Source of the DNA: Candidatus Hecatella orcuttiae
GTDB lineage: Archaea > Thermoproteota > Bathyarchaeia > Hecatellales > Hecatellaceae
NCBI GenBank assembly: GCA_002011035.2
Contig: MTLY02000003.1
Coordinates: forward strand, 480,001-544,000
Direction: 5' to 3'
Length of the DNA stretch: 64,000 nucleotides
Shown here: positions 1-64,000 of the stretch, in pieces
Layout of the letters: every line of letters begins with the position of its first letter
Position numbering within the stretch: the first letter of the stretch is position 1
The notes under the pieces: model-generated
The model's database searches: none
What the model saw: only the letters and a program-made list of their open reading frames with translations
What the model was told of the DNA's origin: nothing
Position numbers and translations under genes: made by a program

Positions 1-108
1 ACTTCGCCTTCGGCACCTAACCCTCCCTTTTCAGGGACGAAATTCTTAATAACAGCCAAACCCCCATCCACTCTAAGGTTTTACCCACGGCTTTCTCGTC
101 AAAGGTAG

Positions 109-453
109 GTGTCCGAGCTGGCTTCAGAAAGGGGAAAAAGCGAAAAACAGCCTGAGAGTTCAGAGGAGCCCATCAAAGTTAACGTCAAGTTCTTCACAAC
201 CCTGAGGGAGATGGTGGGCAAGAGAAACGAAGAATTCACCCTCCCCCCTACCGCCACCGTGGAAAATCTTCTGGAAATACTCTGCAAAACCTACGGGCCG
301 TCCTTCGCAGAATACCTCTTTGAGGGAGGGAAGCTCAGGTCCTACCTGCAAATCCTCGTCGACGGGAAAAACGTGAACCTTCTCGAAGGGCTTAAGACCC
401 GGTTGAAAAACGGAACCTCCTTGGCAATTTTACCGCCCGCGGGGGGAGGCTGA
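109..453 (+). CDS. MoaD/ThiS-family ubiquitin-like sulfur carrier (SAMP-like)
   Basis: Beta-grasp pattern VNVKFFTTLRE...ILVDGKNV...LAILPPAGGG with C-terminal Gly-Gly. Confidence 0.9.
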   Translation: MSELASERGKSEKQPESSEEPIKVNVKFFTTLREMVGKRNEEFTLPPTATVENLLEILCKTYGPSFAEYLFEGGKLRSYLQILVDGKNVNLLEGLKTRLKNGTSLAILPPAGGG

Positions 454-498
454 AAGCACAGGCGGCTCCTGCGCCCACAAAAAACCGGGAGCAAACCG

Positions 499-1818
499 AT
501 GGACCGGGAGGTTTCCAAGCTGGCAGCCGTGGAAGAAGCTCCAAAGGTTTACGTAGAAAGCTTCGGCTGTTCTTCCAACATGGCTGACGGAGAAAGGATC
601 GCCGGATGCCTTCAAGCAGCCGGCTACACCCTTGTCCCTCAACCGTCCGAAGCGGGAATAGTCATCTACAATACCTGCGCTGTGAAGGCTCCCACTGAAA
701 ACAAGACCCTCACCCTCCTTCAAAAGGTGCCTCCCGGCAAAAAATTGGTAGTAGCCGGCTGCCTGCCTCTCATCAATTTCCCGAGGCTGAAAAAGGAGGT
801 CAGATTCGACGGAGCTATAGGGCCGGCTCCCGGGACTGAAATAGTCGACTTGGTTAGAAAGGTTGAGATGGGGGAAAAACCCGTTCTCCTCGAGAAAGGC
901 TGGAAACCGCCTCTTTCTCTACCTAAAATTTCAACCTCACCCGTCAGGACTATAATACCCGTAGCTTACGGCTGCCTCAACGCATGCAGCTTTTGCTGCG
1001 TCCGCTTTGCTAGGGGTAGGCTGAGAAGCTATCCTATAGAGGATGTTGTTGAATACGTGAAGAAGGAAGTGAAGCTAGGGCGGCGGGAATTCTGGTTTAC
1101 AGGGCAAGACCTCTCCTGCTATGGCAGAGACCTAGGCGTAGACCTTCCCACCCTCTTAGAAGCCGTAACCAAGGTCGAAGGACGGTTTTTCATCCGCGTA
1201 GGCATGGTGAACCCCCGCGGCTTCTCGAACTCCTTCCTAGAAGGGTTGCTGAAAGCCTACGAAAGCCCCAAGGTCTTCAAATTTCTCCACATCCCCCTTC
1301 AGAGCGGCGACGATGAAGTTTTGAAACTGATGAACCGAGGCTACACGGTGGAGGAGTTCAGAGACATCGTTTCCCAATTCCGCCGAAAATTTCCCCAGCT
1401 AACTCTAGCCACAGACATCATATGCGGACATCCCGGGGAATCCGAAGAAGCCCACCGCCGGACCATTAGGTTGCTGGAGGAGATCAGACCCGACATCGTC
1501 AATGTTTCAAAATTTTTCCCCAGACCCGGCACACCCGCCCAAGAGATGAACCCGCTTCCCTCCTGGAAGGTTAAGGAAAGAACCAGAAAACTGGCGCAAA
1601 TATGCAGAAACATAGCTTGGGATAAAAACCGAAAATGGCTGGGTTGGAAGGGGGAGATCCTTGTAGAGGAAAAGGGGAGGGGGGACTCTTGGATTGGACG
1701 GAATATCGCCTACAAGCCTGTGGCCGTGAAGAGTACAGAGAACCTTTTGGGGAGGTTTCTTGAGGTAAGGGTTGTAGAAACTTTTTCAACTCATTTAGAG
1801 GCTGTATTGCTTCAATAG
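499..1818 (+). CDS. mtaB: tRNA t6A37 methylthiotransferase (MtaB/CDKAL1-like radical SAM enzyme)
   Basis: UPF0004 motifs ESFGC, NTCAV, AGC; CxxxCxxC (CLNACSFC); C-terminal TRAM-like domain. Confidence 0.9.
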   Translation: MDREVSKLAAVEEAPKVYVESFGCSSNMADGERIAGCLQAAGYTLVPQPSEAGIVIYNTCAVKAPTENKTLTLLQKVPPGKKLVVAGCLPLINFPRLKKEVRFDGAIGPAPGTEIVDLVRKVEMGEKPVLLEKGWKPPLSLPKISTSPVRTIIPVAYGCLNACSFCCVRFARGRLRSYPIEDVVEYVKKEVKLGRREFWFTGQDLSCYGRDLGVDLPTLLEAVTKVEGRFFIRVGMVNPRGFSNSFLEGLLKAYESPKVFKFLHIPLQSGDDEVLKLMNRGYTVEEFRDIVSQFRRKFPQLTLATDIICGHPGESEEAHRRTIRLLEEIRPDIVNVSKFFPRPGTPAQEMNPLPSWKVKERTRKLAQICRNIAWDKNRKWLGWKGEILVEEKGRGDSWIGRNIAYKPVAVKSTENLLGRFLEVRVVETFSTHLEAVLLQ

Positions 1819-2072
1819 GCTTGATATGAAGCTTTTCAGTTAGACTTGAAGGGATGCGACTGGTTGCTGGGGAAAGTAATGGATTACAGAAATGTTAAAA
1901 ACAAAATTTTCGAAGTATGATATTTGACATATTCGATGCTATTGGAAAAACGCTTGCATAGAATTCTTTATATAAGCAAAGAACATTCGTATTTCAATTT
2001 AAATACAATTTAAATACATATTATATATTACATAAGCCTCCACTATAACACCACATTCAGGGAGTGAGATAG

Positions 2073-2231
2073 ATGAAAGTAATCCCCGTACTCGTCGCCG
2101 AAGACCTAGGAAGAACCCCCCTGCCAAGGAGTGATGCTGTCTTGTACGATTTGGAAGAACATGAAGTTGAAGCAGAAAAGGTTGAAATGGTAAACCTGAA
2201 TCTAAACCTCGACCAAATGGAAGAATACTGA
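2073..2231 (+). CDS. Small acidic hypothetical protein, 52 aa (not in the ORF track)
   Basis: ATG 2073 to TGA 2231: MKVIPVLVAEDLGRTPLPRSDAVLYDLEEHEVEAEKVEMVNLNLNLDQMEEY; GGAGTGA SD-like motif at 2061-2067; TATA-like elements upstream; T/C-rich tract downstream. Confidence 0.5.
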   Translation: MKVIPVLVAEDLGRTPLPRSDAVLYDLEEHEVEAEKVEMVNLNLNLDQMEEY

Positions 2232-2318
2232 ATTTTCTTCCATCCCCCTTCTTTCTGAACAAACTATGTTTAAGGTTTTCATAAAAGTTTCCCTGTTCTT
2301 TTCGACGAAGCTGGCGGG

Positions 2319-3188
2319 TTATTTGAACACGTATACTCCGGGAGCGTAGCGGCCTGCCGAGGTTTTCCTTCGGGAAATCAAATGCACTATCTGCCTTTTA
2401 GCCAAGTGCTCCACGATTCTTCTGTTAACCTCCTCCAATTCTAATTCACCGCTCAGCCAGGAGATGGGAATGTTGACGAAGGCGAATTTTACAGGAAACA
2501 TATGCCGGGTTGATTTTGGAGCGAAAAGCTGACCTTTCTCCACGGTTTCCACCACTTCCTCCTTGGTAACCGGAGGAGTCATCATCATGGCGGTTACCCT
2601 ATTGAGTTTGATCTTTTCTCCCGCATCCTGTTCGGTGTGATAGGTGACTTTAAAGCCTCTTGACTTGAATTGTGTTTCCGCCAGCTTTACAGCATCGTAG
2701 GCTTCTTTGACTGTGGCTTCTTTTTGGCCTTGAACAGCGAAAGCCTTTCTCCAATTCGCCAAACCTAAAGTTGCCTTTCTCCCCTCCACAAGTCTGCTCA
2801 CCTGTTCAAACGGTTTTTCCTCAGCTGTAAAGCCAAGTTTCTCCATTGTCGAAATCAATATTTCCAAAGTATTTTCCGCGGAGCCGGTGACCATTCTATA
2901 CCATCTGCCAATCTCCACCAAGTCACTGGAATAGTCTACGAAGCATACGGGGATGTAGCGGAAGTGAAGGTTTTTCACAGCCGCCACTCTGTGCATGCCG
3001 TCCAAGATAATGTGTGTCTTTGCATCTGCGATGATGGGATGTTTGATGCATCCGTCGGCTCTGATGACTTCTGTCAGTTTGCCCAAAAGATTCGGCAAGA
3101 CTTCTTCGTGAAATTTCAGCCTGCTTCCTTCCTCCGCCGCAATCTCCAGATCGAGTAAAGGGTGGCGAACCTTAAATCCAGGGCTCAT
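2319..3188 (-). CDS. ParB/Srx-domain protein, SerK/SbnI-like (putative L-serine kinase)
   Basis: HEE..., HPII, ILDGMHR ParB motif; C-terminal TKEEVV...GQLFAPKSTRH resembles the SerK/SbnI signature. Confidence 0.7.
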   Translation of the reverse strand: MSPGFKVRHPLLDLEIAAEEGSRLKFHEEVLPNLLGKLTEVIRADGCIKHPIIADAKTHIILDGMHRVAAVKNLHFRYIPVCFVDYSSDLVEIGRWYRMVTGSAENTLEILISTMEKLGFTAEEKPFEQVSRLVEGRKATLGLANWRKAFAVQGQKEATVKEAYDAVKLAETQFKSRGFKVTYHTEQDAGEKIKLNRVTAMMMTPPVTKEEVVETVEKGQLFAPKSTRHMFPVKFAFVNIPISWLSGELELEEVNRRIVEHLAKRQIVHLISRRKTSAGRYAPGVYVFK

Positions 3189-3425
3189 CTAACATCTACC
3201 GCTCATTCCCGCATTCATGACGTAGGTAGCCTTGTACTTATTTTTTTAACCATTTCAGGAGGTCTTTCGACGAAATAACGTTTCCCAGAGAAAAGTTAAA
3301 AGTTTCGCCTAATGAAATTGAAGCGCTCATTGACGGCCTTTCAGTCAAAATTCTCTCTGCAAGTTCTTCCCCTGGGGAGAGTGTAAACAGTTCTCTTTTT
3401 ATCAGTGTAGAGGTTTTGAATTCTC

Positions 3426-4685
3426 ATGATTGAAGCGAAGATATGCGGGATTGAAGTGGGCGATAATTTTCCAGTAGCCGTCATCGGGGCGATAAATGTA
3501 AGCCCGGACTCTTTCTATAAAGGGTCGATAAAGCTGACCCGGGAAGAAATCGCCTTCCAAGCTGAAAAAATGGTGGGCGAGGGAGCAGCAGCCATCGACC
3601 TAGGAGCCGTGTCCACGGCACCCTATCGGAAATTTGAGGAAATCCCCGTGGCTGTGGAGAAGGAAAGACTTGTCAACGCTATTAAGACTGTGAAGGCTGT
3701 TGTGGACGTGCCTGTTTCCGCCGACACTCGCCTGAGCGAGGTGGCTGAAGCTGCTCTTAACGTGGGAGCCGACATCATCAATGATGTCAGCGGTTTCAAA
3801 TGGGATGGTAGGATGGCGGACATCGTAGCCGAATATGGGGCAGTCGCCTACTTGGCTGCTTGTGAAAGAAAACCGGGAGAAGGCGGGCCGGTGGGGAGAA
3901 TCTTAGCGGCTTTGAAGGAAAGTCTGGAAATCGCCCAAGTCAAGGGTGTGGCTTTGGAGAAGCTGGTGGTAGACCCTGCCATAGGTTTTCTGAGGCCTCC
4001 CGACTATCCTTGGTATCTCTGGGATTGTTACGTGTTGGGGAACCTATTTCGGCTGAGGTCTTTGGGGAGACCTATCCTCGTGGCTGTTTCCAGAAAGTCT
4101 TTCATCGGGAAAATTCTGGGGCAAGAGCATCCAGAACAGAGACTTTACGGGTCCTTGGCCTCGGAGGCTGTAGCTGTGTACAATGGCGCCCACATGATCC
4201 GCACCCACGACGTAGCGGCTACCGTTGAAGCTGTAAGGATGGCGGAATCCATGAGGAGGAAAGTTTCCCTTAAAGCCTCCGGTAGAATCGAGGTGGAAAC
4301 GGTGGCCGGTGCAGGGTTTAAAGATGATATGGCGGAAGAGATTAGAAAGCTGGGGGCTGCGGGTGCGGAAGCCCTAAGCCAAAAGGCGGTGTTTCGGGCG
4401 ATAAAAGTGAAGAACCTGCCAACTCCTCTAGCCTTGCTCGTGAAACAGGAAATGTTGGCAGTAGGAGGCGACGCGGCGTTGCCAGAGTCCGCCCTAGTTT
4501 TTGGCGAAAAGGCTGTGGACGTTCTTCTGCTGGGTACCTTGGCTCAGTATAATGGGTTTATGGAAAAAATAAAGAGGGCTCCTTTCGAAGGCTGGAGGCT
4601 TGCTGAGGTTTTGCGAGAGTTATTGAAGCTTGAAGAAGAACATACCCTTTTGGGGACTCAGGCTGAGGGAAGCGCTTCCCCGTAG
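3426..4685 (+). CDS. folP: Dihydropteroate synthase with C-terminal extra domain
   Basis: INVSPDSF, DLGAVST, SADT, INDVSG, VDPAIGF, SRKSFIG, IRTHDV motifs. Confidence 0.9.
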   Translation: MIEAKICGIEVGDNFPVAVIGAINVSPDSFYKGSIKLTREEIAFQAEKMVGEGAAAIDLGAVSTAPYRKFEEIPVAVEKERLVNAIKTVKAVVDVPVSADTRLSEVAEAALNVGADIINDVSGFKWDGRMADIVAEYGAVAYLAACERKPGEGGPVGRILAALKESLEIAQVKGVALEKLVVDPAIGFLRPPDYPWYLWDCYVLGNLFRLRSLGRPILVAVSRKSFIGKILGQEHPEQRLYGSLASEAVAVYNGAHMIRTHDVAATVEAVRMAESMRRKVSLKASGRIEVETVAGAGFKDDMAEEIRKLGAAGAEALSQKAVFRAIKVKNLPTPLALLVKQEMLAVGGDAALPESALVFGEKAVDVLLLGTLAQYNGFMEKIKRAPFEGWRLAEVLRELLKLEEEHTLLGTQAEGSASP

Positions 4686-4691
4686 AGGGTT

Positions 4692-5489
4692 GTGCCCATG
4701 CAGCTTTTCAGTGTAAAGACCCCTCTAATCCGCCCCAAAGATAACCTTGTGGATATTCTACTTCGCAGCGTGAAGAAGCAGGGCTTAAAGCTTCAGGAGG
4801 GAGACATCCTAGCGATATCTTCAAAGGTTCTCTCCTACGCGGAAGGCCGGGTGATTCGTATTGATGAAAAGCCTGCTTCCAAGGCGGCTAGAAAACTGGC
4901 GGAAAAATATTCTCTGGAGCCGGGGTTCGTGGAGTTGGTCATGGGAGAGGCGGAGGAGGTGTACGGAGGCGTCTACAGGGCGCTTCTCACCTTGAAGGAC
5001 TCCCTTCTCCTACCCAACGCGGGCATCGACCATAAGAATGCTCCTCGAGGCCACGTTGTCCTTCTCCCTTCAAACCCGCAAAGGGCTGCGGAGAGGATCA
5101 GAGGCGAGCTTTTCCTTCGAACCGGTAAAAAAGTGGGGGTTCTCATCGTGGACAGTCACACCCTTCCCTTAAGGCTGGGGATCACAGGAATAGCCTTAGG
5201 GGTCGCTGGATTTAACGCCGTGGAAGACTGCCGAGGGAAACTGGACCTTTACGGTAAGCCTCTACTGATCACCCGGACGGCTGTGGCTGACAGTCTAGCC
5301 TCCGCCGCCAACCTGCTGATGGGAGAGACAGGAGAGCGAACTCCCGCGGTCATCATTCGGGGGGCGCCCGTTACCCTCAGGGAGAAAGCGAACGTGAGGG
5401 AAACTCACATCAGCCCGAAAGAATGCCTTTACTTCAAAAGCTTCAAGCTGAAGCAGTATTACAAGAAGCGAAGCCGCCGGAAGGGCTGA
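4692..5489 (+). CDS. cofE: Coenzyme F420-0:L-glutamate ligase family protein (COG1478)
   Basis: P..RPKDNL, ISSKVLS.AEGR, PNAGIDHKN, DLYGKPL..T, LMGETGERTP motifs. Confidence 0.85.
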   Translation: MPMQLFSVKTPLIRPKDNLVDILLRSVKKQGLKLQEGDILAISSKVLSYAEGRVIRIDEKPASKAARKLAEKYSLEPGFVELVMGEAEEVYGGVYRALLTLKDSLLLPNAGIDHKNAPRGHVVLLPSNPQRAAERIRGELFLRTGKKVGVLIVDSHTLPLRLGITGIALGVAGFNAVEDCRGKLDLYGKPLLITRTAVADSLASAANLLMGETGERTPAVIIRGAPVTLREKANVRETHISPKECLYFKSFKLKQYYKKRSRRKG

Positions 5490-5494
5490 AGGTT

Positions 5495-6403
5495 CTATTT
5501 TCTGAAGAAGTCGATGATCTTGTGGGCTATCAGAACGCTGGCGTTTCTTTGAGCCTCCTCAGTCTGTCCGCCTATGTGGGGAGTGCAGACCACGTTGGGA
5601 AGTTTAGCCAGCTCCAAGTTGGTGGGGGGCTCGGTTTCATGGCAGTCCAGCCCGGCGCCGGCGACCTTGCCGGTTTTCAGGGCTTTGTACAAGGCTTTCT
5701 CGTCGATGAGCGCTCCCCTGGCTATGTTTATGATGATCACGCCGTCCTTCATCATGGCGAATTCTTTTTCCCCGATCATGTGGTAGGTTTCCGGAAGCAA
5801 GGTAGCGTGCAGAGTTATGATGTCTGAATTTCTCAGCAGCTCCTCCAAGGAGACAGCCTTCCCTCCCACCTCCTTCAGTGCAGCTTCGTTCATGAAGGGG
5901 TCGTAGGCTAAAATATTCATCCCCAAGGTTTTGGCGATCTTCGCCACCCTAGAGCCTATCCGGCCGAAGCCTATCACTCCGAGGGTCTGGCCTTGAAGCT
6001 GACGGCCCATTATTTTACTTTTCAGCCACTCCCCCTTTTTGAGGGCGCTGTCGGCTAAGGGGATCTGCCTTGCCACAGCGATCATCAAGCCTATGGTGAG
6101 TTCAGCTACGGCGTCGGTGACGGCTTCGGGGGATGTCAGCACCTTCGTCCTTTTGATGACCTCCGCATCTATGTTGTCCACTCCCACCCCCACTCTTCCT
6201 ATGACTTTCACCCTAGAATTTTCAGGAACCACGTCTTTGGTGACTTTCGTTCTGCTTCTCACGATCAAGGCATCATAGTCTCTAGCTATCTTCTCCAACT
6301 CTTCAGGCTTCAAATCCAGTTTCTCGTCGACGTCGAATCCAGCCTCCCTCAGCAGGTTTAGGCCTTCTTCATGAATTTTATCGCAGACCAGAATTTTCAC
6401 CAT
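5495..6403 (-). CDS. serA: D-3-phosphoglycerate dehydrogenase / D-2-hydroxyacid dehydrogenase
   Basis: VRSRTKV, GVGVDNID, GFGRIG, NIARG, TPHIGGQTEEAQ. Confidence 0.85.
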   Translation of the reverse strand: MVKILVCDKIHEEGLNLLREAGFDVDEKLDLKPEELEKIARDYDALIVRSRTKVTKDVVPENSRVKVIGRVGVGVDNIDAEVIKRTKVLTSPEAVTDAVAELTIGLMIAVARQIPLADSALKKGEWLKSKIMGRQLQGQTLGVIGFGRIGSRVAKIAKTLGMNILAYDPFMNEAALKEVGGKAVSLEELLRNSDIITLHATLLPETYHMIGEKEFAMMKDGVIIINIARGALIDEKALYKALKTGKVAGAGLDCHETEPPTNLELAKLPNVVCTPHIGGQTEEAQRNASVLIAHKIIDFFRK

Positions 6404-6505
6404 CTCACCTGCCCTCCTGCGAAGTGTGCAATGCGGCTAACTGTGCTTCTCCAGTAGGATGGGTCTGCGGTGATATTATAGTTTTTTGGAAACCCTGAAT
6501 TATTT

Positions 6506-7081
6506 ATGGGTTCATCACCCTCCGATAAGCATGGAGGACGCAGGTTGGGCAGCGTGGAAAAAAGGCTTAGGCCGCTTAAAGAAAAGACCATCCCCCTGAA
6601 ACCCATAGGCTTCGTCCGTTCGCCCCAAAAGGAGGGAACCGTCAAAGATCGAAGTTTAACCTCGGAGATTGTTTTAGAAAAAACCTACTCGGCGGGGCTG
6701 GAAGGCTTGGAGGGCTTCTCCCACCTCTACGTCATCTACTGGCTTCACAAAATCAGAGAAGCTCCCAAACTGAAGGTTCACCCTTGGGGAAGCCGGGAGA
6801 TGCCTTTGCTGGGCGTTTTCGCCACCCGCTCCCCCAGCCGCCCTAATCCTCTGGGGCTGACCTTGGTTGAGCTTTTGGAGAGGGAAGACTGTGTGTTGAA
6901 GGTTCGAGGCTTGGACGCCTTAGACGGCTCCCCTGTGTTGGACTTGAAACCCTTCGACTTTTCGGATGTAGACGAATACCGGAAGGTCAGAGTTCCCGGT
7001 TGGTGGGTTAAAGCCAAACCTGAGAAGTGGAAAAAATGGAAGAAACTAGTAGGCGGCTCTAGAACCCATCCTCCACTATGA
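6506..7081 (+). CDS. tsaA: tRNA t6A37 N6-methyltransferase TrmO/TsaA
   Basis: LKPIGFVRS, FSHLYVIYWLH, GVFATRSPSRPNPLGLT, LDGSPVLDLKP; true start may be the downstream GTG near 6554. Confidence 0.9.
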   Translation: MGSSPSDKHGGRRLGSVEKRLRPLKEKTIPLKPIGFVRSPQKEGTVKDRSLTSEIVLEKTYSAGLEGLEGFSHLYVIYWLHKIREAPKLKVHPWGSREMPLLGVFATRSPSRPNPLGLTLVELLEREDCVLKVRGLDALDGSPVLDLKPFDFSDVDEYRKVRVPGWWVKAKPEKWKKWKKLVGGSRTHPPL

Positions 7082-7095
7082 TATAACGGGAAAGT

Positions 7096-7917
7096 TCAGC
7101 CGACCCATAGCATTCTGAAGGCTATGAGGAGGAGGACGAGGCCGAAAATCCTCCGAAGCACCGGCGCCCCGGCCTTTTTCGAAATTCTAACTCCCACCTG
7201 CGCTCCTCCAAAGGCGCCTAAGCCCAGCGCTAAGGTGAGGGGGAGGTTGACGTGGCCTAGAGTCGAGTGAGCTGCGGCTCCGAAGGCGGAGGTGATGAGG
7301 CTGGTGAGGCTGGAGGTGGCTATGGCCACGTGGACAGGGACGCCTAAACCCAAGGTCATCAAGGGCACCTTAAGAAGCCCTCCGCCTATACCGGCTATGC
7401 CTGAAAGGAGGCCTACGGCGAACCCTCCGGCTAGTAGGGGGACAACGTTGACGGTGAATTCAAACTTCTTGTTCTCTCCGTCCACAAACAGCCGCCTCCA
7501 CAACAGCGGCTTAGGGCTCAGCCTAGCGGGGAATATCCTCTTCCTCCAAAGGCTGAATCCCGTCAGCATACTGACCCCCGCGTAGGCGGCGAGAACTCCG
7601 AAAACTGTGCGCAGAACCGTCGGCTCCAAGAATCCGGTTAGGGAGGCTCCCAGAAAGGAGCCGGGAGCCGCGGCGGACTCTAGGAGGAGCCCCAGCTTGT
7701 AGTCTACGCGCTTCTGGTGGAAGTAGCTCAGCGTGGCTGAGGAGGTGGTGAAAAGGTTGGATGCCATGGAGGTTCCCACAGCCGAATGGATAGACTGGCC
7801 GAGGAGAAAGTGAAGGTAGGGGACGAAGAGGAATCCTCCTCCCAGCCCCAGCATGCTGCCCAGTGTGCCTATGAGGACTCCGACGGTAAAAATTAAGGCA
7901 GCGGCTTCCACGGGCAT
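7096..7917 (-). CDS. TSUP (TauE/SafE) family transporter
   Basis: Duplicated GLGGG/GIGGG..VP motifs, AVGTS/AIATS, about 8 TM segments. Confidence 0.9.
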   Translation of the reverse strand: MPVEAAALIFTVGVLIGTLGSMLGLGGGFLFVPYLHFLLGQSIHSAVGTSMASNLFTTSSATLSYFHQKRVDYKLGLLLESAAAPGSFLGASLTGFLEPTVLRTVFGVLAAYAGVSMLTGFSLWRKRIFPARLSPKPLLWRRLFVDGENKKFEFTVNVVPLLAGGFAVGLLSGIAGIGGGLLKVPLMTLGLGVPVHVAIATSSLTSLITSAFGAAAHSTLGHVNLPLTLALGLGAFGGAQVGVRISKKAGAPVLRRIFGLVLLLIAFRMLWVG

Positions 7918-7965
7918 CTAAACCTTGCCTGAAATTTTCCTCAGCAGGGCGGAGAAAACCCGGAG

Positions 7966-8151
7966 TTACCTGACTTTGAGGGCGTACCTTCCCGCTCTGG
8001 TGATTCCCATCTTCTTCCCTATCTCGGACTTCTCCGGGTCGAGGATGATGAGAACTCCTGTGAAGTCGTCGGAGAGACTAGACTCCTTGCAGTTAGGGCA
8101 GATGTTGCCGTAGACGATGAGGTGGCATTTGACGCAGGCTCGCTCCTTCAC
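7966..8151 (-). CDS. spt4: Transcription elongation factor Spt4 (RpoE2)
   Basis: RAC..C...CP.C zinc ribbon, DPEKSEI, GRYALKVR; overlaps rpoE1. Confidence 0.95.
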   Translation of the reverse strand: MKERACVKCHLIVYGNICPNCKESSLSDDFTGVLIILDPEKSEIGKKMGITRAGRYALKVR

Positions 8152-8741
8152 TTTTTCTTCCCCTCCGCCTGCGGAGTTCGCTTCTCCGCTTCCCTCAGTT
8201 TTTTAACATCATCCCTGATCCACTCCAGCTTCCCCAGATAGGGCTGCCTCATGGTGATGCCTATCTTGCCGCTGGAGCCTCCTTTGGCTATGCTGATGGC
8301 TGTCACCCTCGCTCGAACCTTATCCCCGCTGGCCAGCTTCCTAAGGGTCTCCCTTCCCAGGAGGGTTCCTTGCTTTTCTTCGTAGACCACGTAGTCGTCG
8401 ATTATCTGGGAGATGTGAAGCAGAGCCTCCACAGGGCCTATTCTCACGAAGGAGCCGAAGTCCCCGATTTCAACCACCTCCCCCTCGACGATCTCCTGAA
8501 CTTCCGGCTTGTAGTTTAGGAGGGTGAAGGTTGCCGTGTGGTAGGTGCCTCCGTCCCCGGGAAGAATCTTGCCCACCGGGGATATCTCCACCGACGTGAC
8601 GGCGATGACGTAGCCTAGGTCCTTGCTGAGGATGCCCTCGTATTTCTTGCTCAACTCCTCCTCAGCTACCTTCTTCAGGTCGGAGCTGAACTTTTCCGGG
8701 GGAATCCTGACGATGTCTTGGCATTTCACAAGCTCAAACAT
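8148..8741 (-). CDS. rpoE1: RNA polymerase subunit Rpo7 (E')
   Basis: DIVRIPP, GDGG.YH, S1 domain LLHISQI.DD, KIGITMRQPYLGKLEWI. Confidence 0.97.
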   Translation of the reverse strand: MFELVKCQDIVRIPPEKFSSDLKKVAEEELSKKYEGILSKDLGYVIAVTSVEISPVGKILPGDGGTYHTATFTLLNYKPEVQEIVEGEVVEIGDFGSFVRIGPVEALLHISQIIDDYVVYEEKQGTLLGRETLRKLASGDKVRARVTAISIAKGGSSGKIGITMRQPYLGKLEWIRDDVKKLREAEKRTPQAEGKKK

Positions 8742-9176
8742 TTAGGCTACATACCCCTCCAAAACCAAACGGGTCTTCTCCCTCAAGAATACAACAGGTA
8801 AACCTTTAGCGCGAAGCTGCCTTCTCAGCTTCGAGTCCCCTGTGGCCACCGGGCAGCCTAATGCTTCCGCAGCCCTGACCAAGTACTCGTCCACAGACTC
8901 TCCGGGGAGCTTATTGAAATCAGCCTTCAGACAGCGCTCCGCTATTCTCAGGGCGTGGGCGGCCTTTCTTCCAAGGCCGGTCTCAGAGTTGGAAGCTATT
9001 TTTTCAACCTCCTCCAGCACCGGGGGCAAAACCACAGGTTCGACTTTCGTTGATAAAAGTCTCTCCAGTTCCTTAAATATATCTATTCTCCTATGAGTTG
9101 GGAGAAAAAGGAAGCTGGAGTCCAACAGCACCTTTCTAGGCAAAGAGAAAACATTCACCCTTTCCCAGTTCGGCAA
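8742..9176 (-). CDS. PIN-domain nuclease, Fcf1/Utp24-like
   Basis: VLLDSSFL, VLEE, VD, VATGD..LR; usual position upstream of rpoE1. Confidence 0.85.
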   Translation of the reverse strand: MPNWERVNVFSLPRKVLLDSSFLFLPTHRRIDIFKELERLLSTKVEPVVLPPVLEEVEKIASNSETGLGRKAAHALRIAERCLKADFNKLPGESVDEYLVRAAEALGCPVATGDSKLRRQLRAKGLPVVFLREKTRLVLEGYVA

Positions 9177-9600
9177 GCTAAGGTAGTAACAGGCTATTAA
9201 ATGTTTTGAAAACCTTGGTAAGCGTCTTCCCGAGTGAAACCCGCTGCTTCAGTTGCGGTTGCGGGGGAGAGGGATCAAAAACCGAGGAAAACCCTTTCCA
9301 GCTTCTACCAGGTCTTAAGCATTCTTTATGTTTTCCCTTCCCTCCCCTTCATGCCGTTGGCAGTTTATAAAGTTGCGAATCAAAATTCTTTCATGAGAGT
9401 TCATTCGGTGAAGGAAATTCTTTATTGGAACGTCTTTAATTTTTCCCCAAGACTTCCCGATTTTTTTACAGGTTTATGCTAAGTGCGAAGATAGGATTCG
9501 CCTCCACCTTCTCATCGTTTCATCAAAGGTTTCATCCGTCCTTCTCCGTAAATTTTTATGTGATTCTTCAGTTTGATGAAAGAATGCGGAAGGACTCCCG

Positions 9601-10419
9601 ATGGCTTTCTCAGGTTTCTTACGGAGGATGAAGCATCGCTCTTCCAACGCCCCTTCTCGCTCCAACGGGGCCGCCGCAGACAATTTCCTGTTCCTCCTCC
9701 CCCTAGGAGCCATCTTCGCAGGCTGGGAGGCCGCTGCGAGGCTGAACCTGTTTTTCGTTAAATTCGCGCCTTCCCCCTCTGAGATCCTCGCGGTTTTGTT
9801 CACCAACCTAGGCAATCCTGAATTCGTCTATCTTATCCTCCACAGCATGGCCAACTTGGTCTTAGGCATCATCATAGCCAGTGTTTTCGCCATACCCCTA
9901 GCCATCGGGACGGGGTTGAAGTCTCGGGTTGATTCCACGCTTACCCCTTTGGTGATGATAGTGGGAGCGCTGCCTGACCTGGCGCTTCTCCCTTTGATAG
10001 TCTTCTGGTTCGGCCCCGGGATGGCGGCCGCTGTGTTCATGGCCACTGTGGTGGCGTTTTTCCCCGTGTTCTTCACCGTGAGGGAGGGTGTGAAAGATAT
10101 TCCTCAAGACTATTTCCATGTGGCGGAGATCTACAAGGCGAAAAAATACCAAGTCTACACCAAGCTGGTTTTCCCCGCTGTTTTGCCTCAGATCGTAACT
10201 GGGGTGAGGTTGGCTTACGAGTTTCTATGGGAAATAGTCTTAGCCATAGAAATCATAGCCAGCATCCACGGCATAGGCTTCTTCATCAACCACTCCGTTC
10301 AGGCTGAGTCTCTCACCCAAGCTTTCGCCGGCATCTTCGCCATCGGAGGCTTAGCCATCATCATTGACAGGACTGTCTTCCAGCGGCTGGAGAACTACAT
10401 CAGGAAGTGGCATGAATGA
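9601..10419 (+). CDS. ABC transporter permease, SsuC/TauC/NrtB type
   Basis: WE..., PSP motif, 6 TMs, EAA-like loop, VFPAVLPQI.TG.R. Confidence 0.88.
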   Translation: MAFSGFLRRMKHRSSNAPSRSNGAAADNFLFLLPLGAIFAGWEAAARLNLFFVKFAPSPSEILAVLFTNLGNPEFVYLILHSMANLVLGIIIASVFAIPLAIGTGLKSRVDSTLTPLVMIVGALPDLALLPLIVFWFGPGMAAAVFMATVVAFFPVFFTVREGVKDIPQDYFHVAEIYKAKKYQVYTKLVFPAVLPQIVTGVRLAYEFLWEIVLAIEIIASIHGIGFFINHSVQAESLTQAFAGIFAIGGLAIIIDRTVFQRLENYIRKWHE

Positions 10420-11237
10420 CCGTGTGCTTGGAGGTTGAGAAGGTAACCAAGCACTTCCCCCATCGTAGGGAGAGAGTCTGCACCCTCCACGAGGTAACCT
10501 TCGACGTCCACGACAAAGAGTTCGTGTGCATCATCGGGCCCAGCGGCTGCGGGAAGTCCACGCTTCTCAAGATCATCGCCGGCTTAGATGCGCCCTCCAC
10601 CGGGGAGGTCAGGCTTAGGGGTGAAAGCATCGAGGAGCCTCATCCCAAGATAAGCATGGTGTTCCAATCCTTCGCCCTTTTCCCTTGGAGGACGGTGGTT
10701 CAAAACGTGGAATTCGGCCTTGAAGCCAGGGGAGTCCCCCGCCCTCAGAGGAGGAAAATCGCCCTCGAGCTTCTGGAAATGGTGGGATTGAAGGGTCTGG
10801 AGAACCTTTATCCCAAAGAGATTTCCGGGGGGATGAAGCAGAGAGTCGGCATTGCAAGGGCCTTAGCCGTCGACCCCGAGGTCATCCTGATGGATGAGGC
10901 CTTCAGCGCGGTCGACGAATTTACGGCGCAGGTTTTGAGAAGCGAGGTTCTGGAGCTTTGGGAGGAGACGGAGAAAACCTTCCTGCTTGTTACCCACAAC
11001 CTGACGGAAGCCATAGAGATGGCTGACAGGATTATTGTCCTAAGTTCGAAGCCGGCTAGACTTAAGTGCAATGTCCCCGTCCACCTTAAGAGGCCTAGGA
11101 ATAGGGGAGAACCCCGTTTCTTGAAGTTTCAAAAAGAACTTTTCGAATTGCTGAGGGAGGAGCTGGAGAACACCATCGTGAGGCATAAGCTCAGAGCCGT
11201 CCACGCCCACCACGGCCTTGAAGACATGGAGAAGTAG
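10416..11237 (+). CDS. ABC transporter ATPase, SsuB/TauB type
   Basis: GPSGCGKST, ISGGMKQR, ILMDE, VTH; ATGA overlap with the permease. Confidence 0.92.
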   Translation: MTVCLEVEKVTKHFPHRRERVCTLHEVTFDVHDKEFVCIIGPSGCGKSTLLKIIAGLDAPSTGEVRLRGESIEEPHPKISMVFQSFALFPWRTVVQNVEFGLEARGVPRPQRRKIALELLEMVGLKGLENLYPKEISGGMKQRVGIARALAVDPEVILMDEAFSAVDEFTAQVLRSEVLELWEETEKTFLLVTHNLTEAIEMADRIIVLSSKPARLKCNVPVHLKRPRNRGEPRFLKFQKELFELLREELENTIVRHKLRAVHAHHGLEDMEK

Positions 11238-11272
11238 CCCCTTTTTTTTGGGAGGCCGGTTTCCCCCTTTTT
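11238..11272 (+). terminator. Oligo-T archaeal terminator
   Basis: T8 and a second T run right after the stop codon. Confidence 0.45.
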
Positions 11273-11358
11273 TCGCAGACGTTTTGAGACGTAGATTTTT
11301 ATATGTGGGGGAAGGCTATATTCTTCTTGAGAATTAATCGATATGAGGCTAAAGTTGT

Positions 11359-12462
11359 TTGAAGCTTGTAACCATAGGTTTAGGGCAGGCTGGCGGGAGA
11401 ATCGTCGACCTACTCCTCCATTATGATACTTGGGGAAGACACAAGCATATTGTGGCCTCCTGTATGGCTGTTAATACCTCCAAGTCGGACCTCATAGGCT
11501 TGAGAACCATCCCCCAGAAGCACAGGGTCCTCATAGGGCAGAGCGCTGTGAAAGGCCACGGAGTAGGATTAAACAACGAGCTGGCGGCTAAAATAATGGA
11601 AAAAGACCATCCGATGATCAAGAGAGTGCTGAGTGAGCGGGAGCACTTGGACATCGACGCCTTCCTCCTGATAGCCGGGCTTGGCGGGGGCACAGGTTCA
11701 GGGGGAACCCCCGTGCTGGTTAAAGCATTGAAGGAGAGCTACGGGGAGCCTGTCTATGTCCTCGGAGTGCTGCCCAGCGACGATGAGGGAGGCCTGATGT
11801 GCTACAACGCGGCGAGAAGCCTGGTTTCCCTCAAAGACAAGGCGGACGGAATCATTCTTTTCGACAACAACCTCTGGAGGAGGGAAGGGCTGCCCATCCA
11901 AGCCAGCTACGACGCCATGAACCACCAGGTGGTCAAGCCTCTGCCTGTGCTGATGGGAGCCGGGGAGGTCACGGCTAAGGATAAAATAGGCGCCAAGGTG
12001 GTAGACGCCTCCGACATTATGAACACCATCCGCCAGTTCACTGTCCTAGGCCATTCGGAAGTCCAGCTGGGTGGGCTGTGGAGTAAAAAAGTGGACATCC
12101 ACGAGCTCATAAGACTGGCTGTGACGGGGAAGCTGACGGCTGAGTGCGACATAAAGCAGGCCCGCCGGGTCTTGTTCATGGTAGCCGGGCCTCCGCGGGA
12201 GATGAGCCGCGCCGGCATCGATCATGCTCGAAGCTGGCTGGAGAGCGTTGCCGTGAACGCGGAGCTGAGGGTGGGCGACTACCCGCTTCCCAAGTCTAAA
12301 ACCATGATGAGCATCGTCCTCTTCTCAGGCATGGAGGACACGCCGAGGGTGAAGGCGTTGGTGAAGAAGGCTCTGGAGTATCAGAAACTTCAGGAAACCC
12401 GGGAGGCGGGGGTAAGCAGCTTGGAGTTGGGCAAAGGTCGGCTGAAGCCTCTGATAGAGTAG
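11359..12462 (+). CDS. cetZ: Tubulin/FtsZ superfamily GTPase, CetZ-like
   Basis: IGLGQAGGRI, AVNT...DL, RVLIGQ..VKGHGVG, GLGGGTGSGG, FDN, T7-like VDASDIMNT, ELRVGDYP. Confidence 0.85.
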   Translation: MKLVTIGLGQAGGRIVDLLLHYDTWGRHKHIVASCMAVNTSKSDLIGLRTIPQKHRVLIGQSAVKGHGVGLNNELAAKIMEKDHPMIKRVLSEREHLDIDAFLLIAGLGGGTGSGGTPVLVKALKESYGEPVYVLGVLPSDDEGGLMCYNAARSLVSLKDKADGIILFDNNLWRREGLPIQASYDAMNHQVVKPLPVLMGAGEVTAKDKIGAKVVDASDIMNTIRQFTVLGHSEVQLGGLWSKKVDIHELIRLAVTGKLTAECDIKQARRVLFMVAGPPREMSRAGIDHARSWLESVAVNAELRVGDYPLPKSKTMMSIVLFSGMEDTPRVKALVKKALEYQKLQETREAGVSSLELGKGRLKPLIE

Positions 12463-12502
12463 CAGAGCTGGACTCCGAAAACTTTTTCAGCTCCCCAGCT
12501 TT

Positions 12503-13663
12503 ATGGGAGGCGGAGCAACCTTGCAGGTTTCAGGCTTCCGAAAGTTTTACCCCTTTTTCTTCGCAGTCCTTCTCTCCCTCGGCAGCTTGACGGCCTTGGC
12601 CTCCGCAGCCGCCCTCCAAGGGGAGGTCGAAGTTCTGCTGGAGGGGCTGAATCACCCTACAGGTTTGGCTGTGGACCAGGAGGGCAACGTTTACTTCACG
12701 GAGTTCGGTTTGGAGGGAGCTCTTAAAAAATACTGGGCGGACGGCCGGGTTTCCACGCTGCTCTCCAACCTCACCTCCGCGCCGGGGGTGGCAGTGGGGC
12801 CTGAAGGCGACGTCTACGTGGTGGAGGGCGCTGAAGGGGTGCTCTGGAGGCTGAGGCCCGGAGCTTCGGAGCCTGAGGCTGTGGTGGAGGAGACCTTGGG
12901 GATGTGGGACTTGGCCTTGGACGGAGACGGCAACCTTTACATTACCATCCGGTCGGTGGAGGGGGCGCTGCTGAGGCTGAGCCCCGGGGCTGAGCGGCCT
13001 GAAACCTTGGTGGAGGGTTTGAACGTCCCCTACGGAGTGGCCGTGGACGGAGCTGGCAGTGTCTACTGGGTGGAGTTTGGGAACAGAACGGAGAGCAACG
13101 GAGCCCTGAGGATGCTTCCCCCGGGGTCGGCGGAGCCTCTGACCCTGCTGGAGGGGCTGCGGAACCCCTACGACGTGGCTGTGGACGGCCGGGGCTGGGT
13201 TTACTTCACCGAGAAGGCGGGGACGCTGAAGGTTTTGAAGCCTGAGGGCGGGGAGCCGGAGGTAGTCCTCTCCGACCTGGGGAGGGTCTACGGCATCGCC
13301 TTCGACCCCTTGGGAAACCTGTACCTGGCTAGGTTCGGAAGCCCCGTTGGCACAGGCGACGGAGCCCTTTGGAGGCTTCGGGTTTCGGAGCCCCCTGCCC
13401 CCGAGGGCGAGGACGGGCGGCTGGCTGCTTTGGAAAGCCGGGTGGCTGAGCTTTCTTCGGAGGCTGCTTCCCTGGAAGCTCAGGTAGTTGCGTTGGGGGA
13501 CGCCGTGGACGACTTGGCCGGTGAGGTGGCTGGGGTTGAGGGTTTGATACGGGGAGTTCTGGCTTTGGCGGCTGTGGCCGTGGTCTTGGCTGTGGCTTCC
13601 CTGGGGCTTCAGTTGAAGGCCGGGGCTCCGAAGGGGAAGGCTGGGCGTCCTCGGAGAGTTTGA
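12503..13663 (+). CDS. Membrane-anchored NHL-repeat beta-propeller surface protein
   Basis: Signal peptide, about 6 P.G.AVD..G.VY.TE repeats, coiled coil, C-terminal TM plus basic tail. Confidence 0.8.
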   Translation: MGGGATLQVSGFRKFYPFFFAVLLSLGSLTALASAAALQGEVEVLLEGLNHPTGLAVDQEGNVYFTEFGLEGALKKYWADGRVSTLLSNLTSAPGVAVGPEGDVYVVEGAEGVLWRLRPGASEPEAVVEETLGMWDLALDGDGNLYITIRSVEGALLRLSPGAERPETLVEGLNVPYGVAVDGAGSVYWVEFGNRTESNGALRMLPPGSAEPLTLLEGLRNPYDVAVDGRGWVYFTEKAGTLKVLKPEGGEPEVVLSDLGRVYGIAFDPLGNLYLARFGSPVGTGDGALWRLRVSEPPAPEGEDGRLAALESRVAELSSEAASLEAQVVALGDAVDDLAGEVAGVEGLIRGVLALAAVAVVLAVASLGLQLKAGAPKGKAGRPRRV

Positions 13664-13713
13664 GGCTTGGCTGAGCTGGAGGGAAACGTGAAGCCGCTGT
13701 CTCGGATGGAAAC

Positions 13714-14064
13714 TTAGACTAGGAGCATTCGCATGGGTTTTAGTGTGCGTTTGAAGGGGTCGAGGACCAGTCCCAAAATTTCCAAGGTGACCACGCCTAA
13801 CAGTGCCTCATCACCCGCCTCTCCTAGAATGACGGGGGTGCGGGCTTCTCCTTGGGGAAGGATGATGTAGCATTCTGAAACCTTCCGGGTTATCGCGCTT
13901 CCGTCGGCTAGGGTGAAGGTGTGCTCCCGCATGGGCTTCAGCCCGATTTTCCGCCATACTTTTTGGGGAAGTAGGGAGTAGGTTGCGCTGCTGTCGACGA
14001 GGAAGCGCACTTGCTCTTCTCCAGCCGGGCCCTTCACGGTTCCTTCGAGGTGGGTGATGCCCAA
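13714..14064 (-). CDS. Clan AA retroviral-like aspartyl protease
   Basis: FLVDSSATYS, TLADG, ALLGVVTLE.LGLV.DP. Confidence 0.85.
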   Translation of the reverse strand: MGITHLEGTVKGPAGEEQVRFLVDSSATYSLLPQKVWRKIGLKPMREHTFTLADGSAITRKVSECYIILPQGEARTPVILGEAGDEALLGVVTLEILGLVLDPFKRTLKPMRMLLV

Positions 14065-14379
14065 AAAAATATCCCCGCTTTTGAACGCGGTTTTCCGCTC
14101 TATTAAGCTTTACGCCCGTTGGATTGTGTGGTGTGAGTTTTTTGCAAGGTTTTTCAGGACTGCTGGTTTTGTAGGAGGGTGAGTCCGTAGGGTCTGGAAT
14201 GTTCAACTTTTCTTGTTGAAGGGTTAAGCGAGGTGTTCTCAGAAAGTTTAAGGGCGTCTTTCCGCCGAAAACCTATGCCACCATATGCCACTATCGCGCA
14301 CTTTTAGGGACTCTGCTCTGGGGCTGGGGTGTTGTGGTTTTTCAGGCGGCTGTTTAGGGTGGTTTTTGTTGTTTTTTGT

Positions 14380-14418
14380 TTACATTTGTATATAAAATGT
14401 AAGCTAAGGTATATATAC
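14380..14418 (+). promoter_or_regulatory. Putative S-layer promoter: TATA element within an 8-bp inverted repeat, plus a second palindromic TATA
   Basis: TTACATTT-GTATATA-AAATGTAA (14380-14402) and GTATATATAC (14409-14418). Confidence 0.45.
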
Positions 14419-14474
14419 TGTCGGAGGGCTAGTTTGAGGTTGGAAATATCTAACGGTATGAGTGTGAGAAAAAG

Positions 14475-17400
14475 ATGAATACCATAGGCTTGAATATCGA
14501 CATGAAAAAAGGTTTAGGCATAGCAACCATCGCCATACTCCTCCTAGGAGTACTAGCCGCCATACCCATCGTCCTACCCAAAGCCCACGCAGGCACCCTG
14601 GGAACCATAACCGTATCATCCGACAGGTTCAGCGGCGACAACCTACTTCAGATAACCATCACAGACCCAGATATCGCCGCTGCCACTGCTGGAATGCCCA
14701 GTGTTGAGGTAAACGGCGTAGCCATAGACCTCTATCAAATAGTGGGAGGCGCTTGGGTTGCGTGGATCGTGGACGACGCCTTTGATACTCCTACAAACGA
14801 AGGCCGTCCAGCTAATCCGCCCAACCAAGAAGCCAACCTCGGCGCTAACGAACCGAATGCTGATGACGACGGTGATGGCGTCACAGAGTTGGGCGAATTT
14901 GATGAGGTCGTTGAAGAGTTCGACTTTGCTGATGCAGGTGTGACCTCTGTTACGATCATCTACCATGATGTAGATCCCTTCCAGGATGTTTCTGTGACCG
15001 TAAGCTACGGTGCCATCACGGGCGCTGTTACCCTTGACCGTGAAGAGTACCCACTAGGCGCTACTGTCAACATCGATGTAGAGGACGTAGACCTGAACGC
15101 CGACCCCACAGCTGCGGAGACAACCGCAGCCTTGCTGAACCTCGCCACCACCACAGGTGGTGCTGTAGGCGTCCAGACTATGACTGAAACAGGTCCCACC
15201 ACGGGCGTGTTTGAGGACGCCATAGCGCTGCCTGCGGGAACAGCAGTAGGAGACATCATCACGGTGACCTACGATGCCGGAGGAGACAACGTGGTGGTAA
15301 CCGCCGTGGTCACAGCCAACACAGGCGCCGTGACCTTGGACAAGGCGGAGTACGACATCAACGATGTGGCTACCATAACCCTGACTGACCCAGACCTTAA
15401 CCTCAACGCGGAGGCCGCTGACGAGGTTAACAACGTTAACGTGCTGAAAGTCACAGTAGACCTGCCGGCTGCTGTAGGAAACTACGCTGTGGACATGGAT
15501 GAGACAGGCGTCAACACAGGTGTCTTCACCGGCCAGTTCTCCTTCGTCCTAGACGACGGAGATGCAAACGACGACAGCACCGCTGGCAACGACCCCATCA
15601 TCGAAGTGGCCAGTGGAGCTACGATCACCGTAACCTACACCGACGCCAACACGGCGGACGGTCGGACGAACGTGGACCTCACAGCTACGGCTGACTTCGT
15701 CACCCACACAGGAACTGTTGCCTTGGACAGGGACACCTACGGCCCCAACGCCGTAGCTACCGTCACCGTGACGGACATGGACCTGAACACCGACTCCAGC
15801 GCTCGGGAGAGATACTACTCCTTAAACGTGCTGGATGTCACCAGCGCAGCTGACCAGAACGCTCCCCACGCCATCATGATCTTGGAGACGGGACCTGACA
15901 CAGGTGTCTTCACCGGCCAGTTCCGGTTCACCACCACAGACGGTGCAGGAACTGCTGGCACCATTCCGACGGTGGAAGTTGCCATCGGCGGAACAGTGAC
16001 TGTAACTTACACCGATGCGGTGGATGCAGCCGGTAATGCCGTGGACGTGACTGACACAGCTACCTTCAGAAGCCAGACAGGGTCCATCGACATCCTCAAG
16101 TCGGTGATCTCGCCGGACACCACCATCCTAGTCCAACTAACCGATCCAGACCTCAACACTGACGCCTACGTGGTAGACGACGCCTTCGACAGTCTGGCGG
16201 ACACAGCTCTGACCTTCTACAGCACAAGCTGGCCTCTTACCTCTGGCACTGAAGATGAACACCAGTTCGAAGATAGTGCTGCGGTTGAAACCGACTTCGA
16301 CGAGACGGGTGTTAACACAGGAGTCTTCGAGATACGAATAGACCTCAGCCACGCAACTGTTCTCGAAGCAGCCGGAGATACATTCTACGTTAAATACATC
16401 GATCCGGCTAACAGTGCAGGCGGCACCTCCACCCTCCAAGACACAGCCTCAGTTAGGACTAACACAGGGACATTGTCGCTGGACAAATCCGAATACAGCA
16501 TCGGCGATACGATAACGATAACCCTGACCGACCCAGATCTGAACACTGACCCGGAAGCAGCGGACACAACTCCCGACGACGGTGACGACACACTGGAAGA
16601 CAGCGAAGTCCTGATAAAGAGCAGCACGGATCCCACAGGCGAGGTCATAGTTCTCACAGAAACAGGCTGGGACACCAACGTCTTCACCGACACGATTATC
16701 GTGTCTGAAACCCAAGCCACAAATGACGAGTACCTTCTAGTATCCCGCGCCGACACGGTCACCGTCCAATACAGAGACGCGGCCACAGCCGGAGGCGGAG
16801 GAGCTATAACCATCACCGCTACAGCGACGATCACAGCCACCACAGGCACCCTCGAACTGGACAAGACCGTCTACACGCCCAGAGGAAAGGTCACCGTCAC
16901 AGTGACCGACCCCGACCTCAACGTCAACTCCCTCGTCAACGACGAACTTGATGAAACAACGGAAAGAGCCAGAGCCTTCACCACCAGCGACCCCACAGGC
17001 ATCTACTTCACCCTCACAGAAACAGGGCCTGACACAGGCGTCTTCCAAGCCATCATCACGTTGGCAGCAGCCACCAACGATGCTGCCGACGAGTTGAAGG
17101 CTGCGGACGACGACGGCCTGACGGTGGTCTACATCGACGCTGCGGATGCCGCGGGCAACTTGGATGTAGCCGTCAGGAAGACAGCTTTGGTCACCTACAA
17201 CACAGGCATCCTCAGCTTCGACATGGCCTCCTACACCATGGATGACTCACCTGTGGTCACCCTCAATGACCCCGACCTCAACCTTGAACCAGCCCTCAGA
17301 GAATCCGCCAACATCGCAATAACTTCAAGCACCGACCCCGCGGGCATAAGGCTGACCTTAACCGAGACAGCTGTCGACTCCGGAGTATTCTCGGAGAGCT

Positions 17401-17900
17401 TCACCTTCACCACAGGCACATCCCAAGGCACCAAGCTGCAGGCTGCCGTGGGCGACATCATCACAGCGGTCTACGACGACGCCGCCAACGCCGACGGTCT
17501 GGCACAGAGGATTAAGGCCACCGCCACCCTGACGGTGACCCCGGTTGCGCCCGGAGTTGTCATCTCCGCCGGTGCACCGTCTCTGCTGGACGTCAACGGC
17601 AACCCCATCGCCGCAGCCACCGTGGGCACCACGGTGCTCCTGTCCACCGAGATGACCAACAGCGCCGCTGAAGACCAAGCCATGCTCTACATCGTCCAGG
17701 TCAAAGACGCCGCAGGCCGTGTGGTGAGCCTCAGCTTCATCAGCGGCACCGTCCCAGCCGGAGCCACCTACACCTTCGGAGTTCCGTGGATTCCGGCTGA
17801 AGCCGGAGACTACACCGTCGAAGTCTTCGCCTGGCACAGCTGGACAGACCCGACACCCCTATCAGAAGTCAGCACAGCCACAGTGACCGCCACCTCGTAA
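14475..17900 (+). CDS. S-layer protein, Nitrososphaeria SlaA-like, multi-Ig
   Basis: Signal peptide; 7 repeats of DxDLN...ET(G/A)xx(T/S)(G/N)VF; C-terminal YIVQVKD..G.VVSL..ISG....W.P...G.YTVEVFAW.SW.DPTPLS domain; very Asp/Thr-rich; C-ending codon bias. Confidence 0.85.
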   Translation: MNTIGLNIDMKKGLGIATIAILLLGVLAAIPIVLPKAHAGTLGTITVSSDRFSGDNLLQITITDPDIAAATAGMPSVEVNGVAIDLYQIVGGAWVAWIVDDAFDTPTNEGRPANPPNQEANLGANEPNADDDGDGVTELGEFDEVVEEFDFADAGVTSVTIIYHDVDPFQDVSVTVSYGAITGAVTLDREEYPLGATVNIDVEDVDLNADPTAAETTAALLNLATTTGGAVGVQTMTETGPTTGVFEDAIALPAGTAVGDIITVTYDAGGDNVVVTAVVTANTGAVTLDKAEYDINDVATITLTDPDLNLNAEAADEVNNVNVLKVTVDLPAAVGNYAVDMDETGVNTGVFTGQFSFVLDDGDANDDSTAGNDPIIEVASGATITVTYTDANTADGRTNVDLTATADFVTHTGTVALDRDTYGPNAVATVTVTDMDLNTDSSARERYYSLNVLDVTSAADQNAPHAIMILETGPDTGVFTGQFRFTTTDGAGTAGTIPTVEVAIGGTVTVTYTDAVDAAGNAVDVTDTATFRSQTGSIDILKSVISPDTTILVQLTDPDLNTDAYVVDDAFDSLADTALTFYSTSWPLTSGTEDEHQFEDSAAVETDFDETGVNTGVFEIRIDLSHATVLEAAGDTFYVKYIDPANSAGGTSTLQDTASVRTNTGTLSLDKSEYSIGDTITITLTDPDLNTDPEAADTTPDDGDDTLEDSEVLIKSSTDPTGEVIVLTETGWDTNVFTDTIIVSETQATNDEYLLVSRADTVTVQYRDAATAGGGGAITITATATITATTGTLELDKTVYTPRGKVTVTVTDPDLNVNSLVNDELDETTERARAFTTSDPTGIYFTLTETGPDTGVFQAIITLAAATNDAADELKAADDDGLTVVYIDAADAAGNLDVAVRKTALVTYNTGILSFDMASYTMDDSPVVTLNDPDLNLEPALRESANIAITSSTDPAGIRLTLTETAVDSGVFSESFTFTTGTSQGTKLQAAVGDIITAVYDDAANADGLAQRIKATATLTVTPVAPGVVISAGAPSLLDVNGNPIAAATVGTTVLLSTEMTNSAAEDQAMLYIVQVKDAAGRVVSLSFISGTVPAGATYTFGVPWIPAEAGDYTVEVFAWHSWTDPTPLSEVSTATVTATS

Positions 17901-17916
17901 AAGGAGCTGACCCAAA

Positions 17917-18618
17917 ATGTACCCGATGACACCCCAAAAATCCCTACCTTTCTTTATGGTAGCAGTGCTCATCGTCGCCGCAGCAGTTTTGCCTTTGGCT
18001 TTCGCCGCCCCCACGGTTGCCACGGATAAGGACACCTACGAGCCGGGGGACAGCCTTTCGGTGAGCGGTACAGCTGCGGCCAACGCTTTGGTGTCTCTTC
18101 AGCTGTTCGACCCCGACGGGGTTCGGGTGGCCATAGCCCAAGCGGAGGCCGACGCCGCCGGCGCCTACTCCGCCGCCAACATCTACACTTTCTCCGCCCA
18201 AGACCCCACAGGCACCTGGACGGTGAAAGCCTACGAAGGCGGCATAACCGCGGAGACTACCTTCCAACTGGTCTCCGAGATAACGCCCCCGGTAGAAGAT
18301 AGAGTCGCCGAACTCGAAGCCCAAATCGCCGACCTCACCAGCCAACTGGAAGCCCTCCAAGCCGAACTCGCCGCCATCGAACTCCAACCAGGCCCTGAAG
18401 GTCCCCAAGGCCCTCCAGGCCCTGAAGGTCCCCAAGGCCCTCCAGGCCCAGCCGGCCCAGCCGGTCCAGCCGGCCCTGAAGGCCCACCGGGCCCACCGGG
18501 TCCTGCCGGCCCAGCCGGTCCAGCAGCACCCATGGGGCTGACCTACGGAGCCATCATCATCGCCATCATAGCCATAGCCCTCAGCGCCGCCAGCCTAGCC
18601 AGAAAACCCAAAGCCTAA
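17917..18618 (+). CDS. Surface stalk protein: Ig-like domain, coiled coil, collagen-like repeat, C-terminal TM
   Basis: Signal peptide, TDKDTY.PGD Ig/MG2-like domain, heptads, (GPX)15, TM followed by RKPKA. Confidence 0.8.
17965..18243 (+). repeat. 279-bp direct repeat, copy 1 (copy 2 at 18799-19077)
   Basis: GTGCTCATCGTC...TACGAAGGCGGC; the two copies appear identical on inspection. Confidence 0.95.
18391..18525 (+). repeat. Collagen-coding tandem repeat (9/27-bp units)
   Basis: GGCCCTGAAGGTCCCCAAGGCCCTCCA x2, then GGCCCAGCC-type units; 15 Gly-Pro-X triplets. Confidence 0.9.
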
Positions 18619-18632
18619 ACCCAAACCCAAAA

Positions 18633-18652
18633 CCCCCCTTTTTATTTTTTTC
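18633..18652 (+). terminator. Oligo-T terminator after the collagen-stalk gene
   Basis: CCCCCCTTTTTATTTTTTT downstream of the stop at 18618. Confidence 0.5.
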
Positions 18653-18729
18653 AACACTTCCTCGGTTAAGGTAATATAACCTAGCAGATAGTATAGTGGA
18701 TCACATACAAGCTCACCTAGGTGAAATGA

Positions 18730-19986
18730 TTGTTGAATAAAACCCTAGAAAAAACCCCCTCCCTTCACACCCTCTTGGCCGCCGGTATCCTAGCGGTTGT
18801 GCTCATCGTCGCCGCAGCAGTTTTGCCTTTGGCTTTCGCCGCCCCCACGGTTGCCACGGATAAGGACACCTACGAGCCGGGGGACAGCCTTTCGGTGAGC
18901 GGTACAGCTGCGGCCAACGCTTTGGTGTCTCTTCAGCTGTTCGACCCCGACGGGGTTCGGGTGGCCATAGCCCAAGCGGAGGCCGACGCCGCCGGCGCCT
19001 ACTCCGCCGCCAACATCTACACTTTCTCCGCCCAAGACCCCACAGGCACCTGGACGGTGAAAGCCTACGAAGGCGGCGCCTTCGCCACCGCCACCTTTAC
19101 CCTCCGAGGAGTGGTGGACACCACGCCTCCAAGCCTAACCCTCAACTTCACGCCCCTCAAGGCCGTCTACGGCAAAGCTGACACCTTCACCATCACCCTC
19201 ACCGCCGACGAACCCCTCCAATCCGCCGTCATCCACGTCAACCAGCAGGGAGCTCCCCTAGTCATCGACGGAAAATGGGCTGCCTCCGTGGAAGCCGCGG
19301 CCTCCCCAGAAGACCCCGCCCGCTGGAGCGGAAGCTACACCATCATGGAAGGCTACGACGGCCCGGCTCAAGTCCACGCCGTAGGCATAGACCTAGCCGG
19401 AAACAAGGGTGAAGCCACCGCCACCTTCCAAGTCGACACCGTCGCCCCCCAGCTGACCGTCACCGCGCCCTCCGCCACCACCGAGGCCACCGTCACCGTC
19501 ACCGGAACCGTCGACGACCCGGATATCACCGAGATAACCCTAACCTACGACGCTGCGGTTAAAACAGTCAGCGTGAGCGAGGGCTCCTGGAGCGCCACCA
19601 TCACCCTCCCAGCCGCGGGAAGCTACACCGTCCAAGCCACAGCCGTTGACGCTGCGGGCAACGTGGGCTCATCCCCCGCTGTCTCCATTGTCTACACTCC
19701 GCCCCCACCCCTAGAAGCCGAGGACATCATCGGCCCCATCCGCGCCGACATCTCCGATGTGAAAGGCGGCATCTCGGATGTGAAAGGCGGCATCTCAGAG
19801 GTTAAGGGCAGCATCTCCGAAGTCAGAGGCAGCATCTCCGAGCTGAGGGATGAAACCCGAGCCCTCAGCACAGCTGTCTCCAGTCTCACCGTCTACGTCA
19901 TGGTCGCCGTTGTGCTCTCCCTCGTCGCCGCAGTCGCCGCCATCATCTCCGTGGTAACCATCGCCCGCAAGGTCGTGCTCAAATAA
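18730..19986 (+). CDS. Surface stalk protein: shared N-terminal Ig domain, further Ig-like (Big) domains, coiled coil, TM
   Basis: Same N-terminal domain as 17917; DTTPP/DTVAP...D.AGN Ig motifs; ISDVKGG heptads; C-terminal TM followed by RKVVLK. Confidence 0.8.
   Translation: MLNKTLEKTPSLHTLLAAGILAVVLIVAAAVLPLAFAAPTVATDKDTYEPGDSLSVSGTAAANALVSLQLFDPDGVRVAIAQAEADAAGAYSAANIYTFSAQDPTGTWTVKAYEGGAFATATFTLRGVVDTTPPSLTLNFTPLKAVYGKADTFTITLTADEPLQSAVIHVNQQGAPLVIDGKWAASVEAAASPEDPARWSGSYTIMEGYDGPAQVHAVGIDLAGNKGEATATFQVDTVAPQLTVTAPSATTEATVTVTGTVDDPDITEITLTYDAAVKTVSVSEGSWSATITLPAAGSYTVQATAVDAAGNVGSSPAVSIVYTPPPPLEAEDIIGPIRADISDVKGGISDVKGGISEVKGSISEVRGSISELRDETRALSTAVSSLTVYVMVAVVLSLVAAVAAIISVVTIARKVVLK
18799..19077 (+). 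repeat. 279-bp direct repeat, copy 2
   Basis: Matches 17965-18243. Confidence 0.95.
19749..19842 (+). repeat. 21-bp tandem repeat (about 4.5 units) encoding coiled-coil heptads
   Basis: CATCTCnGAnGTnAAnGGCnG-like units encoding IS(D/E)V(K/R)G(G/S). Confidence 0.85.
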
Positions 19987-20110
19987 GGAGGAAAGACATT
20001 CCCAGCCCTAAATTCCTACATCAAGACTGTGAACAACCCTTTTTTTCAGACCACCGCTTCCAGCGGAAACCTTTTAGCCTTCCCCTTCAGATAACTAAAC
20101 TCAGATAGGT

Positions 20111-20686
20111 TTGAACAGGAAACTTCTAGCAGCCCGCGAAGACTTGGTTAAAAAGATAGCTCAGATAGCCAAAAGAAAAAACCTAACTCTCTTCGCCTTC
20201 ATCAACGAAACCTTGGAGCAGCTGCTGAAATCCGAAGAGAAAGGCGTCCCCCTGCCGCAGATAGTGGAAGAATACTTCATCCTCAAGACGGCGAAGGAAG
20301 CCGGCTTCAACCTAACGCCGGAAAGTCTTTTCCATGGGCTTCTGGAAAAAGTCTTCCAGAAGGACGATCGAGCCCTCCGCGAGGCTTGGAGGGACATGGG
20401 AGGTTGGTTTGGGAAATACTTCAAAACCCTTTACTCCAATCAAGACTCTCTAAAGCTCATCGAGAAAGTCATGAGGACCATTCTGTGGGAGGCCTCGGAT
20501 TTCTCCCTCACGAAGGACGGTGAGGAAGTTTACCTCCGATGCATAGGCTCCCGGTGTCCCGCCTCCCACACTCTGCTCCTCTCCGCTCTCCTATCCGGCT
20601 TCATGGAAGCCTTCGACTACACGCCAGTTCGGAAGGACTTGGCCCGGGGGATAATATCCTTGACCTTCGTGAAAAGGAGGGAGTAA
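20111..20686 (+). CDS. Hypothetical protein: RHH-like N-terminus plus V4R/HNOB-like C-terminus
   Basis: KLLAAREDLVKKIAQIAKRKNLTLFAFINETLEQ (strand-helix-helix); W.D.G.W.GKY and LLSGFMEAF.Y pattern. Confidence 0.55.
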   Translation: MNRKLLAAREDLVKKIAQIAKRKNLTLFAFINETLEQLLKSEEKGVPLPQIVEEYFILKTAKEAGFNLTPESLFHGLLEKVFQKDDRALREAWRDMGGWFGKYFKTLYSNQDSLKLIEKVMRTILWEASDFSLTKDGEEVYLRCIGSRCPASHTLLLSALLSGFMEAFDYTPVRKDLARGIISLTFVKRRE

Positions 20687-20726
20687 AACCACGACTGCGC
20701 CTAAAAAAGACAAAAAATTCATAGCT

Positions 20727-21308
20727 GTGAGAAGCGACCTCCTTCACAAGGTTATCGAAATATCCAACCGTCGAGGCACAACTGTCTACGGCTTCGTTAA
20801 CGAAATCTTCGAACAGGCTATCAAGGCTGATGAGCTTAACGCCACTCCAACCCAAGTGGTGGAATACTACAGCCTCATGGAGACCATGAAAAAGGCCGGC
20901 GCGGTGATCATCACCCTCGACATCCTAAACCATTGTATTGAGAAGCTTTCCCGCATAGACAAAGACCTGAGCAAGAAATGGTACACATCGGGTTTATGGT
21001 ATGGAAAATACCTCTCAGCCAAATTTCAAGACCCCTTGGAAACCTTGAAAAAAATATTGACCACCTGCTTCTGGGAGATCACGGAGGTGGAGCTGATCCA
21101 GAAAGACGAGGAAAACCTCACCCTGCGAGTGTTAGCTCCCAACCACACGGAGGTTCACACAGAGCTACTCCTGAGATTCGTCGAAGGAATTGTGAACTCC
21201 CTAGACTACAAGGTTCAAAGGGAAGAACACTGGAAAGGCATCATCCTCTTAGACCTTCAGAAAAGAATCATGCCCGCGGACATGGAATTAGAGATCGAAA
21301 CCATATAA
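20727..21308 (+). CDS. Paralog of the preceding RHH/V4R-like protein
   Basis: RSDLLHKVIEISNRRGTTVYGFVNEIFEQ; WYTSGLWYGKY; FVEGIVNSLDY...KGII aligns by eye with the 20111 protein. Confidence 0.55.
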   Translation: MRSDLLHKVIEISNRRGTTVYGFVNEIFEQAIKADELNATPTQVVEYYSLMETMKKAGAVIITLDILNHCIEKLSRIDKDLSKKWYTSGLWYGKYLSAKFQDPLETLKKILTTCFWEITEVELIQKDEENLTLRVLAPNHTEVHTELLLRFVEGIVNSLDYKVQREEHWKGIILLDLQKRIMPADMELEIETI

Positions 21309-21566
21309 CCCCTGCCGACGCCGGGGAATCCGCCCTTCAAAGGCCAACTTTATATATTCAGAGTCACGGAAAACGCTGATCGAAATGTACTTAAACTTCA
21401 AACCTCGCCGCAAAATAGACAGGAGTTGAGTTTTTCTTGTAAAAGCCCCTCTTCAACACGGCTTTTTTTAAGCATTTCATTTCTACAAGGTTAATACTTT
21501 TTGGAGTTACCCTATTTAAGGTACTACGCTGGATTGAGTGCTCTATCTAAAGGTGAGCCGGGAAAA

Positions 21567-22214
21567 ATGTTCAAAAATTGGAGTAAACCAGAAGGCGGGT
21601 CGGTGTTCCGGCGGTTTGAAGAAAAGATTCACAAGGGTCCACCGCTCAAGGAAAAAATAGCGCAAACCATTTTCAGGCTTAAACTTCAGCAAAGAAAACT
21701 GGAAGAAGCCGCATCCAAGCTTCAGCGCCATGACCGTGAATTGTTCGAAAAATGCGTTGCCGCCGAGCTGGCCAAGGATGATGCCAGAGCCGCCATCTAC
21801 GCCAACGAATGCGCCGAAGTGAGAAAAATGGCGAAGATAATCCTCCTCAGCCAGTTAGCCTTAGAGCAGGTAAGCCTGAGGCTGGAAACTGTCGAGGAAT
21901 TTGGAGACGTCCTAACCCAGATGGCCCCGGTGAGCGATGTGGTCCACAGCCTCAAAGGACGTTTAGCTGGAGTGATCCCCGAGGTCTCCTACGAACTCGG
22001 CTCCATCGGCGAGATGCTCAACGGGATGATGGTTGAGGCTGGAGCTGCCTCCAACGTTTCATGGACACCTGAAGCAGCTGGAGAAGAGTCAAAAGCCATC
22101 CTCAACCAAGCGTCTCTTGTGGCTGAAGAGAGGATGAAGGAGAAATTCCCCGACCTCCCCGCCGTCGCTACTGCTCAACGTGAAGCCACAGAAGGAGAAA
22201 AGCCCCTCCGTTAA
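21567..22214 (+). CDS. ESCRT-III / Snf7 protein (CdvB1/2-like)
   Basis: D.ARA.IYANECAEVRKMAK, LEQVSLRLETV, IPEV, KFPDLP; ATG 21567 preceded by AGGTGA (ORF track start 21501). Confidence 0.92.
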   Translation: MFKNWSKPEGGSVFRRFEEKIHKGPPLKEKIAQTIFRLKLQQRKLEEAASKLQRHDRELFEKCVAAELAKDDARAAIYANECAEVRKMAKIILLSQLALEQVSLRLETVEEFGDVLTQMAPVSDVVHSLKGRLAGVIPEVSYELGSIGEMLNGMMVEAGAASNVSWTPEAAGEESKAILNQASLVAEERMKEKFPDLPAVATAQREATEGEKPLR

Positions 22215-22282
22215 GGTGTTCGACTTCCCGCAAGCAGAAATGGGTGAACCGTAGAAGAGTGAAGATGAGGGATTCTCTCTAA

Positions 22283-23167
22283 ATGTCCTTCCTTCGAAAG
22301 GTCCTCCCTTCCCTAAAGGCGGCGAAAGAAATGCACTTCACTAGAACACCTCTTAAAGAGAAGATCGCCCAAGCAGTCTACAGGCTGGAAACTCAGCTGA
22401 GCCGCTTAGAGCAGACCTCGGCGAAGCTTCAGCAAAGAGACCGGGAAATGTTCGAGAGATGCATAGGCGCCAAGGCCAACAACGACACAGCCCACGCGGT
22501 GATCTACGCCAATGAATGTGTGGAAATCAGAAACATGGCTAAAATCGTTCTAAGCAGCCAGCTGGCCCTCGAGAAGGTTATCCTCAGACTTCAAACCATC
22601 GAGGAAGTAGGCGACGTCATGGTTCACATGGCCCCGGTGCTGAGCATCGTAAAGGAAACCCGGGGAAACCTGAAGGGAGTGATCCCCGAGGTCTCCCAAG
22701 AGCTTGATGAAATCAACATCTTCCTCAACAACACCTTCTTAGAGGTGGGGACCACCCCGGAGCACATGGCCAATTTAGAGGCTTCCTCCTCCGAAGCCAA
22801 GAAAGTCCTTGAAGAAGCAGCAACCATAGCCGAGCGGAAGGTGAAAGAAGAATACCCCAAGCTCCCCGAACCTCCCCTCACAGCCCCAGAACCCCCAAGC
22901 CCTGAAGCTGAAGCCCTAACCGTCGGAGGTTCTCCGGAGCCAGCACCCTTCGAGGAAGAGAAACCGGTGGAGGCAGCTGAGCCTCCTACCCCCATCCAGG
23001 AAGTTCCCTTCGAACAGTTGAAAGAGCAAGTGTACGACTTCATAAGAGAATGCGGTGGAGAATTGAATCTAAGCCAGTGCGCTCAGGCTCTCAACGCTGA
23101 CATGGAATCTGTTCAGAAAGCCCTGGCTAAACTTGAGGAAGAGGGCCGAATTCGAGTTCAAACCTAG
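22283..23167 (+). CDS. cdvB: ESCRT-III CdvB with Pro-rich linker and C-terminal winged helix
   Basis: Snf7 core IYANECVEIR; YPKLPEPP MIM2-like motif; VYDFIRECGGELNLSQCAQAL...LEEEGRI wHTH. Confidence 0.9.
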   Translation: MSFLRKVLPSLKAAKEMHFTRTPLKEKIAQAVYRLETQLSRLEQTSAKLQQRDREMFERCIGAKANNDTAHAVIYANECVEIRNMAKIVLSSQLALEKVILRLQTIEEVGDVMVHMAPVLSIVKETRGNLKGVIPEVSQELDEINIFLNNTFLEVGTTPEHMANLEASSSEAKKVLEEAATIAERKVKEEYPKLPEPPLTAPEPPSPEAEALTVGGSPEPAPFEEEKPVEAAEPPTPIQEVPFEQLKEQVYDFIRECGGELNLSQCAQALNADMESVQKALAKLEEEGRIRVQT

Positions 23168-23196
23168 GCTGAAGCCTAGCGGGGGAACTGTTAGCG

Positions 23197-24333
23197 ATGA
23201 GCGCCCTCGAAGAACTGGAGCGCTACGCGGTTAAACATGCGTCTGAAGCCGTGCGGATGGACAGCCAAGGCGCCCGGGGAATGGCTGCCTCCGAGTATCA
23301 GCATGCCGTAGAAATTCTCCTTAAACTCTGCTCCCTCTACCCTAACGTTCCCCAGAACAGAATTTACATGAGCCGCATAGAAGCCTACAGGAAGAGGATC
23401 AAGGAGCTTCAAAAAGAGGGAGGGCAAGAGGAAAAAGCTGCGGAAGCCACAGCGGCAACCGGCCGCGTCGACTGTAAACTGAAGGAGAAACCTCGAGTTA
23501 AATGGGAGGACATTGCAAACCTAGAAAACGCCAAAAGAGCAATCCTCGAGGCTGTGGTCTACCCTGTTAAGAGGCCGGATTTGTTTCCCCTAGGCTGGCC
23601 TAAAGGCATCCTGCTCTTCGGGCCTCCTGGCTGCGGTAAAACCCTCATAGCCGCTGCCACGGCCAACGAAATCGACGCCAACTTTTACTGTGTGGACGCA
23701 GCGGCGATAATGTCCAAGTGGCTGGGGGAGTCGGAGAGAAACGTGGCTAAAATTTTTGAGGAAGCCAGAAGTTCATCCGCAAAGGGGAAGCCTTCTATCA
23801 TTTTCGTCGACGAGATAGACTCCCTCATGGCCTACCGTTCAGAGGAAGTAGGCGGAGAGGCTAGGGCGCGAAACCAGTTCCTCAAAGAAATGGACGGAAT
23901 CCTCGACAAAAACCGAAACCTCTACGTCTACGTTTTCGGAGCCACCAACAAGCCTTGGGCTTTAGACGAGCCTTTTGTGAGGCGTTTCCAGAAGAGGATT
24001 TTCGTCCCCCTCCCAGACCATCATGCCCGCTTGGAAATGATCAAAATCTACGCTAGGGAGCTAAACCTAGCCCCGGAAGTTGACGTGGAGGACTTGGCTA
24101 AAAGAATGGATGGCTTCAGCGGAAGCGACATCCGAGATCTCCTCCAATCAGCTCAGATAAAAGTGGTCAGAGAGTTCTTCGAAAACAACGGCTCCGCCTC
24201 CAACCCCCAAGCCAAGCCCAGAGCCATAACTTGGCATGATCTCCAAGAGGTTCTCTCAGAGCGAAAAACCAGCGTATCCCAAAACCTCCTCAAAGCCTAC
24301 AGAGAATGGGACTCCGCTTTCAAAGCCCTCTAG
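23197..24333 (+). CDS. cdvC: Vps4/CdvC AAA+ ATPase
   Basis: N-terminal MIT domain, RPDLFPLGWPKGILLFGPPGCGKT, SKWLGESE, FVDEID, RRFQKR. Confidence 0.95.
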   Translation: MSALEELERYAVKHASEAVRMDSQGARGMAASEYQHAVEILLKLCSLYPNVPQNRIYMSRIEAYRKRIKELQKEGGQEEKAAEATAATGRVDCKLKEKPRVKWEDIANLENAKRAILEAVVYPVKRPDLFPLGWPKGILLFGPPGCGKTLIAAATANEIDANFYCVDAAAIMSKWLGESERNVAKIFEEARSSSAKGKPSIIFVDEIDSLMAYRSEEVGGEARARNQFLKEMDGILDKNRNLYVYVFGATNKPWALDEPFVRRFQKRIFVPLPDHHARLEMIKIYARELNLAPEVDVEDLAKRMDGFSGSDIRDLLQSAQIKVVREFFENNGSASNPQAKPRAITWHDLQEVLSERKTSVSQNLLKAYREWDSAFKAL

Positions 24334-24489
24334 CCGGTTTTGCCGAGCCTTTCTTTCTAACTTTTTCAGCCGGAAAGCTTAAGTCACACGTTTCAGGTAG
24401 AGGGCTATTTGCATGAAGATAAGCGGAAAAACTAAATACGTATTGCCCCTCTTTTGAATAATCAAATAAAGGAGGAGTGTAGCTAAAAA

Positions 24490-26079
24490 ATGTCTGAAGG
24501 GCATGCGGACATCATCGTCATCGGAGCTGGACACAACGGGCTGATAGTGGCAGGTTATCTTCTGAAGGCCGGTTTCAGCGTCCTTGTAGTTGAGAAAAAT
24601 CCTTGGATCGGCGGCGCGACCAGCTGCCGGGAGGTCAACGGGTTCAAACTAGACTGGGCTTCCACCAACCACATCGACATTCAACCCAACCCTCTGCTGG
24701 TGGACGATGAGTTGCAGCTGAAGGCCAAATACGGGTTGAAGTACATCATCCCCGAAGTTCAGATGGCTGGGCCCTATCCAGATGGGACAAGCATGATCAT
24801 CTACAGGGATGTGGAGAAAACCGTCAAACAGGTGGCGAAGCTCTCCAAAAAGGACGCTCAAGCCTACCGCAGGTTCGCCCAGTGGGGTATCCAGTGTTTA
24901 GAAACCATCCTGCCCGGCATGTACAATCCTCCCCCCACCTTGGGAGCTATCGTTTCAGAGCTGGAGCAAAGCCCTGACGGGCAAGAGCTGCTGAGGGCTA
25001 TGATGATGAGCTTCGGAGACATCGTTGACGAATGGTTTGAAGACGACCGGGTGAAGGCTTTGCTTCTCCACTACGCTTCCGAGCTGCTGCTTCCCCCGTG
25101 GGAAAACGGAACAGGCTCAGTTCTCTTCATCATGATCCCTATCATGCACGTGTACGGGATGGGCTGCCCTGTAGGCGGCTCAGGCGCCCTGGCTGAAGCC
25201 TTGGGCAGATGCGTGGAGGCTTATGGAGGGAAAATCCTGACCAACAGCCCTGTTGAAAAAGTGATCGTGGAAAACGGGGAAGCCCGAGGTGTAATCTTGG
25301 AAAACGGCCGGCGGCTTCGAGCCGAGAAAGCGGTGGTGGCATGTCTTCACCCTAAGCCCCTGTTCCTCAACATGGTGGGTGAGGAGCATCTCGAACCCGG
25401 CTTCGTCCGGAGGGTTAAACGGGTTAAGCAGTCTGCCTTCTCAGGCATCAACACCACCTACATGCTGAACGAGGCTCCCCGCTTCAAGGTTGAAGAAGTC
25501 AACGAAGGAGCCAACTGGGAAATATCCTGGTCCCTAGAAGATATGATGGAACTCTTCCAAGACGTAGTCTTCCGGAGGGTGCCCCCCGAGAAACCATGCC
25601 CCAACGTGGTCTGCTGGTCGAAGCTGGACCCCTCCCGGGCTCCTCCAGGGAAGCATTCCCTCTACGCCATCAGCTACGCGCCCTACAACCTCAGAGACGG
25701 AGGGCCCTCCCAGTGGAAGGAAATAAAGGAGGAAGTAGCGGACAGCGTACTGGAATCCATAAGGGAGCATACCACCAACATGGGCTCCGGAAACATCCTC
25801 GGAAGACTCATAACAACTCCTGTGGACGTGGAGGAAGTCATCTCCAGCAACAACCTTCTCCACGGAGACCTCACAGGCGTGCGGGCGACGCTAGAACAGA
25901 CCTTCATGTTCCGACCTCTCATCAGCCTAGGGAACTACCGGACGCCTGTGGGGAAACTCTACCTAACTGGTGAGTGCACCCATCCCGGCGCTGGTGTGGC
26001 CGGCGGAGGCAGAGCTACCGCTCAAGTTATCCTGCAGGATTTCGGAATAAAATTTGACGATGTCCTGCGAAAGTCTTAG
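24490..26079 (+). CDS. Phytoene dehydrogenase-like FAD oxidoreductase (COG1233/PYROXD2-like)
   Basis: IGAGHNGL, GG...E, PVGGSG.L, D.SRAP.GKH, YRTPV.KLYL.G..THPGAGV. Confidence 0.88.
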   Translation: MSEGHADIIVIGAGHNGLIVAGYLLKAGFSVLVVEKNPWIGGATSCREVNGFKLDWASTNHIDIQPNPLLVDDELQLKAKYGLKYIIPEVQMAGPYPDGTSMIIYRDVEKTVKQVAKLSKKDAQAYRRFAQWGIQCLETILPGMYNPPPTLGAIVSELEQSPDGQELLRAMMMSFGDIVDEWFEDDRVKALLLHYASELLLPPWENGTGSVLFIMIPIMHVYGMGCPVGGSGALAEALGRCVEAYGGKILTNSPVEKVIVENGEARGVILENGRRLRAEKAVVACLHPKPLFLNMVGEEHLEPGFVRRVKRVKQSAFSGINTTYMLNEAPRFKVEEVNEGANWEISWSLEDMMELFQDVVFRRVPPEKPCPNVVCWSKLDPSRAPPGKHSLYAISYAPYNLRDGGPSQWKEIKEEVADSVLESIREHTTNMGSGNILGRLITTPVDVEEVISSNNLLHGDLTGVRATLEQTFMFRPLISLGNYRTPVGKLYLTGECTHPGAGVAGGGRATAQVILQDFGIKFDDVLRKS

Positions 26080-26109
26080 CCTCGTAACCTAGAAGGTGCA
26101 CTGTGCCCT

Positions 26110-26538
26110 ATGCCGGAGGCTGAAGCGACCTTCACCATCAAGGCGCCGCTGGACCGGGTTTGGAGTTTTCTAGTGGACCCTAGGAGGTTAGGGTCCTGTT
26201 TCCCAGATGTTCAGGAGGTCAGGGTTTTGGATGAAAAGACGGCTGAATGGGTGCTGAAGGTGAAGCTTGGGTTCATCCGAAAGACCATCAAAATGAAGTC
26301 TACAGTCACGGACTTTGTCCCCCAGAAACGTGTGACGTTTCAGGGCGTTGCTGAGGAAGCGGAGCTCTCTGGGACTATGAACCTCGAGTCCGGCCCCGGG
26401 GAGGTAAAGATACATTATAAAATACTCATGGAAGGCAGAGGGCCTCTCGCCCCTCTGATGAACGACTTGATAAGGAGGAGGATAAGCAAACAAAGCCAAG
26501 AATTCATAGAAATTCTCCAAAAAAAGCTGGAAGTCTAG
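26110..26538 (+). CDS. SRPBCC/CoxG-family ligand-binding protein
   Basis: APLDRVWSFL.DP...SC.P signature. Confidence 0.85.
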   Translation: MPEAEATFTIKAPLDRVWSFLVDPRRLGSCFPDVQEVRVLDEKTAEWVLKVKLGFIRKTIKMKSTVTDFVPQKRVTFQGVAEEAELSGTMNLESGPGEVKIHYKILMEGRGPLAPLMNDLIRRRISKQSQEFIEILQKKLEV

Positions 26539-26696
26539 TTTTCTTCAAGTTTAAAGCAGGAAATAAGGCTGGGACCAAAAAAATTTTAACCTTAAAATCC
26601 TTTTTTAGAACGACTTCTGAAAAGTGCACATTAGAGGCTCAGAAGATAGGCGTAAAGATCTAAAAAGGTAGTTGCCAGCAGAGGGCGACGGGGAAC

Positions 26697-28445
26697 ATGA
26701 TCGGCCGGTTGAGAGAGAGGTTCCATATACCCGCCCACGTAGAAAGGCTTGGAGTCCTAGACGTCCTCGGCATCGTAGCCGGCTTGGCAGGCGGATTGGG
26801 AGCGGTTTTTTTCCGATACATGATAGGGTTCACCCACTGGGCGTTCTTCGACCTTCTGCTTCCTCTCATCTCCTTCAGGGTGAACGGCTTTAACCTTGGA
26901 ATAATTCTTCTTCCCGCCATCGGAGGCCTGATAGTCGGGCCGATTGTTTTCACGTTCGCATCCGAAACTAAAGGCCACGGAGTGCCAGAGGTGATGGAGG
27001 CCATCCACCTCAGAGGTGGGAGAATAAGAAAGAGGGTGGCCGCTGTGAAGATAATCGCCTCCTCCATCACCATCGGCTCCGGGGGCAGCGCAGGCAGAGA
27101 AGGCCCCATAGCCCAGATTGGCGCCGCCCTCGGCTCCTTTCTGGGGCACTTCTTCCATCTGAAGGAGAGCGATGTTAAGCTCCTCGTCATCTGCGGCCTT
27201 TCAGCGGGCATCGCAGGCACTTTTAACGCACCCTTAGGCGGGGCGTTATTCGGTATGGAGGTTCTCTACCGTGAATTCCGCCCTTTGGACGCTGTGCCCA
27301 TAATTCTAGCCTCGGTTGTTGGAGCGGCTGTCGCAAGCATATTCTTTGGCTTAAACCCGGCTTTCCAAATTCCGCCTCTCCCCTTCACGAATCCGGCGGA
27401 GTTATTCTTCTACTTTCTGCTGGGACTGTTCTTCGGGCTGATGGCGGTGCTTTGGGTTAAGATTTTCTACGCCGTGGAAGACCTTTTCAACAGCCTTAAG
27501 CTTCAGCCAAGGCTTAAACTCGCCGTCGGCGGGCTTCTAACCGGAGGCATTGGAATGTTGTTCCCCACCTACGGAATAATGGGCGTGGGATATGAAGGCA
27601 TAGACTTGGCGCTTGTAGGGACTTTCCCCTTGGTCTTACTGCTGGTGCTGGGGTTCTTGAAACTTTTCGCAACCTCCTTCACCATCGGCTCAGGGGGCAG
27701 CGGAGGCATCTTCGCTCCGTCGCTGTTTATTGGCGCCATGTTAGGCGGCTTCCTAGGCCTTGTGTTTCACGGCATCTCCCCGGAGATCATCCAATACCCT
27801 TACGCTTTCTCCCTCGCAGGAATGGGCGCTCTTTTCGCCGGCGCAGCCCGAGCGCCTTTAACCTGCATGATCATGATTCCTGAAATGACGAACGACTGGA
27901 GTTTACTTCCCCCACTCATGCTTTCCACCGTCACCAGCTTCCTCATCTCCTCCTTCCTTCTCCGAGGCTCCTCCATCTACACTCTCAAACTGGAGAGAAG
28001 AGGAGTGCGGCTGAGGGAAAGAAGGAGGATAGACACTTTGGACCTGATAAAGGTAGGGGAAGTCATGGAAACCAAACTAGTCACTGTTCCCCCTGACATT
28101 ACAGTTTCCCAGTTTATGGAGGTCCTCAGAAAACACCGCCACATGGGCTACCCAGTGGTGGACAAAGGCCGGCTGATCGGAATGATGACCTTCGACGACG
28201 TCTTGAAGATACCCCGCGACATGAGGGACAAAGTAACTGTGCTGCAGGCGGCAAACCAGAAGCTGGCGGTTACATACCCGGATGAAACCGTGCACAGAGC
28301 TCTGGACAAAATGTATGAGCGAGGGGTCGATAGGCTGGCTGTTGTGGACAGAGAGCATCCGGAAAAACTGCTGGGCATTATAACTGACCGCGACGTCATC
28401 CACGCCCATCACATCGTAACCGAGAGAAGTTCTGAACTCGAGTAA
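26697..28445 (+). CDS. CLC chloride channel/antiporter with CBS pair
   Basis: GHGVPE, GREGP, FNAP, GGIFAP, GY; C-terminal CBS domains. Confidence 0.95.
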   Translation: MIGRLRERFHIPAHVERLGVLDVLGIVAGLAGGLGAVFFRYMIGFTHWAFFDLLLPLISFRVNGFNLGIILLPAIGGLIVGPIVFTFASETKGHGVPEVMEAIHLRGGRIRKRVAAVKIIASSITIGSGGSAGREGPIAQIGAALGSFLGHFFHLKESDVKLLVICGLSAGIAGTFNAPLGGALFGMEVLYREFRPLDAVPIILASVVGAAVASIFFGLNPAFQIPPLPFTNPAELFFYFLLGLFFGLMAVLWVKIFYAVEDLFNSLKLQPRLKLAVGGLLTGGIGMLFPTYGIMGVGYEGIDLALVGTFPLVLLLVLGFLKLFATSFTIGSGGSGGIFAPSLFIGAMLGGFLGLVFHGISPEIIQYPYAFSLAGMGALFAGAARAPLTCMIMIPEMTNDWSLLPPLMLSTVTSFLISSFLLRGSSIYTLKLERRGVRLRERRRIDTLDLIKVGEVMETKLVTVPPDITVSQFMEVLRKHRHMGYPVVDKGRLIGMMTFDDVLKIPRDMRDKVTVLQAANQKLAVTYPDETVHRALDKMYERGVDRLAVVDREHPEKLLGIITDRDVIHAHHIVTERSSELE

Positions 28446-28601
28446 GCCTCCAGCTCAAGCATAACCAGCTTATTTAGGACGGATAGGTCTAAACCAGCAA
28501 ACAACAGGCTAAAAAAGAAGGATATATCCTACCCTTTACTGGGCAATCAGCTTATTAAGTCTCTTTCTTCACTATCTTTTGAATTTTCTCCAGGTGAAAG
28601 C

Positions 28602-29726
28602 ATGGCTAAGTTTCTGTGCAGCAGAAAACACTTAATCGAAAACCTGTTAAACCTAGTCCGCATACCCAGCCTCTCCGGCTCAGAGGAGGCAATAGCCTCC
28701 GAGGTTTCAAGACAGTTGGAAGCCTTGGGGCTCACCCCCAAAACAGACTCCCACTTCAACGTCCAAGCCGAGATGGGCTCAGGGAAGACCTTGCTGCTCA
28801 ACGCCCACCTGGACACAGTTCCCCCCGGGAAGGGATGGAGCTTCAACCCCTACAAAGGGAAGCTGGTGGGTGGAAGGATCTACGGTTTGGGCGCATCCGA
28901 CAACAAGTCAGGCGCAGCCGCCATGCTAGAGATCGCTCGAGTTCTATCTCGGAAAGACTTGGAAGGGAAAGTTGTTTTCCTCTTCACATCACAGGAAGAG
29001 TCAGGAGATACTCGCGCAAGAAAGGAGGTCATGAAGAGGCTGAAAGCTGATGCAGGCGTATGCCTTGACACCTGCCTTCGGCAGCCCCAGGGAGCCGCGG
29101 AAATCGTGGTAGGGTGCAGAAGCATCCAGAACTTCACCCTCCAAGTCTTGGGTAAGGCCTACCATTCCTCAGAGCCGTCGTTGGGGGTCAACGCCATCTA
29201 CAGGGCGGTGGACTTTATCGAAGCCTTCCAGAAGCTACGGTATCCCTCCATCAAAAAGCCCGCGGAGGCCTCCTCGGTGGCCAGTGTCACCACCATGAAC
29301 ACCGACGGCTGGCCTACTCGAATTCCGGACCTATGTGAGCTCACCGTCAACTACCGAGGCCTACCCGGGGAGGAGATGGAGAAAATACAGGCTAAAATCC
29401 GCCGCCTAGCCGAAAAAACCTTGGAAAAAGACTTCCGTCTAAAGCTCAGACACCGGAGGAAAGGCTACTTGCTCTCCCTCCGAGAACCCATCTACAAGGC
29501 TGCGGAAAAAGCCTTGGCCGAAATGGGCCTTAGAAGCACACCTGTCGTTTCCAAAGGCTGGATTGACGCCGCGGACTTCTACAACAGGGCCGCAGTCCCC
29601 ATCATAGGCTTAGGCACCACCACCCACGGACAAGCCCACGTGAAGGATGAATATGAAGAAGTAGAAAACCTCCACCAAGGCGCTGAGGCAGTCCTGAGGA
29701 CGGTTCTAACCTACTTTAAAACCTGA
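28602..29726 (+). CDS. M20 metallopeptidase/deacylase (ArgE/DapE family)
   Basis: NAHLDTV, YGLGASDNK, EES, G.A.HSS.P..GVNAI, AH..DE. Confidence 0.88.
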   Translation: MAKFLCSRKHLIENLLNLVRIPSLSGSEEAIASEVSRQLEALGLTPKTDSHFNVQAEMGSGKTLLLNAHLDTVPPGKGWSFNPYKGKLVGGRIYGLGASDNKSGAAAMLEIARVLSRKDLEGKVVFLFTSQEESGDTRARKEVMKRLKADAGVCLDTCLRQPQGAAEIVVGCRSIQNFTLQVLGKAYHSSEPSLGVNAIYRAVDFIEAFQKLRYPSIKKPAEASSVASVTTMNTDGWPTRIPDLCELTVNYRGLPGEEMEKIQAKIRRLAEKTLEKDFRLKLRHRRKGYLLSLREPIYKAAEKALAEMGLRSTPVVSKGWIDAADFYNRAAVPIIGLGTTTHGQAHVKDEYEEVENLHQGAEAVLRTVLTYFKT

Positions 29727-30252
29727 CACCCCTTCCACGGAAAAAGCCCTCGAGGCGGAGGGCTGCAAGCCCTGAAAGCCACCCTAAAAAGGCTCCAGCC
29801 ACCACGTCAGTGGGCCAGTGGTAGCCTAGATACACCCGGCTGAAGCCGGCGATGAAGGCGGCAGACCATAGGAGAATCTTCCCCCGGAGAAATCTTCTGC
29901 CAAGGACGGTGGCGGCTGAGAAAGCCCTGGCTGTGTGGCCGCTGGGGAAGCTGGAGGCAGCCTCCCCCACCAACTCTCCGGAGGCGGTGGCGCTTGGGGC
30001 GAAAGGCCTCGGCCGGAAGAAGGCCAGCTTGAAGGCGGCTACCGTGGCGATGGAGATGGCTAGGCCTAGAGCTAGGAGGTAGGCTTCCCTTCTCCTCCCG
30101 GCGGCGAAAAGAGCGGTGGCCACCGAAGCCCAGAGGATGATGGAGCCCAGAATGGTCAGCTCCCTAAATATCTCGTAGGCCAGAGGGGAGGACAGGTAAA
30201 GGCTGATAGCCAGAAAAACCCAGCGGTCAACGGAAGAAACAACACCGGCCAG
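29716..30252 (-). CDS. PAP2-family phosphatase
   Basis: K....RPRP, SFPSGH, SRVYLGYHWPTDV; frame stays open upstream to a CTG at 30252 preceded by GGAGG (ORF track start 30123). Confidence 0.85.
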   Translation of the reverse strand: MAGVVSSVDRWVFLAISLYLSSPLAYEIFRELTILGSIILWASVATALFAAGRRREAYLLALGLAISIATVAAFKLAFFRPRPFAPSATASGELVGEAASSFPSGHTARAFSAATVLGRRFLRGKILLWSAAFIAGFSRVYLGYHWPTDVVAGAFLGWLSGLAALRLEGFFRGRGVRF

Positions 30253-30361
30253 CGGAAGCGCCTCCTGAAGGTTGGAATAGTTTAAGGGCCTTAAAGTCCT
30301 TAAAGCTATAAGCTATAATAAAACTTCCAGCCGCCTCGGTGGAAAAGGAGTTGAACCTGAA

Positions 30362-31327
30362 TTGCGCCGGAAACCCGGAAGCCTGACGGTTCTGGCCGGT
30401 GGAACAGGCTCAGCTAAGCTGATCCGAGGCTTGGCGGAGGTCATTCCCCAAGAAAACCTCACCGTCATAGTCAACGTGGGAGACAACATCCGCCTCTACG
30501 GCCTCATCGTCTGCCCAGACCTCGACACGGTGATGTACAACCTGGCAGGTGTCGCCGACGAGAAGAGAGGCTGGGGCATCGCCGGGGACAGCTTCAACGC
30601 CCAAAAAATGCTAGCCTGTTACGGTTTGGAGACATGGTTCAACTTGGGAGACAGAGACCTAGCCACCCACATTCACCGCACAGCCCTCTTAGCCGGAGGC
30701 CTGAAGCTTTCTGAGGCCACTCGGCTTCTGGCCGAGGCCTTAGGGGTTAAAGCCCGCATTCTCCCCGCCTCCGACGACTGGATTGAGACCGTGGTCCACA
30801 CCTCAGAAGGATGGATGCATTTTCAGGAATTCTGGGTTAAGCGGAAGGCGGAGCCCAAAGTTTTGAAGGTGGAATACCAAGGCGTGGAGGACTCTAAGCC
30901 AGCGGATGGGGTGGTGGAAGCTATCTCGGAGGCGGAAGCCGTCATCCTCAGCCCGGCTAACCCCATCACCAGCATCCAACCCATCTTGGATATTCCCGGC
31001 GTCAGAAAAGCCTTAGGGGAGACAGAAGCCTCGGTCCTAGCTGTGTCGCCCATCGTGGGGGGAAGCCCTGTCAGCGGCCCCGCTGGGAGGCTGATGGCCG
31101 GGTTAGGTCTTAAGGTTTCCGCCTATACGGTGGCTGAACGGTATAGGGACTTCTTAGATGTCTTCCTCATCGACCGCCGGGATGAGGCGTTGAAGAACGC
31201 CATAGAAAGCTTGAAGATAAAATGCATCCCCACCGACATCATCATGGCCAGCCGGCGGGATGAGAGGACGCTGGCTGAATTCATCATAAAAACCCTGCGC
31301 GCAGAAGGCGCCTCTACATCTGCTTAA
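30362..31327 (+). CDS. cofD: 2-phospho-L-lactate transferase (F420 biosynthesis)
   Basis: [14 protein letters not shown]...[32 protein letters not shown]. Confidence 0.95.
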
Positions 31328-32202
31328 CGCTTGGCCTTGGCCAAAACCAAGTCCGCTATCTCCCCGGCAATGTCCACCCCGCTGGAAGTCTGCAGCCCCC
31401 GGAAGCCGGGTTGACTGTTAACTTCGTGGACGACCAGGCCTTCATTTTCTTTCTCCATGAGGTCCACTCCCGCTACTTCGCAGCCCACAGCCTTAGCTGC
31501 CCTCACAGCCAAGTCTTCCACTTCCCCCTCAGGCTTGAAGGGAACCGGCTGCCCTCCGCGGCTGACGTTGGTCTTCCATTCCGAGGAAACCCGGTACATG
31601 GCTGCGGGAACCCTGTCCCCCACCACCAGGCAACGGATGTCCCGGCTGCCGTGCTCCACGAACTCCTGCTGGTAGAGGACGAAGTGGTTGTAGGCCAGAT
31701 GCCTGAAGATTCTCCCCGCCACCTCCCCATCGGATGTTCTGGTGATCCCCAGCCCCCTGGAGCCGAAGATGGGCTTCACAACCACCTGGCTGCCCAGTTG
31801 GGGGAAAGTCTTGAAGGCTTCCCGGGGGCTCTCGGTCACCACCGTTCGAGGAACTCGAAGCCCTGCGTCTTCCAGCAGGGTTAGGGTGTAATACTTGTCC
31901 GCCGCCCTTTCGATGGCGAGGGCGGGGTTGACGACGGGGACCCCCAGCCTCTCCAGCCTGTGAAGCATGTCCACCCTGAAGATGACCTCATCCAAGGACC
32001 CAGGCCCTATGGGCCTGACCAGCAAGGCTCCCAGCTGTGAAAGGTCGCAGCCTCCGGCTTCTAAGAAGGGTTTAAACCCAACCCTCGCCACCACCTCGGA
32101 GAGGTTGAAGGCCAAGGTTTCCACATTCCTAGCTTGGAAGGCTTCCAGTATTTTACGGGAGCACCATGATTCCCTGTTCTTGGTCGCGACGCCTATGCGC
32201 AT
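31324..32202 (-). CDS. RimK-family alpha-L-glutamate ligase (CofF/MptN-like)
   Basis: DK, VVKPIFGSRG.G, QEFV, DIR, WKTNVSRGG, GVD, EVNSQPG. Confidence 0.88.
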   Translation of the reverse strand: MRIGVATKNRESWCSRKILEAFQARNVETLAFNLSEVVARVGFKPFLEAGGCDLSQLGALLVRPIGPGSLDEVIFRVDMLHRLERLGVPVVNPALAIERAADKYYTLTLLEDAGLRVPRTVVTESPREAFKTFPQLGSQVVVKPIFGSRGLGITRTSDGEVAGRIFRHLAYNHFVLYQQEFVEHGSRDIRCLVVGDRVPAAMYRVSSEWKTNVSRGGQPVPFKPEGEVEDLAVRAAKAVGCEVAGVDLMEKENEGLVVHEVNSQPGFRGLQTSSGVDIAGEIADLVLAKAKR

Positions 32203-32229
32203 GAGGTTTACCTCTCCCAGATTTTTAGT

Positions 32230-32892
32230 TTAACCCAGACTTAAGGATATACCGCTCTTACCTCGCTGGGCTAAGAAGCGGTGGGTCTGCGTGCTGCCGG
32301 CTGTTTGGAGAAAGAAGCCCAAATCCTGAGGCTCATCCAAGTCCAACATGATGCGCCATGAAAGGTAGACCCCCACCTTGATTCCTTTCCCCAAAGCCTC
32401 TCGGAGATGAGCGCGGAAGCTGTCATGCTCGTAGAAGGTTGGTATGATGCCGGGGGGATTCAGTAAAAGGGCGTTGGTGCCGTCCAGCCGAAGGGACGGT
32501 GAAAGAACAACCGACGGCTGTCTTATCCCCATGTTCACGATTCTTTCCAAGTCCTCAGAAGATAGGAGGGGAATGTCCGAAGGCAAGATCAGCATGGCTG
32601 AGGTTCCCCCCTCCGAGCAGAACTTCCGCGCCTTGGAAACAGCTCGGTTGACACCGCCCTCCGCCCTCTCTTTCAGAACAGCGGCGCCCAGTCTCCGGGA
32701 AAATTTCAAGATTTTTTCGTCAGGGCTGACTACGAGAACCTTCTGGATGGTTGGGGTCCCTTCCGCAGCCTCCACCACGTCAGCCAGCATGTGCAGGCTC
32801 AACTGTCTTCGCTCCTCCGAGCTAAGCGTAGGGCTAAGCCTGCTTTTGATGTTGGCCATTTTCTTAACAGGGATTACGGCGACGACCTTCAG
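32230..32892 (-). CDS. cofC: 2-phospho-L-lactate/PEP guanylyltransferase
   Basis: AVIPVK...KSRLSP.LS..ER, DIPL, DGTNAL, SFRAH, DLDEP.D; N-terminus requires a CTG start at 32892. Confidence 0.9.
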   Translation of the reverse strand: MKVVAVIPVKKMANIKSRLSPTLSSEERRQLSLHMLADVVEAAEGTPTIQKVLVVSPDEKILKFSRRLGAAVLKERAEGGVNRAVSKARKFCSEGGTSAMLILPSDIPLLSSEDLERIVNMGIRQPSVVLSPSLRLDGTNALLLNPPGIIPTFYEHDSFRAHLREALGKGIKVGVYLSWRIMLDLDEPQDLGFFLQTAGSTQTHRFLAQRGKSGISLSLG

Positions 32893-34415
32893 TTGCTCCC
32901 GCCTCTGTCTTCTTCCGCTTTTCCAAAGGCCCGGCTGTATACTCTCTGGAAGACTTCCGCCAAATACGACTTAACCGTTTCCCCCTTCTCTCGGGCCAGA
33001 AGCTTCAGAATCCTCTGGCTGCCTGAACCATACTGCACAGCTTTCTTGGGCATCTTAACGATGAAGGACGGCGCTCCCATCTTCTCAGCCACCCTTCGGA
33101 GAACCTGCTTCCTCAGCCTGTCCTCTCCACTGGAAACCTTCAATCGGGGGTGAATCCTCCCAGCTTCCCCGACCACCCGCAGGTCCGCCGCGGGAAAATG
33201 GATTCTTACACCTCCCGCCGCGGTTGCCATGTTATCCCGCTCTAGGCTTCCGGCCAAGCCTTGAACATCCTGCCACAAAGCCTTCTCCAACCCTTCAAAT
33301 CCCTTCTCCTGAAGAATTTTCAGGTACCGGTGGTATCCTCCGAAGAGTTCGTCGCAGCCTTGACCTGAAAAGACGTTTTTCAATTCCTCCTCCTCTGCAG
33401 CTTGAGATGAGAAATAGAGGGGAAGAGTCACTGCCACATCCATCGGCCCGCAGCGTTCGATGGAGTAGACCAGTCTCTCCAGCTGGGCTTCAACATCCTT
33501 CCGGTCGAAGGGTGTAATCTTGAGCTTCAGACCCAGTCTCCCCGCGGCCTCCTCTGCGCTTTCCACGTCTCTGCTTCCCTCCAAGCCTGAGACGAGGAGG
33601 GTGACCTCCAACCCCAGCCTCCTCAGGGCTAGGGCGATGAGGGAGCTGTCCAAGCCTCCGGAGTAAAACACCCCCACCTTCCTTAAGCCTTCAGCCCTCA
33701 GCCTGCAGGCTTCGAGAAGCCGACGGTGAACCCTCTCCGCTGCTTCCTCCATCTCCGTCACCTCCGCTCTCTTTTCCGGAAGCTTGCAGGCTTCGAATAC
33801 TCTTAACCCCGAGGAGGAGGCTTCGCCTACAAAGCCGGAGGGAAGGGCCTTGGTTTCCCCTATTCCAACTTTCCAAAGGGCTTTTCCCTCAGAGGCGAAG
33901 CCTACCAGATGCCGGTTGACTCCGAAGTAAAGGGGCTCCGCCCCCACGGGGTCTCTGCCGAAGGCTATCCTCCCCTCCGAGGCCACGGCTAGGATGTAGC
34001 TACCGTAAAGTCGCCTCATCACCCTCCCCAAAGCTTCTCCCAAGCTGCCATCCCATCCCCTCTGAAAGGCTTCCGAAACCTCGCTCCATGAATGCCCCTT
34101 TGGGGAAGGTGGAGGGGGGAACCCTTCGACGGCGAAGAGGCTGCCAGCCCCAGCCAGAAGAAGCCTCCTACCCGGCTTGGAGAAGCGAGGCTCTAAGCCG
34201 TCTACACCGTCGGTTTCCATGAGGTTTCCGCCTATCGCCCAAGAGGTTTCATGGGCTTCGACGCCGTCCAGCCGTTTCGAAAGGTGGATCACTCTCCCCC
34301 CAAAGGACAGCCAAACTCGGCTGGGTCCTCGGTGGGCCAAGGTTTTCAGCATCTCCACTATTAGGCTGTAAACATTTTCACCCTTCAAGCTTAAGAGACC
34401 TACCAAAGACCCCAA
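32889..34415 (-). CDS. Asparagine synthetase B-like amidotransferase
   Basis: HRGP, RDPVG..PLY, SGGLDSS, SGQGCDELFGGY, K.A.QYGSG; lacks the N-terminal Cys. Confidence 0.85.
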   Translation of the reverse strand: MGSLVGLLSLKGENVYSLIVEMLKTLAHRGPSRVWLSFGGRVIHLSKRLDGVEAHETSWAIGGNLMETDGVDGLEPRFSKPGRRLLLAGAGSLFAVEGFPPPPSPKGHSWSEVSEAFQRGWDGSLGEALGRVMRRLYGSYILAVASEGRIAFGRDPVGAEPLYFGVNRHLVGFASEGKALWKVGIGETKALPSGFVGEASSSGLRVFEACKLPEKRAEVTEMEEAAERVHRRLLEACRLRAEGLRKVGVFYSGGLDSSLIALALRRLGLEVTLLVSGLEGSRDVESAEEAAGRLGLKLKITPFDRKDVEAQLERLVYSIERCGPMDVAVTLPLYFSSQAAEEEELKNVFSGQGCDELFGGYHRYLKILQEKGFEGLEKALWQDVQGLAGSLERDNMATAAGGVRIHFPAADLRVVGEAGRIHPRLKVSSGEDRLRKQVLRRVAEKMGAPSFIVKMPKKAVQYGSGSQRILKLLAREKGETVKSYLAEVFQRVYSRAFGKAEEDRGGSN

Positions 34416-34502
34416 GGGACGGCCTCCCAGCGTCTTTCTGGAGTTGAAGCTTTAAATCTCTACCTAAAATATTGGTATAAAGCCCGCAGGCGGTGTCCCC
34501 GA

Positions 34503-35432
34503 TTGCCCTTGGAGAAGACACGGTACATCTGGATGAACGGGAAGCTGGTCCCCTGGGATGAAGCCAAAATCCACATCCTCACCCACGCCCTCCACTACGG
34601 CAGCGGCGTTTTCGAAGGGGTGAGATGCTACCTTACACCTCAAGGCCCGGCGGTCTTCCGGCTGGAGGAGCATCTGCAGCGGCTTTTCAACTCAGCGGAA
34701 ACCTACCACATGAAGATACCCTACACCCTCCAGGAGCTGGCCGGGGCGGTGAAGGAGCTGATAAAAGCCAACGGCCTCCGGGAATGCTACATCAGGCCCA
34801 TAGCCTACCGAGGATACGGGGAAATGGGCCTAAGCCCCCTGACCAGCCCCGTGGAAGTAGCCATAGCCGCCTGGCCATGGGGAGTCTACCTTGGCGAGGA
34901 AGGCTTGAAAAACGGAGTTAGAGCCACCGTTTCCTCCTACAGGAGAATCGCCTCCGACGCCCTCCCCTTGAAAGCTAAGGCCACAGGCCAATATCTGAAC
35001 TCTATCCTAGCGAAGGTGGAGGCCCTGAACCGAGGCTACCATGAAGCCATCATGCTGGACTCCCGGGGCTTCGTCGCCGAAGGCCCAGGTGAGAACATTT
35101 TCATCGTCAAGCACGGCCGCCTGCAGACTCCTCCCGAGGAGGCAGGCATCCTCCTCGGCATAACCCGGGACAGCGTGATGAGGATAGCGGAAAACCTCCA
35201 CTACACAGTGGAGGAGAAGGACATCACCCAGCAGATGCTGCGGGAGGCGGATGAGGCCTTCTTCACAGGAACCGCCGCGGAGGTTACTCCCATCAGGGAG
35301 GTGGACAGGCAGCCCATAGGAACAGGGAAACCCGGCCCCATCACCGTGAGGCTTCAGAGGGAATTCAAGGAAATCGTCCAAGGGAAAAACCCTGAGTACC
35401 GCTGTTGGCTGAGCTTCGTAGAAGAAACCTAA
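34503..35432 (+). CDS. ilvE: Branched-chain amino acid aminotransferase
   Basis: HALHYGSGVFEG, YIRP, AKATGQY, EGPGEN, LLGITR, TGTAAEV. Confidence 0.95.
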   Translation: MPLEKTRYIWMNGKLVPWDEAKIHILTHALHYGSGVFEGVRCYLTPQGPAVFRLEEHLQRLFNSAETYHMKIPYTLQELAGAVKELIKANGLRECYIRPIAYRGYGEMGLSPLTSPVEVAIAAWPWGVYLGEEGLKNGVRATVSSYRRIASDALPLKAKATGQYLNSILAKVEALNRGYHEAIMLDSRGFVAEGPGENIFIVKHGRLQTPPEEAGILLGITRDSVMRIAENLHYTVEEKDITQQMLREADEAFFTGTAAEVTPIREVDRQPIGTGKPGPITVRLQREFKEIVQGKNPEYRCWLSFVEET

Positions 35433-35462
35433 ACCCATAAAGCTTGCGTAGAGCCGAAAAGG

Positions 35463-37298
35463 CTAATAGACCGGTCTCACACTCAGCCTTTTCGGCACTG
35501 GTAAGGGCCGCCAAGGGTAGCCCTTTACCTTCTCCTTAATTTCAGCCGCCAGCTCTTCTAGGCTCATTTTCTTCAGCGGCTTTTCTCCCCTGGCTCTGAC
35601 GCTGAAGATCCTGCTTGCAGCCTCTTCTTCCCCCACCACCAGCGTGTAGGGAACCCACGCCGTTTCAGCTTTCCTCACCTTCCTAGGCAAGGTTTCATCT
35701 CCATCGTCCAAATCCGCTCTGATGTTTTCTCTCTCCAGCCACTCCACAACCTCCATGGAGAGGTCGAGGTACGTTCTAGACACTGGTATGACCCTCACCT
35801 GGGTTGGAGACAACCACAAGGGCAGCTGCGGAGGCTTCCCCGCGGTCTGAGCCTTGACGGCGGAGTCGAAGACGGCGTAAAGGTATCTTTCCACACTGCC
35901 GAGAAGTGCGGAGTGAATGATGACGGGGTAAACCTTCGCCCCCTCCTCGTTTACGTAGGTTATTCCGAATCTCTGAGCGTTCCCCACGTCAATCTGGAAG
36001 GTGGCGATCTCCCGGGGCCTTCCCAGCTCGTCTATTATATTGTATTCCACGTTCAGAACCCAGTAGTATTTTCCGGGGACAAAACAGAGGAGTACGGGTT
36101 TTCCTTCCACGGACAGCAGTTCTCTGAAAAAATCTCTGTTTCCCTCAAAAAACTCCTCCGTTACATTATATAATGATACGTAATCCAGCCCCAGCTTCTC
36201 CACCTCTTCGTAGATTCTACGGTGAATCTTCAAGGCGTATTCTTGAGCCTCTCTCATATCCCGGCAGAAGACATGGAGGTCCGGCATGTGGAGTTTCCTA
36301 AGCCTAAAACAGAGGAGCAGTTCCCCCTCCTGCTCCAGCCTGTAGCTGTCCGCCAGCTCATAGGCGCCCATGGGCAGGTCCTTGTAGCTGATGGTCCAGT
36401 TGCGGATCATGGCAAACTGCTGATGGCAGGCAGCATACCTCAACAAGAGGTCTCTTCCCCCGGACTTCAGCTGGTAGAGCCTCCCACCGAAGAGCTGAGC
36501 GTGCTCCCTCACCGGGGGCACCGAAAGGTCGAACATGTTGGTGCCCCTTACCTTATAGACGGGGATGCCTAGGGAGCATGAAACCCGGTCCGCGTAGTCG
36601 GAGACCATCTCGAAGAGAAAAGTAGCCTCAGGGCCGAAGCGCATGTGGCCTAGGTCAGAGAAGGACTCCCAGTCCAGCCCAAATTTTTTGCAGTAGCTCA
36701 GATAGCGGGGTTCACCTCCTCCGGCAAGCTCCTTTTTCAACGCCTCCTTCTCCACCAAGGCCTTGAAGTTTTCCTCTCCGGGCTTGAAGCCGTAGTCTTC
36801 TGGGGCGTAGAGTTCCATGCTGGGTGTCAGCACTTTGTAAATGTACTCAGCCTCAGGCCTTTCCTCCTCAGCTTCTTCGGGCGAGATGGTCCTTGAAAGC
36901 TCGGAGAGGGGATGGCCTTTGCATTTCAATTCAAAGCTTTTGTACCATCCGAAGGGAGCTCGTTTTACCGGGTAGCCGGCTTCCTGCAGCTTGGACTCCA
37001 GCCTTCTCAGAAGCTCAGCAGCGGCCTTCGGTGAAGCTAGGTCTTGGGCCAGATGGGCATAAGGGTAAACCACAACTAGGTTTACCTTCAGCCTTCGAGC
37101 CTGTTCTCGGATGGATTCAGCTGTCTTATCTACAACTTGCTCAGGATTTTTTTCGTCTCCCTTCTCCACCGAGCAGAAAGCTATCAGCGCCTCCCCCACG
37201 GAGAGAGCCTCTCGGCCTTCCGCCTTTTCAGGCTCTTTAAGAGCCTTGCCTCTCACTTCATACTGGAAACGGTCCGCGTGGATGAGCAGAACTCTCAC
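35463..37298 (-). CDS. thrS: Threonine--tRNA ligase (archaeal type with editing domain)
   Basis: YPYAHL, RAPFGWYK, CKGHPLSELSR, RYAAC, MPDLH, HS...GSVER, WLSPTQVR. Confidence 0.97.
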   Translation of the reverse strand: MRVLLIHADRFQYEVRGKALKEPEKAEGREALSVGEALIAFCSVEKGDEKNPEQVVDKTAESIREQARRLKVNLVVVYPYAHLAQDLASPKAAAELLRRLESKLQEAGYPVKRAPFGWYKSFELKCKGHPLSELSRTISPEEAEEERPEAEYIYKVLTPSMELYAPEDYGFKPGEENFKALVEKEALKKELAGGGEPRYLSYCKKFGLDWESFSDLGHMRFGPEATFLFEMVSDYADRVSCSLGIPVYKVRGTNMFDLSVPPVREHAQLFGGRLYQLKSGGRDLLLRYAACHQQFAMIRNWTISYKDLPMGAYELADSYRLEQEGELLLCFRLRKLHMPDLHVFCRDMREAQEYALKIHRRIYEEVEKLGLDYVSLYNVTEEFFEGNRDFFRELLSVEGKPVLLCFVPGKYYWVLNVEYNIIDELGRPREIATFQIDVGNAQRFGITYVNEEGAKVYPVIIHSALLGSVERYLYAVFDSAVKAQTAGKPPQLPLWLSPTQVRVIPVSRTYLDLSMEVVEWLERENIRADLDDGDETLPRKVRKAETAWVPYTLVVGEEEAASRIFSVRARGEKPLKKMSLEELAAEIKEKVKGYPWRPLPVPKRLSVRPVY

Positions 37299-37420
37299 AG
37301 CTTTGACGCTCCTCAGGCAGACGCCTTCAAGGTTTTCTCGGAGTTTAAAACAACACTCCAGTCTCTGATTCTCAGAGAACGGCCCCTATATAGGATTTGT
37401 GGTAGGATAGCCCTCCAGCC

Positions 37421-37636
37421 CTATGCTTTATACCTCCATCTTTCTATTCTTTTATTCTCCCTTCTCCTTTTCTTCAGCTCCTTGTAGTGGTCCCTGCAAA
37501 GGTACGCCCTCCTAGTCTCCCGGGTGCTCAAACCTGCAGCTTGAACCTCTGCCTGAGAAACAGACCTGACAGCCTGATTTCCACACCCCGGCACACTGCA
37601 CTTAACACCTGAAGCTGTCTTTCCCACTTCCTTCAT
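37421..37636 (-). CDS. Small Zn-finger hypothetical protein
   Basis: CSVPGC...LCRDHYK motif, basic tail; start likely ATG 37636 or GTG 37627 rather than 37681. Confidence 0.7.
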   Translation of the reverse strand: MKEVGKTASGVKCSVPGCGNQAVRSVSQAEVQAAGLSTRETRRAYLCRDHYKELKKRRRENKRIERWRYKA

Positions 37637-37736
37637 CTCCGAAGATTCTATGTCATCACGGCAGGGGTTTATATTTTTCACGGGAAACGCCAGATAAGCG
37701 CCTTCCCGAAGAATCGAAGGGAGTCCTCCCAGTTCT

Positions 37737-39083
37737 TTAAGATTGGAGGTTCCTAAACATTCTTTTTTGAAACATCTTGAGAGGCCCGTATCTCCTTCTC
37801 AAGGTCTTGGCCATTTTCCTCATCAGCTCAAACTGCTGAACCAGCTCCTTAACCTCTTTTTCACTCCTCCCAGACCCCCGAGCCACCCGCCTAATCCTAG
37901 AGGCGCTGAGGATTCTCGGATTCTCTCTCTCCTCGGGGGTCATGGACTGGATTGCAGCCTTCCATGCTTTCATCTTCTCTTCGCTGAGTTCAGCCATGGA
38001 GTCTGTTATCTCCAAGCCTAAACCCGGCAGCATTTTGAGGAGTTTCCCCAAAGGCCCCAGCTTCCTAAGGCTTTCAATCTGCCCGTAGATCTCCGTCAGG
38101 GTGAACTTCCCCGATAGAAAAGCCTTGGCCTTTTCATCCGGAATGGCTATCTGGGCTTCCTTAACCTTCTCGAGGAGGCCTCGGATGTCTCCCATCCCCA
38201 GAAGGCGGCCCACAAACCTAGCTGGCTCAAAGAGTTCGATGTCCTCCGTTTTCTCCCCTGTGCCCAAGAAGACTATGGGGGCGCCGGTAGCCGCTACGGC
38301 TGAAAGGGCGCCTCCTCCTCGCGCGGAACCGTCCAGTTTGACCACCATGATGGAGCCTACCTTTGTGGCCTCATGAAAGGCTTGAGCCTGAACCCTCGCC
38401 TGTTGGCCTATGGTTCCGTCGATGACCAACATGATCTGGTCAGGTTTTACGGCTTCAGCTATGCTCTTCATCTCCTCGATGAGGCTTTTCTCATCCTTAT
38501 GTCTCCCAGCCGTATCCACGAGAATAGCCTCGTAGCCTTCCCGGCGGAAATTTTCCACTCCCCGGAGGGCGATGCTGACAGGGTCTCTTCCATCCTCCTC
38601 TCCGTAGACGGGAATACCGGCGGCAGCGGCCAGCTGCTTAAGCTGAGCTAAAGCCCCCGGCCTGTAGGTGTCAGCGCAGACGAGGGCGGACTTTATTCCT
38701 CTCTTCTTCAGGAAACGGGCGATTTTGACGGCGCTGGTAGTCTTGCCGGAGCCTTGGATTCCCACCAGCATGAGCACGTTGGTTTTTCCCGCTTCTACTG
38801 GAATGCGAGAAGGTTTCTCCCCCAGAAACCGGGTTAGCTCATCGTAGAGCACCTTGACCACATGTTCCTTTCTGGAAATTCCTGGAGGGAGCTCCTCTTG
38901 GAGGGCGCGGTCTTCAATCCGGCGGGATATTTCGAAAACCAGTTCCACGTTCACATCGGACTGGAGGAGGGCTCTCTGAAGGTCTCGAACCAGCTCCTTA
39001 ACCGCCTTCTCATCCACTATGGAAAGTCTGAGAAGCTTCTTCACAGAATCTTGCAGAGTAGCGCTCAGCCGCTCTAAGACCAT
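37737..39083 (-). CDS. srp54: Signal recognition particle protein SRP54
   Basis: [24 protein letters not shown] domain [21 protein letters not shown]. Confidence 0.97.
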
Positions 39084-39165
39084 AGCTCAGCTCAACCAGC
39101 ACCGTAGAGAAGGATGCGTCTAAGATGAAATTGAGCATTCTTCTGTATTATTCTTTCCCTCCTAC

Positions 39166-40095
39166 CTAGGGAAGCTTAGACAGAGCGTAGGCGACCAGCA
39201 GAGGAAAGACGATAGTGAAATCCGCGGTTACCGTGACTAGGCTGCCCTCAGGTTTAGCCTTCCTCCATGATATGGCCTCCTCCAAGGTGGCTCCTGAAAG
39301 GCTTCCCGTTTCAGGCCTGTCCATGGTGATCTGCAAAGCCGCATCAACTCCCCCCTTTAACATGCTGGCTCCTAGGACGTAGTGCTTGGGCATGCCTCCT
39401 CCTAAGATCACGGCTCCAATTTTCTTGGAGTTGAAGACAAGCTCCGCCATCCGGTCCATGTCCTTCGCCAAATCCACCGTCAAGCCCTTAGACCGCCCGT
39501 AGGTCCAAAGATGTAAACCCAGCATGGAGTCGTAAATACCCGGGGAAAAAACCGGGACCCCGGTTTGGGAGGCAGCGGCGAGGAGTGAATCCCCGTCAAC
39601 CAACAGCCGGCCTAAGCCCTCCAAGATTTCGTAGACCCCTAACTTTCTCTCAGTCTTTTCCTGCAACAGACGGTCTAGAAGCCGGTAGGATTCCTTCTCC
39701 AAGGCTTGAAAGGCTTGCTGCTCCACGTACACGTCACCGATCCTTCCTATTCCCTCCTCCCCCAGCTTCACATCGTCGGCTGCAAGATTTCCTTTGACAT
39801 GTCTGAACCCTAAGGCCTCCACGAGGTCGTGGGTGATGTTGGCGCCGTTGCTAACCACGGCGTCCACCGCCCTCCTCTTGATGAGCTCGGCCACCACGCT
39901 TCTCAAGCCGCCGGGAACCACAGGCCCGGCGAGGCTTAGGAAAACCGTATAATCAGGGTCCTTCAGCAGGTCTGCCAGCACCTCAGCCGCCTTAGCAACT
40001 CTCCCAGCCCCCAAAACTCCGCTGGAGCGCATGGCCTCCACCAGCTGGGAGACTTGAATGTTGGCAACTATCTTCATCTGCTGAACAAAGTCCAT
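39166..40095 (-). CDS. dys: Deoxyhypusine synthase
   Basis: GANITHD, DS..G, LGGG.PKH, GSLSGA.LEEA.SWRK; adjacent to eIF5A. Confidence 0.93.
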   Translation of the reverse strand: MDFVQQMKIVANIQVSQLVEAMRSSGVLGAGRVAKAAEVLADLLKDPDYTVFLSLAGPVVPGGLRSVVAELIKRRAVDAVVSNGANITHDLVEALGFRHVKGNLAADDVKLGEEGIGRIGDVYVEQQAFQALEKESYRLLDRLLQEKTERKLGVYEILEGLGRLLVDGDSLLAAASQTGVPVFSPGIYDSMLGLHLWTYGRSKGLTVDLAKDMDRMAELVFNSKKIGAVILGGGMPKHYVLGASMLKGGVDAALQITMDRPETGSLSGATLEEAISWRKAKPEGSLVTVTADFTIVFPLLVAYALSKLP

Positions 40096-40137
40096 GGAGC
40101 GGCTGTCCTCCCAGCTTGGGTTTTCCCTCGGGGAAGC

Positions 40138-40533
40138 CTAACTTTTCACTCTGGTGATTTTAATCCTGTTCATGATCTTCCAATATTCAACTTCTGCTCC
40201 CACAGTCAGGCTGCTTCGAAGCTCCTCTTCCGCTGGTAGAGCGGTTTCGAAAACCTCGTAGGTTTCAAGGTCCATGAGCTGAAAACTTTCAGAGCCAACG
40301 GAGATAACCTGGCCGCTTCTCTTGTCGATGAGGGGCACCTCCGCCCTAGCGTCCACCGGGCTTACGATGCTTCTTTTAACGTTGTCGAAGAGTCCCACGG
40401 CCACGATTCTTGCTTTGGCTGAACCGTGTTTGCCGGGTTTTGATTTTTCGAAGCTTATAACTCTGCAGGGTTCATTGTCTATGATCATATACTGCCCAGG
40501 CTTGATAGAGCCTACATCCACAGGCTTGCTCAT
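40138..40533 (-). CDS. eif5a: Translation factor aIF5A
   Basis: SKPGKHGSAK hypusine loop. Confidence 0.97.
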   Translation of the reverse strand: MSKPVDVGSIKPGQYMIIDNEPCRVISFEKSKPGKHGSAKARIVAVGLFDNVKRSIVSPVDARAEVPLIDKRSGQVISVGSESFQLMDLETYEVFETALPAEEELRSSLTVGAEVEYWKIMNRIKITRVKS

Positions 40534-40591
40534 CGCTCATCTACCCTAGTTCATTTAAGGTTAATAGGCGGGGAGTAATTAAGCTTAAGCT

Positions 40592-41413
40592 TTAATCCAC
40601 AGAAGAAATTCTCAGCCTCCGCTTCAACCTTTCATAGAAATTCTGACTTGTCCTAAGGAAGACTATGCTCTCCTCAGCCTTCCTAACTTTAACTTCCCCA
40701 ACCCGGCCTATTTTCTTCCTTATCTGGCCGTCGATGAGGACAATGAGCTCAGCCGGAGACTCCGGCTTCACCGTAACCTCCACATCAGAAGGCACTACGT
40801 GGGGTATGAAGTTCCTTGATAAGGGGCATATGGGGGCGACGACAAAGGCATCAAGCCTAGGGTCTACCACGTTAGCTCCAGCGCTCAATGCGTAAGCGGA
40901 TGACCCCCGAGATGTCGCCACCAAGATGGCGTCCACCCTATCGTGGGCGATGAGCACTCCGTCGATGAAGACAGCTACATCCACCATCTGCTGAGAAGCC
41001 TCTGTTCCGATGTGAACCTCGTTGAGGGCGTTGGGAAGCTCGAGGTTCGTCGTCAACATAAAGCAGCTGTCTTGGATAAATCGTCCCTCCAGAATCTCTT
41101 GCAAGATGGATATGGCCTTCGAAGGACTCGCTTCCCCGAAGAACCCCACTCTCCCCATATTCACCGTAAAGAGCGGCATCCTGCAACATAACCCGTGAAC
41201 CGCCCTCAGAACAGTTCCATCCCCGCCTATGACCACCGCCATGTCGCCTTCCATCCGGCGGAGAGGGATGCCTTCGACTCCCAGCAGGGAGGCCAGCTCC
41301 GCCTCGAAGACAGGTTTTAATCCCTTTTCCCGGAGGAAATCCGCTATTCGAACAGCAAGCTCTAGGGACTCTTTTAGGTCAGGTCTCGCTATGATGGCGA
41401 TGTTTTTAAACAT
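40592..41413 (-). CDS. nadK: NAD kinase
   Basis: GGDGT, NMGRVGF, LNE, GSSAYALSAG; ATG 41413 preferred as start. Confidence 0.9.
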   Translation of the reverse strand: MFKNIAIIARPDLKESLELAVRIADFLREKGLKPVFEAELASLLGVEGIPLRRMEGDMAVVIGGDGTVLRAVHGLCCRMPLFTVNMGRVGFFGEASPSKAISILQEILEGRFIQDSCFMLTTNLELPNALNEVHIGTEASQQMVDVAVFIDGVLIAHDRVDAILVATSRGSSAYALSAGANVVDPRLDAFVVAPICPLSRNFIPHVVPSDVEVTVKPESPAELIVLIDGQIRKKIGRVGEVKVRKAEESIVFLRTSQNFYERLKRRLRISSVD

Positions 41414-41524
41414 CCACCCCACCCAGCCGATTCTCCTCAACTCCTAAAAGGGAGACTTGCCTAAAAATAATCATCTTCAAGCTTTAACTGTTTAGGAGAA
41501 CCGGGAATAAAGGAAGGGAAAAGC

Positions 41525-42070
41525 TTGAACAGGAAAGCCTCTTTCCAGAGAAAGAGCGGTCCCTTAGTTTTAGACGCTTCCGCCTTTATCATGGGTCTAT
41601 ATTCGGCCTCCTCCAACAAGGGGGCAGTTACAACTCCCGAAGTCATGAGCGAGCTGAAAAATTGGCTCCGATCGTCTTCTTCAATCCTAAGCCTTGAAAG
41701 ACTGAGGGTTTCTTCCCCTGCGAAAAAATTCCTCGACGAGGTCCGCCAAGCCTCCAAGGAGACAGGGGATTTCCTTAAACTTTCTAAGACCGATTCCAGT
41801 ATCCTTGCTCTTGCTCTCCAGTTGAAATCTCAAGGGCTCAAGCCTCTTCTCGTAAGCGAAGATTATGCTGTTCAAAACGTAGCCCACCATCTGGGTTTGG
41901 AATACGCGCCTCTTGCAGAGGGGATAAAATCTCAAATCCAGTGGCTAACCTATTGCCCCGCCTGCAAAAAAAGGTTTAAAGCCGACTTCCTAGGGAAAAC
42001 CTGTCCCATCTGCGGAGCTGAGGTCAAGCGAAAGGCTGCGAAAAAATTCCCCATCAAAAGGAAAAACTAA
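41525..42070 (+). CDS. nob1: Nob1 endonuclease (PIN plus Zn ribbon)
   Basis: VLDASAF, LSKTD, SEDYAVQN, CPAC...CPICG. Confidence 0.92.
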   Translation: MNRKASFQRKSGPLVLDASAFIMGLYSASSNKGAVTTPEVMSELKNWLRSSSSILSLERLRVSSPAKKFLDEVRQASKETGDFLKLSKTDSSILALALQLKSQGLKPLLVSEDYAVQNVAHHLGLEYAPLAEGIKSQIQWLTYCPACKKRFKADFLGKTCPICGAEVKRKAAKKFPIKRKN

Positions 42071-42212
42071 GAAGCAGGAGGAACCTATTCTTCCCGGCCT
42101 CACGACGCCTAATTCCATAGACTTCTCTGCTTCGGCATTTATTCAATCACCTTTTCTTCCAAGTTCAGTTAATCTGCTTCTATTCATCCAGTTGGATGAT
42201 ATGGCCGTTAAC

Positions 42213-42812
42213 CTACCCCGGCGGAGTGTTATAGGCGGTGAGAAACCTTAAGCGGCTCATGTTTTCCCGCAGTTGTCTCTCGCAAACTGGGCAGAAGATA
42301 GGTTTCTTTCTGTCTGTCATTTGGATGCTGTTGGAGAAAAACATCACGCACGTGGGATCGCTACAGTGGGTTAAACCTAAGGTATGCCCCAGCTCGTGGG
42401 TAGCTTCTTTTTTAACCCTAGAAAGGAATAGAGATCCGTCCTCCGCCTTCCCATAAAATTCAGGTCTAAGTCTATGGGTTGAAATGATGGCCAGCCTGCC
42501 CGGGCATTGGGCTTCTCCAAAGATAAAGTTAAGGCCGGGAACGTAGAGGTCGACGGGCACCACGGCCAATATTCGGTGAGCATTCAGATTTTCTGCCACT
42601 TTCCCAACTTGGGCTAGCAGCCGGGAAGAATGGTACTGGCCTCTCGCCCTATTGTAGCTTTTCTCCAAAAGGCTGGGGTCGCCGTGGCTGATTGAACATC
42701 GAGAACCAAAGAAAACTTGACATAGGTGTTCTTCAACCTCCTCTAAAATGCGGGAGATAGTCGCTTCAAAGAGGAGGATGTGAATATGCAGATTAACAGC
42801 CAAGATGCCCAC
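42213..42812 (-). CDS. amzA: Archaemetzincin Zn metalloprotease
   Basis: HELGHTLGLTHC....CVM.FS...D.K...FC..C. Confidence 0.93.
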   Translation of the reverse strand: MGILAVNLHIHILLFEATISRILEEVEEHLCQVFFGSRCSISHGDPSLLEKSYNRARGQYHSSRLLAQVGKVAENLNAHRILAVVPVDLYVPGLNFIFGEAQCPGRLAIISTHRLRPEFYGKAEDGSLFLSRVKKEATHELGHTLGLTHCSDPTCVMFFSNSIQMTDRKKPIFCPVCERQLRENMSRLRFLTAYNTPPG

Positions 42813-42937
42813 ACCGACGTAGCTTATAAAGGGTTTAAACTTCTTCCACTGGAAACCTTAAAACCTATTAAAGGCTGAATGTTAGATAAAGTCTCCGAAA
42901 GGAATAGGGCTGGGAGGCCTAACATCGCTTTCGCTGG

Positions 42938-43605
42938 GTGAAGTTCAGCCGCATGTCGACGCTCTGGGTTATCGGCCTTATATTAGCCTTGGTTATCGCC
43001 CTGTTTCTGGTTAATTTTTACAGGGATCCGGAAAGGATGCCTCCTGCGGACGAGGGAGTAATCGTAGCCCCTGCGGACGGGAGGATTGTCTATGTGAGAG
43101 AGATTGAACGAGGGGAAATTCTGTGGACTCAGAAAGGTGGAAGGAGGATTCCCCTGAAAGAGATATTGTGGGATGAAGACCTTCAGATGTCTTCAGGATA
43201 CATTTTAGGCATATACATGTCTCCTTTCAATGTTCATGTAAACAGAGCGCCCATCGCTGGAAGGGTTGTTAAAGTCTCCAAAAGAGAGGGAAAGCTTCTC
43301 CGCATAGGCCGAGAAGAGTTTGAGTTTCGAAATAGGAGAAACATTCTAGTTCTAGAGCATGAAACAGGCTTCAGGGTGGTAGTCGTTCAAATTGCAGCCT
43401 TCATCGTGGGGAGAATAGACTGCTATGTGGGTGAGGGCGAAACCGTTAACCTCGGCCAGAGAATAGGCAAGTTAAATTTGGCTCCCATGTAGACCTTGTC
43501 GTTCCCCAAGTCTTAAACCTGAAGCTCGCTGTCAAACCAGGGGATAAAGTAAAGGCTGGAGAGGCGATCATTGCGAGGCTCAGTTTAAAGCCGTCTAAAG
43601 GATAA
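42938..43605 (+). pseudogene. psd: Phosphatidyl-/archaetidylserine decarboxylase split by a -1 frameshift near 43471
   Basis: FYRDPER, APADG, HVNRAP in frame 0, which stops at 43492; the catalytic FGS and C-terminus (KFGSHVDLVVP...GDKVKAGEAIIA) are in the -1 frame ending at TAA 43605. Confidence 0.8.
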
Positions 43606-44251
43606 AATCTAGGATCCGCTCCAAGTCATCTGAGCGAATTACCACATCCGCTGCTTCTCCCAGCTCTCTGTCTTTGGGGTTAAAAGCTATCTTCAACCCC
43701 GCCCCCTCAAACATGCTTAGGTCATATTTTGTGTCTCCTACCACCACGAATTTTGACAGCGGCATTCCAAGCTCTAAGGCCAGCTCTCTGACTATCTTAT
43801 TTTTTCCGCCCAGCTCAACTCTGTTAAACTGGTTTCCTGTGATGCGGCCCTCGGCGTCTACTTCAAGAGTGTTGGCGTAGATGCGGTCTATCTTCAGGTC
43901 TCTGCCTACTCTGTAGGCCAGGATGTCCAGCCCGTAGGACACGAGGGCCAAGGTTAATCCCGCCTGACGGAGTTGAGTCGTGGTTTTTTTGGCGTTTTTG
44001 GTCAGGGTGTAGGTTTTGAGGGTTTCATCTATCTCCCTGATGTAGGGTAGTTTCCCGTCTTTCTCCCACAGTTTTATCTCCCTCTTTACCAGCTCTTCGA
44101 AACTCAGCCTGCCTTGAGCGTATTCTTCAATAAATTTTTGCGTCTTTTCCCAGTCTACGTGGAAGTGGCGGTGGAGGATCTCCCAGCATTGCTCCTTTAT
44201 CAGGGTTCCATCCATATCGAAAACGACGGCCTTGTATGCTTTGAAACTCAT
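43595..44251 (-). CDS. HAD-family phosphatase, SerB-like (HAD-IB)
   Basis: FDMDGTL, VS.G, K, VGD...D motifs. Confidence 0.9.
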   Translation of the reverse strand: MSFKAYKAVVFDMDGTLIKEQCWEILHRHFHVDWEKTQKFIEEYAQGRLSFEELVKREIKLWEKDGKLPYIREIDETLKTYTLTKNAKKTTTQLRQAGLTLALVSYGLDILAYRVGRDLKIDRIYANTLEVDAEGRITGNQFNRVELGGKNKIVRELALELGMPLSKFVVVGDTKYDLSMFEGAGLKIAFNPKDRELGEAADVVIRSDDLERILDFIL

Positions 44252-44330
44252 ATTGAAGATATTTTTACCTTTGAGGAGAAAATAAACTTTATATGACTAT
44301 CGGTTTCGTTTTATTTTTTTTGGTTAAGTC

Positions 44331-44365
44331 AATATCTTTAAATATTTGTAATATTTAAGAATATT
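44331..44365. promoter_or_regulatory. Imperfect palindrome with back-to-back TATA-like boxes in a divergent promoter
   Basis: AATATCTTTAAATATT-TGT-AATATTTAAGAATATT (arms match at 14 of 16 positions). Confidence 0.4.
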
Positions 44366-44408
44366 ATGTAGTTTAAAAATATATAAATAAATTTAAAGGT
44401 GAATTAAA

Positions 44409-45836
44409 ATATTTTTTAAAACAGGTCATGAAGTCTTTGACACCATATCCGCCCTCGGCAAAGGCTCCATGATCTTCGTCCTCGATGAGGGACACTACGA
44501 GTCGCTTTTTTTCCTCACCCACCTTCTCTCCAGGTTCGCGGAGACAAAACCCGTCTATCTCCTCACCCACCAGCCGGTTTTCAGCGATTTTAAAGCAATC
44601 AACATAGGCGGCGTGAAGGCGCTTTCAGAACTCAGCATTCGTATAGCGGAGATAAGAAACGAGGTCGGTGAGGGGGTGATAATTCATCACTATCTACCCT
44701 ACATCCTCATCAACTACGAGGAAACCGTGATTCTAAAGCTCTTGGAGCATCTCGCCTCCCAAGTTCAGGGAAGGCCTCTCCTAGAATTCTTAACCCTTCC
44801 CAAGGGGACTTTTCCCACCTTCGAAAAGAAGGCGCAGACACTGCTTCATGGCACAATTATCCTGAGCTATGGGCAAGTCGACGGAAGCTATACACATAAA
44901 TTTTCAATTTTGAAGGCTTGTAAACCTGAGTTCTACGCCAAGGAGTTCCCCTACGTAGTGAGAGGCAACCGTCTGCTCATCAAGTTTGAAGATGAATTCA
45001 CCGACAAGCTCCCCGCATCCTTGGAGGAAAAAACTCGAGCGAAAAGGGTCTATCTGGAAAACAACATCAAAAACCTCAAAATAATCATGCGTAAAGATGC
45101 TATAGAAAAACTGAACCCTGTGGATTATTTTCTCTTAACCCAAACTCACAACATGCGGCTTACTGACGTGAAGCTGCTCTTTTACGACAGGTTCGACGAA
45201 ATTCTGGATAAGCTATCCAGATGGGCTGTTCTAGGCGCCGTTGGCTTTGAAAGAGTTGCGGAACATAAAGAAGATGTTGAAACCATAGGCGGCATAAAAA
45301 AAATCTCTAAACTGGCCTTAAAGCTTCCCTGCTCACTTTCTTCAAGACTGTTAGGCAGGAAGCCGCGTAAAGTTCCTCTTGAAGCTCTTTTGGGGCTTAG
45401 AAAGAGTATCGAAATAGTCCTTAACAACTATTTCCCAAACAGCAGGGAGCCCGCGGAGGTCTTTCAAGCTACTGAGCGGCTGATCCACGAACTTGCAGCC
45501 AGGGTTACCACCATTGAAAGGCTTGAAAAATACGGGGAAACACCTTGGGTTAAACTTGAGTTTAACTACCTACCCAAAGTAACCGCTTTAACTCTACACA
45601 TAGGATTCGGGCTTAAAAGCAAAACCATGAAGAAAACTGATTCCAGCTTTGAAGTTATAGTTGGCGACTGCTTCGAATGCGAAGGAGCTGTTGGCGAAAA
45701 ACCTTTATGCAACATGATTACCGGGACCCTGATAGGAGCCCTCTGCCAAGTCGCCAAAGAGCCGGTATTCGTTGATGAAATAAAATGCAAGGCTTTAGGA
45801 GACCGGGAATGCGTTTTCTTGGTTAGGAAAGCTTGA
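44409..45836 (+). CDS. Inactive KaiC/RecA-fold, possible wHTH, V4R domain fusion protein
   Basis: In-frame upstream KTGHEVFD...LGKGSMIFV resembles the KaiC N-terminus; no Walker A; C-terminal CFEC...LC...G...EIKCKALGD.EC.F is V4R-type; ATA start at 44409 after AGGTGA (first ATG 44469). Confidence 0.75.
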   Translation: MFFKTGHEVFDTISALGKGSMIFVLDEGHYESLFFLTHLLSRFAETKPVYLLTHQPVFSDFKAINIGGVKALSELSIRIAEIRNEVGEGVIIHHYLPYILINYEETVILKLLEHLASQVQGRPLLEFLTLPKGTFPTFEKKAQTLLHGTIILSYGQVDGSYTHKFSILKACKPEFYAKEFPYVVRGNRLLIKFEDEFTDKLPASLEEKTRAKRVYLENNIKNLKIIMRKDAIEKLNPVDYFLLTQTHNMRLTDVKLLFYDRFDEILDKLSRWAVLGAVGFERVAEHKEDVETIGGIKKISKLALKLPCSLSSRLLGRKPRKVPLEALLGLRKSIEIVLNNYFPNSREPAEVFQATERLIHELAARVTTIERLEKYGETPWVKLEFNYLPKVTALTLHIGFGLKSKTMKKTDSSFEVIVGDCFECEGAVGEKPLCNMITGTLIGALCQVAKEPVFVDEIKCKALGDRECVFLVRKA

Positions 45837-45852
45837 TTTCCCTAGCCTGAGG

Positions 45853-47091
45853 TTAATTTATCACAAACTTACCATAGGACCAAAGATAATCGGGGATATC
45901 GGAGCGAAAATTCTCAAACTTGTCAAAAGACTGGAAAACTAAGCGTAGGCTTCGTAGATCTTTCTTTTCTTCCACTTGCTTCCTCAGAAGAAACATCCTC
46001 AGAACTCTCGCACAATAGACGAGAGCTTCCACGTCGATATCTTGATTCAGGTTTTCAGCCTCCCGCATCTGTTCAACAGCACTCAGAAAAACCAGGTTAC
46101 CTAAGTGAATGGCGTCGTCCAAAACTCCCCGTTCCTCCAAGGTCTTTATAACTTTGGCTGCTTTTCCCTGAAGCTCGGAGAGGGAAACCTTACCCGTTTC
46201 CAGCCCAAGCATCATGGCTGAATTGACGATGGAGTCCCTTAAGTCGTCTTTCAGATCGGTTACATCATCCCAGATGATCAACGCCCGGAACAGTAGGTCT
46301 ATGCCCCGGTTGATGCACTCCAGAGACTTCAGCGTAGCGCCGTCCAATCCGCCGGTTGATGCCTCATAAAAACATAGGTCCACATCCACCCAAAGGGTCC
46401 CGGAAGCTTTGGCGGTTATCTTCTTTAAATAGTCTTTAAAGTTTAACCCCGAGAGACTGTAGAGGTTGCTCTTCTGGTAGAAAGACCTGATCTGCGCGTC
46501 TATGAACTCTTTAACATCTGCAACAAAAATCTTAAAGGTCTTCAAGTCTTCAAGCGGAGATGGCAGCCTATGATAGGCCCACCTCGTTATGGCGTAAGCC
46601 GAGTTTTCAGCTCGAGCCAGCCAAAGTTTTCTTCCCTCAATGCTCTCTAAGAAGAAGATAGGCCTGGTTAAGGCTTCTTCATATTTCTGCTGAGATGCTT
46701 CAGCTTGTTCAAAATCATGGAACTGATCGTTGATGTTGTCCAACAGTTTTATCCCGGTCATCATGGCTGTTTTCGAAAAAATTGAGGAATCCACAACATC
46801 GTTCCCTGCGACTCTGTGAAGGATAGGATACGAACTTATAGCCGCCAGAAAACTGGCATAGGCGAGATACTTATCTTTCAGAAGCTTTCTATCCTTCAAA
46901 TCGTCGAAACTCAACACTAAAGGGCCGTCTAATTCCGCAGTCAATTTTGCTTCCAGTTCTTTTTTCACTCGACTGATGCTTTTGTAAACCTTAAAGAAAC
47001 CGATAGAAGGAAATTTTCGCGCCATGGAGGTGAGAATAATCAAGCCGCCGAGATGGTAGAGAGGATTTAACCCCTCTTTGAAAATTTTCAC
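45853..47091 (-). CDS. Class I isoprenoid synthase / terpene synthase-fold protein
   Basis: Predominantly helical pattern; LLDNINDQ (FARM-like), ITAKASG, IWDDVTDLKDD..D.IVNS (SARM-like); GTG start after GGGGTGA. Confidence 0.7.
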   Translation of the reverse strand: MKIFKEGLNPLYHLGGLIILTSMARKFPSIGFFKVYKSISRVKKELEAKLTAELDGPLVLSFDDLKDRKLLKDKYLAYASFLAAISSYPILHRVAGNDVVDSSIFSKTAMMTGIKLLDNINDQFHDFEQAEASQQKYEEALTRPIFFLESIEGRKLWLARAENSAYAITRWAYHRLPSPLEDLKTFKIFVADVKEFIDAQIRSFYQKSNLYSLSGLNFKDYLKKITAKASGTLWVDVDLCFYEASTGGLDGATLKSLECINRGIDLLFRALIIWDDVTDLKDDLRDSIVNSAMMLGLETGKVSLSELQGKAAKVIKTLEERGVLDDAIHLGNLVFLSAVEQMREAENLNQDIDVEALVYCARVLRMFLLRKQVEEKKDLRSLRLVFQSFDKFENFRSDIPDYLWSYGKFVIN

Positions 47092-47340
47092 TAATAAATC
47101 ACCCCATAGCAGGGGTATTCCAACTTTATTGCTGTAAATAACTTAAATTTGGGTCTTTTATTTAACTTTTGTTATTATTTTTAAATAATAAGCCGTTTTT
47201 AAATTTCTTTATTAAAAAAATATTCAAATATGGCTTTTATTTGAAAATAAATCAAATATAACTTAAATTATATTAAAAATAAAAACAGATGCCGTTATAC
47301 AAAAAACAGTCGAATGTAGGAAAAAATCCGCTGCCATTAG

Positions 47341-47856
47341 TCAGTCTTTCAAAATCCGGAACACTTGCACATCAATTTTCATTTGAATGGGTTCAAGTTT
47401 AACGTTCAAAACACTTTCTACGTAACTTTTCATCAAACTGGAAGGTAGAGCTGGAGAAACAATCTGAATGTAGTCCCTGTCCGTAGCCGAAAATTGTCCC
47501 CAGCCAAAGTTGGACATAATCTCCAAAGCGGAATCCCAGTCTTTGGTAGTGTCGGTTTGAAACTGAAACAAAGCGAAAGACTTGATGACTTCCCCCATTT
47601 CCCTACCTAGGTCCCTGTGGTCTTCCTGCTCCACCCGCTCTATCAACAGGTCTAGGGCTTTTTTTGGGAGGAAAACAATTCTAACAGGTCCTATGTCAAA
47701 AAGACCCTTTTGCCATCGGTCTAAAGTGTATTGTCTCCCGAATTTAACGCACATCTCAACGAATTCTTTTAAAGACCGAACTCGCCCCTCTCGCATCAGT
47801 CTTTCGATGTACTCTACGTCTTCCTCTTCTAATTCAACTGATGTGACCCTGCTCAT
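47341..47856 (-). CDS. RHH (CopG-like) plus V4R-like putative one-component regulator
   Basis: VTSVELEEEDVEYIERLMREGRVRSLKEFVEMCV; R.VFLP, LGREMG, NFGWGQF V4R-like pattern. Confidence 0.65.
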   Translation of the reverse strand: MSRVTSVELEEEDVEYIERLMREGRVRSLKEFVEMCVKFGRQYTLDRWQKGLFDIGPVRIVFLPKKALDLLIERVEQEDHRDLGREMGEVIKSFALFQFQTDTTKDWDSALEIMSNFGWGQFSATDRDYIQIVSPALPSSLMKSYVESVLNVKLEPIQMKIDVQVFRILKD

Positions 47857-48048
47857 GAATAAATGCTCCTATTCAAAGTTAATATATAATAATATTTTTA
47901 TTTAATTAATGTATTGTTGCGCATCTTTTATATAAATTTATAATTAAAAAATTATGTTAAACTTAAGGAGCCTATCTCCCTTTTCCCGGAAACACTCCCT
48001 TCCCCCAAAAAATAACGGGACTGCCCGATGCTCGCTGTCTCCTCCACA

Positions 48049-48810
48049 TTAAGGAGTGATAAACAGTTTCTCCTTCGGGAAGACAGTGATCCCTCGCTGG
48101 TCTATTTTATACGGGTGCGGCTGGATGTCGTGGGAAACTCCCCGCATTTTTTCCACATGAATGCTTTTAGCCGTCACATCCTCTCTCCGAATGTTCTGCA
48201 TGACAATAACTCCGTCGGATAAATATTCCTCAAAGATAAACTCCCGCTCTAGCAAGTTGGCTTTCACCTCAGAAATGATGAGGGCGGTGACGCCTAATTC
48301 CGTGAAAGTTTTAAAAATAAGCATGGTAGCCAGCCGCCTCTTAACCAATTCTGGCTCTTGGAAGGTTAACGCGGAAAGGGAGTCAAGGACTACTCTTTTG
48401 GCGCCGACGTCTCTGCAACTGTTTCGAATAACCTCCAACAAGCTTGAAATTTTGAAGGCAGGCATGCTCAGAAATTTCACCGCAGCTTCAATTTCTCTTT
48501 GAGGCATGTAATTAATAATAGAGTAATCCACTATCTTCAACATTCCATCCTTCTCATGCTTTTCAAAGTTTAGATCAAGCTTTGAAAGTTCCCTCTTCAG
48601 GGATGAAACATCCTCTTCCAACGTAATGTAAAGGCCTTTCTCGTTGAACATGGATATCCCGTTGCAGAGATACTGAGCGCTGAGAATAGTCTTCCCAGTT
48701 CCAGGGCCGCCGATGACAAGAATGTTCCGGCCCTGAGGGAGACCCCCTCCCAAAATCTCATCTAACCCTTCAATCCCTGTGGGAATAATGTCCTTCGGAT
48801 GTGAAGTCAT
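48049..48810 (-). CDS. Single-domain KaiC/RAD55-family ATPase
   Basis: TGIEGLD..LGGG, GGPGTGKT, TLEE, VVLDS, EEYLSDGVI, KMRG. Confidence 0.93.
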   Translation of the reverse strand: MTSHPKDIIPTGIEGLDEILGGGLPQGRNILVIGGPGTGKTILSAQYLCNGISMFNEKGLYITLEEDVSSLKRELSKLDLNFEKHEKDGMLKIVDYSIINYMPQREIEAAVKFLSMPAFKISSLLEVIRNSCRDVGAKRVVLDSLSALTFQEPELVKRRLATMLIFKTFTELGVTALIISEVKANLLEREFIFEEYLSDGVIVMQNIRREDVTAKSIHVEKMRGVSHDIQPHPYKIDQRGITVFPKEKLFITP

Positions 48811-48912
48811 GAAAACCCCTTCTTCTCCTCCCAGCCTAATTATTCTTCCCCAAACGAGGTTAATATCTCTTTTCGCTCCAAGCTGGAAACCCGAATAATT
48901 AACGCCAAATGT

Positions 48913-49827
48913 TTAAGGCTGGTTTTTCTTCTCGTCTTCCAACATGTCCATCAAGCCTTCCCATAGGCTGTACCTAGCTCGGAACCCTAGATCCTTCTCC
49001 GCTCGCCTGACATCATAGACAAAATTTTGAGCGTCAAAGCTTCTAGGCGGCTTTACAACCGGCTTCAAGTTCGAGTTTAGAGCCTTCAAGCATAGGTTGC
49101 AAACTTTTCTGATGGAAAGAGCCCTACCTGTGCCTATGTTGTATATTTTATTAAGCTTCTGAGCTTCTAAGGCCAGTATGTTTGCGCGGGCAACATCCTT
49201 CACGTAGATGAAGTCGCATTTTTGACTGCCTCCATATATTTCTGGGGGCTCCCCCTTTTTGATTCTCTGAAGAAATTTCCCTATGGCACCCCCCTCTTTA
49301 TGCCTCCCATATATGTAGCCGTAGCGGAGGATTATGTAGGGAAGCTTTTTGCCGCTATTCCTAACCCACTGCTCAGCTTGAAGCTTAGTCCATCCGTAAT
49401 CACTATCAACGCTCGGCCCCAGTTTTTCTCTTTCGCTGATGGGAACCCGCGCGTTTTGTCTATAAACATTCCCTGTTGAACCATAGACCAAACGCTCAGC
49501 TTTCTTTGCTATACACGCGTCTACAACATTTATGGTTCCCTCCACATTCATCCTTAGAGCGTATCTTCTGTTTGCGCCAGCTGCATCAAACGTGGATATG
49601 GCAGCCAAGTGAAGTACCTTGTCCCCCGGACGGATAAGCTTAAAAAGCCTTGGGTCTAGTATGTCGAATTTCTTCAAGGTAAAGTTCGGGTGGGAATCGA
49701 ATTTTTCAAGTCTGTCGCCAGATAGGTCTATTCCCAAAACCCTATAGCCTTCTGCCAAAAGGGCCTCTACCGTATGGATGCCAACGAAACCGTTCGCTCC
49801 AGTTACAACTATTCTACTTTTTTCCAA
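48913..49827 (-). CDS. NAD-dependent nucleotide-sugar epimerase/dehydratase
   Basis: VTGANGFVG, HLAA, YGWTK, DFIYVKD, YNIGTG. Confidence 0.9.
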   Translation of the reverse strand: MEKSRIVVTGANGFVGIHTVEALLAEGYRVLGIDLSGDRLEKFDSHPNFTLKKFDILDPRLFKLIRPGDKVLHLAAISTFDAAGANRRYALRMNVEGTINVVDACIAKKAERLVYGSTGNVYRQNARVPISEREKLGPSVDSDYGWTKLQAEQWVRNSGKKLPYIILRYGYIYGRHKEGGAIGKFLQRIKKGEPPEIYGGSQKCDFIYVKDVARANILALEAQKLNKIYNIGTGRALSIRKVCNLCLKALNSNLKPVVKPPRSFDAQNFVYDVRRAEKDLGFRARYSLWEGLMDMLEDEKKNQP

Positions 49828-50851
49828 GAGCCGATAACCTGTGCACTTGCTCTATAATATGTGGAACAGGGTCCTCCAAAGCGTTCAGCCGTTCTCCTAC
49901 CTCTACCCTTTCACCCATGATCCGGCAGACCAATTTGTACGCTTCTTTAACGTTCGGCAAATAATACAGCGGAAAACCTTTTTTACTCAGATATTTACCA
50001 ATGAGGTCGAAAAAATGGAGGCTGATGGCAGGGGTACCCTGCAAAGCTGCTTCCTTAGCTATCGTTCCTCCGCTGCATATGACTGCCCCAACAAGGCGGA
50101 CGAGCAGAGGTACGTTTAAAACATTCTTCGGAACCATGATGTTTCCCGCCCCTTTTAACTCAGCTTTTTTTCCAGTGTAACGTGGAAGGAAAATCACCTG
50201 ATAATCTTCAGCCAACATGCTTAGGAGTTCTTTGATTTTCTCGCGGTAGACTCGAACGTACGACGCATCGCTTTCAATGTCCCTTAAAACCACTGAGTAG
50301 CGTAGTTCCTTCTCCGACATGTCAATCCCTAAAGGTACATCCTCGGCAATCCGCCTCTTAATGTAGGAGACTTCCTCCGTGCCATTATATTGAATTATCT
50401 TAGAAGGCGCTATGCCAAATTTTTCCCATAATTTTTTTTCGATGGAATTGGGTGTTACCAAAGAATCGAGAAGCGGAACTGTAAGCCTCAAAACCGACAA
50501 GTTTATTATAGTATCATTTGCATGCACCATGGGAATTCCGAAACCGAAAGCCACCCGCGTCGCCTCCACGGATCCATGAGCATACAAAACATCCGGCCTG
50601 CCATGGCTTTCAATAAATCCAGCCAACGTTTTTTCCCGCTCTACCCCAAACATGAATTTTTCCCTCACGGAATAACCGTATCTCCCGAACGGAGTATGCG
50701 AGATTTTAAGCATATCTAAAACTTGGCACGTTGCCAAGCCTCTCCGAGATGTCACGTATACTTCTTCAAATTTACAGTCTAACAGCAACGCTTTTAGCAG
50801 CCATGCATCCTTAGGATGAACAACATCCACCCATAATTTCATGGACGCCAC
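49814..50851 (-). CDS. DUF354-family GT-B-like protein
   Basis: KLWVD, R.AFGFGIP, YNG.EE, GGTIAKEAALQGTP.IS. Confidence 0.8.
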   Translation of the reverse strand: MASMKLWVDVVHPKDAWLLKALLLDCKFEEVYVTSRRGLATCQVLDMLKISHTPFGRYGYSVREKFMFGVEREKTLAGFIESHGRPDVLYAHGSVEATRVAFGFGIPMVHANDTIINLSVLRLTVPLLDSLVTPNSIEKKLWEKFGIAPSKIIQYNGTEEVSYIKRRIAEDVPLGIDMSEKELRYSVVLRDIESDASYVRVYREKIKELLSMLAEDYQVIFLPRYTGKKAELKGAGNIMVPKNVLNVPLLVRLVGAVICSGGTIAKEAALQGTPAISLHFFDLIGKYLSKKGFPLYYLPNVKEAYKLVCRIMGERVEVGERLNALEDPVPHIIEQVHRLSALGKK

Positions 50852-50884
50852 TTCAAATCCGGTTGTGCCTTGATGAAAAGAACG

Positions 50885-51784
50885 CTAAAATAGGCTTCTG
50901 CGAAGGGCCTCCTCAATGTTAACTGAGGGTCTATAGTTGAAATATTTCTCAGCTTTAGTAATTGAAGGATAAGAGTTGACGGGTATTTCATTAGGCCTCG
51001 GAGGAGCCAACTTTATCTTCGACTTACTGCCTGAAATCTGGATCAGTTTTTCCACAACCCATTTTAACTTGACAGGCTGCCCGCTTCCTATGTGAAACAG
51101 TTCGCCGAACGTTGAGGAGGGATTCATCAAGACGCTGCGTATGGCTTCGCAGAGGTTTCCTACGTAGTTGAAATCCATCACCTGCTCACCGTAACAGTAG
51201 AGGGTGATGGGCTCCTCTTTCTTCACTTTGGCTGCTAAAAGGTTCAGAATGGTGCCTCTCAACCCTTCTCCTATCAAATCCCAGCACCGAAAGATTGTTG
51301 CCTTCAACCCTTTTTTAGCCATGTAATGGAATATCATGTATTCAGACAAAACCTTAGAGTACGCATAGCCGCTTTGGGGATTGTACTGCCAGTTATCTTC
51401 GCTGATGGGTAAAAATTTAGATGAACTGCCGAGAACAGCAGCGCTGGACATGAAAATCACCCTTGCATTATAATTAACACAACAATCAATCACGTTCAAG
51501 GTTCCAAACGAGTTGGTGTGAAAGTATGGATACGGCTTCTCATTACTTTCTTTGGAATTGCAAAGAGCTGCCAGATGAACCACCACGTCCGGCTGAAAGG
51601 ATTCAAATACTGATTTAACATCTTCTAGAACTGTAACGTCGCATACAAAGTTAGTAGAATTCGTTCTTTTAACGTCTATGCCTGCGACATCCACTTGGGA
51701 AGTCTTCAAATAGTTGAATAAGTGGCGGCCCACAAACCCCGCGCTGCCCGTTATCAAAACTTTCGTTTTCTCCTTCATATTCAT
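50885..51784 (-). CDS. NAD-dependent nucleotide-sugar epimerase/dehydratase
   Basis: ITGSAGFVG, HLAA, SSAA, YAYSK. Confidence 0.9.
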   Translation of the reverse strand: MNMKEKTKVLITGSAGFVGRHLFNYLKTSQVDVAGIDVKRTNSTNFVCDVTVLEDVKSVFESFQPDVVVHLAALCNSKESNEKPYPYFHTNSFGTLNVIDCCVNYNARVIFMSSAAVLGSSSKFLPISEDNWQYNPQSGYAYSKVLSEYMIFHYMAKKGLKATIFRCWDLIGEGLRGTILNLLAAKVKKEEPITLYCYGEQVMDFNYVGNLCEAIRSVLMNPSSTFGELFHIGSGQPVKLKWVVEKLIQISGSKSKIKLAPPRPNEIPVNSYPSITKAEKYFNYRPSVNIEEALRRSLF

Positions 51785-52007
51785 TGCTCCATTATTTCGC
51801 AGAGTCGGACGGCCACTGAGATCTTCGTCTAAAGGGTAGCAAGCCTCTATTTATATAATATCCTTATGTTTTCATAAGCTTTAGGCGGGAAAAATTTTTA
51901 AGCCTATCTGAATTCCCACGCTTACAACTCTATGACCCTTCTCCGTAGGGCCTTAATCGTCTGCTTAATGTGAAAGAAGTCTCTTTGCTAATTGAAGAAA
52001 CACTTAA

Positions 52008-52930
52008 CTATTTGTTGATAATCTCTTGGTAGAATTTAAGATACATGCCAGTAGCTCTATCCCAAGTTAGGTTCCTTTCGATGTATCCTCTTCCCTCTAA
52101 GGCTTTTTTCTCGCATTTTCATAATTTTTAAAAATCCAACAAGCTTTTTCAGCAAACGCCTCTGCTTTGTAGGGAACATAGTAAGCATACTTACCTACAG
52201 ATTCCCTTATGGCTGGTATATCTGTGGCTATCACCGGTGTCCCGCATGCCAATGCTTCAGCTGAAGCCAGAGAGAACCCCTCAGCATAGGGCGGGCTTGG
52301 AACTAAAATAACATGGCATTTGTTGTAGAAATAGCATAATTGATTATCATCTAAGACCTTATCGTTCAACAAGATAACGCATTCCGGTAATAATTCAGCA
52401 TTTTTGGGATAAGACTAATTTTGTAGGATGCTTTTCTTCCCACATAGCCGATAGTCGGTTTTTTCGGTTTCTTTATTCCAAGCGGTTTAAATTTACTGCA
52501 ATCAACCCCGTTAGGGACAACTCTAGCCTTGTCAGTCATCTTCGGCATCACAACTCCCAGGGCCTCTATAATAGCCTTTGTCGGGGTTGTTATTCCTATA
52601 GCTTTTTTTTACAGCTAATTTTTGAAGATATCCTCTGAAGTGATACATTCGCATAGGAGCGATGTCATGGAGGGTTAGGATGTAATTCTTTCTAGCGATG
52701 ATCGGCGGCATTGCTGCCCTAAAATTAGCCGCGTGAATGACATCATAGTCTTTAAGTTTCATTGATGCTCTTACCATCCAAAGAAAAGTTCCAGTCTATG
52801 GTTTTCCGTTATGGACGACTTCAACGTTAACATGTTTTCTCAGCCTTTCCACTATCTCTATACTAAATCTGTTAACGCCTCCTATCGGTTTTTCAGGCGT
52901 ATAATGGAGAGTTAACCACAGGACTTTCAT
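52008..52930 (-). pseudogene. GT4 glycosyltransferase pseudogene (multiple frameshifts/stops)
   Basis: Fragments MKVLWLT..PIGG, DVIHA..TLHD, VVPNGVD..F.P, YVGR, EGFSL...EALACGTPVIATD, LTWDRA..Y in different frames. Confidence 0.85.
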
Positions 52931-53172
52931 GGCTTTCGTCTAACTACTTTAAACTTTCTTTTAATGGTATATAGGTTATAAACCCTCCAAATATATAATT
53001 GCTTCAATCTCATTGCTGAGGGATGCCACCTTATTGACGATTCCCATCAGCTTCCTTAACTTATCTTTACGTTTTCCACTATAAATATCGTGGTTTTGTC
53101 CTTATTTTCAATTGAAACTCTTCCTTTCGCAGAAGCTTGTATAATGAAAAAGGAGTATACCTTTTTCTATGC

Positions 53173-53514
53173 CTATGGTATTGTTTCTCCCCCGGCATCA
53201 TAAAGCGGATTAGAAACAGTTTTGCGTCCCGCTAGTCTCGGCAAAAGAAAATAGTAAGGTATGGCTATTAAATTAGGGACGACTATTGTTATTATGGTTA
53301 TATATCTTCTAGAAATTCTTGTAAGCTCTCTCAACAAGGTATGAGGTTTATCACTATGTTCAAAAGTATGGAATAGGTAAACTTGTTCAAAACATTTTTC
53401 TTGAAATGGTAAATAATGCATGTCTGCCCCCACATCTGGATTGACGATAGGATCTATATCAACGCCAATATCCTTCCGCTTATTCCTGCCGCAGCCTACA
53501 TCGAGAGTTACCAT
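53173..53514 (-). CDS. Class I SAM methyltransferase, short and probably truncated
   Basis: LDVGCG, D.HYLPF, FEH...L.E..R. Confidence 0.6.
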   Translation of the reverse strand: MVTLDVGCGRNKRKDIGVDIDPIVNPDVGADMHYLPFQEKCFEQVYLFHTFEHSDKPHTLLRELTRISRRYITIITIVVPNLIAIPYYFLLPRLAGRKTVSNPLYDAGGETIP

Positions 53515-53746
53515 GCCTTTAATCTCCTGTTTACCAACTCAAATTAAGATGAGGAAACATTCAATGTGGTTTTACAAAGCTAAAAATTAATTCGTTGTTT
53601 ATTAATGAGATCTCCTAAAAAGGTTGGGCATATTGAAGGCAAAGAGATGACTAAATTATATATTAAATTAATAGTATATTAATCGAGTAATGAAAAACTT
53701 AAGAGCCAAACCGTCTTGAATTGACGAATCTACAAGGTAATAAAAT

Positions 53747-54865
53747 TTGAGGGTTCTTCTACTGGGTCGATATACGGCTTGGGACAATAGGGCTTTTGGT
53801 GGCGACATTCACGCCCAGAAATTGGCGGATAATTTAGGGGCCTTAGGATGTAAGGTCGATTTCTGTAATGCCTCAAACTTCTCTGGCAGAGAAAGCATCA
53901 ACTTCTTAAAGGTTGAATATTGCCGATTTAGGAATACACCATATTATCCATTGTTAAAACTTGATAACGTGGTTGAATACGATGTGGTTCACGGCTTCTC
54001 CACCACCGGCTACATTTTTAGAATTATTAATAAATTTCGTTCTTCCTCGTCTTTGAGCCGTCCTTTGATGGTTCAATCTCAGCTTGTTTCAAGATTGGCT
54101 GCTTTAGGAGTCAAACATCCAGCTGAACTCTTACTCAGGCTCAAGCCCTTTAGGTTTTTAGCTTGGCGGATGGAGAGAGATGCATGCAGGCATGCCGACG
54201 TGGTTGTAGTGACCTCTCAGGCCGTGAAGGAATGTATCGTCAAAGAATTCGATTTGCCTAACAGTAAGGTTCAGGTAATTCCAAGAGGGGTAGACGTGGA
54301 GCACTTTAAGCCTACACGGCTTCCTGAAGATAAGGTTATTCTGACGGTGTGCAGACTTGAAATAGAAAAAGGAATCCAACATCTCATCGAATCGGTTAAG
54401 TATCTTCATAAATCCCATAAAGATATCAGTCTTCATATCGTAGGAAGCGGAAAGGATGAGCGTCGGTTGAAAGAAATGGCTAAAGGTTGTTCCTATGTGC
54501 GGTTTTTAGGTAAAGTTCCTCATCAAGACATGCCTAAAATTTACGCAAGTTGCAGAGTTTTCGTATTGCCCTCTCTCTTTGAACCATTCGGTGCAGTGTT
54601 GCTGGAGGCTATGGCCTCTGCTAGGCCGGTGATAGCTGTCAATACAGGTGGACCTAGAGATATCGTGACCCCGGACTGCGGTGTACTGGTCAATTTTGGT
54701 GATGTAGATCAATTAGCGGCCGCTGTTGACAATCTTCTCCACGACAGGAAGAAGGCGGAGAGAATGGGGCTTATGGGAAGAGATAGAGTTCAAAAAGAAT
54801 ACACTTGGGAAAAAGAGGCGGAAAAATATTTGAGACTGTATCGAGGAGAAACAGCCAAGCTCTAA
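53747..54865 (+). CDS. GT4 glycosyltransferase
   Basis: IPRGVD..F.P, RL..EKG, EPFG.VLLEAMA. Confidence 0.92.
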   Translation: MRVLLLGRYTAWDNRAFGGDIHAQKLADNLGALGCKVDFCNASNFSGRESINFLKVEYCRFRNTPYYPLLKLDNVVEYDVVHGFSTTGYIFRIINKFRSSSSLSRPLMVQSQLVSRLAALGVKHPAELLLRLKPFRFLAWRMERDACRHADVVVVTSQAVKECIVKEFDLPNSKVQVIPRGVDVEHFKPTRLPEDKVILTVCRLEIEKGIQHLIESVKYLHKSHKDISLHIVGSGKDERRLKEMAKGCSYVRFLGKVPHQDMPKIYASCRVFVLPSLFEPFGAVLLEAMASARPVIAVNTGGPRDIVTPDCGVLVNFGDVDQLAAAVDNLLHDRKKAERMGLMGRDRVQKEYTWEKEAEKYLRLYRGETAKL

Positions 54866-54869
54866 ACTG

Positions 54870-55727
54870 TTGGAGGCGATGCAATTGAAGTTTGACATAG
54901 TGATGTGGGCGAAAAATGGTGCATGGTCCTTGCCTCGGGTATTCAGCCGCATTAATGAAGTTATACCTCTCAGCTCTGTTAACCAGCGGATATACGTTGA
55001 TGATCACAGCATAGATGATAGCGTGGAAATAGCCAAGTCATTCGGTTGGAGTGTCTACAAAAACGAAGGTGCCGGTCTCAGTGACGGCGCCAACACAGCC
55101 CTAAAACATGTTGAAACTCCTTACTTCATATCGTTTGAACGAGACATAGTTCTAGCTGAAGATTGGTGGGAGAAAATACCGCCTCAAGTTCTAGGTAAGC
55201 ATAAAGTCCTTGCTGCACAAGGGATACGTCTCCCAGATCATCCTATTCTGAGAAAGCTCCAAGAATATCGGACGGAGAGGATGATTAAAACTGGACGTTC
55301 CACCCAATCTCTAGATAACACCATGTTCAACACCACCCTTCTCCGTGGTCTAGGCGGTTTCCCTAAGATAAAAAAGGCAGCAGCCGGCGTCGATAGCATT
55401 CTGGTTCAGAAAGCTTTAAGAGCGGGCTATGAATGGAAAACCGACTTCAGCGTCATGTCTCTACATTTGAGAAAGGGGGTATGCCAAGAGCTTCGGCATT
55501 ATTACAGATATGGCGTTTACTCTAACATAGTAAAAAAATATGATAAGTCAATTAATATGCTGCGTTTTCTCAAAATGTTATTTTTCTCGCCCATTAGGGG
55601 ATTTGATATTGCTGTAAAGAAACGGTGCATCTGGCTTTGGCCCCTGTATCTCACAATCAGACTCTACGCCTTTTTGGGTTATCTCCACGGATATTTTTCT
55701 CTTTCACATGAAGAGAACGATGTTTGA
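54870..55727 (+). CDS. GT2 (GT-A) glycosyltransferase
   Basis: AKN, VDDHS.D.S, N.AL..V.TP.F.S.E.D. Confidence 0.85.
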   Translation: MEAMQLKFDIVMWAKNGAWSLPRVFSRINEVIPLSSVNQRIYVDDHSIDDSVEIAKSFGWSVYKNEGAGLSDGANTALKHVETPYFISFERDIVLAEDWWEKIPPQVLGKHKVLAAQGIRLPDHPILRKLQEYRTERMIKTGRSTQSLDNTMFNTTLLRGLGGFPKIKKAAAGVDSILVQKALRAGYEWKTDFSVMSLHLRKGVCQELRHYYRYGVYSNIVKKYDKSINMLRFLKMLFFSPIRGFDIAVKKRCIWLWPLYLTIRLYAFLGYLHGYFSLSHEENDV

Positions 55728-55755
55728 CCGATGTCATGTTCATAAAGCAATTTTA

Positions 55756-56475
55756 CTAAGCCGTCCGTCGACAGACTAGTACAGAATTTGATATGTCTTC
55801 ACATATTTTTCTTTTCAAGATTTTACTATAAAATGTTCTGGCAAAAGGAAAATCCACGCGTAGGACCTTAATGGAGAAGAAACTTTCAATCACGCTAAAG
55901 CCATTCTCCTCCATCAAACTGAGGATTTCTTTGGGCGAAAATGACCTTAGATGCTTTTTATCCGCGATGAAGGCTACCCTGATCCTTCTCAAGACAAAGA
56001 ATTTACGTCTAATTTTACTCCAAAATTCACTTTTATAGGGTACCGGGACGGTCAAGACCAGTAACCCATCCGGCTTCAATACCCTTTTCATCTCGCTCAG
56101 AATCGCCGAAGGGTTTATCACGTGCTCCAAAACCTGCGAGCAAAGAATCAGGTTGACGCTAGAATTTTTTAAAGGGAGGGTCTCACCTACCCCATGGATG
56201 TAATCTGTTTTATCGTTTTTTCCCGCTTTTCTCAGAAGCGGGAGAGAAATGTCGAGACCGATGAGGAAGTTAAAAAGGTCTCTAAATAATTTCAAATAAC
56301 AACCTTCAGCGCATCCCACATCCAGTAAGATATCTCCCTCAGCGAACTTATGGACAACCTCTAACACTTTTTCTCTTCTTCTGAGATGTCCCTCTGCCTC
56401 GTAGAGTTTATTTTGCCCTTCCATACTTTGATATTCTTTGTAATATTTTCTCGGAATAATGCCCTTAGTAACCAT
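55756..56475 (-). CDS. Class I SAM-dependent methyltransferase
   Basis: LDVGCAEG, GLDIS, VLEHV, RVLKPDG. Confidence 0.9.
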   Translation of the reverse strand: MVTKGIIPRKYYKEYQSMEGQNKLYEAEGHLRRREKVLEVVHKFAEGDILLDVGCAEGCYLKLFRDLFNFLIGLDISLPLLRKAGKNDKTDYIHGVGETLPLKNSSVNLILCSQVLEHVINPSAILSEMKRVLKPDGLLVLTVPVPYKSEFWSKIRRKFFVLRRIRVAFIADKKHLRSFSPKEILSLMEENGFSVIESFFSIKVLRVDFPFARTFYSKILKRKICEDISNSVLVCRRTA

Positions 56476-56678
56476 ATTCTATGCGCCTAATTTCATATTC
56501 AGGTAGCTGTCCACGTCAATACAACTGCTTGTCGATGATAAAAAGTCTCCTCTCAGTTTTTAGAAAATAATCTCTGTAGCCATTATAGCTTAGGATTTTA
56601 ATAATCCATAGCATTATATAGGTTGAATTAAGGCTGAGGGCTTAAAGGGGAAGCTATAAGGGGTAGAGGTCCCGCGCT

Positions 56679-57818
56679 TTGAAGATTTGTATTTTCTCCC
56701 CTCAATCTCGTTTAGCCTCGCAGATGAAGGAATTCGCCATAAGATTTGTTAGCATGAATCATGAGGTACACGCAATTATAGCTTCCTCTTCCTATGGGCG
56801 AAAACATAGAAGGCGTGAAATTGATGGAAGCGGCATTGTCTATCATGTTATGCCGGTTATACCCGTCTCTAAGTTGTTATATCCTTCCTATGTAATTTTA
56901 GCTACGATAAGAGGATTACTCGTGAGAAATAGTGTTACTATCTCTCATGAGGTCTACACAGGTTTGATAGGGGTAATCCTTCGTTTCTTAACCGGCAGAA
57001 AGTCTGTCCTCTATGTGGTTGACGCTCAGACAGACCTGAAAATAGAGCGGGGTATGTGGCGTAATTCGCTGCTCCTAAAGCTTGGTAGGTGGCTGGAGCG
57101 TTTCGTAGTCAGTCACTCAGACGTATCCATAGCCATTGATCAGTCTTTGATCCCCTACCTAAAACAACTAGGCGCAAAAAGGGTTGAAGTTGTTACCTAC
57201 GGGATTAAACTGGACCTGTTCAATAAATGTGATGGCAAAGAAATCGTGAAGAAACACTGTCTCCCCGAGGGGAAGGTTGTAGGTTATGTCGGCGGAATGG
57301 AGCCCCATCATGGAGTACAATATCTGGTCGAAGCTATTCCTTATGTTATAAAAGAAATACCTGACGTCAAATTCCTTATAGTAGGTAACGGTCTTCTGAG
57401 GCCTTGGCTAGAAGAAAAGGCGGGAAAACATGGTGTCTTTCCAGGGCATGTACCATACCATGAGGTACCAAAATATCTTGCCGCCTCAGATATTCTCGTG
57501 GTCCCCGCAGCACCTCGCTCCAAATACGTGTCTGTGTTGACCACCAAGATTTTTGACTACCTTGGCTCTGGCAAGGCTATCATTGCAACAGATGTGGGCG
57601 GAATTAAACAGACCTTAGGCGATGTTACTTTAGTTGTGCCACCAAGAGACCCTAAAGCATTGGCAAATGCCATTCTACATCTGATAAAAGACAGAGAATC
57701 ACGCCGGAAGATGGGTTTGGAGGCGAAGAAAATCATCAACATCAGATTCAACTATGATAAACTTGCAAAAAGATTCGTCAAAATCTTGGAAGATGCAGGC
57801 AGGGATTGTGAGTCATGA
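56679..57818 (+). CDS. GT4 glycosyltransferase
   Basis: GYVG, GHVPYHEVP..LA.SD, KIFDYL.SGK.IIATDVG. Confidence 0.9.
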   Translation: MKICIFSPQSRLASQMKEFAIRFVSMNHEVHAIIASSSYGRKHRRREIDGSGIVYHVMPVIPVSKLLYPSYVILATIRGLLVRNSVTISHEVYTGLIGVILRFLTGRKSVLYVVDAQTDLKIERGMWRNSLLLKLGRWLERFVVSHSDVSIAIDQSLIPYLKQLGAKRVEVVTYGIKLDLFNKCDGKEIVKKHCLPEGKVVGYVGGMEPHHGVQYLVEAIPYVIKEIPDVKFLIVGNGLLRPWLEEKAGKHGVFPGHVPYHEVPKYLAASDILVVPAAPRSKYVSVLTTKIFDYLGSGKAIIATDVGGIKQTLGDVTLVVPPRDPKALANAILHLIKDRESRRKMGLEAKKIINIRFNYDKLAKRFVKILEDAGRDCES

Positions 57819-57834
57819 ACCTTCTTCACTTAAT

Positions 57835-58203
57835 TTAGTCGCTTTCCGCCCATTTTTTCATTAGCTTAATGGCTTCAGCATTTTTTCCATCCGCCAACAA
57901 AATGATGGCCTTTGCCAGGTCGCGGTAGTAGGGATTCGCTTTAGCCATAATTGTGTGGTTTATGGGGACTGCGCCTCGTTTAACATCTGTCCACCCGATG
58001 ATGGTGGCAAGAGGGATGTAAATTACAAAAAAAACTATCATAAAAACAATCAAATGTGAAAAGAGTTTTTGGAGGGTTGGAATATATTCTATTAGAAGGC
58101 GGTACTGTATCACAATAAAGTTTAGAAAGGTGATGGCGAAGATCAGGTAAACGCTGTGCCCCCTCCTAAAATAAGTCCAATATCTTAGTAGCCTTCTTCT
58201 CAA
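57835..58203 (-). CDS. Small two-TM hypothetical membrane protein
   Basis: Two hydrophobic segments, FRRGH..Y and NPY motifs; GGAG upstream of the TTG. Confidence 0.7.
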   Translation of the reverse strand: MRRRLLRYWTYFRRGHSVYLIFAITFLNFIVIQYRLLIEYIPTLQKLFSHLIVFMIVFFVIYIPLATIIGWTDVKRGAVPINHTIMAKANPYYRDLAKAIILLADGKNAEAIKLMKKWAESD

Positions 58204-58618
58204 TCCTTAACTCCTCCCTGTTTTTGTCAGTAAAGTTATTGTTGTTCTTGAGCACTTTTAATCAGCCTTAAAGAGAGGATATAAACTTTTTGAAAAGTAG
58301 GTTCAGCCTTCTTCTTGAATTTTCTGTCCTATTTGAACTTATTAGTTTAAAAATCTAGGCTTCAGCTGACTTATTTTGCGGACCTTTTCGGATCTTTCTC
58401 TAACATTTTTCCATATTTCTCCAAAGTCAAGTCTCTGCTTTTCTATTCGAAATTTCTTTAAGTACTTATGCATGTGTTATAAGTGAACTTATAACTGCGA
58501 AACAAATAAACCATTAATTTGGGATGTGCCGTGTTTTTATGGGAGAGGGAAAATATCTTTAAAAGTTGCTGTTTAGGCGTGATGGTGTTCAAGTCATAGA
58601 AGAGGCAGATTTACGCGT

Positions 58619-59347
58619 ATGGCTGAACTCATAAAGACGGGTGTGGAGGGTTTAGACGATGTCCTCGGGGGAGGTCTACCAGATAAGAGCCTAGTCCTCG
58701 TCCTCGGCGAGACTGGCTCTCATTATGATACCTTCGTTCGTCAGATTTTCTACAACCACGTTCTTGAGGGAGGGAAGGTCGCCTATTACATTGTTGAAAC
58801 TTCCAGCTCCGATGTCTTAGAGGATATGTCCGTCTACAATTGGGACCTTACCGAGTTTATGGAGAAAGGATCGTGGGTCTTTGTCAACGCACTCTCTCCA
58901 GACTTACAGGAGCTTTCAGAGCTATCTCCCAGTAAAACCCCTGAAGTTAAGCTTCTCCTGAGTCAGACCTTAACAACACTGAAAAGGGATTTTTTAGCTA
59001 GGGTTAAGGAAGGAAGGTGGACAGCGTTGCATATCTCCCATCTCATCTTACGCTACGACTTCAGAGATGTGATGGATACGGTGCTGTACATGCGGATGGT
59101 GGTCCGTCACCATTCAGGCTTACATTTTATACTGCTGCCTAGGGGGGTTCATGAGGAGCAGAAGATTCAGGCTCTCAAACATTTAGCGGATGGAGTATTC
59201 GAATTCGGTATGCAGGAAAGAGGCAGAGAATATGAAGGAGTGTTTACCATCACTAAGTTGAGGAAAGTTCTCCATAAAACGAAAACTCACTCCTTTATGA
59301 TTTCAAACAGGGGACTCTACATTGAGAGAGCGGAGCGGATAGTCTAG
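58619..59347 (+). CDS. KaiC/FlaH-like protein with degenerate Walker A
   Basis: KTGVEGLDDVLGGGLP, GETGSHYDT (no GKT), LADGVFEF, KLR. Confidence 0.85.
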   Translation: MAELIKTGVEGLDDVLGGGLPDKSLVLVLGETGSHYDTFVRQIFYNHVLEGGKVAYYIVETSSSDVLEDMSVYNWDLTEFMEKGSWVFVNALSPDLQELSELSPSKTPEVKLLLSQTLTTLKRDFLARVKEGRWTALHISHLILRYDFRDVMDTVLYMRMVVRHHSGLHFILLPRGVHEEQKIQALKHLADGVFEFGMQERGREYEGVFTITKLRKVLHKTKTHSFMISNRGLYIERAERIV

Positions 59348-59646
59348 TCCTATTTGACATTGCAAAGATATCTCTTTAATGCGAAGGCGAATTTTTTGAA
59401 GCCCTTTTTTATACATCACAGGAGAAAAAAGCTGACTTACTCGGCGTCGAAAGGACATTTTGATGGAGAAAAGGTTAAGTACTGTGGAAGAGACTTGAGA
59501 ACTCAAAGAAAGGGAATAATCCTTTCCATTCAAATTGAAAACAGCTTTAATCCTTTAGGCGCCCAAGACAAAGAGGCGTCTGTTAAGGTTCCGGCGATGG
59601 GTGGAAACATAGATCCTGGGAGCTGTCTTCAGATGGATGTTCAAGC

Positions 59647-61248
59647 ATGGGTTGGCAACTCTGGTTTTCAAGAGGGGGTTGCTTGGTTGTGAAACTGATA
59701 GGGCGGGGTAAACCGAAGTCTGAAACCGGAAAGACGGGAGCTAAACCGGAGATTCTCACACCAAAACTTCCAGAGAAAATTATAGACATTCATCCTGTGC
59801 TACCCCCGTATGCTCATGTGGCAATTACCCGTGATGAGATGGGACGGCATCGGTATGTTGTCATAGAGCCAGTCCTCAACGAGTCTGAGTCCCGGATCAT
59901 GGAGAGATTGAGAGAAATACTTGTTGAGGAATTGGAAGTTGCCACAGAAGAGCTGGGCAGTCACGAGAGAAGGGAAGCCTTCCTCAAAGAAAAAATTCAA
60001 AGTATTATTAAAAGGTACAAGATTAAACTCAGCCCGGAAGCCGTGGATAAACTCACCTACTATTTAATTCGAGATTTCGTTTATCTCAGCAAGATCGAGC
60101 CTCTCATGCGGGATCACATGATAGAAGACATTTCTTGCGATGGACCCAAGATTCCCATCTACGTATGGCATAGAGAATACGAGTCCATGCCAACCAACGT
60201 GGTCTTTGAGTCGGCTGAAGAGCTTGACAGGTTTGTTGTGAGATTATCCTACTTGGCCGGACGTCATATTTCCGTCGCTCAACCTATTGTTGACGGTTCG
60301 CTGCCGGATGGTAGCAGGCTTAATGCAACCTTCGGCTCGGAGGTTACAAAAAAAGGAAGCAGTTTCACCATCCGCAAGTTCAGAGCAGACCCGTTGACCA
60401 TCACGGATCTCATCGCCTTCAACACCATCTCCGCGGAAATCGGAGCCTATTTCTGGTTTCTAGTCGAGAACAAGGCCTCTATTTTAGTCTCTGGAGGTGT
60501 GGCTTCCGGTAAGACGACGTTCCTCAACTGCCTTGCCATGTTCATCCGACCGGAGCTTAAGATAGTCACCATTGAAGACACAGCGGAGCTTAACATTCCC
60601 CAAGAAAACCTAATTCAGGCTCTTACCCGTTCAGGTTTCGGTCCTGCGGGGGAGACGGCTGAGATCAGCCTCTTCGACCTGTTGAAGAATGCGATGAGGC
60701 AAAGACCCGACTACATCATAGTAGGGGAGATCCGTGGAGAGGAAGCTTACACGCTTTTCCAAGCCGTGACCACCGGCCATGGGGGTTTAAGTAGCATACA
60801 TGGAGATTCCGTTCAATCCGTCATTTACCGTTTAGAATCTGAGCCTATGAAGATTCCGAGGAATTTCATCGCCAGCTTGAATGCTGTAACAATTTTAGGC
60901 AAGGTTCAAGTTGGTGAACGGTCTGTCAGACGTATGTTAAACTGCACTGAGTTGGTGGGCATAGACCCTTCAACCAAGCATCTTCTAACCAACCTAATCT
61001 ACGAGTGGAAACCAGACGATGACTCCTTTGCCTTCGAAGGAAGAAGCAACTTTATCAGTAAAGTCATGGCCGCCAAAAACATGACGGAAGCTGATATTAG
61101 GGAGGATCTGAAAATGAGAACCCAAATCCTCAAATGGATGGTGGCCAGCAACATCAGACGCTATATAGATGTAGCTCAAGTTATCAGGCAGTTCTACGTC
61201 GACCCTCAACGTCTTTATGCAAAAGCCAGATACGGTCTTGAGGCATGA
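59647..61248 (+). CDS. Type IV pilus/archaellum-type assembly ATPase (PilB/ArlI)
   Basis: IEDISCDG, FTIRKF, GGVASGKTT, IEDTAE, RQRPDYIIVGEIRG, TGHGG.SS.H; start may be GTG near 59689. Confidence 0.95.
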   Translation: MGWQLWFSRGGCLVVKLIGRGKPKSETGKTGAKPEILTPKLPEKIIDIHPVLPPYAHVAITRDEMGRHRYVVIEPVLNESESRIMERLREILVEELEVATEELGSHERREAFLKEKIQSIIKRYKIKLSPEAVDKLTYYLIRDFVYLSKIEPLMRDHMIEDISCDGPKIPIYVWHREYESMPTNVVFESAEELDRFVVRLSYLAGRHISVAQPIVDGSLPDGSRLNATFGSEVTKKGSSFTIRKFRADPLTITDLIAFNTISAEIGAYFWFLVENKASILVSGGVASGKTTFLNCLAMFIRPELKIVTIEDTAELNIPQENLIQALTRSGFGPAGETAEISLFDLLKNAMRQRPDYIIVGEIRGEEAYTLFQAVTTGHGGLSSIHGDSVQSVIYRLESEPMKIPRNFIASLNAVTILGKVQVGERSVRRMLNCTELVGIDPSTKHLLTNLIYEWKPDDDSFAFEGRSNFISKVMAAKNMTEADIREDLKMRTQILKWMVASNIRRYIDVAQVIRQFYVDPQRLYAKARYGLEA

Positions 61249-62213
61249 GTCCTTCTAGGAAAGAAGGCAAGTCTGAAAAGGTTAAGCAAGTCAAAGGCAA
61301 AGGTGGAATGTCCGCGGGAGTTTTGGAGAAACCTTGGTATGCTTCTTACGGTTTTTTGGCATCAAAGATCGATCCTCTGCTCCCCCACCTTAAAGGGTTG
61401 AGGAGTAAGTTCATCAAAGCCGGTCTTCCGGTGGATTTCAGGGCCTATGTGAGTTTTCTCATTTTCGCAACCATCATGTCTTTTGCGGTAACCTTGGGGA
61501 TTACTTTGAGCATAAATATTTTCTTCCTTAAAACCCAAATAATCTATTTTCTCGGTGTTTCGTTTCCTTTTCTATCGCTCCCTCTCATAATAGCCGGCTT
61601 CTCGGCGGCGACAACGTTTCTTTCGATCTATCTCTACCCCAGCTTTGTGGTGGGTGTTGAGAAGAGAAAGATTGAGAATTCTCTCCTCTACGCTGTAAGC
61701 TACATGTCCATCTTAGCCACAGCCGGCTTGTCGCCTGAAAGGATCTTTAGAGCTCTCGCAGCCAAACCTGAAATTCGGGGAATCTGCACCCAAGCCAGGT
61801 TGATCATCAGAGACGTAGACATTTTTGGGGTTGATTTTCTTTCAGCTTTGCACAGTGCCATTGAGCGCGCCCCCTCCAAGCTGTACGCGGATGTTCTTGA
61901 AGGGTTTGTAGCCCTCATTTATTCAGGAGGAGATCTGTCTGAGTATCTGAGGACTAGGACGGATGAGCTGACAAAGCGCCAAGCTGACATCATCCGCATG
62001 TTCGTTGGGAGGCTTGGGATGCTGGCCGAGTCCGCTGTAGCTATCATAGCTGTCTTTCCTCTGATATTCATCGTCAGCTTCAGCACAGCTTCCCTTCTCC
62101 CAGGGGGGTTTCTAACTCAGCCGATCTTTGTATACAGTGTGGTTTACTTGATGCTGCCCTTTATCTCTATTCTGTTCTTAGCGATTCTGAGAACGGGAGC
62201 TCCTCAGGTGTAA
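61245..62213 (+). CDS. Type II secretion F-domain platform protein (PilC/TadB-like)
   Basis: KAGL....AY, LYP, G.D..SAL.....APS; multiple TMs; ATGA overlap with the ATPase. Confidence 0.88.
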   Translation: MSPSRKEGKSEKVKQVKGKGGMSAGVLEKPWYASYGFLASKIDPLLPHLKGLRSKFIKAGLPVDFRAYVSFLIFATIMSFAVTLGITLSINIFFLKTQIIYFLGVSFPFLSLPLIIAGFSAATTFLSIYLYPSFVVGVEKRKIENSLLYAVSYMSILATAGLSPERIFRALAAKPEIRGICTQARLIIRDVDIFGVDFLSALHSAIERAPSKLYADVLEGFVALIYSGGDLSEYLRTRTDELTKRQADIIRMFVGRLGMLAESAVAIIAVFPLIFIVSFSTASLLPGGFLTQPIFVYSVVYLMLPFISILFLAILRTGAPQV

Positions 62214-62219
62214 TCTGTC

Positions 62220-63128
62220 GTGATCGAGAAAAGGGATATAAAAATCGGCTGGGCAGTCTCCTGCGGCGTAGGGTTCGCCATAATCTTTCTTGCTTTGCTG
62301 GGCCCCTATTTCTTCGGGCTTCCGGAATTTTTAGGTCTCTTCAAACTGCTGGGAATACCGTATTTTCTTCCGTCATATCTCGGTGTTCTGTGGGTAGATA
62401 AACTCATGGTTATCTCCGTAGTCATAATGATTCTCCCTCCAGGGGTTCTCCACCATCTCCATTGGCGGTGGAAGAAGGCGGTGGACAGAAATGTGCCTAA
62501 CTTTCTCAGGGATATAGCGAACGCTCAATATACAGGGATGACCTTCATTCGAGCTCTGGAATATACGGCGAAAAGAGACTACGGCCCCCTTTCTGAGCAT
62601 CTCAGGTGGGCTTTGGCTAAGATATCTTGGGGCGTACCCTATGAGGAGGCTCTGCAAGCTATGGCTGAGCGTTTGGACACGCCTCTGGTGCGGAGGGCTG
62701 TGATGCTCATCATCGAATCCGGGCGTACCGGGGGAGATATCTTAGAGATCATGGAGTCGATAGCGAAGCACATTCGAAACGTTGAAGACTTGGAGAGGGA
62801 GCGGTTGACCAGCATGAGGCCTAACATCTACATAATCTACCTCGGCTTCGCAGTCATGCTGCTGACCGTGGTGTTAGTTTACACCACTTTCATCCTCCGG
62901 CTGCTCACTGGGGAGCTGGCGGGAAGCATCGGGGCCATACGGGCTCAGGAGTCCCCTCTCACCCCGTTGGAATACCTTAGGATATACTTCCATACAGCAG
63001 TGGTAGTGGCTTTTTTCGGAGGCCTCATGGCCGGGCAGATGGGGGAGGGCGGCTTAACCAACGGGTTGAAGCACTCTGTCATCATGTTGATCGCAACTCT
63101 CCTCACTTTCACTTTCTTCATGGCTTAA
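62220..63128 (+). CDS. Type II secretion F-domain platform protein (TadC-like)
   Basis: PNFLRDIA...GM...AL, YGPL, ISWG.P..EAL, GG, GL.AG.M.EG...GLKH. Confidence 0.9.
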   Translation: MIEKRDIKIGWAVSCGVGFAIIFLALLGPYFFGLPEFLGLFKLLGIPYFLPSYLGVLWVDKLMVISVVIMILPPGVLHHLHWRWKKAVDRNVPNFLRDIANAQYTGMTFIRALEYTAKRDYGPLSEHLRWALAKISWGVPYEEALQAMAERLDTPLVRRAVMLIIESGRTGGDILEIMESIAKHIRNVEDLERERLTSMRPNIYIIYLGFAVMLLTVVLVYTTFILRLLTGELAGSIGAIRAQESPLTPLEYLRIYFHTAVVVAFFGGLMAGQMGEGGLTNGLKHSVIMLIATLLTFTFFMA

Positions 63129-63276
63129 GGCAAGCTTGAAGAATAGTGGGAAGAATTAAACACTCAATAAGCTTTTTCACGTGATCATCCAATAACCGAG
63201 TTCTGAATTTTTAATTCTCTACATAAAAGAGAAACATTAAGGAAGAGAGCTTGTTTTTCAGTATTTGTCTATAAAT

Positions 63277-64000
63277 TTAAACGACATCTACATCGCCGAA
63301 ATCTAGGATTCTGACAAAGAGGGCGCCGTTGGAATCGTATCCTTCTAAATGAACTATCAATCTATAGGTGCCACTAGGGGGATATGACCCCTGATCCCCT
63401 GTTCTGCTTGGAATGGTTGTTGGAGCGCTAAATTTGAGGTAAAGAGAATCTCCGGGAGCTATTATTCTGGAATCTTGATCACTGTTTATGGGTGTAGTGA
63501 GGGTTGGGTCGCTGGTTTCAGCCCAGTCTGTTATAATGCCTGCATATGTTGTATTGTCCTGCGTGCTGCGTAATATAATTCGCGAGAGATGATTCACCAC
63601 AATGGACGCATTGCTAGGATTCGAAATTCTGACTAAAATGGGTTCTCCAGACTCAACATCTATGGACGTTGGAAAGAGCGGATCCGGGATAGGGGTTTGA
63701 AGATGACTATCCCTTGATGAGGAATCGAAATAAATGGTGAGGTCTCTTCCGCTCTGGTAGATGATGGACAGTCTGAGCCTCTCCTGAGTACTCATATTCA
63801 CCTCAGGCTCTGTTGTGGTGTACGTCCAAAGCGTTATAGCCTCTGAACGTGGAAACCCAACCGTAAAATCGTCTATGGTAGTAACGACAGTTGATCCGTT
63901 TTGAGAAACCACTTCGTAGATTATTCTAACCGTCGTAGCCGGCCCGGAACCCGGACGCTTATAGTAAATCGACAGGTTCCAATCGCCGGCCGGAATTGTC
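63277..64000 (-). CDS. C-terminal part of a Ser/Thr-rich extracellular beta-sandwich protein (runs off the window)
   Basis: Frame is open from 63999 through the GTG at 63912 to the stop at 63277; N-x-S/T sequons. Confidence 0.6.
   Translation of the reverse strand, partial: TIPAGDWNLSIYYKRPGSGPATTVRIIYEVVSQNGSTVVTTIDDFTVGFPRSEAITLWTYTTTEPEVNMSTQERLRLSIIYQSGRDLTIYFDSSSRDSHLQTPIPDPLFPTSIDVESGEPILVRISNPSNASIVVNHLSRIILRSTQDNTTYAGIITDWAETSDPTLTTPINSDQDSRIIAPGDSLYLKFSAPTTIPSRTGDQGSYPPSGTYRLIVHLEGYDSNGALFVRILDFGDVDVV

Follow-up and report, generated by a model that had tools for sequence, protein, structure and literature searches.

Linkage of an isoprenoid-synthase-fold gene with a pseudo-KaiC-V4R gene in archaea: a candidate isoprenoid pathway with its own sensor

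Archaeal KaiC-like ATPases are said to act as "signal transduction hubs" equipped with sensor domains. The locus of Candidatus Hecatella orcuttiae analysed here, which lies in a stretch of DNA of 64,000 nucleotides (the window), resembles these hubs in combining an active single-domain KaiC with a P-loop-less KaiC-fold protein that carries a small-molecule-binding domain. Here, the pair goes with a single enzyme family and with isoprenoid-tailoring genes, which provides a concrete candidate for its input or output. KaiC+V4R architectures exist in other clusters as well, where they are to be taken as leads only. The V4R domains of the phenol sensors PoxR and DmpR, of MsvR and of Bet3/TRAPPC3 differ from the one described here, which is fused to a dead KaiC and not to an AAA+ or wHTH output and contains an extra CxxC motif.

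The 412-aa protein of the locus (X412) was compared with two groups of synthases. The class IB "large-terpene" synthases (BalTS and the B. subtilis tetraprenyl-beta-curcumene synthase YtpB; DUF2600, PF10776) are bacterial, whereas the X412 family is archaeal and linked to KaiC/V4R genes. X412 did not match the PF10776 HMM even at E<=10, and an invariant Lys (K115) takes the place of the first Asp of their first motif. The trans-isoprenyl diphosphate synthases (GGPP, heptaprenyl and octaprenyl synthases; PF00348) gave no HMM match to X412 at E<=0.1; the first motif of X412 is DNxxD instead of DDxxD, no RRG follows it, and the protein is ~60-90 residues longer. In the Bacillus ComQ-ComX-ComP system, the gene of an isoprenoid-synthase-fold enzyme likewise adjoins that of the receptor for the enzyme's product, but the examined loci showed neither a ComX-like peptide gene nor a histidine kinase nor an exporter.

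Genes and proteins of the locus

The ORF listing of the window confirms all five genes, at exactly the coordinates given in the first-pass annotation. The locus is composed as follows:

43595..44251, minus strand: HAD-IB phosphatase (218 aa), phosphoserine-phosphatase-like; divergent from the pseudo-KaiC-V4R gene
44252..44402, no strand: AT-rich spacer separating the divergent HAD and pseudo-KaiC-V4R genes (GC 0.31 at 44200-44499), putative archaeal promoter region
44403..45836 (ORF as listed 44469-45836), plus strand: pseudo-KaiC-V4R gene (455 aa from the ATG at 44469)
45853..47091, minus strand: X412 (412 aa), predicted class I isoprenoid synthase alpha-fold
47092..47340, no strand: very AT-rich spacer upstream of X412 (GC 0.26 at 47050-47349), putative promoter region
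47341..47856, minus strand: 171-aa protein with a possible RHH N-terminus and a C-terminal domain without assigned family, a lineage-restricted accessory
48049..48810, minus strand: intact single-domain KaiC-like ATPase (253 aa) belonging to the X412-linked KaiC clade

The AT-rich spacers noticed before were found again, with a further one at 47650-47949 (GC 0.34), against a GC content of 0.43-0.51 inside the genes. A bacterial-type promoter scan of the 44252..44402 spacer gave nothing above shuffles. The X412 and pseudo-KaiC-V4R genes are convergent, with 16 bp between them. The codons that precede the ATG at 44469 in frame give KTGHEVFDTISALGKGS, the N-terminus conserved among the homologs. 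The pseudo-KaiC-V4R gene thus probably begins at a non-canonical codon (ATT or ATA) near 44403-44409, ~60 nt before that ATG.

Structural comparison of the 455-aa partner protein revealed both folds supposed in the first-pass annotation, a KaiC/FlaH fold (~44403-44996) and, after a helical middle region, a V4R/Bet3/PoxR fold (~45366-45833). No Walker A motif or P-loop is present in the KaiC-fold domain, and KaiC homology is weak by sequence alone (hhalign probability 3.7-7%). The V4R domain was also detected by PF02830 (5.6e-12, residues 395-453), and its structural neighbours include the phenol-bound sensors PoxR/DmpR and palmitate-bound TRAPPC3.

The assignment of X412 to the synthase fold agrees with the earlier guess. 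A search with the AF2 model (pLDDT 93.2) using VIA-align returned only prenyl or terpene synthases among the top 50 chains, and the ESM-Atlas model has the same fold neighbours. Chain-elongating synthases and cyclases tie in their Z scores, so the fold does not tell which reaction is catalysed. The predicted Asp-rich motifs DNIND (118-122) and DDVTD (275-279) are indeed present. In the family they take the form (K)LLDNIND and DDVTDLxDD; across 44 homologs, each of their residues is either invariant or conserved to at least 90%. In hhalign alignments, LDNIND pairs with the first Asp-rich motif of canonical synthases and YDDVTD with the second. Judged by these models, X412 is the founding member of an archaeal family without a prior name that has a terpene/prenyl synthase fold.

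The other assignments were confirmed for two of the three remaining proteins. The 253-aa protein is an intact KaiC (PF06745, 2.1e-61) with a complete Walker A motif, GGPGTGKT, in which G34, G37, G39, K40 and T41 are invariant among 11 linked KaiCs. The 218-aa protein is a HAD-IB phosphatase (PF12710, 9.7e-18) and scored 98.8 bits with the HAD-IB model TIGR01488 (cut-off 45); the scores with TIGR01491 (138 bits) and serB (112 bits) were both below their own cut-offs. The 171-aa protein matched no family at E<=0.1 in profile searches. Of 20 family members, 12 gave sub-threshold matches to RHH_1 (best E 0.014), and hhalign of its family with the V4R-bearing family gave a probability of 0.13%, i.e. 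no V4R similarity. The label "RHH-V4R-like" is therefore not upheld; judging from its sequence, the protein would be at best a weak RHH protein outside the conserved core.

Gene linkage across archaeal genomes

The linkage of the X412 and pseudo-KaiC-V4R genes across distant lineages is new here. Wherever the flank reached 1.4 kb or more, the partner lies beside X412 (13/13 loci; the other 4 of the 17 had no flank); synthase homologs are thus linked to V4R/KaiC genes in other genomes, as the earlier reading required. Among 301 Bathyarchaeia genomes, both genes occur in 25 (sharing a contig in 21), X412 only in 5, the partner only in 1 and neither in 270, although these and the other linkage counts include related, non-independent genomes and so overstate the support. 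The five X412-bearing genomes (of 30) without the partner were defined by its absence at E<=1e-30; two of them (G202 and G078) have an intact-looking X412 locus without it, which indicates that X412 can exist alone. Outside Bathyarchaeia, the pair is adjacent in three families, in 7/7 Caldarchaeum-type loci and in 5/5 genomes of two further families. The flanking genes vary by lineage (Obg/TRM5, CitG/presenilin or a pilus locus), and in two classes the pairing is kept even though orientations change and the flanking genes are replaced entirely. The presence of X412 in only 30/301 Bathyarchaeia genomes and 28/401 sampled genomes of another set marks it as accessory.

The KaiC and HAD genes accompany the pair less regularly. 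KaiC is within the fetched flanks in 13/17 loci and not in those of the other 4, and in one family (f48) it is remote from the pair. The X412-linked KaiCs form one clade in a FastTree tree read by topology alone, apart from the 5 other KaiC paralogs of the window's genome. A HAD gene flanks the pair in 15/28 assessable loci, with HAD-IB in some families and PpaX/phosphoglycolate-phosphatase-like HAD-IA in others; orthologs of the window's HAD occupy the same position in two genomes, G001 (53% identity) and G002 (51% identity). HADs are abundant and the HAD of one family (f16) always adjoins ProRS as well, so part of this signal may be plain synteny among relatives.

The 171-aa gene was proposed as a part of the module, which its distribution contradicts. 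It was found near X412 in 1/17 loci by BLASTP (L005) and in 1/5 further genomes (G039), these two being the same contig. The named ones among its 23 homologs come from Bathyarchaeia/Hecatellales, and one paralog lies elsewhere in the window's genome. Its closest homologs are on contigs of 3719 and 7898 bp, and X412 homologs were found on contigs of these two lengths.

Possible functions of the module

A synthase-fold gene which is almost always located beside a dead-KaiC-V4R gene, often together with a HAD and a live KaiC gene, points to an isoprenoid pathway with a built-in sensor. We give an even chance to the reading that the locus is a conserved archaeal module in which a specialised isoprenoid (prenyl-lipid) pathway carries its own V4R/KaiC sensor. 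The common neighbours of the pair are the dedicated KaiC clade, HADs of the two subfamilies, a geranylgeranyl-reductase-like (GGR-like) protein (in 8 genomes, next to the pair or lying between its two genes) and a divergent UbiA (9 loci, Pfam-confirmed in 5). This UbiA is a separate paralog; the housekeeping role falls to another, DGGGP-synthase-like gene in these genomes. A UbiE-like methyltransferase was found in 3 Pfam-checked loci.

The cysteines of the V4R domain suggest another input. MsvR-type V4R regulators have been reported to sense redox state or metals, and MsvR is the best NCBIfam match of the V4R part (5.2e-8, below cut-off). C401, C404, C414, C440 and C448 are shared by all of 12 homologs, and of the V4R proteins compared only those of this family have the CxxC, which could indicate metal or redox sensing rather than lipid binding. 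The domain would then sense thiol redox or a metal and adjust, via KaiC, the synthesis of a quinone-like or protective isoprenoid. UbiA and UbiE/MenG-like methyltransferases, typical enzymes of quinone pathways, are both added in Caldarchaeum-type loci. We nevertheless consider this unlikely: the other three cysteines are generic to V4R, the nearest V4R relatives of solved structure either sense organic ligands (PoxR, DmpR) or bind lipids (Bet3), and MenA-like enzymes are already encoded elsewhere in the same genomes.

The module might also be a carrier or assembly machine instead of a sensor, in which the V4R pocket holds a greasy substrate or product and hands it on between X412 and membrane enzymes, with the KaiC pair using ATP to power loading or release and the HAD resetting phospho-KaiC instead of acting on the lipid. 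A carrier role has been proposed for BchJ, encoded beside BchG and BchP of bacteriochlorophyll synthesis. UbiA and the 228-aa proteins are polytopic membrane proteins, while X412 is soluble. In Caldarchaeum-type loci one strand carries the pseudo-KaiC-V4R gene, overlapping or abutting the genes of UbiA and the UbiE-like protein, and the other carries KaiC next to X412 (~33 bp gap). The phosphoserine-phosphatase-like HAD of the window is consistent with such resetting, since KaiC proteins, like the cyanobacterial KaiC, autophosphorylate on Ser/Thr. A carrier of this kind is also improbable in our view, since the HAD-IA proteins of other families fit small phosphoesters better than phosphoproteins, and no UbiA or GGR-like gene is present within the locus of the window's genome.

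In the first-pass annotation, the locus was read as a quorum-sensing-like circuit, in which a free isoprenoid alcohol or a prenylated signal, made by X412 together with the HAD, would leave the cell and be read by the V4R/pseudo-KaiC-KaiC pair and the RHH factor, which would reprogramme surface genes. A synthase encoded together with a hydrophobic-ligand sensor, a recurrent phosphatase, as expected for a product keeping its phosphate until release as alcohol, and the pilus locus nearby in the window's own family (f1) agree with this. Yet neither an exporter nor a signal peptide precursor nor a second receptor was seen in any examined locus, and the 171-aa RHH candidate is unconserved and lacks a V4R signal. 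The glycosylation/pilus neighbours do not recur beyond f1, and the frequent GGR-like, UbiA, UbiE-like and polytopic membrane protein partners suggest lipid tailoring and a membrane-resident lipid instead of signal release. We therefore hold the circuit to be quite improbable; the folds guessed earlier for four of the proteins and the gene linkage stand, while quorum sensing, a regulation of the glycosylation and pilus genes downstream, and the 171-aa receptor are unsupported.

That X412 is merely a very divergent housekeeping prenyl diphosphate synthase with neighbours inherited by synteny and no functional coupling, a view favoured by the canonical trans-prenyl synthases among its best structural matches, the alignment of its motifs and the close kinship of many counted genomes, is highly improbable, given its accessory distribution, the persistence of the pairing and the canonical PF00348 genes outside the locus (three in the window's genome, which also speaks against the ordinary GGPP synthase considered earlier, and at least one in each of the 13 genomes searched from its family and class).

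For the preferred reading, a specialised isoprenoid pathway with its own sensor, we infer the substrate class, the ligand, the protein-protein contacts and the direction of control from the observed folds, motifs, P-loop loss and linkage. X412 would be a soluble, non-canonical class I isoprenoid-diphosphate enzyme that binds a prenyl diphosphate via Mg2+ held by D118/D122 and D275/D279/D283. Its product would be tailored, depending on the lineage, by the HAD phosphatase, a GGR-like flavoprotein, the divergent UbiA with the UbiE-like methyltransferase, or a small membrane protein. The V4R/Bet3-type pocket of the Walker-A-less partner would bind a hydrophobic isoprenoid, either product or precursor. 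Together with the dedicated active KaiC ATPase, the partner would convert ligand occupancy into an ATP-dependent switch, which may tune or hand over the flux through X412.

Linkage of X412 to the pseudo-KaiC-V4R protein

X412, a 412-aa protein, and the adjacent pseudo-KaiC-V4R protein (its partner) are encoded by a gene pair that recurs beyond the genome of the window (1.75 Mb in three contigs, 97% complete). The five ORFs claimed in the first-pass annotation were present exactly as described in the ORF listing, and three spacers are indeed AT-rich, with a GC content of 0.26–0.34 vs 0.43–0.51 within genes. A promoter and terminator scan with bacterial-type models, which are unsuited to archaea, gave no signal above that of shuffled sequences.

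Features of the locus and its surroundings
42213–43492, immediately upstream of the HAD gene: phosphatidylserine-decarboxylase-family gene (PF02666, 3.3e-39) and M54 archaemetzincin-like peptidase gene
43595–44251, minus strand: HAD phosphatase, 218 aa
44403–45836, plus strand: pseudo-KaiC-V4R protein (455 aa from the annotated ATG at 44469)
45853–47091, minus strand: X412, 412 aa
47341–47856, minus strand: 171-aa protein
48049–48810, minus strand: single-domain KaiC, 253 aa
52097–52777, minus strand: three consecutive short ORFs (91, 61 and 81 aa) in different frames, within the glycosylation cluster
58619–63128, plus strand: type IV pilus or archaellum-like locus with a KaiC-like protein (PF06745, 6e-24), a T2SSE ATPase and two separate T2SSF-domain genes

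The linkage of synthase homologs to V4R/KaiC genes in other genomes, on which the first-pass proposal depended, was borne out in species-representative genomes, where the partner adjoins X412 in 13 of 13 flanked loci; of 17 X412 loci in all, BLASTP found the partner in these 13, and in the remaining four (L003, L007, L009 and L018) the sequence stops no more than about 260 bp from X412. An even sample of 301 Bathyarchaeia genomes contained X412 in 30 and the partner (at E ≤ 1e-30) in 26: both were present in 25, X412 alone in five (G003, G069, G078, G148 and G202), the partner alone in one (G139) and neither in 270, although related genomes in such linkage counts are not independent. Of the 25 genomes with both genes, 21 have them on one contig, no more than about 2.6 kb apart; at least three of the remaining four have one gene at a contig end. 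Among 401 Thermoproteota genomes, X412 was found in 28, including members of three families outside Bathyarchaeia (f41, 5/32; f43, 9/17; f48, 7/24). The partner was adjacent to X412 on the same strand in all five f41 and f48 genomes checked, and it adjoins X412 in seven loci of Caldarchaeum, HR01 and Nitrososphaerota.

The outer neighbours depend on the lineage: Obg GTPase and TRM5 genes in family f16, CitG and presenilin-like protease genes in the Caldarchaeum type, and the pilus locus in f1, the window's own family. Since orientation and all outer neighbours vary between lineages, a frozen ancestral block does not explain the pairing. In two f16 genomes, G202 (L092) and G078 (L098), X412 occupies its usual place with a GGR-like (geranylgeranyl-reductase-like flavoprotein) gene and/or a HAD-IA gene and without the partner; the X412 match of G078 contains a TAG codon. 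These two loci may be natural loss variants. No description of the X412/V4R/KaiC linkage was found by a full-text literature search, beyond whose reach lay supplements and the 2017 KaiC-hub paper.

Folds and motifs of the two proteins

No Pfam or NCBIfam model matched X412, and comparison with PDB sequences returned nothing meaningful, either with the single sequence or with profiles of 14 and 44 sequences. The family is small, with 14 clusters in a word-indexed search (where profile A2 returned only the X412 family itself) and, in a search of 1.84 billion proteins at E ≤ 0.001, 63 representative clusters. Zero membrane segments were predicted. The synthase fold claimed in the first-pass annotation was recovered in the predicted structure, which has the all-alpha terpenoid-synthase fold of the class I isoprenoid synthase superfamily and a 'Tolypothrichol' entry as the top structural match. 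The ESM Atlas model (pTM 0.85) had the same kinds of fold neighbours, and six of 30 language-model neighbours were tetraprenyl-beta-curcumene synthase clusters. In the predicted model, the motif D118-N-I-N-D122 forms the end of helix 97–124 and D275-D-V-T-D279 the end of helix 251–278, followed by D283, so that two acidic motifs at the C-terminal ends of long helices would face the pocket, as in the class I superfamily. Among 44 aligned members, the residues that are invariant or at least 90% conserved include K115, D118, N119, N121 and D122 of (K)LLDNIND; E162, N163, D192, Q200 and K228; Y274, D275, D276, D279 and D283 of YDDVTDLxxD; and a C-terminal basic cluster of R365, R370 and K371.

X412 differs from the canonical polyprenyl synthases. 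It gave no match to PF00348 (polyprenyl_synt, threshold 27 bits) at E ≤ 0.1. The second motif of that family, DDxxD, is present as DDVTD, whereas the first, DDxx(xx)D, is replaced by DNxxD with N119 at least 90% conserved. Profile alignment by hhalign with ten canonical synthases, those passing a motif and length filter among 28 places in the genome's relatives, gave a probability of 50.7% (E 1.6e-4) and aligned the first Asp-rich motif with LDNIND and the second with YDDVTD. Three canonical PF00348 genes are present elsewhere in the window's genome; X412 is thus not the cell's sole synthase, and its identification as the cell's GGPP synthase was ruled out.

Class IB terpene synthases are described as requiring six essential Asp residues in DYLDNLxD and DY(F,L,W)IDxxED (PMC5939612). 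The X412 patterns resemble both of these motifs. By motif inspection, a register set without structural superposition, X412 appears to match five of the six residues (D118, D122, D275, D279 and D283), whereas the first Asp is replaced by the invariant K115. The class IB model PF10776 (DUF2600, threshold 25 bits) did not match X412 in hmmscan at E ≤ 0.1, and it gave zero matches at E ≤ 10 in the six-frame translation of the whole genome, although the B. subtilis control was detected. Judged from its motifs and predicted fold, X412 is a putative class I isoprenoid-diphosphate-type enzyme belonging to neither PF00348 nor PF10776. The non-canonical classes IB to IF are described as mainly bacterial, and fungi, protists and plants contribute some homologs. 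X412 would add an archaeal family to the few non-canonical class I isoprenoid synthases that escape sequence models.

The AF2 model of the partner (pLDDT 86.6) contains two clear domains and a helical region at residues 185–300. PF02830 (V4R) was detected at the C-terminus (5.6e-12, exceeding 31 bits), and residues of about 300–455 adopt the V4R/Bet3 fold, with structural matches to Bet3/TRAPPC3 (2cfh_A, 13.5), Thorarchaeota TRAPPC3 (13.4), the phenol sensors PoxR (12.9) and DmpR (12.8) and the V4R protein MJ1460 (12.1). Nothing N-terminal to V4R was recognisable by sequence: hhalign against KaiC gave a probability of 3.7–7%, and PF06745 matched only one of 12 family members (E 0.26). The KaiC homology is therefore weak by sequence and was settled by structure, the N-terminal domain being modelled with a KaiC/RecA fold, in agreement with the proposed fusion of a dead KaiC to V4R. 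At the position of the KaiC GxPGTGKT motif the family has VLVLDETFxES, which means that the protein cannot bind ATP in the usual way.

The annotated ATG of this gene is probably not its start, because the 22 in-frame codons 5′ of it encode KTGHEVFDTISALGKGS, which the homologs conserve as their N-terminus. No ATG, GTG or TTG occurs in 44403–44468, after the preceding stop codon, and the start seems, from the reading frame, to be a non-canonical ATT at 44403 or ATA at 44409.

KaiC, phosphatase and isoprenoid-related neighbours

The 253-aa protein is the intact KaiC that had been claimed (PF06745, 2.1e-61; 207.7 bits vs a cut-off of 26.6), with the Walker A motif GGPGTGKT, in which G34, G37, G39, K40 and T41 are invariant. 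In contrast to the two-domain circadian KaiC, it has a single domain (NF006799, 175 vs a cut-off of 408). A KaiC gene lies inside the fetched flanks of 13 of the 17 loci; it adjoins X412 in G002, lies about 3.7 kb away in G001 and adjoins the partner in f41. In f48 the best KaiC match (331–336 bits) is 165–179 kb distant or on a separate contig. The window's genome has eight matches to the KaiC family, and in a quick FastTree tree (topology only) 11 linked KaiCs formed one clade apart from five other paralogs of this genome. Outside the window, on contig C3 of this genome (296616–297520; L076/L080), a second V4R gene directly adjoins another KaiC-like gene, whose match has one in-frame TAA; the V4R–KaiC pairing thus recurs in this genome.

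The 171-aa protein had been labelled RHH-V4R-like, a label that did not hold. No Pfam or NCBIfam model and no PDB sequence matched it, hhalign with the V4R family gave 0.13%, and PF01402 (RHH, threshold 20.5 bits) reached only 12 bits (E 0.21), with sub-threshold RHH_1 matches in 12 of 20 family members (best E 0.014). Its 23 homologs, where a source is named, come from Bathyarchaeia or Hecatellales. It was found only in L005 among the 17 loci and, among five further genomes, only in G039, on the same contig as L005; small ORFs at its position in L007 and L008 were rejected as not homologous. On these sequence comparisons, it is a lineage-restricted extra and not a second receptor.

The 218-aa HAD belongs to subfamily IB (TIGR01488, 98.8 bits vs a cut-off of 45) and resembles phosphoserine phosphatases below their cut-offs (serB, 111.6 vs 144.15; TIGR01491, 138.2 vs 151.9). 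BLASTP with this protein found a homolog in none of the first 17 loci, and the reading of the HAD as unlinked was overturned when later loci showed a HAD, of this subfamily or a different one, in that position. HAD-IB orthologs occupy the same divergent position in G001 and G002 (same family), two f48 genomes have HAD-IB-like genes beside the pair, and PpaX/phosphoglycolate-phosphatase-like HAD-IA genes flank it in f16, f14 and f41. A phosphatase as part of the module, as first proposed, is consistent with a HAD directly flanking X412 or the partner in 15 of 28 loci, a count that leaves out ten further loci ending too early to judge. The other 13 are seven Caldarchaeum-type loci, four f18 genomes, G256 and G039 (HAD 3 kb away). 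That two HAD subfamilies occupy the same place speaks for function; the ever-present ProRS neighbour in f16 speaks for a degree of plain synteny of the HAD. The lipid head-group enzyme gene (42213–43492) beside the phosphoserine-phosphatase-like HAD offers an alternative context for the latter.

Genes of isoprenoid metabolism lie between or beside the pair in several lineages. A GGR-like gene was found there in eight genomes (G169/L008, G094, G032, G202, G090, G277, G271 and G148) and a UbiA-family prenyltransferase gene in nine loci, confirmed by Pfam in five (L005, L010, L011, L012 and L014), supported by BLASTP in L013 and L016, and assigned in L015 and L017 only from an equally long ORF in the corresponding position. 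The Caldarchaeum-type loci also have a UbiE/MenG-like methyltransferase and a TrmB-type regulator. In three f18 genomes (L088, L095 and L096) a conserved polytopic membrane protein of 228–229 aa, without a Pfam match, is encoded between X412 and the partner, in the position held by UbiA or GGR-like genes in other lineages; an APH-like phosphotransferase gene flanks the partner in L088 and L096.

The linked UbiA was rejected as the housekeeping DGGGP synthase in G301–G305, in all five of which a separate UbiA scored 226–262 bits on the DGGGP-synthase-like model NF009523 vs at most 110 bits for the linked copy. No UbiA gene is present within the X412 locus of the window's genome; one located 158 kb away is an ortholog of the Bathyarchaeial linked type, grouped with it at 100/99 support. 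The sole DGGGP-synthase-like gene of the four UbiA paralogs in this genome (contig C3, 367061–367918; L024) scored just 87 bits on NF009523 and groups with the X412-linked UbiA of another Bathyarchaeon, not with the 226–262-bit genes.

Both the glycosylation cluster (48.9–57.8 kb of the window) and the pilus-like locus (58.6–63.1 kb) are real. Their suggested control by the module is unsupported; both accompany X412 only inside f1. The same pilus/archaellum-like gene set directly adjoins the X412 gene in G001. The ORF trio at 52097–52777 has the look of a glycosyltransferase gene broken by frameshifting, its first member corresponding to the C-terminal half of a GT1 enzyme, and a 113-aa methyltransferase fragment (53173–53514) may be another gene remnant.

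Proposed function and its alternatives

We give about an even chance to a specialised isoprenoid pathway in which a V4R pocket reads an isoprenoid and a dead and a live KaiC act as an ATP-dependent switch on the pathway. X412 would probably bind a prenyl diphosphate via Mg2+ on its two acidic motifs. As a phosphatase is so often attached, the product may retain a phosphate ester that is removed later, which would favour a synthase- or transferase-type reaction slightly over a cyclase, since the latter expels the diphosphate itself. Tailoring would be carried out by the reductase, prenyltransferase or methyltransferase, and this suggests that the product is a membrane lipid or a quinone-like compound. 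The V4R pocket, solved relatives of which hold phenols or a palmitoyl chain, would be the obvious reader of such a hydrophobic isoprenoid. With V4R carried by the dead KaiC subunit beside a live KaiC, occupancy by the ligand could be converted into ATP-dependent switching of the pathway.

In the partner's family the V4R domain has five invariant cysteines; three of them are common to other V4R proteins of the window's genome, and the CxxC sets this family apart from the V4R proteins compared. One alternative, which we consider improbable, is a redox or metal sensor based on cysteines. We are no more inclined towards a carrier or assembly role, by analogy with that proposed for BchJ, in which the frequently attached HAD might act on phospho-KaiC. 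The secreted-signal circuit of the first-pass annotation, a quorum-sensing-like synthase with a V4R/KaiC receptor, is a little less probable still; neither an exporter nor a second receptor was seen in the loci inspected. Just as doubtful is the idea of a free isoprenoid alcohol (a reduced or irregular prenol, for example, or one resembling farnesol or geranylgeraniol) that certain Bathyarchaeia and archaea of the Caldarchaeum type would produce with an X412-family synthase and a HAD and would sense by V4R on a dead KaiC gating a live one. Mere synteny is the least probable explanation, with the pair kept together amid changing surroundings.

Archaeal KaiC-like ATPases are numerous and, to our knowledge, inputs or outputs are known for almost none of them. 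If the free-prenol reading were true, synthase and receptor would for the first time both be identified for an autoinducer-type circuit in archaea, and KaiC hubs of archaea would have their first defined ligand. Returning to the switch on an isoprenoid pathway, the locus offers a testable pairing in which a single enzyme family goes with a single ligand-binding domain and a dedicated KaiC clade across distant Thermoproteota. Should the product be a membrane lipid, the finding would bear on membrane tuning in uncultured archaea of sediments and hot springs; a diffusible prenol would represent a new kind of archaeal signalling.
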